From Lama glama (taxonomy: Eukaryota): a stretch of DNA of 64,000 bases. The notes beneath the pieces were generated by a model that ran no database searches, had not been told where the DNA came from, and was given only the letters and a program-made list of their open reading frames with translations. Shown here piece by piece: positions 1 through 64,000 of the stretch. A program made the translations under genes and the position numbers. The stretch covers positions 2,232,001 through 2,296,000 of the forward strand of contig CM052821.1 in the NCBI GenBank assembly GCA_028534125.1, read 5' to 3'. Position 1 is the stretch's first letter, and each line of letters begins with the position of its first letter.

Positions 1-1597
1 CCAGGCTTTGGTGCACAGCCATGTGCTTCTCCAGGAGATGCCAGTCCACAAAGCTGTTTGCACAGACGGAGCAGGAGAAGACCGAGATGCCGAGATGGGA
101 GAGTGTGTGCCACATGAGGCTGCAGAGGTTGAGGTGGCGCTGGTCACAGACACTGCAGGCCTGGCCCTTCAGGTTCAGGTGGTCAAGGATGTGGCCCCGG
201 ACCACGTGGAAATCTCTGGCCAATGCCTTCCCACAGGCAGCACATTTCAACTCTGCAGAGGCTGCTCCTGCAAACAGACCCAGCTTCCCAGGCAGAGGGT
301 CGCTGGGGTGGACGATGATGTTGTTCTCAAATATCCCGTCCCGTCGGTGGAGGGTCAGCTGCCACTGGGTAAAGAACTTAGTTTCACACATGTCGCAGGA
401 GAAGAGGAAAATACCGATGTGGGACAGAACATGGGTCACCCGGGAGTTCCGGTCCTGGAAGTGTGTCTCGCAGACCTTGCAGTTGCCAGTCAGCAGGTCC
501 ACGTGGTCCCGAGCATGCTGGCGGATGAGCTGAATGTTGGGCTCTAGAACTTTCTTGCACACTTGGCAGGGCATGGCCTTACTCTCTCGGTTGTCATTCT
601 CTCCGAAAGTCAGCTCGTCCTCACTGTCGTCACTCAATTCAATCACCTCCTCAGCTGTGCCTATCTCCTCAGTGGGGTCTTCAAACTGCAAGTCGTCGTC
701 CCCCAGGTCCTCCAGCTGGAGCTCATCCATCTGCCCAAAGCTGGGGTCTTTGGAGTGGTCGCTATTGCTCAGACAGGAGTTGGTCCCAGTGGTAATATCT
801 ATTGCATTGTCAGGGGTAAAGAAGCTGTTTTTACTGAAGTCTCCATTGCTCTGGACTTTGTATGGCTGGCAGGAGCTTGTGCTGGTTTGGATGCCCATGC
901 TGACAGTGCCCAGGACTGGCTGGGTCGCCATACTGGGGACAGACGTGAAAGGAGCAGGGGCATCGTGGTCTTCTGTCTTTGGCGGCAGTGGCTGCTGCGG
1001 CAGAGGCAGGCTATGGTTAGTGTCACTGGTAACGTTTCTCTCTTCCTCTTTATAGCTTCCTCCAGCATCACCAGGCAACACATAGTTTCTATCAGGACCA
1101 AAGTGCTCCCCACCACCCCGGAGTTCTCCAAGGGGATGGGTGGGTTCTGCTGAGCTACAACTCAGGTTACCAGAGTGGCTCTCACTGGTGCTGGTCAGCG
1201 GCTTGGCCACGGCAGTGGTCTCCAGGTCAGGAAAAGTGGAGTGACAGGCCCGGAGGAGATCCTCCATACCCAGACGCTCAGCGACCTCATAGATGACCCC
1301 AACGTTGATCAGGTCCGTGAAGAGCTCTGACGTGTAAACAAAGCTCAGAATCTTCTCAAAGTTGGCGGGGGTGATGAAGTCCACCACATAGGTCCTGGCA
1401 GCATCAAGCCCAGTGTTCAGGAAGAGGTTCTGGAAGTAGCCAGCCGCGCAGGCTAGCACGGCTTTGTGGGCCGGGAAGGAGCGGCTCCCCACCACGATGG
1501 TGACATCGCACATGGTCTCCGAGAGCCGGCACTTGTTGAGTTCCTTCAGCAGGTTGTTGGGGTGGTTGGTGCTTTGCAGTTTGATCCTCATGCCCAT
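1..1597 (-). CDS. ZBTB39: Zinc finger and BTB domain-containing protein 39, first 532 codons of the single coding exon; continues beyond the left edge
   Basis: ATG at 1597 (minus) reads MGMRIKLQSTNHPNNLLKELNKCRLSETMCDVTIVVGSRSFPAHKAVLACAAGYFQNLF (BTB domain). The same frame at the window edge reads NSFVDWHLLEKHMAVHQSL (C2H2 finger). Absent from the ORF track because its stop lies outside the window. Acceptor ccttttccttttgctgtccacag puts the exon boundary at 1641. Confidence 0.97.
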   Translation of the reverse strand, partial: MGMRIKLQSTNHPNNLLKELNKCRLSETMCDVTIVVGSRSFPAHKAVLACAAGYFQNLFLNTGLDAARTYVVDFITPANFEKILSFVYTSELFTDLINVGVIYEVAERLGMEDLLRACHSTFPDLETTAVAKPLTSTSESHSGNLSCSSAEPTHPLGELRGGGEHFGPDRNYVLPGDAGGSYKEEERNVTSDTNHSLPLPQQPLPPKTEDHDAPAPFTSVPSMATQPVLGTVSMGIQTSTSSCQPYKVQSNGDFSKNSFFTPDNAIDITTGTNSCLSNSDHSKDPSFGQMDELQLEDLGDDDLQFEDPTEEIGTAEEVIELSDDSEDELTFGENDNRESKAMPCQVCKKVLEPNIQLIRQHARDHVDLLTGNCKVCETHFQDRNSRVTHVLSHIGIFLFSCDMCETKFFTQWQLTLHRRDGIFENNIIVHPSDPLPGKLGLFAGAASAELKCAACGKALARDFHVVRGHILDHLNLKGQACSVCDQRHLNLCSLMWHTLSHLGISVFSCSVCANSFVDWHLLEKHMAVHQSL

Positions 1598-2739
1598 CTT
1601 AGCAGCTCCTATGATGTTGCCTCCTTATCAGCACGGTTAATCTGTGGACAGCAAAAGGAAAAGGTGGATGGCCAAACACATCCCCGCAGGTGAGGAGATC
1701 CACAGGAGGAAATGCCACCAGTCTGCGTGTTTCCAAGCTCTGCGTGGGGAGCAGCAGTGAATGCACAAACACCTGCTCCATTCTGCTGGGGGGAAGGACA
1801 GCAAAAGTGACGGGACAGTGACCTCGCTCCCTGCACATGCCCAGAGTAGTCACGACAAAATCCAAAAGTATTGGGGAAAAAACTGTCAGCTTGGTCTTTA
1901 AGAGTCAGTAAGAGAGTCTGTAGGCCTGGTTAGACAGAAGCTAGTGTCTTAAAGCCAAGCCAGAAGCATCCTCTCAGACAAAATCTTACACTTCTTTACC
2001 AGAGCAACTGGCTCAAATTTTTCTCAATAATTTCCTAATTTCCTCCTGAATACACGCTTTCCTATCTCATTGCGTATATTCTCTTCCCTTATGATGCCAA
2101 ATGCCACACACACACTAGAACACAATTATCAAAGCGCCACTGGCTGCTGGGGAAAGGGAAAGGGTGCTCTGTCCTTTAGTTTCCTACCATTTGCTATGTT
2201 CTTTCAGTCCCTCAATAAATCTCTCACTCATTCTTGAGTCCCCATCTCACTCTACCCATGCTACCTGCCTGCCCTCTTGTCTCCCCATAGCCCAGAGCTA
2301 TTTAGAGACTGCTCTATCACATTCTCTGTGTGCTGTGAATGAAGTAAAAACACTCAGAACCCAAAGAAGTAAAGCAAAGCAGAACACAACTGTGGTATTT
2401 AATATGACAAATACGCTTCCATTCTTTTTCCCACCCTTTTCAGGAATTATGCTTATTTGACCAGAACTAAGAGATTTACTTGATCTTGATTACACAGGTA
2501 ACTCCTACAGGCTTGCTCAGTTCCACTTTTTCCCCCTTTTCGAGTCCTGCACGACGAAGGGGACAAGCTAGCTGGCTTCTCTTTCAGTCTCACGACTCGC
2601 CCTGTGCAACACAGCCCCTTTCTGCACCTCATCACGTTCGATTAACTCCCAACTTTTTCTGGGGCCCAGGAAGCTTCTGGGCATTGTTGGGTAGCAGCCA
2701 AGCATCTCCCGGGCCCTGGTGGTCACACATCAACGGTCA

Positions 2740-3620
2740 GCAGGTCGGGGCGCCGGGAAGCCTGAGCGGGGAGCGGTAGGGGACGGATTCGGAACTTCCG
2801 AGAAGGCACCCCAACAACCCCGTGGCGCCGCAGTCTCCCCTCTGGAGGGTCGAATCCGGGAGGAAGGGAGTTCAGTAGGGCTGGGGCACTCCATCTGGGG
2901 AGCACCAAGTACCTCGGTGCCTCCCAAACAGCGGGGCGACCTCGGGCGGCGGGTGGGGGGCGACGCGGCGGGGCGCGGGGTCGGGCGGGGGGCGAAGGGA
3001 TCGGCGGCGGGGCCGGCCGGGGGCGGCGCGCGGCGGGAGAGGACGGGTCCGGGCGAGGGGAGCGGGCAGGGGGGAGCCCAGCGGGGGCGAGAGGAAGGCC
3101 GGGACGGGGGTCCGGCCTCGGCCAGGGCAGCTGACCCTCCACCCGGCCGCGCTTACCCGGCTCCGCGGGGCCCGAGCACCATCGCCGCCGCCGCCTCACA
3201 CAAAGGCCCCGGCCCGCCGTGCCCGGCCCGACGAGGAGGCGGCGCCGCCGGCCGCGGCCAGACTCTCCATCCGCCGCGCCGCTCGCCGCGCCGGCCCGGG
3301 CCGCTCCCGCCGCCCGGCCCGCAGCGCCCCCCGCCGTCCCGGAGGAGGCAGCGCCCCCCGCCGCTCGGCCGCAGCGCCCCCAGCCGCCGGGGAGGAGGCA
3401 GCGCCCCCCACCCCACCCCCCAACAACGGCGGGGCCGGGCGCGAGGCCGGAGGGCAGAGGCCACCAAGCCTCGGGCCGCCCCCCAGCCGCCCGGGGCCCC
3501 GCGCGACCCGGGGTCCCGGGCCGGCCCTCGGGAGCAGTTGCGGGAATGTTTCCGACCCCATCCCCAAGGCCTGGCTTTTCTGAAGCGGCGATCCACCCGG
3601 CGGAGGACCACTTCCTCCTC
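2740..3620. promoter_or_regulatory. CpG island / ZBTB39 promoter
   Basis: Extremely GC- and CpG-rich with multiple GC boxes and G-runs; surrounds ZBTB39 exon 1. Confidence 0.9.
3157..3300 (-). other. ZBTB39: ZBTB39 first (5'UTR) exon; upstream limit approximate
   Basis: Strong donor CGG|GTAAGC at 3157/3156 inside a CpG island, pairing with the acceptor at 1641. The TSS cannot be fixed from sequence. Confidence 0.75.
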
Positions 3621-4070
3621 GCCCTGGTACCTGGAGAAGTGAAAACCCCATCCCAACTCTAAGCTTAAATCTCCTCCTCTGTTCTACGTCTCATATTCCC
3701 AGAAGTTTACTCTCAAAACATCTGCTGTTACAGTTTTACAAAAAGTTGTAAGATTATTGACTAATTTATAGCTCCGCCACTAGGCAGAGAGCTTCCTGAA
3801 GGCAGGGGTCTGTGGTTCTGCACATTACTGCATCCCCGCACTTACCACACATTTCTGGTCCATATGATAGGTACTTAATAAAGCCCGTTTGAATGAATGA
3901 ACAACTGAATGAATAAATACTTGAGAGCTGGGCCCATGGTGGACCACTCTGAAAGTTCACTGTGGCCTCCCCTTCCAGCGAGGTGGCCAAATGAAGGAAT
4001 TCACAGTATCCCGCTGTGTGCCACCGCACCTTGGCTGCCCAGGCCTGCTTCCAGCAGCTGGTCCCCCCCT

Positions 4071-4417
4071 TGGAGGGGAGCAGAACTTGACATCCCCAAA
4101 TGTGCCTCTTTGACATAAGGATTCTTTTCAAGAAGCAGCAGACAGCAGAGAAGCTCTGAAAACTGAGAAATTATCCTTTTGTTAGAGATATTTACATTTG
4201 TAAGCGAAATCTCCATTTGTAAGAGTGTCTCCCTCTCTGTACCAGAAAGATAACTAAATGTGTAGGAACTCTTAGTTTTCCTGGGTACCTCCCATGTAGA
4301 CAGGAAGTATACATGTGATTAAACCTCCGTTTCTTTTTTTCCTGTCAATCTGTCTTTTATTATTTATTCAGCCCAGAACCTAGAAGGGTAGAGGGAAAAT
4401 TATTTTTCCTCCTCTGC
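4071..4417 (+). mobile_element. Solo LTR, ERV1/MER4-group-like
   Basis: Recalled motifs ccccaaatgtgcctctttgacataaggatt ... aatctgtctttt ... agaacctagaagggtagagggaaaattatttttcctcc. Family from memory; ends approximate. Confidence 0.65.
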
Positions 4418-5194
4418 TTCCCTCTTTCAAGAGCCCCACTGCCCTGCTTCCACCTGCCCTTCTCCTTTAGTGCACCAGTTACCCTCCAAATCTCCCAAAC
4501 GCTCCTGCCCAAGAATTGTCATCAAACCAAGACCACCTGCCCTGCCTGCCACACCACCACCACCTAAGACATTGGAAATCCACACATTTCTGGTCCATAT
4601 GAAGTCCTTGTCATCCCAGCTCTCTCTCCTCCAACACGTAGGAACATCTCAGGCTCTAGGACCCTTCTGTGTCTGCATCTCCTATCTCATCCTGTCCATT
4701 GCCAGATGTTAGAAGGCAGCCAGGCAACAACTCCAACAATTTTTGCAACTTTCTGGCTCCCAAGATTCCCATTAACAATAGCAGCCTTTGTCTACATAAA
4801 TGAGACAAACAAACATGTGCAGCTTAACACACGAGCAGTAACCAAGATGTATTACTGCAGCTTGGCCAAAAGAAGTCACTGTGTGTACCACCAACAATTC
4901 CCATGGAACTTGGGACTGGAAAAAGGACTGAACCAACAGACCTAAAATAATGGTATCCGAGGACTGGTTCCAAAAAAATGAAGAACCGCAGCTGCCACCA
5001 GCAGTTCCCGGTGTGGAATCTGAGGACAGACCTGAGTGCTGGGGTTTTCTACTCAAATGGGGGAATTATGGTCTGGACCACGGGCTGGGGGCTTGGGTTC
5101 TAGATGGAATTGTCTACTAGCTCAAGCTGACTGCCCCAAACTGGAAAGCCACTTAGATCAGGAGATGACATAAAGACAGTGGAGCTCAAAACCA

Positions 5195-5240
5195 AGACGA
5201 TGTAATAGCCTAAAATGAAAAAGAATATGAAAAGATAGAT

Positions 5241-5280
<40 letters not shown>

Positions 5281-5345
5281 ACTGAATCACTGTGCTGTGC
5301 ACCAGAAACTAACACATTGTAAGCCAAGCATATTTCAATAAAATA
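5195..5345 (+). mobile_element. L1 3' end (artiodactyl type) with embedded (TG)15 at 5247-5276
   Basis: gaaaaagaatat ... tataactgaatcactgtgctgtgcaccagaaactaacacattgtaa ... aataaaa is a typical laurasiatherian L1 3' terminus. Confidence 0.7.
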
Positions 5346-5501
5346 TACACATATATATGTAAACTGAGAATTTATTCATGGCCCTCAGAAACAGCAAGAA
5401 AGACAGAGAACCCAAAAGGGTTTGCAGGGACCATAACTATGTTACTCACTGTCCCTGAAGCCATCAGAAGTCTCCTTCAGTCCTACTGCTGATGCCAACT
5501 C

Positions 5502-6202
5502 TGTTTAAAAAAAAAAAAAATCCAACCGAGTAAATTTGAAGATCTAATTGACTTTACTCAACAATTCAGTAACAGGAGTGTCCCATCTAGCAAGTAGAAA
5601 GGAGCTCTGAAGAGCTCTACAAAATAGAAGTGTTTTATACGGAAAAGGGGGCAGGAAAAGGAAGTTTCTAGCGAAGAGCTGTTAAAAAAGAAACAGGCCC
5701 AAAATAGAGTCACTTATGCTAAGGTCCATGTCGTCAAACCAAGACTTGATTGCAGTTTCAGCCTCTCTGAAGAATGTGAGTTTTAACCAGTCAATATGGA
5801 ATTACCTAGCCACCTCATAGACAGCTGCCTCCCCGCAAAGGAAATAACCCGTCCTCCTGTCCGTGACTTCCTTGCCCCACTCCCTTTCTGCTCTTAAAAA
5901 ACCTTTCCTTTTCTGCAGCTGTTTGGAACTCCTTTCTATTTGCTAGGTGGAATGCTGCCTGATTCATGGGTCATTGAATAAAGCCAATGAGAACTTCAAA
6001 TTTACTCAGCTGAATTTTGTTTTTCAACAGAGTGGATTACTTCAGGCAAGATCGCCTTCCTTGTGGTAATTCCGTATTGCCTGGTTAAAGGTCACGTTCC
6101 TAGGAGAGGCTGAAACTGCCATTAGGTCAGGCATTAAATCTTGGTTGCTAACATGGGGCTTAGCACAAGTGACTCCATTACGGGCCCATTTCTTTTTTAA
6201 CA
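5502..6202 (-). mobile_element. Solo LTR (ERV1-like), interrupted by a second LTR at 5680-6029
   Basis: TG...CA termini. Reverse complement begins tgttaaaaaagaaatgggccc and ends ...gatcttcaaatttactcggttggattt...aaaca, homologous to the inner LTR. Confidence 0.7.
5680..6029 (+). mobile_element. Solo LTR (ERV1-like) nested in the LTR above
   Basis: Starts TGTTAAAA, ends TTTTCAACA, contains AATAAA. Flanked by GAGC / GAGT, a 4-bp target-site duplication with one change. Confidence 0.75.
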
Positions 6203-6392
6203 CAGCCAATAGACTCCAAACCTCCGGCATGGCTCTGAGACATCAGGCTGCAAGACTTGGCAGGCGTCTTGGGCCTGTTGAATCTTTCTAACCAACTGCT
6301 TTAACCGTCTCTGGAATGTTGATCCCAGTAAATGTACTTCACATGCTAACACCCCTCTGAAGGTGGAGATTAAAGTGTGTAATGTTGATACT

Positions 6393-7168
6393 TGTGATAT
6401 TGTGATTTATAATAAGAAATATATATTTGGTCTTTATCCCTGTTTCTAGCACAGACCTCCTAAAACATTTGGAATTCCCTAAGTAGTGAGAGCCATAGAG
6501 ACGTCTGTTGTTATGTTGATGAATGCCTTGTGGACGCACCTAAAGGTGGGCGGCTGGCTGCTAGGAGGACTTTTGATTAGAGGGTTGAAACATTCAGTCT
6601 CAAACCCCTGCCCTCCAGAGAGGGAAGAGGGGGCTAGAGGTTGAATCAATTACCAATGGTCGATGATTTAATCAATCATACCTATGTAATGAAGCTTCCA
6701 TAAAAACCTAAAAGAAGTGGGTTTGGAGAGCTTGCAGATTGGTGAAACCATAGAGATTCAGTGAGAGGCGAGTGGCGTGCTCAGAGAGGGCATGGACGCG
6801 CCGCGACTCTCGCATCCGTTTCCCCATGCAGCTCTTCCATCTGGCCTTCCTGTTACATTATATTGTAATAAACTGGTGATCTAGTGAGTGAATGAGTTTT
6901 CTGAGTCCCATGAACAATAGCAGATTAATGGAACTCAAGGATAGGGCTTTGGGAACCTCTAATTTGTAGTTGTGGATCAGAAGAACAGTTAATAACCTGG
7001 GCTTAAGATAGGCATCTGAAGGGGTTGGGGTCGGGGGTGGTTCTTGTAGGACTGAGCTCTGTGAAATCTGATACTATCTCTGGGTAGATAATATGTAGAT
7101 AATATTGGAGCATTGCTTGGTGGTGTGGGAAACCCTCCCCCTCCACACATACTGAATTGGGTCTAGAA
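6393..7168 (+). mobile_element. MER21-like LTR
   Basis: Begins tgtgatattgtgatttataataagaaatatatatttggtcttt, with internal ccaatggtcgatgatttaatcaatcatacctatgtaatgaagcttccataaaaa; recalled as MER21 family. Confidence 0.7.
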
Positions 7169-7266
7169 TCTTTAATACTGAAGTCTTTAAGTCTATCACC
7201 ATGCCATCACAATGACACACAGACACAAAGCTAAGTCGAGGAGGGCCAGGAATTTAGCCAGGGTCT

Positions 7267-7414
7267 GTTTTTTCCCTACTTATTTCTTTGGGGGAAGGTA
7301 ATTAGGTTTATTGATTTTTTTAAATTGCTTTTTTAATGGAGGTACTGGGGATTGAACCCAGGACCTCGTGCATGCTAAGCATGCACTCTGCCACTGAGCT
7401 ATACCCTCCCCTCC
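7267..7414 (-). mobile_element. tRNA-derived SINE (camelid Vic-1-like)
   Basis: Reverse complement ggggagggtatagctcagtggcagagtgcatgcttagcatgcacgaggtcctgggttcaatccccagtacctcc carries A and B boxes, then an A-rich tail. Approximate TSD agccagggtct (7256) / agccaaggtct (7415). Confidence 0.85.
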
Positions 7415-8884
7415 AGCCAAGGTCTTTTTGAAAGTCCCCTTAGGCATCAACCTCTTTACAGCAGGAAGAGGAAGGCTGGGATTCCTTCACTCATCCTCCA
7501 GGCACAAAAGTTGGAATCTGATTTTAAGTTTGTCTTCATTTTTCCTGGAATCCCCAGTACTGCAATTTTCATCAGTCCCACCAGAGAGCAACCTTTCTGC
7601 ATAAATGCTCCTACTTGCCAAAGCACTTGTGTCATCTCAGCGCACGTGTACTCCCTCCCAAGTCTGAGCAGAACCACAGCATGAAGCCTTCATGTCTCGA
7701 ACACGTTCCCCAGACTCTGCAAACTTACCCCACTCTTAAGCCCTCCAGATAGATGGTTTTGAAAAGTCAACAAGATGACTCACTGGAAGAAGGCTTGAGA
7801 ATTCAAGGAGAGAGCATTCTTTGACCTCTAGCAGTAAACCTGACACCAGGCATTGGAGGTGAGCCCTTCCTCCTCCCCTCCCCCAACCCTACAGCTGTGG
7901 GTCCAAAGTTGCCCCAGTCAGGTTCTGGAAAGAGAGGACTTTCACTGGGGTGAAGGACCTGCAGGAAGTGGCGTCTGGCTCCATAGCCCTGTCTTTACAC
8001 AGCCTTGGGAGGCTGTGTCAACTTTGTTACCAGGGCGGTTCAGGGGCATGGCCTTGGGAGCCTGAGGATTTCCCAGGCTGTTCCATTAGGGTACAGAAAC
8101 CCCCTTGGGATCAATGGGCTGTTGGCACATCAGATTAATAAAAGACACCCCCACACACTCATTTAACTGCTGTACATACACTAGACCAGCATTACAGGGG
8201 CTGGCAACAGTTGCACTATGGAAGAGTCGAAATGAATGCTTCCCCTTTATAATAACAAAGGTGGCCAGTTAACACTGAGGATATCTGCTCTCCTCTGTCT
8301 TGGCCACTGCAGTAACTTTCCTGTCCGTGCCTCCTCCTAGCAGGACCGAGTGTTGTTTGCTTGTCCACAACCCTGCTAGGCTGTAAACTCTGTGTATGGA
8401 TCACAGCCTCATCCCCACAACCTGCTGCAGGACCCGTGCTCGACACTTGGGGGCAGAAAAATGGTTCAGTGCTTTAGATGCATCCTCTTCTGAGGCTGGG
8501 TCGTCGCACAGCCTTGATCACCACCTCCTGTCTCTAAATAGAGTCAGATTCAGGGATGGATGTCTCCCAGGCTGGAAATACAGACAAGCCATTCAGAATA
8601 TCTGGGGTTTTTTTTTCTATATCTGAAGGTGGTCTGTGAAAGCCTCTGAGGAACAATCTTCCAAATTCATTTCTTCTTTCAATCACTGAATAAATCTTAT
8701 GATATTAATTGTATGAAGCAATGAGTAAGGCACTGTTGGGAAAATCAGTATGTGTACAAAATAAAGATACTTCCACTTATATATGATACATGTGTGTATC
8801 ATATATATGCATGTGTGTGATGTAGCTGGAAGAGTCAAGGAAGAGAAAAACTCACCCACCAACCAAATAGTCACTCTAGGTCAT

Positions 8885-9157
8885 CGTACGTAAAAATCCT
8901 TTATTGTGGAGGAGTAGAGAGAGATGTCATATTTTTAGGACACTACAGAAACTTCAGAGGATCTATAGCCAACGCCTGCAGGAACTGGGGATGCTCACTA
9001 GACAGTTTCTACAGCCGATGGGGTAGGGGGACGGGGAAGGAGTCGAAGCACTAGAGTGTTGCAAGGATGGGGAAGAGAAGGGAGCACATGCACCTGGGGA
9101 TGAGGACAGGGCGACAGGTGTCTTCACGATGCAGCCCAGGGGTCCAGAAGTGGAGTG
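8885..9157 (-). other. TAC3: TAC3 last exon (3'UTR only)
   Basis: Acceptor ctcag|cactccacttctgg at 9157; AATAAA at 8900-8905 (minus); resembles the mammalian TAC3 3'UTR as recalled. Confidence 0.8.
8900..8905 (-). terminator. TAC3 polyadenylation signal
   Basis: AATAAA on the minus strand at the end of the last exon. Confidence 0.75.
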
Positions 9158-10499
9158 CTGAGGACCCAGAAAATGAAATCACATCTCTGTCCTGTAAAAT
9201 TCCCACCAACCACCCACTGGGGAAGCAGGGACAGCGGGAGGGGCATCTGTGAAGAAGAAGTAGAGAGAATGGAAGTCTTAGCCCTCAGCTATCTCTGCAG
9301 CCTTCGGACTAGAAGACTGAACTCTCCTCGCCGCAGGTGCTTGCCCCTTCCCAGCTGCCGTGTTTATCGTGACCCTTACAAACACCGTGGGCATGGCCTG
9401 TGGGGCCCAGGCAGAAAGTTGCAGTGGCAAAGTTCCTATATTCCTGGCGTCCCTGTGAGCCAAGCATACACACAGCCCCGTCCAATGCTCCCAGGTGTCA
9501 GTGGTCCCCCAGCCTCACCTAGTCCCTCTTCCTCTTTCCAGAAACCTCCCAGAGGAAGGACAGGCAGGGATCACTTCCTTTTTCAGGAGTTTCACATGAA
9601 TGAAATAAGATGGCACAATGGTCTTTGTTGATCTAGTTCATCTAATCTTACTTAAGTGCCAGCCCCAGGGACCTTGTGTCTGTTTTTCCAGGCACCAAAT
9701 GGGTTGAGAATGCTCTGTTAGTGGTGAGATTATGAAGGCTGCAATTATGGGCCTGGTCCCTCTGAAAGAGCCTAGATCCACCAGAAAGCATTAAAAGTAG
9801 ATTTCCGCAATGCTCTTGTTTCTGCCATTTGTATAAAATACTATGGCAAAATTGCACTGTAATTATCTTTATGGCTGATGCATAACGTTGGGGAGAGCAT
9901 GTCATCCAGATATGGCTGCCTATATAATTATCTGGCCATCGGCAGGACTGAAATAACAATCTAATGAGAGCAAAATGATACAGTAAGTACCGTGTAATCA
10001 GCGAGTTACGGTTATTACGGCTCTTTGTGCCCTCTCACCCAGCGCTGAATGGGGGGCCAGACCTAGTCTCTGGGCCCCCGGATCAGGCACAGGCAGTTTC
10101 ATCGAGAGCCAGCTCCCGGTCCTTGAATCTCCTTTGAGACCAATGAGCGTGGTGAGCGTGAGTAACAGGGTCTCAGGGAGGGAGCAGGAGACTCTGGGAT
10201 GACTGAGGCTTCCTGATCCCTCTCCTTTTCTCCCCCAACACCTTCTTTCTTTGGAAGCTGGTGCAAAGAAAGCCACCAGTTGAACTGCTATTGCTGTGTG
10301 TGGGAAGATGGTGTCGAGGCGGAAATTTCCATGTTTTGACAAGACACTTCCCTGGGGACTCTCACATTGGCATACCGAGTAAGAGAGCTGTCAGCCCATT
10401 CCGGCCCAGGGTCCAGCCCAGGGAGCTCCAGGCAGACAGACCAGAGCCCCCAGGGTCAGCCCCCGGCCGTTCCCCACACCCCCAGCGCTGCGTGCTGGG

Positions 10500-10680
10500 C
10501 ACTATTCAGAACACTTTACCTACGCTCAAAACCACAACCCCGCAAGATAACCATATCACCCCCATTTTTCAGATAAGGAAATTGAGGCACAGAAAAGTTA
10601 TGTCACCTGGCTAAGGGGACTCAGCTAGTGAGTGGCAGATCCAGGATTTGAACAGAGGCCATGCTGTCACCCATTATGCT
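10500..10680 (-). mobile_element. MIR
   Basis: cccatttttcagataaggaaattgaggcacagaaaagtt ... ccaggatttgaac MIR core. Similar fragments near 16.9-17.05, 25.6-25.75, 32.0-32.15, 39.2, 40.2-40.4 and 55.3-55.45 kb. Confidence 0.75.
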
Positions 10681-11243
10681 GCACAGAGCAATTAAGATAT
10701 GGTTTCCAGCTATGCCCCCTTAGATTTCAGAGTTCCTTGCATTTCTTCCTAAATCACCCTTGCAAAGAACTACACACTAGACCCAGTAACCTGAGATTCT
10801 GAGTGATCTGAACGTTTTCAGCCTGCCTGGGAAGCAAAATGCTTCACATGTGGATGAGACACGGTATCTGTAATTATCAGATGATGATCTCTCCCTCTTT
10901 TGCACAGATCACAAGAGTATGGAGTTCAAACAACAAAAGGTGCCCAGCAGAGAAGCCCAGGGGAAACCCCTCCCTTCCCATTTCCCAACACTCCCTCCTT
11001 CTGCTCAAGAGTAAGCCGGAGTCCATGAGACAGGGGAGAGGGATGAGGAAGAGATGTGTGTGCGTGCGTGCGCGCTCTCAGACAAGCATGCGCCTCTAAG
11101 TGTCGGGCACTGGTAGTGTATTTAGGGCATTAATTATGAGCATTAATGCCTACAGCATCAGAGGAAATGCTCCTCTGGCAATCTCCCCCCACCATCCCCC
11201 CCAACACCGTCCCCTCTCTTCTCCCTGACCAACAGTTCGTACC

Positions 11244-14200
11244 TCATTCCACACTGGGGGGATACTTGAAGGTGCCAAAGCTGGGGACATTCTCTTGGTT
11301 CACATCAATAGGAGTGTCTGGATGAAGTAAATGGTGTAGTTAGGAGTGACTTTTCTGAATATGGCCTTCACCCTGACCCAACAGCAAAGGGCTGCTATGC
11401 AGGATGGCTTTGGAAGACAGAGTTGAGTAGAAGAGGAATGCTCTGGTTGCGAGATGGGGAGGAAGCAGAGCCTCCCCGCCCCTTCCCAGCTGCAGCAGGA
11501 CTGTCATATAAAGGTCTCCCTACTCTGCTCCCAGGAAGAGCTGGACTGTGGGTCCGAGCTGACTGGGTAGAAGGGGCCAAGGAACCTTCACTGTGGCTAA
11601 GAAAAATCCTGTCTTTCCCTCTGGCGACAAACATGAGGCAGCTGACTGCTGCCTTATCTCTGCCAGTGCCCTGACCCTTCCCCCGCTCTGCCGCAGGCAC
11701 CTACCTGGCTGGACGTTCCTCTTGCCCATCAGTCCCACAAAGAAGTCGTGCATGTCACCTGCAGAAATAGGGCCAGCACTGTCAACAGCGATGATGCGGG
11801 GCCAATACATTCCCCCAGGCATGTGTCAAGACGTCAGCGTTGGATTCTGGTCTCTGTTTCTTTATCTCATTCACAGCTTCACTCCCCACAGTTAGTAGGC
11901 TATCGCCTAAGCGCAGCCTCTGCACCTATCTCTCCCTCACCCATATTTCAGGAATTCTCTAAAATTCTCTCAACCGGCAGGTGCCTGGCTTAGAATCATC
12001 ACGGCCACCAAGAGGTCCTCTTGCTTCCTGATAACCTGCCAGCAGAGGGAGACCCCACCGCGCCCCTCACACCTGCTTCCTCCCAGCTCCCAGTGGCCTC
12101 TCGCAGTGAGGGAAGGCTGGCTGAGCAGCTGCAGCGAGCGTGCTGTGTGGGCCAGCCCAGACGGGGCCAGCCGAAATAGTCTCTGGGCGCCCTGCCTGAG
12201 GAGCTCTGGGCAAGCAGTCAGCAGAGACGGGGAGGCAGAAGAGGCTACTCACGTTTCTGGGGAAGTGGTGATTCCTTAGGACCTGTGAGAGCAAGAACAA
12301 GCAATTGTTCCCTAAGCCATCTCCAGCCTCCTCCCCACCCAAAAGGGTCTCCCAGTTCTATTTAATCTTCAGAACCCTGCCCCACACGCCCCTCTCCCTG
12401 GGGCTGCTTCCTACCCGTGCCAGCCCGGCTCAGCACTCTGAGCAATCCGTTCAGGGAGACTAAGCGGCTGTCAGGGAGTCTCCGGAGCAAGGACGGGGGC
12501 AGCTGGTGCAGGCTCGCGTCCTTCTAGGGGAGAGAGGCCAAGAGGGCTGAGGGGAGGCTCACACCCAGTCCACTCACTCTTTCCCCACAAGAAGCAGCCT
12601 CTCCTTGAGCCCACCACAGCTAAAGCTGACATCCTCTTTCTTTCAGCATTTCCTTGGGTTTACACTAGAAGAGAAGTGGGCTCTCAAGTATGGCCCATGG
12701 ACCAGCAGCATCCACGCTGGGAGCTTGTTAGAAATACATGATCTCAGTCCTCCCCCAGACCTACCGAGACAAAATCTGCATCTTAACCAGGCCCCCAGGT
12801 GATCCATATGCGTAGCAAGGTTTGAGAAGCGCTGGAAAAGGGAGAACATTGGGCGCCCCAACTGTCCCAGTTTGCCCAGGTGTGGGGGGCTTGCGGTGCT
12901 CAAGCCGGGGTGGCTCCGGGAAAACCGGGGGGCTGGTCATGCTATCTCCCAAGCTCAGAGGGTCCCTTGGGGCCCTCTCCCAGCTCCTGCCACGTCTCAG
13001 TGAGAAGGCCCCTGGTTCTTTTCTCCCTGGCACATCAGGAAGTGGTTTGACCAAGGATGTGGTTGCCCCATTAAGTAAGTGAGCCATGAATTCCTCCACT
13101 CACATGAAGGCTCATTAGCCAGAGCAAGTGTCCTTCGGTCTGTGCTCCATGATTGAGTCACATACCTGGGGACAGGTGGGGGCAAGCATGCCTGCAATCC
13201 TGAAACCCCCCACTCTGCACTATGTCTCTGGTTGTTCCTCTCCCTGCACTTCCATCGCTTCTTGCTCACTCTTCTCCATCAGCTTCTGCCTCTGGTTTTC
13301 TCTCCCTCTCCCCTGTCTCCCCTGGATTTAGAATTTCAGGGAGGCAGCATGCTCATCAGAATGAAACTTCTTCTCCTCCACAACTGAACCCCATTCTAGA
13401 CCTGCTGCCAAGCAGGGGCTGTTAATCATCTTGATTTTTTTTAGCAACGTGGGCACAGCAGGATGGTTGGTGGGCACACACCACACGCCCAGTTATTTGC
13501 GGCTGCAGAGAGACAATGACAGTGATCGTGCTGGGAGGTTTTCACCTTGAATCTCAGTGGTGCCTCTCTCTCCAGAGCCCTGGGGCCCTTGGTCTGCTGA
13601 GCACACACAGGTGCACATTTATACAGGACGCACCCCAACACATGCCAACCTGGCTGCCCTCGTACGTACATCCTACCCTCGTCTCATCCCAACTGCCCTC
13701 ATCCTCACGGACCTACAGCAAGAAAGGGCAGGAGAGCAATCTCTCTTTTTAACTGACCACGAGGAACAAGGTCTTGAGGCAAGTTTCTCTCAGAGGAAGA
13801 GACCCAGATATTCCGACTATCTCCAGCTGGAACCTTGGGCTCTGAACACAGTGTCCAGCCCACGCTTGGCACACTTTGTGTGGTTTTTGAACTGGTCCTG
13901 GTCTTTTGGACCTGGTGCAACTGCTGCTACCCGCAACGCTGCCAGCCTCTCGTGCCCTGGGACACCCCACAAGCTGGACAAAGGCTGGTGACCTCCCTCT
14001 TTGCCCAGCACACGGCTTCCCACGCAGCCACTCCCACAAATTGTTCAAGTACTCTGCCTGCGCACCTCCTGTGATGAGATGCTGAACGATTTGAGCTGCA
14101 GAGGCAGACTTCACATGCTGAATTTGTAATAAGTTCCACCTGTAATCATCTTAAAAGCATTTGTAGCGATGTAATTGCTGTCATTTCAAAACCTTGAAAA

Positions 14201-15015
14201 GACTTCCTCCCTGCTCTCCCCTGGTACCCCTACCCTGACAACTCCTATTCTTTTTCTTAGAGGAACTTTGGAAATTGGGGCCTGTTTTGTGTTTTTTCCC
14301 TATCCTGACTAAGCAGAGGCCAGAGGAGGACACGGGAGAGGAGAGAAGAGGGGGTTGGGATCTTGGGAGCACCTGAGGTTATTGGGGGTGGATGAGCAGG
14401 GGATGAGGAAATTATTTTAATTTTAAAAACAAAATAATATATATAACTGATAGGTAAAACAGCACACAAGTGACCATTTGGGAGAGAAATTCTGACTGTT
14501 TCATGCCATCCGGGGAGCGGGGAGGATCTGTCCCCCCTGCAAAGGGACAGAACCTGGGCTGGACTGTAGAGAACCTGAGATCGCGCCAGCCTATCCCTCA
14601 CAGTACCATCCAGTCACCGAGTCACCAGACAATCAATTGACCAAACGACCTATTAGTAGGTCCCGTACAAGGTGTTAAAGACACACAGAGGGACAGAGAC
14701 ACTGACAAACAAACCTGGAGACAGTGAGAACACGAGGCCACCAGAGAGGCAGGGTAATCCAACCCTCCGATGGGTAATACAGGTGACTCCTGTCGGCCCG
14801 CCCCCTCTTCCTCCCTACAGCTGTGGGACAGGCAGGGTGCGGCTCCCACGGTGGTGCCCAGTACTCTGCCAGGGCGGGCACAGCTGGAGGGGGTGCCTTA
14901 CCTTGCTGTGGCCCCCACCAGGCACCACCTGCTCCTGGGACTCCTCACAGACAGCCCCAAAACTCCAAGCCAAGCTGAGGGCCAGGATGACTGCAAACAG
15001 CAGGGTGCTCCGCAT
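11244..15015 (-). CDS. TAC3: Tachykinin-3 (preprotachykinin B, neurokinin B precursor), 126 aa
   Basis: Coding exons 14902-15015, 12415-12523, 12253-12282, 11705-11758, 11244-11317; all GT-AG, total 381 nt. Protein: [126 protein letters not shown]. Confidence 0.97.
11727..11756 (-). other. TAC3: Mature neurokinin B decapeptide [10 protein letters not shown](-NH2)
   Basis: FxGLM tachykinin motif, preceded by KR (formed across the exon junction) and followed by the GKR amidation/cleavage signal. Confidence 0.97.
12678..12833. mobile_element. MER5A (hAT-Charlie) DNA transposon fragment
   Basis: ggaccagcagcatc ... gggagcttgttagaaat ... cccaggtgat ... gtttgagaagcgctg. Confidence 0.7.
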
Positions 15016-15597
15016 GGTGCCTAGGAGGGCAGAGGGACAGGACAGGGAAGGCAGGGAGGAGGAGGACACAACACCGGTGCGAACGCAGGGGACACTCACG
15101 ACCAGCAGCCTGGCTTGACCCTGCTTCCCCAGCCGCCAGCTCTTCCATCCAAGCCTTGGTCTGGGAGAGTATCTGAGCAGGAGGGGCTCAGTTTCCCTGC
15201 CCCCCATCACACGTTTCCCCAGGACGTGCACCTGGCAATGAGCAATGGTGCAACGGTGCGGGAACCCTAGGCTCCCAGGGAAGACGATAGATTTAGAGTG
15301 CGTGCATGGGTCTGTTTCCTTAGTCGGCTTGAGGAGGGAGCCTTGATGCTGTTTTCCAGTCCTAGGTAACCCCAAGACTTGGGCAAAAACTTTCTAGTAT
15401 TGGAAGAATCAGTCTGTACCCACAGGTTCCAAACATTACTCCAACCCCTATCCACTCTTTCTGCTCACCTTCCCAGTGCCTTGCTCCCGGATCAAAGGCT
15501 GCCACCTTTATCCCTCCCTCCTTTATTCCCTCCTGACTCTGCCCCTGTCCTTTGGTGCCAGCTCCCGTCCATCCAGCATGCTCCCGCCCATGCCTAC

Positions 15598-15750
15598 CTG
15601 TGGAGCAGCTCTGAGCCCAGGACAGATGGTCTAGCAGGATCGGGGAGCTGGCCCGGGGCACTGCCCGCTCCCCGCACACGCTGCTGGTGCTGCCGTGAAG
15701 AGAGAAACAGGGAGTGGAGGGGCTCTCGAAATGTGGCAGCAACTCCGGCC
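15598..15750 (-). other. TAC3: TAC3 non-coding exon 1; 5' limit approximate
   Basis: Donor gagctgctccacag|GTAGGC at 15598/15597; splices to acceptor ctcctag|gcaccATG at 15020. TATA-like TTTATC near 15760-15765. Confidence 0.7.
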
Positions 15751-15874
15751 CAGCTCCCTGATAAAGGCTCTGGGAGGGTCTGGGGGAAACGGGGGAGGGG
15801 CTGAGACTCACCAATCCCAGGGTGGCTGGAAGGGAGGGGGAGGCTGGTGGGGGGAATGGGGATATGGGCTGCAG

Positions 15875-15875
<1 letters not shown>

Positions 15876-15929
<54 letters not shown>

Positions 15930-15934
15930 CACAC
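15876..15934. repeat. (CA)n microsatellite in the TAC3 proximal promoter
   Basis: About 29 CA units with one CG interruption. Confidence 0.95.
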
Positions 15935-18900
15935 CACAAACCCAGCCAGCACCGGCGGGGCTATCCAGCAGCCCACTTTCAAATAGCCCCTGAACTGGGC
16001 ACGCTAAGCAGTGATGTTGCATATGGTTTGTCACAAAATTTCCAAGCCAGAGCTAACTCCCTGGGGTTTTTCTCCTCCTTGTCCACCCACCAGCCCCTTG
16101 CTTTAAACCTCCAACCTCAACTGCCAGGCCAAAACAATTTCTGGCAGGTGTTTCTCTAGCCCTCCCACCGCCAGGACAACCAAGCTCAGGTCCCTGAGGA
16201 TTGGGAGGAGAGGCTGGCATCCCCTCCAGTGCTCAGTTCTCCCTCTGCCCTCCTCCCAGCTGCAGCTGACCCACCCCATTGGTCCTCAGACCAGTTGAGG
16301 GTCTGCACTTCTCCCCGCAAGTGAATGCAGAAACCTCCAGCAGAAACCTCCAGCATCAGCCTCCTTCCACCGTCACCCTAGCGCTAATGCCACCCTTTGG
16401 CCTCCCACGCCACTTCTTGACCTCTGACTCAGCCTAACTTAGTTGCTTCCCTCCAGGGTTCTAACTTCTGCCCTGCCTGCTGACAGCTCTGCAAGGAGGA
16501 ACAGAACACAATGCTGAGCTGTCCCCCTACCCTCGCCGCCCCCGCTCCAGCATTGATCTCTTCATTGCTTCTTTCTCTCCCCATAGTTACATTCTTCCCG
16601 CTCACATCTGTCTCCCTGCAATTCAGGCGTCTTCTCCCCTGAACTTGCAAGCCTCTTGTTCACGCCCCGCAGTTTAGGGGACTTACTCTACCCACTTCAC
16701 ACCTAACGCAGAGCCCCAGGGGAGAGTCAGAGTCAGAGTCAGGATCAGGATCCGAGCAGACCCAGAAAGAAAAAACGCTGCTGTAAGAGACCAGGGGAGG
16801 CAGAGTGAAAGCCTCCCTTAGAGCAGTCGCCACTCACTATGATGGGTGCGGGGTTTGAACATTTGCAGGGCGCGTCAGCAGAGAGCTATGCAGTTGATTT
16901 TCATCACCACCGCCGTGTGAGTAGGAAATATTCCCATCTTCAGATGAGGGAACTGAGGCTCAAAAAGTACAGTCACATGTTCCGGGACATACAGCTACTG
17001 GAGAACCAACTCAAATTCAGGATTTTCTCACTCCAAACCTCCCCTTCATTTTACTGCACTGGTCTGAACTTTGACCAGTAAGGGAACAGCTAAGTCTCCC
17101 AGAAGGGGTGGGGGTCCACCTTTTGAACAGATCTGGAGATTTGGGACCTTGTGCTCTTCTGCATCTTGGGGTTGGGAAGAGAATCAAAGCTCTGTTGCAT
17201 ATTTACTATGAAGACTCCTGCTCACTGGTGCCTTCCCCAGCCACCCTATTTTAAATTACTACCACTGCATCCTCCGTACCCTCTCCTGCTTCTTTTCTTC
17301 ATGCTGTTATTACATCAAACACATCGAAGTTTTACTTACAGTCTGTCTACCCCACCCCTTCCAGAATGTCAGCATCACAAGGGCAAGGACTGTCATTCGT
17401 CTGTGGCTGGATTCCTAGCTCTACATTATTTGGCGTAAATAGATGCTCAATAAAAATTTATTCATAAAACAAAAAGGGAAGCCTGAGTGCAGCTTCCTGC
17501 ATTCCAGCCCACAGTGTGGCTCCTACATAGGTCCTCTCCGGCCGTGCCAGGGTCCTGAAATGTTTGTCTCCCCTCTCCCACAACCCCACCCACCCCAGGA
17601 CAAGTCACTCTGGCTGCACAGGGCCCCACGTTCACCCCAGAGGGCGGCAGCTAGGTCTCAAGGCCCCTTTATTATGTGAGGGGCTAATGGGGCCCCATTA
17701 CCCAGCTAATTGCAGGGCTGTGTGGGGCGACCATAGCCCAGGGCCCAGCATTGGGAGCCTTTGGGAGGATGAAGGGTAGAAGCTGAAGGCTGTTTACATG
17801 TAAATGGCACAACTGGCTCACACCTTTGAGAAGCTCAGGTGCTGTTCCTAATTGGGCCTAACCATCTCCTACCTCCCCGCCTCCCCTAACAATCTGGAAA
17901 AGGAGGTCCAAGCTGGGCAGGCTGGAGCTGGGGGTGCAGGAGGAGGAACGTGTTAGACTGAGGGCTAGGGACTAAAGCCTCCTGGGTCCCAGCTCTGCAT
18001 CAGCCTCCCTCCCCACACCAACCCATCCTCCCATCCACCCCTGCCCCCAAGTCCTGGCACCAGGGAAGCAAGGCTTCAGCAAAGGTCCACCATGAATAAT
18101 GTCCTTTGATGTTGAGGCATCTCACGGAGGATGGCAGGAGCCAAGGATGGGGGGAGCAAGGGATTGGCAGGGAGAATTGATCACCCCTTGATCTTTGGGA
18201 TTAGCAAAGACTTGAAAGAGCTGATGCTAAGCTAAGTCCGAAAGGTGATGAAGGAGGGAGGCTTCAGAGGGCTGGGGCAGGCTGGGCTTCACTTTGCCAC
18301 AAATCATATGCAAATGGCATGTAAAGTGGGTGTTGCAGCTACAGAGAACCTGGGTGTTTTTTTCTTTGAACACTTACTCTTTATTTGGGCCACATCTCAG
18401 ACACTAACTGTCACTAGCCTAGAGGAGCAGGGTCCCTGGCAGATCCTTCCTCTGGAGCTCCCCCTTTTTTGCTGGGGCAGGTTGGAGGTGAGGCCAGGAA
18501 AGGACTTGCTGAGATGAGACAATTTAGTCAGCTGCCACTGGGGTCAAGATGCAGGCTGACCCAGCACTTGCTTGTGAACACAAGATGGCCTGCATATGTC
18601 CACCGTGTGCACAGCTTGAGTGCAATATGTGGACCCTCTCAACATCCTGGAGGGGTGCTGAGGGAGGCGCCAGGGCCACATGTGACACTCGAGGAAGACA
18701 CCAGTGAAGAATGGAAGGATGACAGCTTCTGGTCCTCCTGAGCCCTGCGGCCAGCACACAGCTTGGAGACAACCCACAGCATGAGGAATAGAGCCTGTGG
18801 AAGAAACGGGCCAAGCCAGGAGGGCTGAGCTAGAGCTGGCTTGTGCTGAGAGATGCTATGATGGCCCCTCAGGGGGTCTCGGGGAATGCAGGACAGCTTG

Positions 18901-20750
18901 TGGCCCTCAGAGACTCAGTCTAGACCTTGAGAGAGCCGGACGGGCAGGGCAACGGGGACAGTGCAGCAGAACCTCAGCTTCTCCCACTGTCATAGAGTCA
19001 ACTCAAGCCCTGAAACACAGGTGGGGAAACTGAGCCCCTGTAGGTTTCAGGGGCTGAAAACACACACTCCCGAGTTCCTGAAGAGACAGGGAAGCAGAGG
19101 AGGAAGGGAGAGAAGGGAGACTAAAGAAGAGAGGACCCCCCCAACCTTCCCCAACCTAGCATCCATCCACATGACTGAGGGGAGGACAGAAGGGAGACCA
19201 GGGACCCCAGCCTGTGCCCCTTCAGCCCCCAGCCCAGAGAGCTGACAGTGCCTTCAGCCATGCTGGAAAAGGAAAAGCAGGGTAGGGAGCAGCAGCTGCA
19301 TATTCTCCTGAAATTGCTTCTGAAAATGACCAGACACTTCATTGGGAAAGTGACGACAATTTGGGCCCTGGGAGCAGGAGACGAGGCGGAGAGCGGGGGC
19401 GGTCAGGCTCTGGTCACCCTCCTCTCGGCCTGATTCTGAGAAGTCGAGGATGGAGGGAGCTGCTAGGGATGGGAGGAGGGTGGCCAGAGCCTGTCTACCC
19501 CCAACTCAGGACACAGACAGCCCTAGCCCCTCGCCCGCTGGCAAGAGCTGCCTCCCTGGGTCCTAGCTCAGCTCAGAGCCGGGTGTGCCAGAACACGGGG
19601 CTGCTTGTGCTCCGAGAGCAACATTAATCTGCAGGCAAGACGAGGAGTTAATCAGGTCTCCCGCCAGCACAATTACCTGGGGCGTGAGCTGCCTGACGAT
19701 GGAAGCCGATAGAAGGTGGATAGAAGGACCCCAGCCTCAAAGGCACATGAGCTCAGTGGAGACAGGGAAGAAGCAGGGAAGGTAGAGATGGTGGAAGGAG
19801 GCAGAGCCATCCAGACAGAAACAAAGGCAGCCATTTGTCCGCTCTCTCAGAGCACAGACCAACATTTTACTGCAAACATAGGAGCTGCCTGTTCCCTAAA
19901 GGTAGAGACAGAGTAGGAGAGGCTGAGACAAGACAGAATCTATGAGGTAACAGATATGAAGGAAGTGGGAGGATATTTAAAGCATTATACAAAATATTAC
20001 GTATTAACATTAGTCAGAGCACACAGAAACGGGAACGAGATGGTGTGAGACAGTTGGAAACCAAGAAAGGAATAATGATGATGACACAGGGAAAATAAAT
20101 GAAGACAAGAGGGAAGAGGTCAGTCACAGGGATGGGGGAGTCGGGGTAGAGAACCCCCGCCACCACCGTCAAGTGCCACCAGCTGCAGGCCCCAGCTGTG
20201 ATCAGCAAGATAACAGTTGGCAGCAGCCTAGCATCTCTGGGGCACAGAAAGGAAGGGGTGCCATGGGGCAGGTGTGATGACGCCCAGTGCTGAGGCGGGG
20301 GTGGCGGGGGCTATGGAGCTCCCAGCGCAGGGGACCCTGCATTCCCCAGCTCACCTCAGCTCACAGGAGCCCTCCAGCCTCAGGCATCTTTTCAGGTTAA
20401 ATCTCCAAAGGATCCCAGTTCCTGCCAAGACCGGGATCCTGACTTCTTCCCTCCAGGGACACACTTAATGAATCAGCCCATTGGCCACCTGCGACCTGAG
20501 CCCCGTCCCCGACTGCCCCGCCCCCACCCCAGTCTCTCCAACACCCTCCCCCCACCCAGCCAGAGCTCAGCCGGTCAAGGAGCCCGGAGAAAATTTCCCT
20601 TCTCTTTCATTCTTATTATCTCCATTAGCTGGCTCCAAGGAGCCTGAGGAGAGGAAAGGGAGGCAGGCAGAGGGTCTAAGTACAAGCCAGTGAAAAGATG
20701 GGGGAACAGGAACTCATCCACACTGACCAAATCTTTGCCAAATCTCCTGT

Positions 20751-20756
20751 TTTATT
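20751..20756 (-). terminator. MYO1A polyadenylation signal
   Basis: AATAAA (minus) about 200 nt after the stop codon at 20950-20952. Confidence 0.8.
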
Positions 20757-20949
20757 AGTGGGCAAAAAGGCTGAGGGTGGGAGGAAGCGAAGTATGGAGG
20801 AAGGACTTGGAAACGTTTGGGAGAAGCAAGGTCCTCTTCAGGGGATCTTCAATCTGTGAGCCCCTTTCCCATCAGAGGAGTTTGACACGAGATGCTCCCA
20901 CAAAGGTGGGGGGGGTGCCTGTCCAGCAGGAAGAAACTGCTGTGCCTCC

Positions 20950-23900
20950 TCACTGCACAGTCACCTCCAGGCAACGACGCCCCTTCTTCTTGCAGCTCAG
21001 CTTACGTTTCCCACCACCCCCAGGGCCCTGGATGACCTTGACAGCCACACTGCTCTCCTTGAACCTCACTGAGAACCTGGAGGGGGACAGACAGAAAGGC
21101 AAAGCTAGTGTCCTCTTCCTCTCACCCCTTCTGTAGTTTCACGGTGGCTTCCCCTCCCCTCCTTGAGGCAAGTACGTTCCCCCACCAGCCCCCTATGTCA
21201 GAAGACTCAAGGCCCCAGAGAACCGGGGTGGCCCTGCCCTGACATTGTTCGCTTCACTTTCTGCCTGCCCACGTCTCCCCGGTCACAATGACCAACAGCT
21301 TGGTCCTCTGCCCCAGGCCATCCCTCACCCCCGGCTCGTGGCCTTACTCTTCAGTCACGGTGACTGGAAGCTGCCTCTGTGTGGCATCCAGCACAGCCCG
21401 GTACATCTTGGTAAGCAGTTCAACCACGTGCTCGCTGACCAGCAGGAAGTCCCCCTTGGAGCCCACTGATGATATCTTAGGGAGGGGAAAAATAGCAGGA
21501 GTGGATGCATTTTCTCTCCATCAGAGGCCCAGAGGGAGAGGTCTGGTCTCCACTCAGCCCCAGCCCCGCCATGCCAGCCGCCTTCTCCAGTCTGAGGCCC
21601 CGCCCCCGCCCAGCTCTGATACCTCACTCAGATGCAAGCTAAAAAGCCCATCCTTGAAGCTGGTGACGGACACCCCGGCCACACTATCCAGCGCAATGAC
21701 AGTCTTGGCCTGGGAATTCTTGGTGTCTGTGATAATCACATGCCCCTTGGTCAGGAGGAGAATTCGAGAGGAAGTCTAGGGACAGAACAGGGAAGGGGAG
21801 GAAAGGTGGGGGTTAGTCCCCACCCTTCCAGCTACCTGGCCGAGGCTCTGGATCAGGCCTCGGGGAGGAGATGGGATGTAGGCCTTCACCTTGCCGTTGC
21901 CACGGTTGACCTTCATCACAGTCTCTGCCACCAGAACAGGCCCTTCCTCTCCACCCTTCAGCTGCTGTAGCTTAGGGTTTCTTTGCAGCCCAATGTAGTC
22001 ACCGTGGAACGGAATAGGGACACTGAGGGCACACAGGAGGTAAGCAGTTGAGACAAGGGCTTGCACCTCCCTCTCTGAGTCCCCATCTCAGGCCTCCTGT
22101 GCCCTTCCCCCACCCTCCAACATATCCTGTCTCAGTGGTTCTCAGAACATGGTCTAGGACCAACACCAGCAACGCCTGAGACCTTGTTAGAGAGGCAAAT
22201 TCTTAGGCCCCACCCCAGACCTGCTGAATCAGAAGCTCTGAGGGCCTGCAGCAATCTGGCTGTTATCCAGCCAGCCAGGTGATACTGATCACACTAAATG
22301 TAAGAGCCACTGCTCTATCCCACCGAGGGAAGCCTCTCTTCAGTCTGATGAAACTGCGCAGGGTCAGGGAGGCCCTCACCTCTGGGGGTATGAAGCCTTC
22401 TTGCCCTTGAACAGCTCGCTGGCACAGAGCTTCTCCCTCAGGGTCTCTACCTGCTTTGGTGACAGCCGATCCCGGAATTTCTTGCACTGTGAGGGGATGA
22501 GGAAGAAGCTAAGGTCATGGAGGAAGAGGACAGGGCTGGGGAAGGAGCTGGGGAGACCACCAACATGTGGAAGGAGAGGGGCAGAAACTAGAGAAGAAAA
22601 GAGACAAAGAGACAAGGACAGACATGAGACTTCAGAGAGGGCAGGGACTGGAGGGGCACTGGGGAGGGGGAGGGGGGCTAAGGGAAGCTGGGGGGCGGGA
22701 GGGGATGGAAACAGTCAAATACAAGCCCCATGAGGGCTGTGTGCCCAGCGCACAGCACAAGGCCTAGTCCCAGACAGGTGCTCAGAAGTATTTCCTAAAN
22801 NNNNNNNNNNNNNNNNNNNNNNNNNNNNNNNNNNNNNNNNNNNNNNNNNNNNNNNNNNNNNNNNNNNNNNNNNNNNNNNNNNNNNNNNNNNNNNNNNNNN
22901 NNNNNNNNNNNNNNNNNNNNNNNNNNNNNAGGGGACAGGGGAACAGGGAGTTATTGCTTGATGTGTACAGAGTTTCAGTTTGGGGTGATGGAAAAAAAGC
23001 ATGGAGATGGATGGTGGTGATGGTTGCACAACAGTGTGAGCGTGCTTAATGTCACTAAACTGTAAACTTACAAATGGTTAAAATGGTAAATTTTATGTTA
23101 CCACAATTAAAGAAAAAAATTTAAGTGGAAGAGGGAGGCAGAAGAGGAAAATCAGAGGGAGGAGGGAAAAAAAAAGACAAATGAGCAAGGAAGAGCCTGG
23201 GGGCCGGGAGAGGCTGCCCACGCCCCGCTCACCTTCCATCGGTAGAAGAGCTTCTGGAGCTCGTGGTTGGCTGTGCTGAAGTACTTGTAAGGGGCAGCTG
23301 GCCACGTTTTGTCCAAGATACTGGTAGACGGCAAATTGTCCTTCAGCCGCAGTAGGAATTTCCGGGCCTGGATTGGGGGCAGGGGATCAGGAGTGGGATG
23401 GTAAGAAAGACTTCCTGTCAGGCAAGCTCGCTCCCGGTCCCACCACTTCCAGGAGGAAGGCCTCCCACAGGGAGAGGCAAAAGTTGAGCTGAGGAGACAG
23501 AAGGGGGTCACCTCCTGATCTTTCAGTGTGAACGCAGGCTTGAGGCTGGGCAGTAAGAGCGCGAAATGGGAGACAGAAGAGACAGGATTCCTTCCAGGTA
23601 GATACCTTCTACCAGGGTAGGGAGGTGGGAGGGGCCAAGATGAAAACTGGCCTCCATGTTTCACTCCTATAGCTTCCTTTTCCCTCAGCTCAGAATCGCC
23701 TGCAGACGGCAGCCCCACCGTCTGTGTTAGCGAGCGGTCAGTCAAGCCCAACACCTCAGCCTGGCACACGAGGTCCCCTGCTTAGGGCACCCCCTGCGTC
23801 ACCCTGGCACACCAACCAGACGGCGCCTTGCCCTGCCCTCCGCCCAGCCTCTTCGCTCTGTGCCTCAGCTCACGCGCTCTCGGCTCCACCCTGCCAACCC

Positions 23901-26900
23901 GGGTTCCACCTATTTTGAGATGCAGCTCAAAGTCCTCCCAGATTCCCTGTGCCAGGGGTGTCTCTCCTTTCTTAGAAGCCCCACAGCAGGTTGTCTATAC
24001 TTCTGTTTTTGTGCTACTGTTATTTGCATGGAAATCTTCTCCCTCTTCTGGACGGTGAGTCCTTGGGAGTCAGGATCCCAGGTCCTGAATTTTTTCACCA
24101 TTCAACAATGTTCCTGAGTGTGCCTGGCACTGTCCCAGGTACAGAGACACAGTGGTGAACAGAGTAAACAAAGTCTTTATTTTCATTAGTTTACATTCTC
24201 CTAGGGGTGAAGAATGAGAGCGCCCACAAGGAAATAAACAGAGTGTAATCTCAGATAATTATATACGCTATGATGCAAAAGAGCAGGCCTGAGACAGGAA
24301 CGAGTGGTAGCATATTTCAGACACAGAAAGCAAGCCAGTGTGACTGGACTGAAGTGTCCAAGAGGAGAGAAGATTAGAGAGTTGGGTGGACAGACCATGA
24401 AGGGCCTTGTAGGCTGTGGTAAGGACATTTGGTATGGCTTTTATTTGGAGTGAAATGGAACATCATTTGAGGGTTTTACTGGAAGAGTGACATAAAGTGA
24501 CTTGTGATTTTTTAATTGTAATTTTTTTAATTTTTAAAATTTAGTACAATTTACTTTCTTATTTTGGAAAATTTGTTATTTGTGTAAAAGTTGAAAAAAC
24601 ATTACAACGAACATCTGTCTACCATATACTTCTCACCTAAACACACCAAACGATCATGTTAACATCTTGCCCTTTGTGCTCTCTCTCAACACACACGCAC
24701 ATATACAAATGCATATAAATATATAAATACACACTATACATACATTTGTACGAATCTTGGCCACCACATCATCCTGAAGTAGGCTACAGTTATCATGACA
24801 TTTTCCCCTAAAATTTAAGTGTGTATTACCCAAGAGCCAGGACATTCTCCTACACAATCACAATTCCATCACCACACCCAAGAAAATTAGCATTAATAGA
24901 TATACTCATCCAACAGCAGTGTATAGGCAAAGCTCTACTAACGTCCTTTATAAACTTCTAAAAGTCCTCTTTAGCTTTGTTTTTATTTTTCCTGATCCTG
25001 GATCCAATCACGTTTCACACATGGCCTCTGTTTCGTCTCCCTCAGTCTAGAACAAGGACTCTTTAAGTCTTTATAACCCGGGGAGCACCTAGCACCCTGT
25101 TTATTTATGGGATAGAGTTATCGGAAGTATAGAAAATGATTTGAACACTTCCACATTTGGGGAATTTTTATGACAACTTTTTACTGAGACATTAGGTTAA
25201 AAAAACTAAACTAGAAAAAGGCAGAGCACACAGCGCACTGCAGTGACTCTCCAGGAACTGTCCGAGCTCTTTGCATCTTCCCCTACAAAGGCCCAGTGGG
25301 CGTGGTCTAGCCCCCCTGGGGTCCCTAGTCCTTGGCCTGGTTTGATTTAATTCAATAAACATCTCCCAGAATCCCCCATGTTCCAACTGATGCGGAGCTC
25401 TGAGGGTTTTCTTTTTTGTTTGTTTTTTTCCCTAGATCTAGAAAGTTCTGCTTTTCTCTGTGCAGCCCTCCTGCCCCTAGGGCTACCCAGAGCCGTGGAT
25501 GCCTTGATTGCCCAGGCCTCTGCAGTGTGTGTAGGTGGTGGGACAGGGTGGAGGCGGGTTTCATAGGCAGTGGTTAAAATTCAAGGCAAATCGTTTGTAT
25601 CTCAGCTCTACCATTTATCGGCTGTGGGACAACTACAAGTTATTCAACCTCTGTGGGCCTTAGTTTTTACCAATAAAATAAGGGCCTACCTCAACAGGGT
25701 TGTTGAAAACATTAGAGTTAATGCTTGTAAAGAGCTTAGCACATAGCAAGTGTTCAAAAATAGTAGGTGTTAGTATTTGTTATAGGCAAGGCAATGGCAA
25801 ACTAGGGACTAGTCAGAACCCTGGGGCAATTAATGCCCAGTGGGCCCCTGCATGCAGACTTCCATAGTGCATATGATTTGTAAACCCAATGGCTCCTGGG
25901 GTGACATTTAGCGATTGCCTGATAATATACAGGTGCAAGAAAAGGTGGAAGAGAGGTCAGTCAAGAGATAAGAGCAGAGTCAGATTACAGGTCTCAGGTA
26001 TGCAGCAAGAGAGCACACGCTCTGGGAAGGCAGGCAGAACGCTGGAGCCTGCCTGAGGAGAGCTCAGGCAGCAGAAGAAGTCTAGGAAGATGGAGCTTCC
26101 CTGGGGAGGGGGAGGAGGACACAGCGAAGGCTCAGGGAAGCAGTGAAGAGGCCCAGAGCCCCCATTCCTCCACTCGCCCCTCTGACAGCAGAGAGGAGCT
26201 CCAGCGAATGTGTCTCGTGTCTTTACAAGCATAGTTCGTCAGAGTCCAAACAACTGCTAGCAATCTGGTCAGTCCAGGTCAGTTCTAATTCACCCCAGCC
26301 CTCTGTCCAGGCTCTCCCACCCTTCCTCCTTCTCTGTGGTCTTTCCCAGGTCCTCACCGGAAGTGCTGCTCTCCACCGTCTGGGTTCCTGGCGACACTCC
26401 CCAGAAGCGCCGCTGCTATCAGATACACGTCTCTAGGAACCACCCCCTCTGCCCCTGTTTTCCTCTCACTGGTAACTGCTTGAATGTCCAGGCCTGGTCC
26501 TGGCCTCTTCCTGCCCACCCTGACCTGAGTTCTCCAGAATTAAGATCCTTCCTGAGATTCAGTTGCAGCCTGGCTGCTACAGTTTCAGAAGAGCTAGAAG
26601 GAAGATTCGGTTCCTCCAGCTTCAGGCCCTAACCCTAAGATGGACCTTGGGAGGTTGGGTTAGTTAACCCTATGTGGGTCCTCACTCTGCTCTTCAATGA
26701 GGCTCAGCCTTTTCAACTATAGTTAACCACCCAGCACCAGTGTCTCCGCTGCCCTATTCACCACAGGCTAGTCGGTCGGTGTGCTGGGACCTTTTCCAGA
26801 CACAAGGGTGCCTGCAGGGTCCACTCATGCCAAACAAAACGTGCTCTGATTCTGCCCCTGCATCCTGACGTACTGCATCCTGCTCCCCGCAGGTTGCTGC

Positions 26901-29900
26901 CCCATCCCCTCTTCTCCTAGGACTTAAGAACCTGCAGACAGAGGGGGTTCTTGGGGAAAAGCTCCGAGTCACCTCTTCTTGAACCCCACATACCTCCTCT
27001 TCCAAACCTGTCCCTTCCTCCTCAGCGCCCCACTCCCACCCTCAACCCCCACCACTTACTATGCTCCTGTAGATGAAATTTGCCAAGGTGAGAGCAGCCC
27101 CCGACCGGAAGTATTTTCTGTAATTCTTGCGGGCCTGGCAGGGACATACAAGAAAGGAGCCAAAGTAAAGATAGACAGTTATCTGGAAGCTAGAAGACAA
27201 ACCTAGAAGAAGTTCTACTATTTGTCACCCACACAAAGAATAGATTAAGATAAAGAGCTGAGGTTAAAGCTGGAGGGAGCGGGTAAAGTCAGACAAGCTG
27301 GCAACGAGGAAGACGGCTAAAGCAGAAGGCAGAGCTCTGCTGCCAAGGCAGAGACACGGCCAGGCCTATGTTCAGATCTCTCCAACATACATCCACCCCC
27401 AGACACGCACGGAGCAGACCCAGAAACACACCCAGACACAGATGAACCTTCACACAGAGGTGTGCCCTACGTGCGGGCAGGACTCACTCTCTGCTGCAGT
27501 CCCCCCCATCCCCCAGCAGCTGGATCAGGAGGACCCATGTGGGGGAAGGACCCACGTGCGGGGAGGAAGCCCCTCTCCCCTTCCCCATTACCTTCCACCC
27601 TCTCACAAAAGCCTGGATCAACAATGCTGAGGCCTTCATCTTCTCATAGCGCTTCTTTTGCTGCAGAACACAATGGGCCTGTTAGAGAGCCTCCTGCTCC
27701 TGAACCACCTCTCCCACTTCCCACTCTCCTATTAGAGTGAGGCAGATGGGACTTTGGGGGCAACTGGTACCATATTGCCCCGAAACCAGGAGGAAATGAG
27801 GATCTGGCTCTTGCGCATCAGCTGGTAGTGGATGCGGCAGCGCCAGCCCCGGTACATCTTCTGTATGAGCGTGGCCAGCTGGTGGAGTCGGAGGCGCCTC
27901 TGCTCTTCCAGGTAGAAAAGCTGTGGAGAGGTGGAAGGAGGGACGGAGAGGCTGGCCTGGGGGAACCCTACAGCACCAAAGGCTTACCAACCAGTGTTTT
28001 ATTTGATCATTCCTTTGTCCTCTTACTTTATTCCTTTATTCATTCATTTATCTAATAAGCATCTACTAATCTCTAACTCTTTAGCAGGAACTGTGCTATG
28101 ACTTGGAAACTCAGACACCCTGACCCTCACAGAGTCCTGCTTCAGGCAGAGGCACACAGACGGGCAATGCAAACATACCTAACTTCAGGGCTCTGGGCAG
28201 GCTGGGAACCCAAGGACTCAGTCCCCAGGGATAAAGTCCCAGCAGAGAGGACTTCCTCATCCACTAGCCACTCCAGGTCCCAGAAGCTCCCCTTCCCCCG
28301 CCTCTCACTCAGGTGGGCTCTCCAACTCTTCCACCCTCCAGTCCCACCAAACATAAGGGCACACTCCAACTCACGGTCTTGGGGCTTCTGATGAAGATCT
28401 TTGTCTTCCCAAAGGCCAGCTCCTCTGAGGACATGCTCAGGTCCCCCAGGACCTTCTCGACCCCCTCCCTACAGGAGCAGGTGGGGAAAGCTGCCGAGGG
28501 GCATCCCAGGGGAGGGTCCCCTTCCACCTCTCCCCTACCTCCTTTCACCCTGGGAGGAGAGTTCAGGGCTCAAACAAACTTAGGAGCCTCCGAAAAGTAA
28601 CCATTCAATTCACCTCCCCAAGCATCCATTCACCGAGCTTCAGTGACGTGCAAGGCAATGCCTGGTCTCTTCCCCGACAGAGGCTCCCTGCACTGCCCCG
28701 CTCTGCTCCCCGGTCTCCCACTGAATCTTACCGCTCTCCACCATTCCAGCGAGGCCACGTGCTCCGGCTCAGCAGTCGGTACCTTTCCAGGAAGGCCCCG
28801 TAGGCCTGGCGGTAGGCGTAGCCTGCCCGCCGCACCCGCACATTCTCCAGCAGTCCTAGGTACCGAGCCTGGACGGCCACCAGCGCCGAGGAGAACTGAG
28901 CTCGCCGCTGATGCTCGTTGGGCTTTATACACCTGGCGGGAGGCGGGGCAAAGTCCCGGCTGCAGGAGCTTCACCCTTGCCTGTGTCGCCCAACCCGGTC
29001 TCCACACCCTGTTCTGCGCACGTTCCCCTTAGCTGAAAATCTTCAGAGGAAGCGGACACACCAGCCCTCCCAGTTTCACTCAGTACAGCATGGGCCCTAC
29101 CTGGCCATGACGCTCTCCCTGCTATAGGACTCTCAGCTCCTCAGCTGGCTCTGTCTCCCATGCGGAAAGGGCCTCTGGCACCCTTACTCCAGACACCGCC
29201 CCACGTGGACATGTTCTACAGTGCATGGACCCCGCACATGTCATCACTTATACAGCACGTCCCCCGGTGGGCCCAGCGTGTCACCTGATGTAGTTGGGGT
29301 TCTTGGAGTACAGGTTCTTCATTAGAATGGCCACAGAACTCTTGAACTGGGCCCCAGCAGTTGGAGGGCGTTTGAGAGATGCCTGCTTGGGGTCACCCTC
29401 AGGAAACAAGGACCGAAGGAGGGGGTGCCGGGCCTTCCACATGGCCTGGGACAAGTCCCGGAAGAGCAGGTCATTGTTCTTGTCGATGAAGCTGTTCACG
29501 TTGTAGGTCACCTGTAGAGAAACAGTACTTGGTCTGGAAGCCCTGACCTTGTCCAGTATTTGACCCTCCCAGTCTCACTGTGAAGTATTCTGGTTCTCAT
29601 CTACCCCCAGCTCCTCTCCCCTTGTCTTCAGCCCGGGCCCGGGCCCTAGCCTTGACCCTCCAGCCCTGTCGTATCACCTTGCCCGCGTAGTGGCAGATGC
29701 GGAAGCAGCCGAGGCCCATGCTGTGGTCATATTGGCGCTGGGCGTTCTGGGTGACTTTGCTCTCATAGTGCTCATGCTTGGAGAAGAGCTGGTTCAGCTT
29801 CGCTAGGAAGGTGGAGTCACTGACCACCCCAGGCCGCAGGCACTCCTCATCCAGCATGGCCAGGATGCCTCGCTGATTCTGGCCAGGGGAACAAGATGAG

Positions 29901-32900
29901 TCCAGCCTGGACCTGGTCCTCCAGGACGTCCACATCGTCACTGCCACCCCTCTGCCCCCACCGCATCCTTCGCCCTCTTTACCATCGTTATCAAGTGGGG
30001 TGGGAGAGAGGGAGACAGGTGAAGAAAGTTCAGGCAGTCTGGAAGGGGAGGTCCCCGAGATAAGAGAGCGATAACTCACATGCTCAATGAGGTCACAGAT
30101 AACGCCATTATCGAAGTAGTCCACCTTCGTCCACGGTATGCCCTGGGAGGGAGACACGACAATTTACATGGAGCAGGCCTGCAGGCAGCAGAGCTCCTGC
30201 CGACTGAAGGGCCAGACCGCTCAGGTTCAGGCCATTCCCAGGTGCGGTGGGGGAACACAAGCCTTTCTCTCCCTCCACCCCCACAGGTCTGTAGGGAATG
30301 CGAAATGGAATTAAGTAAAGTTGCCCCCCCACTTCATCCCCCAAAAAACTTCCCCAACTGGTTAAATGAGCGACGATGTCCTTACAATCCCATGTAGCTG
30401 AAGAAAAGCATCTTTACGACTGATACAGAAAGGTCTCTTGTTAACTGATGGAAGCAAGCTGTACGACAGAGTGTGTTCACTGCTACTGGAATAAATTTCG
30501 TGGGAAAATATATTTACAGATTTGCTTGGCTACACATAAAAGATCTCTGGAAGGAGGCCGACCTCAGTTGCCTCCAGATGGGAAGGAGAACTAGGAGGCT
30601 GGGGCGGGGGGGGGACGGAGACCTTTCTGTATACACCTTTTTAAGCCTTTTGAATCTTGAAGCATAGAATGTATTATCTATTTAATAATTTAAATTTTTA
30701 AAATAAAAACATACAAAACAACTGGAAAAACTTTTCCACACGTTGTGATCACACTGCCTGAAATTCTGCCACGTCGTTTCCAGAGAGCGCACAGGGAGCG
30801 TCCCTGGGAGGCTTTTGCGTGAGTAAGGCCTCAGCCACTCACACTTCGGAGGGAATCAGCTCAGTCAGAGAGCTCTTCTAGCACTTGGCCAGAGAAAGCA
30901 GGAGTGTTCGCTGACCAGGGGAAGGAGTGCGCAGATTCTGAGCCATGGGGCACTTCTGGGTGCTACAAGGAGGGGTGGCAACATTAGCCTGGGCCCAGAG
31001 GAGACAGAGGATTCGGAGATGTCAGAGAAGGGCACAGAAAGGGCTGCAGTAGGGTGCCAAGCCCAGGAGAAATGTCCCTTCTAAATTTGGCTAAATCTGC
31101 CCTAGGCCAAGCACAGCTGTCACTTCACTCTCGTCAGGACTCTCCCAGACCCGCACCCGCCACGACACCCTTCCATCAATCTGCCCCCTTCCTCGCCTGG
31201 CCTGGAGTGGGAGGATGGGGACCTGGCGACGGAGAGCAGAAAACTAGGGCTTCTCGACGATACTGTAAAGTGCAGCTGTGCAAAGGAAATTTTTTGTTCT
31301 TGGTGTTCCCCCCTCGGGACAACTGAGAGGCAACTGTGATGCGGGAGAAAGACGGGGCACGCGCCTGGAAGCCATCTGAGAGACGGGAAGCAGGGGAGGC
31401 TCCGCTCACCTCTCTCTTATACTCCTCTTGCTCCTCTTTCAGCGTCAGCTCTATGAACACCTGCTGAAGCTTCTCATTGCAGTAGTTGATCACAAACTGC
31501 TCAAAGCTGTTATCCTGGGGGGAAGGGGTACACAGGTCAGAGAGAGGCCAGCTCAGCCCAAGACCCTCCCTCGCCCTCAGCCTGGCCTCCCCTCTCTGAG
31601 CCTGTCACCCCTGACCCTTGGGACGCAGGGTGCCGAGGCCGCTGAAGCTCTCTCACCTCCAATATTTCAAAGCCGTAGATATCTAGGACCCCCATGACCT
31701 TCTTCTTCTCCCCAGTGTCCACCTAAAGAGGAGGAAAAGATAAATCTGAGGACCAGCCCTCTGCACGCCAGGCCAGGCCCTTCTGGGATGGATGTGAGTG
31801 GCTTCAGACAGAACTCAGGAGAGCGTGACCAGGCTGGCAAGGAATTGGCGTGATTTTCTCCTTCCTCCTCTGTAAATATGCTGAAGGACAAAAAGGGAGG
31901 AAAGGGCGAAAAGGAAGATGCAAATAATTCCCAGGATGGTGCTCCCTTGGTACAAAGTAGAAAGACATGAAGATCTTCTCAGGAGAATAACCATCCCTTA
32001 TATCTGTAGAGCGTTTTACAAAAAATATTGTGTTCTAATTGCTTTAATCCTTATCATAGCCCTATAAGGTGTGATCATTCCCATTTTACAGATGAAAAAT
32101 ATCAAATTCCGAAAGGGCTAAACGCTTACCCAAATCTAGGTTCAAATCCCATTTTGCCCTGCTGTCTTCCAGTAATAGCTTCTAAATTGATGGTATTTTC
32201 AGATACATAATTTTTTTTAAAAAATTGCTCCATTTTGATCTAACTTACATGCCACAACATTTACCCTTTAAAGGTATACAATTCAATTGTGGTTTTTTTA
32301 GTATATTCAAAAGGTGTACAACCATCACCACTACTTAATTCCAGAGCATTTTCATCATTCCAGAATGAAATCTTGTACCTATACCCATGAGCAGCCACTC
32401 CCCATTCCCCTCTCCGAACCACTGANNNNNNNNNNNNNNNNNNNNNNNNNNNNNNNNNNNNNNNNNNNNNNNNNNNNNNNNNNNNNNNNNNNNNNNNNNN
32501 NNNNNNNNNNNNNNNNNNNNNNNNNNNNNNNNNNNNNNNNNNNNNNNNNNNNNNNNNNNACTTCATTCCTTTCTATGGCCATATTATTTCCCGTNNNNNN
32601 NNNNNNNNNNNNNNNNNNNNNNNNNNNNNNNNNNNNNNNNNNNNNNNNNNNNNNNNNNNNNNNNNNNNNNNNNNNNNNNNNNNNNNNNNNNNNNNNNNNN
32701 NNNNNNNNNNNNNNNNNNNNNNNNNNNNNNNCTCTTGGCTATATACCCAGGAGTGGACCTGTTGGGTTATATGGTAACCTCGTACATAGTTTTATCTGGT
32801 CCTCACTAAACCATGTGAAACAGGTAGGCATTAGTGCCTCATTTTCCAAATCGGGAAACTGAGGCTCAGAATCTTTGTGAAACTGAAAGGCCAGACAGCT

Positions 32901-35900
32901 GGTAAGTAGGGGATCCAGGCAGTTGTAATAAAAAACTAGAGGTGTTTCCAAAAACAGCACAAGATCCTCCTTGTGTTCACATCTCAGAATCCGAGGTATG
33001 GGGCCGGCGACCAGGACAAGAAAGGCGGGGCCGGCAGGAGGGATGAAGGAGGAGGGCAGTCTCTCACCTTGATACTCTCGTTGATCCGAGTCACTATCCA
33101 GTTGAAAAGGCGGCTGTAGATGTTCTTAGCCAGAGCGTCGCGAGCGTACTGGGCCTGCAGGGCAGAGGCGGCTGGTCAGCGCAGCAGCCGTGGAGCACGC
33201 TCAGAAATCACCCCCCTCCCACAGGGCCCCTTACCTGGATGACGCTCAGTGCAGTGACCACCTTTTCTTTGGCTGTCTCCATGGTCCTTGAGCACAAAGC
33301 TCTCTCTAATTCTACTGAATTCAAACCCACCAATTCCCCAATCTCCTGAACACCTGGAGTGATGAGGAAACACAACACGGCCTAAGGGAGGGCTTTCTCC
33401 TAGGGGAAGGATGGAGGGAGGGAGGGAGGGCTGATAAGTGATCCCGGGTCTTGTTGGGGAAGTCCTTGCAGCCAATTCAGGACATGGCCCGGGAGAAATC
33501 TGGGGAGGAGGAGGAGAGAAGGGAGCTCTTGACTTATGGCGTGCATTATCAACTTTAATATGAGAATCTCCTGAAATAGGGGTAATTGTTTCCATTTTTG
33601 CAAAGAATTCACTAAGACTCAGAAAGGTCCTAGAATCTAGGTCTACCAAATGTCAAAACTTCATCTCAGTATGCCTCAGAGGGAGTTCCAAATGGAGAAG
33701 AACTCATGAACGAGCAGAGGGGGACTGAATCAGAGTGAAGTCGACTACGCTGGAGCCAGTGGAAGAACAGAAATCGTAGCAGGAGATTCAGGGAGCAGGT
33801 TGGGAGCTGGCTGGGCGCAGACCTCTGCCATCACGGATGCCGCTTGCTGGTACCCCATTGGCCTGGAACTCATCTGCCAGTTCCACATTCCCCAGCTTCA
33901 GCACCATGGCCGTCACCTCTAGCACCTGCCGGAACTCCTCCTCGGAGAACCCAATCACGATCATCGCACCCTTGGGGAGAGAAAAGAAGTCCGAAGCTGA
34001 ACTGTGGTGCCAGTCCAATGCCTTCCTTCTCAGAGCCAGAGCCTGGACTCCGGGCACGGCCTCAGGGCCCAGCCTGGGCACCCACCTGGAGGGCCTTGAA
34101 GTTAGAGGCGTCATCCATGCCATCTACCCTGGGCGCTTCCCGGTTCAGGTAGGTATAGCCACTCGAGTCCCGCTCAAGCTTCAAGGCCTCTGGGAGGGCC
34201 AGAGTGAGGGAAGAGGGTTAGTACACAGGCGCTCTCAAGTCCTCCAGCCTAGACCCTCACAGCCCTTGCCCTAGGTTGGCTCGTTCATTTATTCAAAGGA
34301 GCCATTTTTGTTTTAAGTTCGGCCCCCGCCTCTTTTGTTTGGGACCTCTAATACCTAGGATGACAGACCACATCTTAAAGTGGTGTTTAAGGTTTGGGTG
34401 CTCATAATGGTTGAGATTTTCCTCAACTTTGATGAACGAAAAGCCTCATTCTACTCTTCTTCCCACCCTCAGGGTTCTTAACGATAAAAACAAATAAGCG
34501 AGCCTCCGTCCTCCTCAGGTCTCATGGCTCCGGAAGGACTAAGGTGAGGAAGGAAGATGAGCACGCATCCCCCCGACCCCAGCCTCAGCCCCTCACCCTC
34601 GGCTCAGGGTGGCGCATTCATTGCTCATCCACAGAGAACAGACACAGTGGCAGGTGCTACAGTCCCCAACCCTGACCCCCTTCTGGAAGGTCTTCTCTGG
34701 TGCTGTGGGGCTGAGCCCAGTGGCTTTCTTACGCTCTCCTACGGAGCATCTCTACCCTAGACCACATCACACGGGCTAGCCTTTGTTTTTTTCTGTCCCT
34801 CCTACAAATGAACACCTTGTGTTTCTCATCTTTGCATTCTGTGTGCCTAGCTGGCATGCAGGAACTTTTTTCTTTTTAAGAAATGAATCGAGGGAATGGT
34901 CAAAGCTGCTCCCCTGAGATGGGAAGGAGTGGGTTAATCATGGAGCTTGAGGGATGTCAGTTATCTGTTATTCAAATGACCTGAGAATCAGGGCCTGTCC
35001 CTTAAACTCCAGTTTGATGGCAGCTTCCCCTGAGGCATAAATTTTGAAACAAGAGCCTGCTAAAGAGGGGTTTCTGGATGGAGAATGATTCCAAAAGGCC
35101 CTGGGATGATGACACCAGGGAGGCCCCACCCAGACTCAATATAAGCCAGCGGGTGACAGAATCAGCCAGAGCCAGACATTCGTGCTTGTGACTCAGACAG
35201 ATTGAATGCAAGCAAGATTATTAAGCCAGGAGGGAGGGTGGGACCTGCGGGAACTCTTGAACCTTAGAAGGGAAAAGAAGATAGGCAAAAGTCTAACAAA
35301 AAATACCAGAACCCAAAGGGACCACAGGTTCTTGGGGCCAGACACCCACAATGCCCACAGCTAGAGCCGGGGTTGGAAGTGGAACCCTCCAGCACTGGGT
35401 TTGACTGGCAAGGCCTTAAATTCCATCAGATCCTGCAGTATTGCCCACCCAGAGCCACCTCAGGCCCATCCAGCCTCCAGGTTGGGATGGTGTCTTCCCC
35501 AGGACAAGGCAAGGCACTCCACGCCATCTGCTCCTATAGCCAACTGTACAGGTCTACTGGCACTAATCACACTGTGTTGTGATGCTTCTGTCCACATATC
35601 TGCCATCCCCAGAAGACTATAAATTCTTCAAGGACAAAGTCCATGTCTTAGTCAAATCTGTATCCTTAGAAGCTAGCACAACATTCAACCACAGTAGGTG
35701 CTCAAGAGATGTTTGATGAATGAGCAAGTGGAACCTCCACAGGACCGTCTAATAAGAGCAAATCAGGGACAAGGCCCTGGGTGAGGCAGACATAGCCCCA
35801 GGACAACATCGACTAGAGCTCACTGAAACTTCCTGAAAACTCATAGCACCCTGCCTGATTTCCTGCTGCGCTATCCAATAGAGTCCCTTGAACTGAAGAT

Positions 35901-37892
35901 AGGGAAGGATGGAAGATGGAAGTAAGTATTCCATCTTTGAAGCCAGCTTGGGAAAAGAACCCAGGCAGGACAGAGGAATAAGAGCAAGGAAGAGGCAAGA
36001 AGGCTTATTCCTAGCAACAAAACCCCAGAAAAGGAAGAGAACACAGAGGTCAAGGGATCTGTTGCTAACAATGGGCGGATGAGGTTCAGGGAGAGGACTG
36101 AAGGAAGAGGGCTGCAGGGATCCAGAGGGCCCCGGGGTTCCGGGGGTTTCACGGAGGCTGAGATGTTCTGCCAGGGTCGGGGGCAGGCACCTACTCAGCA
36201 GCTGAGCATCCGCTCCAGCCAGGAGCTGATAGAAGATGTGGAAGTTCCTTTCTCCTTCAAGCTGCTTCACCACTCGGGATTTCTCCAGCAGATCTGGCAG
36301 AGATTTCAAAAATAACGTTCTGAGGACCTGGGGGACAGCGTAGCTTCCCTCTAATCCTGCCTCGTCCCCGGTGTGTGCAGTGGTTGGGAAGGCTGGCAGT
36401 CTCACGTTCCTCCCGCCTACAGCAGCAGATGAGCAGAAAGGGGTGCCGTGGGGCAGATGGGAGAGGAGGTGAGTGGGATGGGGAGGCACGTACAGTTTGT
36501 GATGTCACCACCGAGGGGGGATCCCTTGAAGTCAAACTCAATATCCATGTATTTGCCCTTCAGAGACCAGAGAGAGAGACTTTGCTTCCTCCTCGCCTCA
36601 TCACCCTGTTCAGGAGGGATCTGTACCACGCTCCTCCCTCCCAAGCCCCCGCCCTCTCCTCCCAGGCCTGGAGACGTTCACTCACGAATCTAGAGGAGTT
36701 GTTGTTGCGAATGGTCTTGGCATTGCCAAAAGCTGCAGAGACGAGGGGAGGGGAAGTGAGTTGGCTGAGGGGCGAAGAGGGACTCCAGGCAAGGGGAAGG
36801 GGGAAGGTCCTACAGTCCTCATGCCAATCTCAGATTTTTCAGGCTGAACGAGAACAGTGGTTTGGGGAACACGGGCGGTAGGGTGGGGTGGGGGTGTTGG
36901 GGGCAGAGCCTGGACTTCTTACCCTCCAGCACTGGGTTTGACTGAAGCAGTTGCTCCTTCACAGAGTTCACCTGCTCCCCTTTCCCACAGACAGCCGCCA
37001 CATAAGACATCACTAGCTTACTAGCCTCTGCAAGAGAAACCCTCACGTGGATCCCCACCAAGCCCTTAAACGCCCTCACTCCAGCACCTCACACCACTCG
37101 GAGTCAGAAAAACCGGGAAGGAACCTCAGGAGGTGGGCTGAGGGCAGGACTGGGCCTGGCTTGGAAAGAGACCAGGGGGTAGTGCCAGCAGTGCCTCACC
37201 CGTCTTCCCGGCTCCACTTTCGCCCGTGATGAGGATACACTGGTCTCGGTCCTGGTCCCTCAGTGACTGGTATGCCACGTTTGCCAGTGCATAGCTTTCG
37301 GGGAGGAAGTGGGTGATGGCTACTGCGGGGCCAGTCCGGACACCATTTTTCACTGGGCCCCGAGCCCCAAGATTCATTCACACTCCCCACTTGGACCAGA
37401 CCCAGGCAAGCGACAGGCCTAGGAAGGGGCCTCCAGAGGACCAAGGGAAAAAGGGGAGCTGGAGAACCTTCTTCATGAGAAAAGAGAGGGGAAATGAGGG
37501 TGTCTCATCATAGCAAGCTGGGGCCTGTCACCTGCCCTTAGACCCACAACTCACATATGGGGCTTCAGCTCGTAGAAGGTATAGTCCCGGTACTTGGCAA
37601 TGAACTCCGGGCCATAGATGGACAGCTCCTGGTAGGGATTCACTGAGACCAACACGTTCCCAATGTAGGTCTGGAGCCAGGGAAGGAGATGAAGGGAGTG
37701 AGCAAGGGTGGGGGCTGGGGGAGGCACGTGAACTCCCTGGCCACACACCCACAGTCAGGGGCACCCCTATGCACTCACGTAAATCTCCTTGTTTTCATAG
37801 CGCAGTTGGAGGTTCTTGAGCAGAGACTCCTCCTCCAGGGGTTCTAGGAGTACAAGGTCCTCCACCCCAATGGAACTTTCCAGGAAAGCCAT
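20950..37892 (-). CDS. MYO1A: Unconventional myosin-Ia (brush border myosin I), 1043 aa, intact
   Basis: 27 coding exons: 37779-37892, 37555-37670, 37200-37294, 36923-37027, 36686-36732, 36494-36557, 36195-36293, 34086-34189, 33823-33970, 33235-33353, 33068-33154, 31657-31722, 31410-31514, 30080-30142, 29678-29878, 29285-29511, 28732-28932, 28375-28468, 27771-27920, 27592-27660, 27060-27134, 23233-23367, 22380-22486, 21890-22022, 21623-21775, 21348-21475, 20950-21076. Sum 3132 nt = 1043 aa + stop. P-loop GESGAGKT, switch I NNNSSRFG, switch II DIYGFE, IQ motifs, TH1 tail ending CLEVTVQ*. A second in-frame ATG lies two codons upstream (37898). Confidence 0.97.
22134..22312. mobile_element. MER5A
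   Basis: Terminal inverted repeats cagtggttctc ... gagccactg; internal aggccccaccccagacctgctgaatcagaa. Confidence 0.8.
22930..23120 (+). mobile_element. L1M(B)-type 3' end, partly hidden by N run 22800-22929
   Basis: agagtttcagtttggggtgatggaaaa ... ggtgatggttgcacaacagtgtgagcgtgcttaatgtcactaaactgt ... aaatggttaaaatggtaaattttatgtta. Confidence 0.8.
24090..24500. mobile_element. L2 fragment
   Basis: cattcaacaatgttcctgagtg ... acagtggtgaaca ... gaagggccttgtaggc ... ggcttttatt, typical of the L2 3' region. Confidence 0.6.
32215..32780 (-). mobile_element. L1M-type 3' region with two N runs
   Basis: ttacccttttaaaggtatacaattcaattgtggtttttt ... caaccatcaccactacttaattccagagcattttcatcattcc ... ggctatatacccaggagtgg. 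Confidence 0.75.
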
Positions 37893-39454
37893 GTCCATAG
37901 GAGCTACTGATCCTGGAATTAGTTTGTTGATGTCTGCTCAGCTTTAGGGGTAACTGTTGGCAGGGAGGAAGGCAGAAGGATCTAAGAGAACCTTTATCTC
38001 CCCCAAGTCTGGGCCCTATAGAGAACCCCCAGCCTGGGAGAGGCCTCCAGACCAGCCCAGGCTAACTGCGGGAGGCTGCAGAAACTCTCCACCGCGGGCA
38101 GGCGGGGGAGTCCTCTGCTCTCTGATTAGGGTTGATGGGGGTGGAGCATGGGTGGGACAGGACCTCCTGCCTCCGACCACCAGGGTAGAGGAGGCACCCA
38201 GCAGGCAGTGACTAGGGGAGCATTCTTGTGCTTGCAGGAGAGGGGGCTGGGGGAGGAGAGCGAAAGTAAGCTTCATGCCACAGCCAGGCACCGAAAGCTC
38301 CCTCCTCCTGCACTGAGGCCTGGCTGGGGTCCAGACTCCCTGACTACTTGTCCCCAGTTCTCCTCCTCAACTTCCAACCTCTCACTGCCCGTTTCAGTCA
38401 CCTAATCCAGCATACCCATTTCAAAAGTTCTTCCAAAGTCTTTCCTCCTTTCTCGTTGTTACAGTGAGATTCATTTTTGAATGGGGACTGGACAAGGTGA
38501 TGAGCTAGAGGACAGAGGCAGGCATTCCTCCATAGAATGTTGGAATATCCCAAAAGAAAATGAAAATGAGGTTTGTTTCCCCAACAAGCAAGTAGCTGTC
38601 AGGACCTCTACACTTCTGTCCCTATTTCTCTATTTCCAGCTTTTACACCCATGCCTATAACCTTCTGGCAAGGACTTTGCCCCAGGGGGACACACCCAGC
38701 TTTTCAGTGGCAGGTGGGAATGGGTGAGGAGGAGCAGAATTAGGGGGGCAGGAAACACTGTGGGGCTCAGCCCCCACGCAGCCGGCACGTGACAGGTGCT
38801 CCCTGAGGAGGAAGCCCAGCCCTCCCCGGCTCCCCTGTGGGACTGAGCAGGCAGGGTCACCTGGTGTAGGACAGAACTGTTAGTACAATGGTCAGTGCCA
38901 CTCCCTAGCAGGAATAAAAGAGCCACATCCTCCTCTCCTGCGCAGAACCTGAGTGGGGGAAGGGAGGGAAGCAGAAGAGAAAGCGGAGCAAGGGCCCACA
39001 GGCTACCTTCTCCCTTCACTCTGCCTTCTCCAAGCTCCAGGAAACGAGAGCCCTCATCACTTCCTGTAAGCACACAGCTGAGGGAGCAGTAAGAGCACTA
39101 ATAGCAGTCTCCTGCAAACCACAGAAGTCACAGGAGTAGCTGCTGTGGGCAGGCAGGCTCTCAACACTTTACACACACTAGTTAATTTCATGCTCACACT
39201 ATCCCCATGAAGTAGATACTATTATCATCCCACATTTTCCAGATTTTAAACAAACAAACAAAGTTATTTTTAAATAATTTGACAGGAAAGGGTGAGAAGC
39301 AGAAGCAGGGGGCTTGGAGAAGGCATATTCTTTGGATTTAGACTTGAGGGGAATGGGATTGGCTGGAGGTGGGGAAGGGGAGAAAAAACAGCCCCCGCAC
39401 GGGGCACCCAAAACTGTGAAAAGAGGAGCAGAGGCGGGTCAAGGCAGGACTCAC

Positions 39455-39700
39455 CCAACACTGGAACTAGGGTGTAACTTCAGTGTCCCTTGGAGAACGG
39501 TGGATGAAATCCAAATTTGACAGGAAGGCAGCATAAGGAGTCCCAGGCCCCAAGGGTGAGAGGTGTCCTTGTTAACAGGAGCTGTCCATGGTGTTGGGGA
39601 AGAGAGGGAAGAGACTGCCCTCCTCTTGCCAGTGTCCAGGCTTCTGACCTTCCTCTGTGCTGCCTCCTCCAGCCAGGGCTCCCTGTACCAGTCAAGCCAG
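39455..39700 (-). other. MYO1A: Probable MYO1A non-coding exon 1; 5' limit uncertain
   Basis: Consensus donor TGG|GTGAGT at 39455/39454, about 1.5 kb upstream of the exon-2 acceptor ttccag|gatcag at 37912. Confidence 0.5.
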
Positions 39701-41194
39701 GAGAGGCCAGTGACGGCTGCTCAGCACAAAGTCCGAGGCTGTTCCCGCTGAGGGTGTGGCTCACTTAACCCTTCAAAGGCCTGAAGCCCCAAAAGGGAGA
39801 TGCTCAGTTACACGAGAAAGCTCCCTCTAGGTAGGAAAGTGCATCTGGCTGGACTTAGCCGAGGGGTTCAAAAAGAGCTCTTGCTCCACTGCCCCCAAAA
39901 TTTGGAAACGAGAGTAGAAGGAGCAGACTTTATAGCCAAGGAAAAGCTTCTTCAAGAAGTCAGGAACTTTGCCAAGGAGGAAGGTAGGCTGAGGTGTCTT
40001 TCAAGCAAAAAATAGTACCTCCCTCAAACCTACCCTTCTTATCTTTTTGGGAGTCAGAGGGTCTTAATGACATTACTTGGGAGAACTAAGCGGACAAAAC
40101 CCTGAAATTTCCATTTCCCTCCCTCCATGAATCAGACCCCACCATACAGATCCCGAGTTAGTGGTAACACCTGACATTTGTTTCATTCGTTTTCATAGAA
40201 CTCCGTTACCTGTACCATCTCACTGGATCACACCACCCCATGAGGTAGGCAGTGCAGACTCACTCCATTAAAAAGGAAAATTAGAAGCAAGCACTGAGGT
40301 TCAGAGTGGTGACACAACGAGCCCATAGTTCCACAGACAGTACGTGACAGAACCAAAAACAAAATGCAGCTTCCTGCTCCTAAGTCAGCCCAAGGTTCCA
40401 GCCCAAGTCCTAGTATCTCTCAGGTTAATCCTTCTTCTGTGCTAAAAAACTGAGTAAGACCCTAGGCTGCTGTTTCCTGGGCACTAGCCCAGCTGGAAAT
40501 AGTTGCCTCTGATAGATAAGAAGCTTATAAAATTCTGTTTTCCAGGGGACCCCCTCAACCACCCAGGGAAATTCCTAAAGAGCAGGCTCCCTCTTCCCAG
40601 CATCCTCCCTCCAAGGTATGCACAAAGAGCAAATCAGGTCATTACAAACACTTAGCTGAAGGCAGACTTGATCGTCCAACTCCCAGCCACAGCTGCTTGG
40701 TTCAAGGTCCAAACTCTACTGCTCTCGCAGAAGCACTCTGCATAAGCCTGGCCCATCAGCAGTTCCATTACCAACCTGCCCTTACATAATTTATTGATCG
40801 ACTATATGTATTTTAAGGGGGGAAGGGCAAGGAAAAGGCGGGGGGAAGCTGAGTGGAAGTGCCATCAGCATACAATCCCACGTACAGGAAGAGCAGCACC
40901 ACAGCGTCAGAGGCAGAAATGACTGAAGACCCCTTACTCTGCAGTGGAGGGAACAGACCTGGAGTGAGAAACCACTTTCTCAGGATCACACCACTGCAGA
41001 CCTGGCAGAGCTGGGACCAGCACCCAGGTCTCCTGTTTTCCAGGCCAGGAATCTTCAGCTGCCTACGACTGGGGTTGTATCTGTGTCCACTCGTTCTCAT
41101 TTACTGAGTGCCTACTGTGTGCTCACATGAGAGAAGTGACTCTAAAATGGGACGGCGACCTCAAGCTTAGGAACAGTGGCATGAACATCACAGC

Positions 41195-41307
41195 TGGGGG
41201 CCAAGTGTCCTGGTTTGTCTGAGACCGGAGGTGGGTTCTCTGGACGTGGGAATTGGAGTGCTGAAACTAGGAAAGTTCCGGGCAAACTGGGATGAACGGA
41301 TCACTCT
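41195..41307. mobile_element. MER94-like (hAT-Blackjack) element
   Basis: gtcctggtttgtctgagac ... gtgctgaaactaggaaagttccgggcaaactgggatgaa; a more degraded copy lies at ~12850-12940. Confidence 0.5.
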
Positions 41308-41682
41308 ACATTAACAAGATACAAAATATACATCCAGCTCAGCTGGGATTTCAAGACCTGTCAAGAGCGTTCCCAGGCTTGGCGGGAGGCACGGGGGACG
41401 CAGGATGTGATCTCCTGCTTCCCAGGCAACACGGAAGCAGCTGGAGCTCACTGGTCTCCCTCCAGCCTGAGGGCCGCTCCCTTCTCCCATTAAGATTTCT
41501 AGTCTGTGTAATGGGCACGAGGGAAATCTTCGGGGGTGACGGAAATGTTCTGTGTTCTGACTGTGGTGGTGGTTTCACAACTGTCTGTATTTGTCAAAAC
41601 TCAGCAAAATTTAAAACTGGTGAATTTTACTGTATTGTATAATTTAAAAATTATACTACAATAAATCTGGTGAAGAACTCGA

Positions 41683-41706
41683 AGCAGCAGCAGCAGCAGC
41701 AGCAGC
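41683..41706. repeat. (AGC)8 trinucleotide repeat at the tail of an L1 3' fragment (~41520-41670)
   Basis: Direct reading. Confidence 0.9.
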
Positions 41707-41937
41707 AATTCTAAACCTTTTAGTGCTAGTTTCTGCGAGTTGGGAGGGCTGCAATCTGCCCTCGCACTCATCGGTCCAATACACTCCTCCCAGGACTTTC
41801 TATTCACTTTCAAAAAGATGTTTCACGATAAAAACACGGAAGTTTTCAGGTACAGTGGAGAAGATATTTGGTGGTAGAAGATCTTTCTGACTCTCACAAA
41901 TTATCTGGTGTCCATCAGTAGCAACACTGATCAAGCC

Positions 41938-42161
41938 CAGCTGACCCTTGAACAACGTGGGTTTGAACTCCCTGGTCCATTTATATTCAGATGTTTCAAA
42001 AAATACATACCGCCGCTACACGACCTGGGGGTGGCTGAATCTGCAGGTGCAGAACTGCACCTGCAGGGGGGCTCCAACTGTAAAGTTACAGGCAGATCTA
42101 CTGCATGGAGGGTCGGCACCCCTAACCCTTTCCACCCCGGCATTGTTTAAAGAGTCAGCTG
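41938..42161. mobile_element. Tigger2-like MITE (TcMar)
   Basis: TIRs cagctgacccttgaacaa ... ttgtttaaagagtcagctg followed by TA. A MER5A fragment follows at ~42190-42355. Confidence 0.75.
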
Positions 42162-43219
42162 TACTTATTATGTGCCAGGCAACAACTTTAATACTATTCA
42201 AAGTGAAGTCCACAGACCAGCAGCATCTGACTCACCTGGGAGCTTATGAGAAATGCAGAACTTGGCCCCAACCCAGACTTCCTAAATCAGAAATCTGCAT
42301 TTTAACAAGTACCCCAGATGATGCCCATGCATGTTAAAGTTTGAGAAGAAATGCTTTACACACCTTACCTTTTTTTTTTATCCTCACCAAAACTCTATGA
42401 TGTTGCAAATCTGACAATTGTGCTTTAAGTTTTTATTAATTCAACCATGGGTGATCATCTAATACCTCTTATTTACCTAGCTTGGTCATAGAAGGGAGAG
42501 AAGAAAGGATGTCATTAGTGAGCGTTAATCTACATAAATTTGCATATGATCCACATCCTGTTCTCTTCCTATTTCACCAAATGTCTTTGAAAAATGGACA
42601 ATGGATTTCCAAGTAGTCTAAATAACCGAGAAGCGAGGAGACAGGTACAGAATTAATGCAAGTGCTATGTCAGATTCCCAGAGCAAAGAAAATAGCCAAA
42701 ACATAAAAAGGTTCCAAATTCGCTACTGCAAAAGCTGAGCCCAGGCATAACTGAAGTTTTTATTCCATGGCCCCTAACACTCGCTACAGCCCTGCTCCCT
42801 TTCACCCTACATTTTCTTGGCAGGCATCTCAGAGCTGGATCACAGGTCTTCCCTCATCCCAATGGAGAAACAAAAGAGATACTTTAGGTCATTAGAAAAA
42901 AAAAAAAAGAAAAGAAAAGAACTAAAGTACAGAGCAGCTCCCTACAGCAGGAATAAACTATACCTTGCTTTTCTATGAGACAGCACAGCGGTCCAGCCCA
43001 CTGCTTCTGCAAAGCTACCGCAAAATCATCTAGTCCGAGGATGGAAAGAGATCAAGACAGACCCAGGATGGGGAGAAGTGGTTAAAAAAAAGAAAAAGGA
43101 AAATAAATGGCATGCAAAACCATCTCATTAGAAAAATGAAACAGAGGAGCTAATTGCTGATTTCCTGAAAACAAGAGATCCAAACAAGAAAAGTGTATAT
43201 GTTCATTAAGAGAAACCAC

Positions 43220-46200
43220 TCTATCGTCTATAAAACTTTATTAAAATTGGGATTACTTACAAACTTGTACAATAAAAATGAAAAAATATATATAATAAGA
43301 CATTTTTATTTGTTTCTTACAGAAAAGAGTGAAAATGAGACCCATGGCTAAGTCATCCCTGATCATTTTGTTCCTTTCAAACATTCATGACACTTATTTT
43401 AAATATAAATGATAAATCTTTTAAAATAACACTAAGGCATTACCCACAGGCTAAAACTGACCCAGTAATTCCTTACCCCTGCTACTTCACCCTCAATTCT
43501 AGAAACATGGTAGACTGAGGCAATCGCAGGCTAACAGTTCTGATACTCACATTATGAGCTACTATGTCAACAAGATAAGAATGCTGCCCATGCTGTAGAA
43601 AGTTTCAGAGAAGGTGACTTCACCATTTTCAAGTTATTGTTATGAGTGTGAAAAGGAAGATGACACACATGGGTGGGTGGTGTAGGAGCCAAAAGCCCCA
43701 AATTTGGGAGGCTTTGTGCCATTTCCATCCCCACTAAAGCTGTGCGTTGACACTGGCATGAAATCCGCTTTGTTTATTCCCGGCAGGCTCTGGCTCCCAT
43801 CACATAAGGCACCAAACTCCCTTTTCAAGGTAGTAACCATGTGGAATCCAACTCAACAGCAACTGAATCCGTAAGCTAAGTTACCAAGAGACACCGCTGG
43901 ATCACAATTGCATAGGTTTCCCTAAAAAATCATTTCTGCTACATCAAAACATAAACCAAAGGTTTTAGGTGCATCTGCCTTGTGCAATGGCTATTTTATG
44001 TTTATTACTTGGTTTCAGTGCCTATGTAACATGAAGGTATAATAAATCTGTCAAACTGTCCTCTCCTTGGTTCAGATAAAGTTCTTGGCATTTCAATATA
44101 GGTTATTATCTCATATGTCAGGCCTCAGTCTAAAGGAATACTAGAAGGACATTTAATTTCCTTTCCTCCTACTTCAACTTTCACTCTCAATTCAGAGAGA
44201 AGTTATGAGTACATAGCTAGGAACCATTTTACGCAGGCATCCATCTGAGCCCATCTTTTTTTCTGGAACAACAAAAAGATTGAGGGCAATTGCATAATCC
44301 ACCCCCAAGCCTTTTATGGCTATCAGGGCCTGGGGGAGCTATCTGGCCTATCTGGGTCCTTTCAGTCATCAAATCTCTACCGTGTATGCCGAGTGGGGAC
44401 TGCGCTGAAGAGAGGGCTAGGCCCTAGGAGGGGACACATTAGCACAAAATGGAACACTGGGACTCCAAGTCTGTCTGCAGCAAAATCCTGTAACAGACCT
44501 AAAAGTCATGAATTTGGGGGGAGAAATAAACTAGCTTTGGTAGGATGAAGTGGCTGATAGGAATTTCTTATTAGAAGATATTAAAGTTGCAAAACTTTCC
44601 TTATTTTCAGTCATTGGTTCCATCGGTCTTGTGGAAGCAATGTGAGTGGGAAAGTGAAGGGGAAATGTTCTAGGCCGGTTGGCTCTTGTACTCCCATTAA
44701 GGGGAGTCATACTGTACACAGCTCAGGCAGACCGATTAGAGGCAATAGATTTCCAATGCTGATGAGACCCTGAGCCCTAGCGTCCATTTACAGCTTGGTA
44801 TTTGCCGAGCAAGACGCTGACGTGGCAGCAGACGTGGCTCCAATGTCCAGCTCACTCCACAGTTACCCCTTCAGTCCTTCTTGATGAGATCGGTCTGAGA
44901 GATGAGACTATGCTGAAATTGCAAGAGCTGTAACTGCCAGAGAAAATTAAATGGGGGCTTCAAGTAGTGACTGAGCCAGCAGACTAAGTGGCCAAGAGGG
45001 AGACAAGAGCAGCTCCCAAACAAGGTTTATGGAGTCGAGCAATCTCCGGGCACACAGAGGCCCGGAAGCATCTGGGGCAGAGCCACACAGGCAGGCAGGG
45101 CAAGGACACAGCACATCAGAGGCACCGTCCTTCACTGCCTGAGAGCGGCTCTCATGGTGAGGGACCCGTTGTCGTCGCCACTGCCTACAGCCCAGTTCTC
45201 CAACTACCAGACAGGGAGTAATAAACTGAGTGTGATTCTACTCACCCCAAATTCAAACACAGTGAAAAAACTAGTCTTGAGATGGAAACTGTAGCACATA
45301 AAGAGTTTACTAAAGAGAAAAAGAGGAGAATCTTTCTCTACTTCACGATGCTTTCTCACTGAAGCACAGATACGAGTCAGGATAATGAAAAAGAATTTGA
45401 AGAAGAATATATATAGAGATGAAAGACATGAGTCAGGAAGTCACCCTGGAGGCAACCGACAATGACCCTAAGTAGGTATGTGGAGAAAGGCACCAAAGTC
45501 TTCAGGAAATCCTGAGACCACTTGTACAGCCGAATTATTTTTTTAAATCAAATTATGCTCAAAGATGCTAGGTCTTCATTTCTATAAATGAGGCAAAAAA
45601 ATAATAAATTTCAGAGGCCTTAACATTTCTTTGTAGAGGGGTAACATTTTACCATGAACATAATTCAAAAGGTATAAAGGTTTCCCAATATAAAGCAACT
45701 TTAACCCATTGCATCTGCCCAAATACTGCTTATTTTTCACTTTCTGCTGTATATCTATTTGCTGCCAATTGAGGTAGTTGTCTGTTTAGGACAGCTTAAA
45801 TCTGTGGAAAACACTGGCAGAAAAAAAAAATCAACTGGCCACCTGGAGGGGAGTCTCAGTGCTCACATTTTGGAAGTTAGTGACACAGCCCAAGGCCTTT
45901 CAAAATTATCTGCTAAATGGCTGGTCAGAAGGAGACATTACAGCTTTTTAAAAATCATCTGCCATCTCCGTGATCACAGTGAGCCAGCCAGTCCGATGCC
46001 ATGCTCCCTGCCATCAGTGTCCACCTTCCTGGCTAAAGTAACTACAGCTTTCTCCAGCGTACGAGGGTGAAGATCACAAAGGCAGAACCGAGCAAGCAGC
46101 AGAGACTTGGGAGTTTGCTCCCTCATAAACGGCGCTGCTGGTTTATAAGGGTGCTTTCCAGAGCCAAGAGAATGTGAAACCAGTGCCACTGTAATAAAAG

Positions 46201-47560
46201 GCAGCATGAATCTCTGGTCAGAAATGGAATTGCAAGTAAGTACAAGAAGTTCATGGAAAAATGCATCTGACCCTGATGGCAGAATGAGCATGGGAGGCAC
46301 GAGGACTATCCGGAGGTCCAGCTCCTGGCAGCGTAAACTGAGGCAGCTGCAGGGCCACAACTTGTATGCTGTGTCAAGACCCTTCGCGGATCGTTTCAGG
46401 GCTTGCAAACTAGCCAGGCTTCCTGGCAGGGAGGGGTCCAGGTGGTAAGGAAAGGCTGAAAAGAACAGGCAGAATGGGTAGAAAAAGGAAGGCAAAGGAA
46501 AAGGAGACAGTTTCTTGATTTCCCAACAATTCAAAGATACGTGACCCACTGACAGGAAAAATGGAGAACCTATAAAAAGCATTTAAATTCCCTCAATAAG
46601 ACCACCCCTCCCAACTAGCAGGACAAAGCCCTGCTGTAAGCCGGGCGAAGAGGAGGTAAGAAATGAAACGCGCTGAGCTGCCCATAACTCAGAGGTGAGG
46701 AGCTGGACCTTTCCTGAAAGGGCAAAGGGGGCAAGCAGGAACAAGAAGGCAAGCACGCAAATGTATTCTTAAGATGAAACTGAAAGTTAAATATAATAAA
46801 AAGGCCAACAGACCTCCCCTACAGACGGGCCTGCTGGCATGTTCCTGAAAGCGAGCAGGACTGAGAATGTCATAGGTGTGAGAACTAACTCCAAGGTCAA
46901 CACGACAGCTCCTGCAGCTTTAATGGATAATCCATGTAGATAAGCAGGTAGGGGCCTATGGGGCTTGTCACTTGCTAGTTCTGCAACATGAGTTTGTTAC
47001 ATTTTTTAAAATGTATTCATTTAAAAAGCAAGACAGATAAATAATTACTTTCCTCTTAAAACAGGTAAAGCGAGGATTATGCTAAAGTCAATGAAATAAA
47101 AGCAGAAGTGGAAGAGACTCAGATCTGTAGATTTGTCTCTAAAACATGCAGCCTATAGTCTGAAAGCATTACTTCACATGTGACAGTCCTCACTTCTGAG
47201 TTTGAAATGCCATGACTGGATCAACTTTCAAAGAGGAGCTGGAATGCCATGTGGCCATCCAGGTTCTTTGGAAACATAAAGGTGGGCCGAGAGCTTAACC
47301 AATGGGAAGCAATGGGATAAAGCAATAAGGATGAGTGATAAAGCAATCACTTACTTTATCCACTCTCCTTCCGTGAGATCCCAGAGACCACCAAGGCCAT
47401 TTCCAGAGGGAGGCCTACTCACATTCAGGCCTCGAATTTCAGTGGGAGAACTTCTGCACTATCTCCCTCTATTACAAAGATTTGAGAAGCAATTGCACAA
47501 CACATGCAACCTGCACCATCCAGGTACAAGCCAATCCACGTGAAAATAACTGACTGCCAC
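43220..47560 (-). other. NEMP1: NEMP1 long 3'UTR (~4.3 kb)
   Basis: Follows the stop at 47561; AATAAA (minus) at 43305-43310 and 43237-43242 with a nearby UGUA. Length agrees with the long mammalian NEMP1 mRNA as recalled. Confidence 0.6.
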
Positions 47561-50500
47561 CTAGGTCAGGAAGTTGTTCTGTTGTGCGACAATGGGGTAC
47601 CGAGGATCCGCGTCCTCCTCCTCAGAGGATGTCTGTTCATAGAGTTCATCCTGGGCAATAATGCTCCCTAAGCCATACTCCTGCTCGTGGACAGAGACCT
47701 CATTCAGAGTGAGGTGGAAAGAACCTTCCACAAAATCAGCAAATCTGCAAGAGAGAAGATAATAGTCATTAGGAACCTGCCCGCTGCCTTTTCTGTTTTC
47801 TTTCAAAATAAGAGTAAATTGAAACCCCTGATACGCTCTCAGCTCAAATTATATTGAGTCTAGCCAATACCTTTGTTCTTACTCCGGCAGGTAAGCAGCC
47901 TAAAGCAAGAAATAAGAAGAAAAGGAAAGCTGGGGTCACAGGCCAACGTCCCCGGCAACCCCATCCTGCTTAGTAAGCACGCCCCGTCATGGGGTGGTAG
48001 TTGCCCTTCTCAGTCATGGAAGTGCTAAAGTTCCCTTAGTCATCGTAATCCCGACAAGAGGGGATTAAGGGGTGTTTATCTGTGTTTATGGCCCTATAAA
48101 CTTTATGGCATCAGGATTCCAAATTGAAGCTTCACCTACTCATTGGTACGGTTGCTTCCAAATAAAAAGGACCCCATTCCCCTGCTGCCAAAAGTTTTTT
48201 AAAAACCACTCAAAGAGCAATGAATCAGAGAGGAAACAATACGGTACTGGAGTCTTTTCATCTGAATGCTACAGACAAAGCCACAGCAAAGAGCTCCTTG
48301 AGGAACCCCAAAAGGCTTCACATATGATGATATACACACCTTTCTCTTGACTACTCCCAATGAACAAGAAAACAGAGCCGTAGGTACAAAATGATCACCC
48401 AGAAGTAGGCTCTCTGGGCATGGCCACCCTGACAGACATGCGGCATTTTTGGCCAAGAGTTTATGTACCTCTTTGGAGACTGGATTCGAGAAATGGTTTT
48501 CCAAGCTGAGCAGTCTGGACTGTTGCAGTATTCTCTAAGCTCCTCTAAAGCCTTTCGGGTCTCCACTTCTCCTTGTATCCGATACTCTTCTTCTGTCAGG
48601 AGACGAGGGGGGACAGTCTTTTCTGTTGCCTTACACACCTTTCTGTGCTCACCAAAATAACACCATGAATGATTAATCAGTAATCGACATCCATCTTACC
48701 TTCAGCGGGCCAAGCATACAGCAGAGAGCCTGAACATTAAGAGTCACTGCTCCCACCTTTCTCCTATAGACACTTTTAGTTATAATGAACTCGACACATT
48801 AGACTATGAGTGACAAATGAGGAGTCAGTGTTATTCACTAATGTGAATAAATTCACTTATTTTCCAATAAATGATAGACAAAATATTTATCTTCCCATAA
48901 ACCGAAAAATCACAAGAAAATGATGGCATAAGACTGTGGTCCATTAACTTGAGCCCCCCAAACTGAAGACATCACTTTGACTATCTATAATAGTCAACCA
49001 CAGATAACCTCAGAACCTATGACCACTCCATAGTCACTATGCAAGATGATAACATGCTTTGAATTACATCTTAAAATAAGACAGGACTTCCAGAGCAATC
49101 TGAGAGCCAGTGTGAAACAATCCGAAACCAGGTGACCTGAGGCGTGTGGGGTAAAAGTGATACACTCGGCACCACCTAGTGGTAACAGGAACACATGACA
49201 TTTCACTAGATGCTTTCATTTCATGTAAAATAACTAGAATTTATAAGTTCTACAAAATGCCTACATAGAATCTAAAAAGAAAGACAAGAAAGAAATTAAA
49301 GTGAAGCATAACACCATTAACAAACAGGCTCCCAGGGTAACACCTCTGTAGCCTTCTGCTGCAACTGCACCCCACATCACACACTTCAGTACAGAGCTAC
49401 GTTGCCTTGCAGTCACCTGTAGGTGATGTACAGCCAGTGAACAGGGTACTCCAGGTTCTTAGTACACAGTGCAATGATGACAACGCCAAGGGCGATATGC
49501 GGTATCTGGATGCCAGAATACATGAAACACAGGCCCATCAGCTGTAAGGTCCAGGTTAGCAGGTTGATACTTCGTTCGTTCTCCAAGGGCCCATACTTGT
49601 AACAGACTGCAAAACTCATGAATCCAACTGTGAGGACGTAGCCTAGGAGAAGAGTTATCAGAAGACATTCTTTTGCATCTAAAACTGGTAAAAATAATCT
49701 GTGTAGGGAACAGTAGTAAATTCACTATATAGCACCTATTGAACCCGGAAAATGGGTAAGATCTTTACTCAAGTATTCACACTTTTTTCATTAATCAGAT
49801 ATATTTATCTCCTTAAGTTTCTGTCCTTTCTGTTGTACCAAATGGAGTAGAGCTACATGCTGAACAACTCTAAAATAGTCTAAAAAACCTTTATACAAGA
49901 AACTCCAAATTAATCACCTCTCAAAGGGCAGATTAAGGGTTACTATCTATATAACCAAAGGATTCTTGCTTTATAGATAAGATTCACAGTAGAGTCCTTT
50001 ACTTCTTAAAGTTATCAAGTATATTTAAAAATATGATTATACTTATAAAATTTACAGTTTTTCAGAAAGATGCCTATTGTGTAAAGAGAAGGTGTACTTA
50101 TAAACATCAACAAATTAAAGTCTTCTGCCTAGCAGCATCATTTTAATCTAAGAGAAAGTGACAACTATAGAGGGGTTAGAAGTAAGTAAAGAACTATGAT
50201 TCTTACAAGTTAATAAAATGGCACAGGCTATTAAACTCCTGCAAGCAGGCAACATCTTTTCATGATCAAATTAACTAAAACAGCCTATAAACATATATAA
50301 AGAAAAGCAAAACCAGTAACACTTACTTAAGAGATACTGCCAGTAACACCTCCAGATCTCTTGTAAATTTTTAAAAACTAGTTGAATGAGGTACAGAGAA
50401 AAGGACCAGCCTCCCACCAGGATGATGTAAATGGGACTTTTCTAAGATAGAGTAGAAGTGAAAGCAAAAAGTTACAACAGGCTTTCCATACATAAAAGAA

Positions 50501-53500
50501 GCAAAATGGAACTATGGTAATAATTTAAAAAAAAAATCAACCCACTAAAAATGCACAAAACACATCTCTTAAAAAGATGTCCTTTATATTTAAAATGGTA
50601 TGGTTTGCAAAGAACACTGGGAAAAAGAAACACTAAGTAACTTAAATGCCTGGGTACTGGGTATGCAATCTACGTAATTAGCAAACAAGAAGCAGACTTT
50701 ATTTCCCCCACTGCACACAGGATTTCAAATAAAAAGGGAGTTTGTATGTCATCAGCCTCCACACTTCATCCAAGCACCTCTCTGAATCAGGGAAAGAGGA
50801 AGACACTGACTTACCATCCATCAGTGCAAATTTTCAGCACTGTAAAATTATCTAAGAAAACAGTCCTTCAACTATCCAAGCTCATCTAACTAACAGCATT
50901 TACGAATTCTGCTGCTTACCTTGGGCATAAACTTGGAGAGAATGAAAATGATGATTAGTAGGGAGGCCACAATTCCCACACCCATTCCAGTGGAATAGTA
51001 GAAGATTTGACTTCTGCAGAGAGAAAATTCGTTTCATGGCTACGTGTGTATTCTTTATAAATGGCATTGTTCAAACCAGGACAACTATCCCAGCCAAAAG
51101 ATAGAAAAAAGGTACAAGACAAGAGCAGGTATTTGCTCCAAACCTGAGAGAGGTCAGAAGACTGGAGAGACCAGTACAGCGTAGTTGCTGCCAGGTTGTG
51201 AGGATTAGCATCAAGGAGGGTCCTTCGAACAGATCTCAATAACTGACCTCTGCTTAGCCTCCCACTCCCACCCGTAGCCTCTCTCCCCACCCCGTCTGTA
51301 ATAAGAATCTTTCTTCTGAGGAACTGCACAGCTTCCCTGGGGAGAAGGAAGGGGCAAGGGTACTGCCCAAGCGGAGACTGGAAACTGGAACTGAACTGGT
51401 TACCGAAGGACAAACCGAACACAAGGCACGGAACAGAGAGCTCCTATTCCTATTCCAGGCTCCTTCTACCAGATATTCTTTCCCTCACCGTGAGCTTCTC
51501 TCAGGATCCTCAAAATAGAGACAACCTCTGTGAACCTCATGCCAGCTGAACTTCACCTGAACTTCCCCTTTCTTTCACTACTCCACAAATATTCTCCTTG
51601 TGTACAAGGTTAATGTTGATTCCACTTTTGTTCAATGTTTGTTTAGTTAACTGTTTTCTTTGTACTTGTACATGTCTGTTTCACCTAGCCTAGCCAGTAG
51701 GTTCCTAAAGGCAGGAAATAAATGCGTGGATGTGCTTCTTTACCTCTGAATAGCATGAAACTCAGCAAACAGCCCTGTAAAAAGGAGGGCTTACTTCACA
51801 TATTATTTCTAACAGTGGAAAGGGTGGTGACATATTGGCTAAATCCCATCAAACGATGGGTAACCTAGTGGAAGAATTTCATTATTGCCAATCTTATTAA
51901 TATAAGAAAAAATAATAATCATAACACATATTAAACTATTTTTTAAAATTTCCAAGCAGGCAATGGTCTAGCCATCCATAAAGGTCCCGGAAAGGCAGCA
52001 TTTTGGGTCTTTATGATAAAAGTCAAGCAGGGTAGGTCTGAGCCTCACCATTCTGCCCTCTAGCCTTGGAACCTACCTGCTTAGCAAGTCTCCACAAAAA
52101 AATAGCATAAGTCCAAGGAGGAAAATGAGGAAGAGTTTGGCGTCAAATCCTGAAACAAATAAAAGACTTCCGCTTAATAGGGGAACCAAACAATGTAAGG
52201 CATTCTAGAATGAAAGGCAATACTTGAATCATTGGTCAGCAAACAAAATAAACACAAACAGCCTACCTAAACAGCATTTTAAATTTCACACAAAGCCTGG
52301 GCCCCTCCCAAAGAGAAAGTACAATTAGGTCTCTGTCTAACCTGTACTTTCCTGAACAGTTTATTTTTATTTTGGCTACCACGTTAAGCCTAAAAGAAAC
52401 TAAGCTTTGCTTTGGATGGAGCCAGACAGTGCCACCAGCACTTCATGCAGTCGCCCACAAGGGGTCTCTACCATTCTGGCTTTCAAGCCTTAAGTCACTC
52501 ATGGGCTTGGATTCAGCAGATCTGCCTTGAACTCTGGGTCAGGGCCCTCTGCTGTTCTCTGACTGGCTGCTTTTCTTGACCACCACCACCACCTACTTCC
52601 CTTCACTACAAAGCACTGTGTTGGAAAAACCCACACTCAAACACATCTCGCCCAAGACCAGGGGGCCCAAGCAGACGCCCCTTCCTGGCATGTCAGACAC
52701 TCCCACAGCTTTCACATTCAAGAGCTCTGAGTCTAGGGGAGGTCCACAAACAGAACAGGAGCAAGAGGCATCAGCAAATACAAAAGGAACGCCAAAAAAC
52801 AGGCTGATCCGATTCCACCAAAAAGCTGTGGAACCCCAGGACAAATAGAAGGGCACAGCACAGCAAAAACCAGGGACGTTTCTACTACTCTCCTGGGTAC
52901 TTATCAAGGAGAGACCAAAAGTCAGAGAGAGTTCAACAGCATAATGATCCACCTCCTCTCTGCAGCCTTCTCAGACACATTTAGAGAAGGGAAAACCTCT
53001 CCCACTTTCACGGAATAAGCCTTAAACGGCAATGACCTTCACATCTATTCAGTCCTACAAATATTCTTTTGCTTGTGAGGTATTAAGCTGTACCTTTCTT
53101 CAGTTCTGTTGTTTAACCATTCATGTCTTCAAATGCAGGCCTGTACATCTCAGGACATCTACCTGTGTCTATAAGCGCGCAGAGGGCAGGAGGCCGTCTA
53201 TCTTACTCTGAAGAATACTAGGCCTATCAGCTCAGGGCCGCTGGACTAGTAGGAATGCAAGTCTTCACAGTTCTAGGCAAGAAGGCACTCAGAATGACTT
53301 AAGGTGAAGTCTCAATTCCAGGCTAAAAGGGGTCTATGAGGGGTGGAGTCTCTGAACTGTATGGAGCAGCGGTATATTCAGGTTATAATCAGAATCCAAA
53401 CGGAGCTGTCTTGGGCTGACTTCTCTGTCTCACTAATTATACCCTCCAAAGCTCANNNNNNNNNNNNNNNNNNNNNNNNNNNNNNNNNNNNNNNNNNNNN

Positions 53501-56500
53501 NNNNNNNNNNNNNNNNNNNNNNNNNNNNNNNNNNNNNNNNNNNNNNNNNNNNNNNNNNNNNNNNNNNNNNNNNNNNNNNNNNNNNNNNNNNNNNNNNNNN
53601 NNNNNNNNNNNNNNNNNNNNNNNNNNNNNNNNNNNNNNNNNNNNNNNNNNNNNNNNNNNNNNNNNNNNNNNNNNNNNNNNNNNNNNNNNNNNNNNNNNNN
53701 NNNNNNNAACTGTTTACCCGGATCTGCAACACAAGTAAAATCAGGATGAGAAAGGTGGAAGTAGGAATTTTACATTTTCACAAATACAATTTAAAAAAAA
53801 CAAACTTTAGAGTAAACAGCTAAATCAATAATGGCACCAGCTTTCCACAAGGCTTATGAGAAATAGATGCAGCAGCTGAAGCATAATTGGGCAAATAACA
53901 CTGCACGTGGTACAGAGAAGCAGCTGTTAGAATGCCTTATTGTGAGCATGATCGGAATCTACTATTAGACCAGAACATAGGGAAGAAAAAAAAACTTCCA
54001 TGCTGAAAAAGTTACTAATGCATCTATTTATGAGATCATACAAAGCAAGGATCTAAAATATTAAGAAAGTTGCCAGGCATAACAGCTCCAAAATTATTTC
54101 CCATAATGACAGGCTGAAAAGCTCAACCCTCTGTCACAAATCACTGATTATGGATAAATGTTGGTTATAATGTGCCCCAGATGGTATATGATCTTTCTAT
54201 CAGACAATGAAAAGAGAGAATTGGGGGGAAAAAAAACCCCACAAGCTCACCCTTATGTTTTTGATGTGAAGAAATGCCCTTATCAGTAACTATGCTTACA
54301 GGAGCAGAAACATTTTCAAAGGACTCATCTGTTCAATCAGCATAGCCAGACACTCTTGCTTGCCAGGTGGCTCAACAGAGTTATGACACAAATGAGACCA
54401 AAGTCATTCTACTGAGGGGAAACTTCAGCTCGGGGGGTTTAACGCAACATCTTGTGCAGAATCAAAACAGATTAGGAGCAGCAAGGCAGGAGTTTACACC
54501 CTAACAGGCACACAAAGCTTCCAGCCCAAGAAGGTACAAGGCCTTCAGAAAGGGAGAGAGGTGTGTGAGTGTGTGTGAAAGGAGAGAGGGGAAGAGAAAG
54601 AAGGAGTTTCTTTGGGAAAAGAAAAGGAGGAAGGAAGCTTACCTCAGGGTCAAGTACTGGGGGCTATTTAAAGGAACAGAGAGAGGGGAACACAAGGGAG
54701 GCATAAACGCTTACTGATGACAACACTGATTAGATCAAGGATAACCTCAACCTTAGCAAGGTTGTTAATTTTATATACATATTTTTTAAATTGTGTGTGA
54801 GAAGGGAAATAAGTCCAAGTACTCACTAATCACAGACAGACAGATATTTACAGAAACTGCCCCTGCCAGGGGCCTCCAATTATTACCTGTATCCGTGTCC
54901 ATATGTCATGCCACTTCGGGATAAGCACATTTTTATAACAGGATTGTTGACTGGTATTCATATAATAAACTTTGGATTCCTGAAGCATGACCACTTTTAA
55001 ATCAATTCCGGCTTTATGTAAAAAAAGGAGATAAGAATTAAGTATAATAACAAAATAAGCTAATAACTATAATTCATTTCATAAAAAGAATTAAACCGAC
55101 CACTTTCTTAAAGCTAGGGTTAAAGTGTCAGTGACTAAGAAACAAAGAAGAAAACTGAGATGAGAGAAGAAATAAGGCAGTCTTATATCTGACAAATATA
55201 ATTATTTAAATATTAAATAGTCACTAACCCAGGATAAGTAATAATAAAAGCCACTATTAAGTGTTTATTAAGCCAGACAATATGCTGTCTGTCTCATTTA
55301 ACCCTCCCAACAATGTTATAAGGTAGGCATTCTCATAATCCCCATTTTACAAATGGGGAAACTGATGTTGAGGAAAGATTAAGGAATTTGCCCAAAGTCA
55401 CACAGCTAGTAAACAGCTTAACTGAGCTTCACAACCAGGTCCCGTTTCCCTTATAAAGGCATAGCTGAAGTAACCCCATCTGGTGATTTTCTCTATCCCT
55501 TTTCTGAGTAGGATGCACAGAATTGGCAACGTTTTTGTACTGGAGTACTTTAAGCAGATACTAAACGAGAAAGACTGCAAAATTGCTTTTGTTCCAGCTG
55601 TTTGTTTCATTTCAAGTTTCAAGAGCAGCCAATGAACATATGCAGGCCCTTTGATTTTACCAAAACAAACTCCCCTCAGGACTTCGTATTCAATCTTGGC
55701 TAATTTAAGGTTTAAAAGTGACCACTCTCTTATATCTTCCCACCCAAGTTTGCACAAACTTCCTTCTTCACCACGAAACATTTCAATAATTTCTTCCTTA
55801 AGCTCTACATTGTACTTAGCAATTCATTAAGTGCTACTCTAAGGGGAAGGTTAGTTATCTCTCTGATCCTTGGTATAAAAGTGGGTAGATTTAAATAAAC
55901 TGATAAAACAAAAAACACAACAACCTCAACCAAACCTTAGAAAGCCAAAGTTACACACAAAAAAGGGCAACAACACCCATCATTTTGAAACGGCTGAAGG
56001 TGAAGCTAAGACTAATTCTGAAGTTAAATTTGGTCTTAAGCCTAAATGTAAAAACAAAAACTATAAAACTCCTAGAAGAAAACATATAAATCTTTGTGAC
56101 CTTGGATGGCAATGATTTCTTAGATATGACACTAAAGCATAAGCATAAGCAACTCAAGAAAAAAATGATCGGACTTCATAAAAAAATAAATCCAACTTCA
56201 TAAAANNNNNNNNNNNNNNNNNNNNNNNNNNNNNNNNNNNNNNNNNNNNNNNNNNNNNNNNNNNNNNNNNNNNNNNNNNNNNNNNNNNNNNNNNNNNNNN
56301 NNNNNNNNNNNNNNNNNNNNNNNNNNNNNNNNNNNNNNNNNNNNNNNNNNNNNNAAGAGAAATAACCCAATTTTTAGAATGGGTGAAGGACTTAAATAGA
56401 CATTTCTCCAAAGAAGATATACAAATGGCCAACGAGCACAATGAAAAGAAGCTCAACATCATTGGCTGTTACAGGAATGCAAATCAAAATCACAATGAAA

Positions 56501-59500
56501 CACTACTTCAATCTCATTAGGGTGGCTATAATAAAAAGGACAATAACCAAATGCTGACAAGTATGTGAAGAAACTGCAACCCTCACACACTGCTGGTGGA
56601 AATATAATATGGTGCTGCCTCTCAAAAAGTTTGGCAGTTCCTGGAAAACTTAAACACTNNNNNNNNNNNNNNNNNNNNNNNNNNNNNNNNNNNNNNNNNN
56701 NNNNNNNNNNNNNNNNNNNNNNNNNNNNNNNNNNNNNNNNNNNNNNNNNNNNNNNNNNNNNNNNNNNNNNNNNNNNNNNNNNNNNNNNNNNNNNNNNNNN
56801 NNNNNNNNNNNNNNNNNNNNNNNNNNNNNNNNNNNNNNNNNNNNNNNNNNNNNNNNNNNNNNNNNNNNNNNNNNNNNNNNNNNNNNNNNNNNNNNNNNNN
56901 NNNNNNNNNNNNNNNNNNNNNNNNNNNNNNNNGTCCAAAAAAAGGAAAAAAAAGGCCACATATTCAATGATTTCATTTTTATAAATGTCCAGAACAAGCA
57001 AATCCAGAGACAGAAAATAGATCAGTGGTTGCCAGCTGACCCTTGAACACGTGTTTTGGGGCACCGACTCTCAGCACAGTCACAACTCTGCGCATAACTT
57101 CAGTCAGCCCTCTGGATCCACAGTTCTGCACCTTCAAATCCATGTCCTTCAAGGGTCAACTGTATACTAAAAACCACTGAAAGCATGGATTTTATGGTAT
57201 GTGAATTATATCTCAATTTTGTTTTTATTGAAGTAGAGCTGATTTACAATATTGTGTTAGTTGCTGGTGTACAGCAACATCTCCATTTTTTAATTCAGTT
57301 TTGATGTTGCAGAGGAAGAAGAAGTTTTCCCTGACCCTCTTAGGGTCCCTGGCTAGGTCTGGAAATTAAACTGACAAAGACATATTAAATGTAGGAGAAA
57401 TGTATACAAACTTATTTAATGTTTTCCATGACATGAAAGCCTTCATAAGGAAATGAAGACCCAAAGGAACAGTCAGACCTACATACTTTTACGCTGGATG
57501 TGATGAAGAGTGGACAATTGTGGAGGAATACAGTAGGCTGAGTATGAGGTAAGTGTAGTAAACTGCGGGAAACAGCAAAGCCTGTCTACTAGGATTCTTC
57601 TTTGTGTCCCTTTGTCTTCCAAGATAAGGATGCTCTTTTCCTCCCGATATAAGGAGGGCACCTCTCGCGTGAGGATTTTATGATCTGTTTCAGGGAAGAA
57701 GGGCAAAGTGGGGGAGGCAAGAGCGACCTTCCTGCTTCTGCTATTTTCTCAAACTCCCTCAGCTTGAAGTATTTAACATGCCTAGGTGCCATATTTTGGG
57801 GTAATGTGTCCTGAACCCTATCTATCAGTTTCTCACTAGGGTTTAATTCAGTAGTAATTTGGATTTCCTCCAAGCCTATCTTTCATAAAATGAGAACTTT
57901 TCAAAATCCTATTGACATTTGTCTCACTAGAACACCCACAAATATACTGAAAGAACACCCACTTACAAATATGTATCAAGAGTTTATCTTCTTCTGGAGA
58001 CTGTAAGAGAGTAAGATTATGTGAAGCTTAAAACTACTGATACAAATTTATTTTAAAGTCACATTTATTAACCCCTTCCTTCCCACAGCACCAAGTAATA
58101 GAACACAACATTTTTTTAAGCCCATTATTATTTCCAAGAGTACTAAGATACAAATAAGGTCTCAATAGCACAGGCTATTTGAAGAACTTAATGCCAAGAA
58201 AATGCATCTGTGTTTTTAAACTAACTTTAAAATTCTTCAGTATCATTTTTGTAAAGAAATAAAACTTCTACAAAAAGCAACATTTAAAAAAACCTAGTTC
58301 TTCCTTTTCCCAAGTTCCACACCATTCAAAGGAAATCGCTGTAAATAAACACACAAATAATCTCATTTAATAGCAACCTCCTACAGAAATCAGCACCTTG
58401 GCCAGCCACAGCTTTGGCAATTCACTGAGAGGGAAAATATACCAATTCAGCCTAAGAGGATAATCTGTGGAAACAATCACCACTCCAGCTATAGCATAAG
58501 TTGTTAGAAACACAGAACTAAACCAAATTACCTTAAACACACACGGGTTGTCAAAATGCTCATGTTAGAACCTTGCGCTTTCTGTAGCAAAAGGACATAC
58601 AACACCTTTCTTCCCCTCCCCAAGGTGAGTTAGCCAGCGTGGTAAAAGAAGAAAGAATTAAACATTAAAAAAAAAAAAAAGCCTTCTGAGCCCAAAAATC
58701 TAGTAGTTTTTGGAAAATGCCTTCTTCGAATTTAGTGAATCACAACTAGCTTATTGTATTTATCCATAAAGCACCTACTTAAAGATTTATAACTTCATAT
58801 TTACTTATAAACATTATGAACTTACTTTCACCTACTTTTCAATCAACAACACTGATCATTTAACATTTACTAGTAAAAGGTAACGAAAATAATTCATAGT
58901 ATGTGAGGACCAGAACAAACCCTAAAAAGTCATGAAAAACAACCTCTTCTAATTCTTAAATAGCCTCTATTCATTTCTGTCAAAAGGCAATCCCATTCAT
59001 ACTTAAAAGCCTCCTTAAAGACTAGCACCTTAAATCAGTGGGCTTAGCAAAGGACTATTCAATGAGATGCTAGAACAACCGACTGGTTATAAGGAAAATA
59101 AAATCTATCTAGATACCCACACCAAACACTACATTAACTATTGATTAAAAAGTAAAATGAAACATAATTAAATCATAACACACACACACATATACATATA
59201 TATGTATGAATCAATTCAATTTTGGAGAGCTCTTTAAGCATAAAAGAAGTGAAAATAAATCTAAAGAATAAATTCAAGTGACCACATAGAAGTATAAATA
59301 AAAATAAATATTTAAAAAGATAAAGGGAGCAAACAAATTAAAGTTCTGCAATAAATAAATACATTTAGTAAAAATATATATCTTTGATACATAAAAAAGT
59401 TCATACAAGTTAAGTATACAAAAATCACAATAAACAGCAACCACAATAAATAGCCAAGAACAAAGGACACACTTATACTCCAAAAAAAAAAAAGTCTAAA

Positions 59501-61653
59501 TAGAAAATTAAATTAATAAACAGTTGAAAGATGCTTCCTCACAAGTAATGCAAGAAATGCAAAATAAATTAAGATACCACTTTTGATCTATCAAATTAGC
59601 AAAAGTGTTACAGTATAGAATATCCAATGCTGGCAAAGGTATGGGTCACAAGCAAATAAAGCTGATAGTGATGTAAACTGGCACACATTTTCAGAAATTA
59701 TTTTAGCAAAATGTTTCAAGGGTCTTACATGTATTTTAGCCTTTGATTGAATAAATCCATTTCTGAGAATCTATCCTTAAAAATGAAAATCCAAATGGTC
59801 TGTCCATAGGCTAGAACAGAATACACGTAAAAATAACATTTATGAAGAATTTTAAATGACATAGGTAAATGTTTATGCTACAGAATCAAATGAGAAAACT
59901 ATCTCTGGTAACAGGGAAGAGAACTGGATTGCTGACAGGCACATGAATGTATCATCAATTCAAAAATTTTTTTTAATTAAAAACATGTAGAAGCAGACCA
60001 GAAGAAAGTGTGCAATAATAGACTGCCTCTGAACATAATAAACAATAAACAATGGAATAACTAAGTATAAATAACAATAAATGACGTGTTATTTATACTT
60101 AATTGTACTTGCCCAATAGTCTTAAATAAATTCACATTATTTTTATAATGAAGTTTTTCAAAAACCTCCAGTGAGAAAGAACTCCCTTCCTGTCTTTTGA
60201 AGTACTCCATTCTCTCTTTAGGTACCTCTCACTTTTACAAAGTTCTACTCTATTACATGATTGTCTCTTTGTAGCTGCCACCTACATGATCTACCAGGCC
60301 ACAAAGAACAAATATCCCGAGTTGACCCTTCTCCAAGCCAAAAAGTCTCCCGTTCCTCTCCTCATCAAAGAAACTTTGGAACTTTTGATTGAACACTGAC
60401 TATGCAGGAGCATTCTGGTATATATATTCTTTCATCCCCACAATCCACAATCCCATTTTAGAAGTTAACCATCAGGCCAAAGTTCATTCAGATCATACGG
60501 AGCCCTTCAGATATTATTCTGGGGCCCGCTTCTGGAAAAGTACCTTCCCGATACCCACTCCACTCTCCCTAAAAAAAAAAAAAAAACTGTTTCGCAAAGA
60601 CGCTGCACTTTTTAACTAGTTCTATGAATCCTGAGACAACCTTAAAGCTGCAGGTAAGGATAACACAAGTGACAGCAAGAGATAGGCAGCAAACGACAGG
60701 AGGGGAGAGAGCATATGTGTTCATGAGATAGGATTATCCTTATCCCCGTGAGTCTCAACTCCCTCCAGTGGAAGCTTGGAAACCTCACTTATCTTTCTGT
60801 TGTGTATTTAACAAGAATAGGTTCTTTACAAACACGCTCTAGGTTTTCCGGATTATAGCGAAAAAGTAAAATAATTTCGTCCCAGTCCAAAGCCAATTAT
60901 CCAGTAGTAGGTATCAAGTAAGTTTGACGAATGAATAAACTTCCAAAAGAATCCTACTCGAAGCTGAATAACGTTTGTATCTTTTTTTGGAAACAGGAAT
61001 TTAACAGCTCCAGGTCGGTTCTAGGGTGCCGCTAGGGACCAAGATCTTACAAGGACAGAGGACAGGAGATATTGACAGAGATCACTGCATTTCAGTTAAC
61101 TATAATTATCTGTTCAGCCATCCATGTCCTGAGTCCTGCCACCATAGGCTCAGGTGTTGGCTAATTTTCTCAATGAATGGGATACTCTCTTTCCAAAGGC
61201 AGCTCTGCCTGCCAGTATGGTCCTCAGGTCTCCTTCCTTTTAAACCAAAAAACTGGAGGAGGCCCACGCAGCACGACGCAGCCCGTAGAACCGCTTCTCA
61301 CCCAGTGCAGGCCTCCCCATCTCCGCCAAAAGACGCCAGGCTCCTCCCCACTCTGGGTAGCTCCCTTAGGCCGCCCCAGGGCCCCGGCCCCTCAATGCCG
61401 GCGCCCAATCGCGGAGGATGAAGCTTCTGCCTCTGCACCACGCCCGCGCCCCTCCGCAGAGTAACGGCCCGCGCCCTGGGGACAGTCCCCACTTTTCTGA
61501 ATATAACCCCTCTGCAACTTCTGCCCGGGCGGTACCTGAGCCGCAGACCAAGCAGCCACAGAGGACCAGTCGCAGCCACACTGCCCCAGCTCCCCAACTC
61601 CGGGGCCCGGCACCAACTGCCGGCAAGACCGCCACTTTCATTCCTCCCGCCAT
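47561..61653 (-). CDS. NEMP1: Nuclear envelope integral membrane protein 1 (TMEM194A), about 442 aa
   Basis: Exons 61536-61653 ([39 protein letters not shown]), 54887-55011, exon 3 starting at 53723 (IRVNS..., rest in N run; an orthologue-sized 220-nt exon would end near 53504), 52077-52149, 50920-51013, 50327-50441, 49417-49642, 48469-48642, 47561-47744. Contains [31 protein letters not shown] and C-terminal NNFLT*. Confidence 0.95.
56030..57215 (+). mobile_element. L1M ORF2/3'UTR remnant with two N runs
   Basis: cctaaatgtaaaaacaaaaactataaaactcctagaagaaaacata ... aatagacatttctccaaagaagatatacaaatggccaa ... gaatgcaaatcaaaatcacaatgaaacactacttca. Confidence 0.85.
57033..57162. mobile_element. 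Short Tigger2-like MITE inside the L1 3' end
   Basis: TIRs cagctgacccttgaa ... ttcaagggtcaactg followed by TA. Confidence 0.75.
57308..57822 (-). mobile_element. Solo LTR, ERV1/MER4-group-like
   Basis: aaattaaactgacaaagac ... tgccatattttggggtaatgtgtcctgaaccc; similar type to 4071-4417 in the opposite orientation. Confidence 0.65.
59030..59990 (+). mobile_element. Old L1ME-type remnant
   Basis: aaggactattcaatgagatgctagaacaac ... agaaatgcaaaataaattaagataccacttttgatctatcaaattagcaaa ... tgtaaactggcacacatttt; AT-rich and degraded. Confidence 0.6.
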
Positions 61654-62260
61654 GGTCGCCTCATACCACCTCCCCCTCACGTGCTTCTCCCCGGCAACTA
61701 ACTCGGAATAGGCAGGGCCAGCAACCTATCCGCTACAAGGCCCAGCCCCTACCAACCAACCGGGTGGGCGGAGCTTCGAGCACTCAGTCCTTTACGGACC
61801 CTATAGTCCCGCCTCTTAGCAACTGACGCGAGAGGGCGGGAAAAAGCAGCTTTCAGCCTATTAGAAAACGGGTTCTCGCCTCAGCAATGGCGACAGGAAG
61901 ATCCCACCCCTTAACAACATGCTTCCGTCTCCAGTTTATTTACAACTCGGGCGATTGATGGTAAGCGTAGCCTATAGAAAATCAGGATGGGCGAGGCCTC
62001 CTTGACCAAACGATATTTCCATCGAAACTGCCTTAGGTTCCTTCTGTTTTCTTTCTTTCCTTTTTACCACGATCTTTTTGATATGGGAAACTTAAGACAA
62101 GTTTCCGACCCGCGACCATGGAGGGAGAAATGAAAGTGGCGGTCTTGCCGGCAGTTGGTGCCGGGCCCCGCAGTTAGGGAGCTGGGGCAGTGTGGCTGCT
62201 CCTGGTCCTCTCTGGCTGCTTGTGTCTTCCAAAGTATGAAATTATTTGAAACGGAAGTCA
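61260..62260. promoter_or_regulatory. NEMP1 CpG-rich promoter
   Basis: CpG-rich; GC box GGGCGGAG (~61766), E2F site GCGGGAAA (61836-61843), RFX-like GCAAC half-sites, YY1-like AATGGCG, CHR TTTGAA (62245-62250), ETS CGGAAGT (62252-62258). Confidence 0.75.
62112..62222 (+). pseudogene. Inverted partial copy of NEMP1 exon 1 with a premature stop
   Basis: Ungapped reverse complement of 61549-61659, 104/111 identical. ATG 62118 to TAG 62175-62177 encodes [19 protein letters not shown]. Confidence 0.92.
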
Positions 62261-62859
62261 CAACAAAAAACTGCGTGGATAGTGTTTTATAGGAATAAAC
62301 ATTAAGTTTAAAATGTAGTCATAGGGTTTTTTCTTTTTTTGGAAGCGAAATGAATGTGAAGATTAAGAGAAACTTTTTTAATTCCTCACAACGTCCTGTG
62401 AGATATTTAAGAAAAAGCCAAGGCAAAGGAACCTGCCCAAGATTGCACAGTTCTTTGGGCTGGCTTGTAGTTCCAACCCAAGTCTTACCCCAAAGCCTGA
62501 GTTCTTTCTATGCATCAGGTGCTTCCCATTAAATGACTTACACAGTGAGGGCCTAGCAGAGTGCCTAGTACATAACAGATGTTCAGTAAATACTAGTTGA
62601 AACTGAAGCATCTTATTTTTTAGAAGATCTGATAGGGGTGGGTAGGAACAATAGAGATAATGGAGCTGAGTGAGTTGCAAGGAAATTTAGGAAAGGAGGT
62701 AACTGCTGGGGAAGGTTCAAGCTTTCACAACAAGGGATTTTTATGACGTCAAAATAGGGTTGAGCTATGGGCAAGAGAAGAAATTTCATGCTCAGAAAAG
62801 TCTAGGCCAGCCCTGCTACAGTGGTCATCCTGTCTCTCACACACACACACCACACACTC

Positions 62860-63330
62860 CCCTGCCTGACCTAGAAAGGTTAATATCAACAGTGATAAAT
62901 TACCATGATACTACATAACCTTGATATAGTGTGATGAAAATGGTGAAACCATGAAACTAATCTAATCATGAGATAAACATTTTAAACATTCAAATAGAGA
63001 GGCATCTACAAAATACCTGACCAGTAATCCTCAAAACTATCAAGGTCATGAAAAACAAAGAAACTGGGAAACTGTAACAGCCAAGAGGAAACCAGATGTA
63101 ATATGGTATCACAGATGAGATCCTGGAACAGGAAAAAAAAGGTAAAAATTAAGGAAATCTGAATAAACTATCAACTTTTAGTTAATAATAATATAGCAAC
63201 ACTGGTTCAGTAATGGTGGCAGGTGCACTATACCAGTGAAGGTTATATTAGTGGAAACTGGATGTGGGGCACATGAGAACTCTCTGTATTACCGTCTCAA
63301 TTTTTCTGTACGTCTGAAACTGTCTTAGAA
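62860..63330 (+). mobile_element. L1MC/MD-type 3'UTR fragment
   Basis: tctaatcatgagataaacat ... tacaaaatacctgaccagtaatcctcaaaactatcaaggtcatgaaaaacaaagaaa ... atcctggaacaggaaaa ... ggaaatctgaataaact ... gaactctctgtatta. Confidence 0.75.
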
Positions 63331-64000
63331 AATAGTTAAGACGCACACACACACACAGACACACACACACACATACACGATTTTCTACCGGGTCTAAAAT
63401 TCTCAGCATTCAGACCTCGCTCTTTGGTTTTGAATAAAGGCCAGAGAATAGGGGAACTAATTCCAGGGTTGGGGACTAATTCCAGAAGATCACTGACCAC
63501 TGACTATTAAAATGTGTAAACGAGGTGGACAGTAATGAAACTTATTGTCCATAAACATATCACACCTTATCATCCAAATGAGTTCTGTCACTTCCAGGTA
63601 GTCACTCAAGAAGCTTTTAGCCTTGTTTTAATAATGAGGACACTGCTCAAAATGCTTTGAGAATCATCTTCAGAATCTATAGCACACACTGCAATGAATA
63701 TTCATTATCTGCAGGTGGATCTGATTTATGCAAATAGCCAAAAGAACTTAGGCTAAGACAAATGAGTAAATGGGGTGGGAAATCTGGATAGTAAATGTGT
63801 TCCAGAGTTTTTTTGGATTTTAGAAAGGTAATATGGTGCATTTACAATATGTAAGGCAACACTCTAGTGGGGTCTAGGACAGTCTAGGACAGCACCCTAT
63901 AATCCAACAAATTAATATTTCTGTAATGAGAGATAGGAATATTCACACTGGAATAAATGAAAGTGGGATAAATGAAATCATAAATAACCTCATGTAAGTT

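What the first reader, a model, noticed from the sequence alone, without database searches (positions are those of the whole stretch)
61549..62222. NEMP1 promoter is bracketed by a 111-bp inverted duplicate of its own start codon and signal-peptide exon
Seen: 62112-62222 (+) is an ungapped reverse complement of 61549-61659. It has 7 mismatches in 111 bp and a 42-bp perfect core, and the 452-bp spacer holds the GC/E2F promoter elements. It is not a transposon. Inference, four options. (1) Divergent transcription from the promoter makes an RNA whose 5' end mimics NEMP1 mRNA. (2) A minus-strand transcript starting beyond ~62230 carries both arms and could fold a ~111-bp stem that buries the NEMP1 AUG, a possible ADAR/Dicer/PKR substrate or translation off-switch. 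(3) Recombination between the arms would flip the promoter, and a crossover on the far side of the TAG would move the stop into the gene. (4) It is a neutral relic. I know of no description of this arrangement but cannot search.
Basis: partly seen in the sequence, partly recalled or inferred. Interest (0 to 1): 0.85.

Follow-up and report, generated by a model that had tools for sequence, protein, structure and literature searches.

The report
Old inverted NEMP1 start-codon copy in camelids
A real 111-base backwards copy of the start of the nuclear-envelope gene NEMP1 lies just beyond that gene's promoter in a South American camelid. It looks like an old, dead by-product of a DNA copying error, not a regulatory device.

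Summary
Bases 62112-62222 (+) are the ungapped reverse complement of 61549-61659, with 7 mismatches, a 42-nt perfect core and a 452-bp spacer (blastn E 7e-44). There is no third copy and no homology beyond the arms.

The gene is NEMP1 (Pfam PF10225 on three exons). The window comes from a Lamini camelid; its exons match alpaca NEMP1.

The copy holds 6 nt of 5'UTR plus codons 1-35. Twenty-seven mammalian N-termini polarise the mismatches:
- The copy carries camelid-only states (R18, a 3-residue deletion, W26).
- It keeps ancestral S32, where all camelids have C, and L28, where Lamini have R.
- Its own changes are A2E, G4E, one synonymous change and W20stop.

So it arose on the camelid stem, most parsimoniously before camels and llamas split (11-25 My). 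It has drifted at about the neutral rate (4/111), with no gene conversion at codons 28 and 32.

Independent DNA runs hold 96-98% of the region's 31-mers, which argues against an assembly artefact.

Best reading: a relic of a replication template switch or templated repair.

The parts
61549..61659 (-). Source arm: last 6 nt of the NEMP1 5'UTR plus codons 1-35 ([35 protein letters not shown]); part of exon 1
62112..62222 (+). Inverted copy (dead exon-1 fragment). Reads [34 protein letters not shown]. With a 1-nt gap the homology runs to 62227
61660..62111 (-). 452-bp spacer: rest of the 5'UTR, the NEMP1 core promoter and upstream CpG-rich DNA (GGGCGG at 61766 and 61834; GGCGGGAAA at 61835). No internal palindromy
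61651..61653 (-). NEMP1 start codon
61534..61536 (-). Last base of exon 1 (61536) and donor GT (61535-61534), 13 nt beyond the end of the source arm. The copy therefore has no splice donor
62175..62177 (+). TAG at codon 20 of the copy (gene has TGG, Trp)
62294..62299 (+). AATAAA about 70 nt after the copy on the + strand. It could end promoter-upstream transcripts (string match only)
61935..61940 (-). AATAAA on the minus strand between the copy and the gene. It could end transcripts entering from upstream before they reach the second arm (string match only)

Best explanation
This is a real, old, camelid-specific inverted micro-duplication. On the camelid stem lineage, 111-116 bp covering the NEMP1 start codon and N-terminal signal-like region were copied in reverse complement. 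The copy landed about 450 bp upstream, at the distal edge of the gene's CpG-island promoter. The most likely cause is a replication template switch or templated break repair (a '3-2-1-4'-type event that creates an inverted repeat). The copy has no promoter, no splice donor and no open frame. It has since drifted at about the neutral rate without being homogenised with the gene. It survives as a non-functional relic, kept CpG-rich only because it sits inside the unmethylated promoter island. Shown: the repeat, its content, the polarity of each difference and the lack of homology beyond the arms. Inferred: the mechanism of origin, the age, presence in Old World camels and the lack of function.
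For: (a) The repeat is real and far beyond chance.
(b) It is probably not an assembly artefact. 129 of the 1971 31-mers of 61000-63000 are specific to the copy. DNA runs of three coded organisms from two studies hold 0.98 of the sampled words, and further runs hold 0.96 and 0.94. Losing the whole copy is incompatible with 0.98 (P 0.001) and unlikely at 0.96 (P 0.06). The arms differ at 7 sites and no gap is nearby.
(c) The gene is NEMP1. The window's exons match alpaca NEMP1 except S19/I19 and differ from Camelus at 4 residues.
(d) Polarity from 27 mammalian N-termini. The copy shares the camelid-only states R18, the 3-residue deletion and W26. It keeps S32, which is ancestral in deer, whales, carnivores, bats, primates, xenarthrans and afrotherians, while all camelids have C32. 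It keeps L28 as in Camelus, while the Lamini gene has R28 through a TC>GA dinucleotide change.
(e) The copy's own derived changes are A2E, G4E, a synonymous R18 change and W20stop: 4/111 = 3.6%. The camel/llama split is dated 11 My (fossils) to 25 My (mtDNA) (PMC1939714). That gives at most 1.4-3.3e-9 changes per site per year, which is in the neutral range.
(f) There is no homology beyond the arms, no exon-2 sequence, no poly(A), no target-site duplication and no other copies.
(g) Template switching that writes a reverse-complement copy of nearby sequence and creates inverted repeats is documented in primate genomes. Fragments reach 128 nt (PMC5453318; PMC7954356).
(h) Rfam finds nothing in 61000-63000.
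Against: - No orthologous DNA from Camelus or from non-camelids could be fetched. Presence in camels, the empty ancestral site and the switch points are predictions, not observations.
- No clear microhomology is visible at either junction.
- At 111 nt and 452 nt away, the event is at the long and distant end of described short-range template switches (median 12 nt; search space about +/-100 nt).
- The copy keeps 5 of 7 CpGs and shows no CpG-to-TpG decay. Its position inside the island explains this, but it is also what a bound or functional element would show.
- RNA runs hold 0.08-0.29 of the region's words. I could not see which part, so transcription of the copy is not excluded.
- With only 111 nt, constraint on a sub-part cannot be excluded.
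- S32 in the copy could be a reversal, or C32 could have arisen twice; muntjacs show the same change.
Confidence: 0.7

Rival explanations
1. The copy is functional at the RNA level. In one version, a minus-strand transcript starting upstream of 62230 carries both arms and folds a stem of about 111 bp that hides the NEMP1 AUG or feeds Dicer or ADAR. In the other, antisense RNA from the copy pairs in trans with the 5' end of NEMP1 mRNA.
For: An RNA spanning 62240-61530 (minus strand) would fold with the arms paired, at -405.7 kcal/mol and z -16 against shuffles. Hairpin RNAs from inverted pseudogene copies are reported to give endo-siRNAs (PMC3616710 and related papers; the mouse oocyte cases are own knowledge). 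NEMP1 is needed for fertility and erythroblast enucleation (PMC7455189, PMC9595564). Three RNA runs hold more of the region (0.19-0.29) than exon 1 alone would give (about 0.1).
Against: The known promoter lies between the arms, so normal mRNA has one arm only. The DNA beyond the copy is AT-rich and CpG-poor, with no second island. A minus-strand AATAAA at 61940 lies between the arms. The copy decays at about the neutral rate. No Rfam family matches. No read evidence is available.
Confidence: 0.08
2. The copy acts as DNA. It would be an extra piece of promoter or CpG island carrying binding sites copied from the +1 to +110 region, modulating the NEMP1 promoter or its divergent transcription. 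The upstream antisense RNA would then begin like NEMP1 mRNA.
For: CpG observed/expected stays at 0.7-0.9 from the promoter through the copy to about 62400. Five of 7 CpGs survive with no deamination-type change. An ETS-like ACGGAAG sits 29 nt beyond the copy (62251).
Against: The CGCCAT/ATGGCG string over the gene's ATG, which resembles a YY1 core (own knowledge), is destroyed in the copy by the C>A change at 62122. CpG retention is expected for any sequence inside an unmethylated island. The plus-strand AATAAA at 62294 would end upstream transcripts quickly. No conservation data are available.
Confidence: 0.1
3. It is an assembly artefact: a false inverted duplication introduced during assembly, gap filling or polishing.
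For: First-stage notes on other windows of this genome list many non-transposon inverted repeats of about 85-250 bp, some perfect. These are unchecked and could point to a systematic assembly habit.
Against: The arms differ at 7 sites, and the states make phylogenetic sense: the copy keeps ancestral S32 and L28. No gap is within 4.6 kb. Independent DNA runs of several organisms and studies hold 0.94-0.98 of the region's 31-mers, which is not possible at 0.98 without the copy-specific words.
Confidence: 0.03
4. It is a recombination switch. Crossing-over between the arms inverts the 452-bp promoter segment and turns NEMP1 off, or moves the TAG into the gene.
For: Inverted arms flank the promoter, so the geometry allows it.
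Against: The arms are 94% identical, with only a 42-nt perfect stretch, which is short for homologous recombination in mammals (own knowledge). The differences at codons 28 and 32 have persisted on their own sides since before the Lamini radiation and probably since before the camel/llama split, so no exchange has occurred across them. The runs hold nearly all reference-orientation words. NEMP1 loss harms fertility (PMC7455189), so flipped alleles would be selected against.
Confidence: 0.02

Closest known systems
Short-range replication template-switch mutations (four-point model; event type 3-2-1-4 / 1-4-3-2), Loytynoja & Goldman 2017 (PMC5453318); Walker et al. 2021 (PMC7954356)
   Same: A stretch of nearby sequence is written in reverse complement into a new place on the same strand, creating a new inverted repeat. 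No transposon features are present. It is a single local event, and most such events lengthen the sequence.
   Different: Described events have a median copied length of 12 nt (maximum 128) and were sought within about +/-100 nt. This one is 111-116 nt and 452 nt away. No microhomology is evident.
Hairpin-RNA / endo-siRNA loci formed by inverted pseudogene duplicates (mouse oocytes, own knowledge; human psiPPM1K, PMC3616710)
   Same: An inverted, dead partial copy of a gene that could base-pair with the parent sequence. The parent gene, NEMP1, matters in oocytes.
   Different: Those loci are transcribed across both arms or antisense to the parent, and small RNAs map to them. Here the gene's promoter lies between the arms, no transcript through the copy is shown, and the arm is only 111 nt.
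Processed (retro)pseudogene fragments
   Same: A dead partial copy of coding sequence with a premature stop.
   Different: The copy stops 13 nt before the end of exon 1 and has no exon-2 sequence, no poly(A) tail and no target-site duplication. It lies 452 bp from its source in inverted orientation, which points to a DNA-level origin.

Membership tests
Template-switch inverted templated insertion | The new segment is the reverse complement of sequence close by on the same chromosome | tested here: met
   111 nt at 94%, 452 nt away
Template-switch inverted templated insertion | Homology is confined to one block with sharp ends, not part of a larger duplicated or palindromic segment | tested here: met
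   Inner spacer halves and outer flanks align no better than shuffles
Template-switch inverted templated insertion | The ancestral or outgroup sequence lacks the segment at that site, and one switch event explains the difference | not testable with these tools
Template-switch inverted templated insertion | Size and distance fall within the range of described short-range events | tested here: inconclusive
   The length (111-116 nt) is below the reported maximum of 128 nt. The distance (452 nt) exceeds the +/-100 nt searched in PMC7954356
Processed pseudogene | Spliced exons, a poly(A) tail and target-site duplication | tested here: not met
   The copy ends inside exon 1. It is followed by unrelated AT-rich DNA, not exon 2 or an A-run. 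The flanks AGCCGCAGAC and TGTCTTCCAA differ
Transposon with terminal inverted repeats | Arms are a repeated family, target-site duplication is present, and the arms are not host coding sequence | tested here: not met
   Only two copies exist in 64 kb, and one is the gene's own exon 1. No TSD
Hairpin-RNA / endo-siRNA locus | One transcript spans both arms, and small RNAs map to the arms | not testable with these tools
The fold of a hypothetical RNA is strong, but that follows from the repeat itself
NEMP family gene (identity of the host gene) | Pfam PF10225 above the gathering score | tested here: met
   Three exon ORFs score 93.1, 72.6 and 35.7 bits against a cut-off of 28.7. The exons equal alpaca NEMP1
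Assembly artefact | Absent from independent read sets; identical arms; next to a gap | tested here: not met
   Several independent DNA runs hold 0.94-0.98 of the 31-mers. There are 7 phylogenetically sensible differences. The nearest N run is 4.6 kb away.

The most novel reading that the evidence does not exclude
In camelid germ cells or erythroid cells, transcription enters the copy from upstream on the minus strand. The resulting RNA is antisense to, or folds back on, the first 111 nt of NEMP1 mRNA. It would yield small RNAs or an edited duplex that tunes NEMP1 translation. This would be a lineage-specific built-in regulator born from a template switch.
Probability: 0.05. Interest if true: 0.55.

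Novelty: new member of a known kind. Interest (0 to 1): 0.22.

Why it matters
As found, it is a tidy, datable example of a long (about 111 nt) inverted templated duplication that hit a gene's own start codon and landed at its promoter edge. The parent gene's amino-acid history lets every one of the seven differences be assigned to one arm. That gives a relative date: after three camelid-stem changes and before a fourth. It also shows that a 94%-identical inverted repeat 452 bp apart can persist for many millions of years without gene conversion or inversion. That is useful to people studying template-switch mutation and inverted-repeat stability. It does not by itself change what is known about NEMP1 regulation. 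First-stage notes list many similar non-transposon inverted repeats in this genome. If they prove real, a genome-wide count with polarity, as done here, could measure how often long template switches occur in camelids.

Tried and rejected
- **Read laying on 58001-64000.** So there is no direct read, joint or RNA-coverage evidence. No letters of 58650-58691 were sent as a query to any search tool afterwards. One search went out in the same turn and was by coordinates only. and my scripts read the whole window locally.
- **Protein search with the 65-aa mechanical ORF that spans the copy.** No candidate, so the protein collection cannot show which species carry the copy.
- **Metagenome scan with a 26-mer from the perfect core.** 0 hits. 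The second scan was not used, because any arm-specific pattern would fail for the same reason, and a coding-pattern scan risked fetching human contigs.
- **Earlier findings near this place, or on 'template switch'.** Nothing.
- **Rfam on 61000-63000.** Nothing.
- **Larger fold-back duplication later trimmed.** Rejected, since there is no residual palindromy.
- **Retrocopy or capture of a short 5' RNA.** Rejected. The copy starts 6 nt before the ATG, but predicted mRNAs of other mammals extend well upstream of that ATG (N-termini) and the GC boxes lie 110-180 nt upstream, so the copy's start is not the transcription start.
- **Gene conversion inferred from the 42-nt perfect core.** Not significant (P 0.25-0.37).
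- **Excess of transversions (5 of 7).** Marginal only (P 0.04-0.18). It disappears once the changes are assigned to the two lineages.
- **Joined NEMP1 protein model.** The spliced NEMP1 model was searched exon by exon by reference only. The joined protein was not built.
Full report
**Observation.** The repeat exists exactly as described. The repeat finder gives arms 61549-61659 and 62112-62222, 111 nt, 94% complementary, 452 nt apart. A direct comparison gives 7 mismatches and a longest perfect run of 42 nt. With one 1-nt gap, blastn extends the match to 61545-61659 / 62112-62227 (116 nt, 93%, E 7e-44 against the window). It finds no third copy. In the whole 64-kb window, the only other inverted pair of at least 60 nt within 3 kb is a weak 64-nt, 83% pair near 5.7-6.1 kb. 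Local alignments of the two inner halves of the spacer, and of the DNA outside the arms, score no better than shuffled sequence. The duplication is therefore one sharp block, not the remnant of a larger palindrome.

**What the arms are.**
- Three minus-strand exon ORFs further down the window match Pfam PF10225 (NEMP family) at 93, 73 and 36 bits, against a cut-off of 28.7.
- Exon-by-exon tblastn shows the window's exons equal alpaca NEMP1 (P0275) except for S19 versus I19. They differ from the Camelus protein (P0270) at four residues. The window is therefore from a South American camelid (Lamini).
- I did not build a joined protein; exons were searched singly by reference.
- The gene-side arm is the last 6 nt of the 5'UTR plus codons 1-35 (ATG 61653-61651).
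- Exon 1 runs 13 nt further, to 61536, with its donor GT at 61535-61534. The copy therefore lacks a splice donor.
- On the + strand the copy reads [19 protein letters not shown]-stop, with TAG at 62175-62177.
These are string matches only.
- GC content and CpG observed/expected (0.7-0.9) stay island-like from about 61200 through the copy to about 62400, then fall to near zero.

I therefore have only indirect evidence.
- Of the 1971 31-mers in 61000-63000, 129 are specific to the copy or its junctions.
- Six DNA runs of three coded organisms in two studies hold 0.98 of the 207 sampled words. Others hold 0.96, 0.96 and 0.94.
- If the copy were absent, about 13.5 sampled words should be missing. 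Four missing words has P 0.001 and eight has P 0.06.
- At most one of these runs can be the source of the assembly.
- The runs at 0.91 (organism E and one run of C) are uninformative.
- The arms also differ at 7 sites, and no N run lies within 4.6 kb.

An assembly artefact is therefore unlikely (about 3%).

**Polarity and age.** A single-exon search of the representative library gave a full-length NEMP1 (P0005). That protein in turn gave named mammalian orthologues and cluster members. The aligned N-termini of 27 species polarise every difference.
- *Camelid-only states in the copy.* Non-camelids read ...GAGPWSWGAGGGGAVRLLLVLSGCLVCGS. Camelids have R18 for W, a 3-residue deletion and W for R ('AVWLLL'). 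The copy has all three, so it was made in the camelid lineage.
- *Codon 32.* All camelids (three Camelus species, alpaca, this window) have C. Deer, whales, carnivores, bats, a lemur, a marmot, xenarthrans and an aardvark have S. The copy has S (TCT against TGT).
- *Codon 28.* Camelus and all outgroups have L. The Lamini gene has R through a TC>GA dinucleotide change. The copy has L (CTC).
- *Changes on the copy itself.* These are A2E (C>A), G4E (G>A), a synonymous R18 change (CGG>CGC) and W20stop (G>A).

The most parsimonious history is a duplication on the camelid stem, after three stem substitutions and before S32C. That places it before the Camelini/Lamini split, dated 11 My from fossils and 25 My from mtDNA (PMC1939714). 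The chance that the copy returned to S at that exact site is about 1%, given 4-5 changes in 111 sites. An independent S>C in both tribes is possible, since muntjacs did the same, but is less parsimonious.

Four changes in 111 nt (3.6%; Poisson range roughly 1-8%) over at least 11-25 My gives at most 1.4-3.3e-9 per site per year. That is within ordinary mammalian neutral rates (own knowledge). The differences at codons 28 and 32 have stayed on their own sides, so gene conversion has not swept the distal part of the arms. The 42-nt perfect core is what chance gives for 6-7 differences (P 0.25-0.37).

**CpG content.** The copy keeps 5 of the gene arm's 7 CpGs. The two lost ones went by transversion, not deamination. 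A methylated sequence of this age should have lost several, so the copy has probably stayed unmethylated in the germ line. That is expected from its position within the promoter island's CpG-rich domain and needs no function of its own. It is, however, the one feature that a DNA-level role would also predict.

**Origin.** There is no exon-2 sequence, poly(A) tail or target-site duplication, and no other family members. Retroposition and transposition are therefore out. The copy's start, 6 nt before the ATG, is not the transcription start. Predicted proteins of other mammals read through in-frame sequence upstream of this ATG, and the GC boxes lie 110-180 nt upstream.

A reverse-complement copy of nearby sequence written into the same strand is the signature of replication template switching. 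The '3-2-1-4' type creates an inverted repeat and made up 31% of high-confidence human-chimp events (PMC5453318). In great apes the copied fragment has a median of 12 nt and a maximum of 128 nt, within a search space of about +/-100 nt (PMC7954356). This case is long but within range, and further away than was searched there. I see no clear microhomology at the junctions. Without an outgroup sequence, the switch points cannot be placed. Templated break repair would give the same product.

**Function.**
- *Hairpin RNA.* A hypothetical minus-strand RNA from 62240 to 61530 would pair the arms (-405.7 kcal/mol, z -16), but that follows from the repeat itself. The promoter lies between the arms, so NEMP1 mRNA has only one arm. 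The DNA beyond the copy is AT-rich and CpG-poor. A minus-strand AATAAA (61940-61935) lies between the arms.
- *Divergent transcript.* On the + strand, a divergent promoter transcript would carry the copy in sense orientation. It would meet a 19-codon ORF and then AATAAA at 62294, the usual fate of unstable upstream transcripts (own knowledge).
- *Known RNA families.* Rfam finds nothing.
- *RNA runs.* They hold 0.08-0.29 of the region's words. About 0.1 is what exon 1 alone would give. The higher shares could be intron or upstream RNA, but I could not look.
- *Promoter flipping.* This is unlikely. The perfect stretch is 42 nt, the arm-specific states are old, and NEMP1 loss reduces fertility (PMC7455189).

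**Verdict.** RNA-level or DNA-level function is not excluded; together these stand at about 0.2. It is a new example of a known kind of mutation. Its particular interest is that the parent gene's protein history dates it and shows long-term stability without conversion.

**Tool limits.** No mammalian DNA collection was available. No human contig was fetched or compared.

Noticed in passing
window 61570-61571 (codon 28 of NEMP1): The Lamini gene (this window and alpaca RefSeq) has Arg28 (CGA). Camelus, the inverted copy and all outgroups have Leu (the copy reads CTC). The change is a TC>GA dinucleotide swap, which is its own reverse complement and so is a possible 2-nt micro-inversion. It puts a charge in the hydrophobic core of the signal-like N-terminus.
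   Followed up: partly
window 53456-53707 and neighbours (between 54884 and 52168): No exon for NEMP1 residues about 83-148 is seen in the window. An N run (53456-53707) lies between the exon ending at 54884 and the one starting near 52168.
   Followed up: no
other windows of this genome (notes s1-860061, s1-858455, s1-863210, s1-861995, s1-861987, s1-859304): First-stage readers flagged many non-transposon inverted repeats of about 85-250 bp with 0.5-3.5 kb spacers in this genome. Several are near-perfect and lie at promoters or exons. They may form a genome-wide class (long template switches) or reflect an assembly habit. None has been followed up.
   Followed up: no
window 5743-5806 / 6065-6128: A second, weaker inverted pair (64 nt, 83%, 258 nt apart). 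It was not examined and may be a repeat-element pair.
   Followed up: no
window 61598 region (codon 19): The window has Ser19, as do Camelus and the inverted copy. The alpaca RefSeq protein has Ile19. The window is either another Lamini species or an alpaca allele.
   Followed up: partly
window 63334-63379, 15876-15934, 5241-5283: Simple-repeat tracts match one another (blastn hits of 30-43 nt). They are ordinary microsatellites.
   Followed up: no
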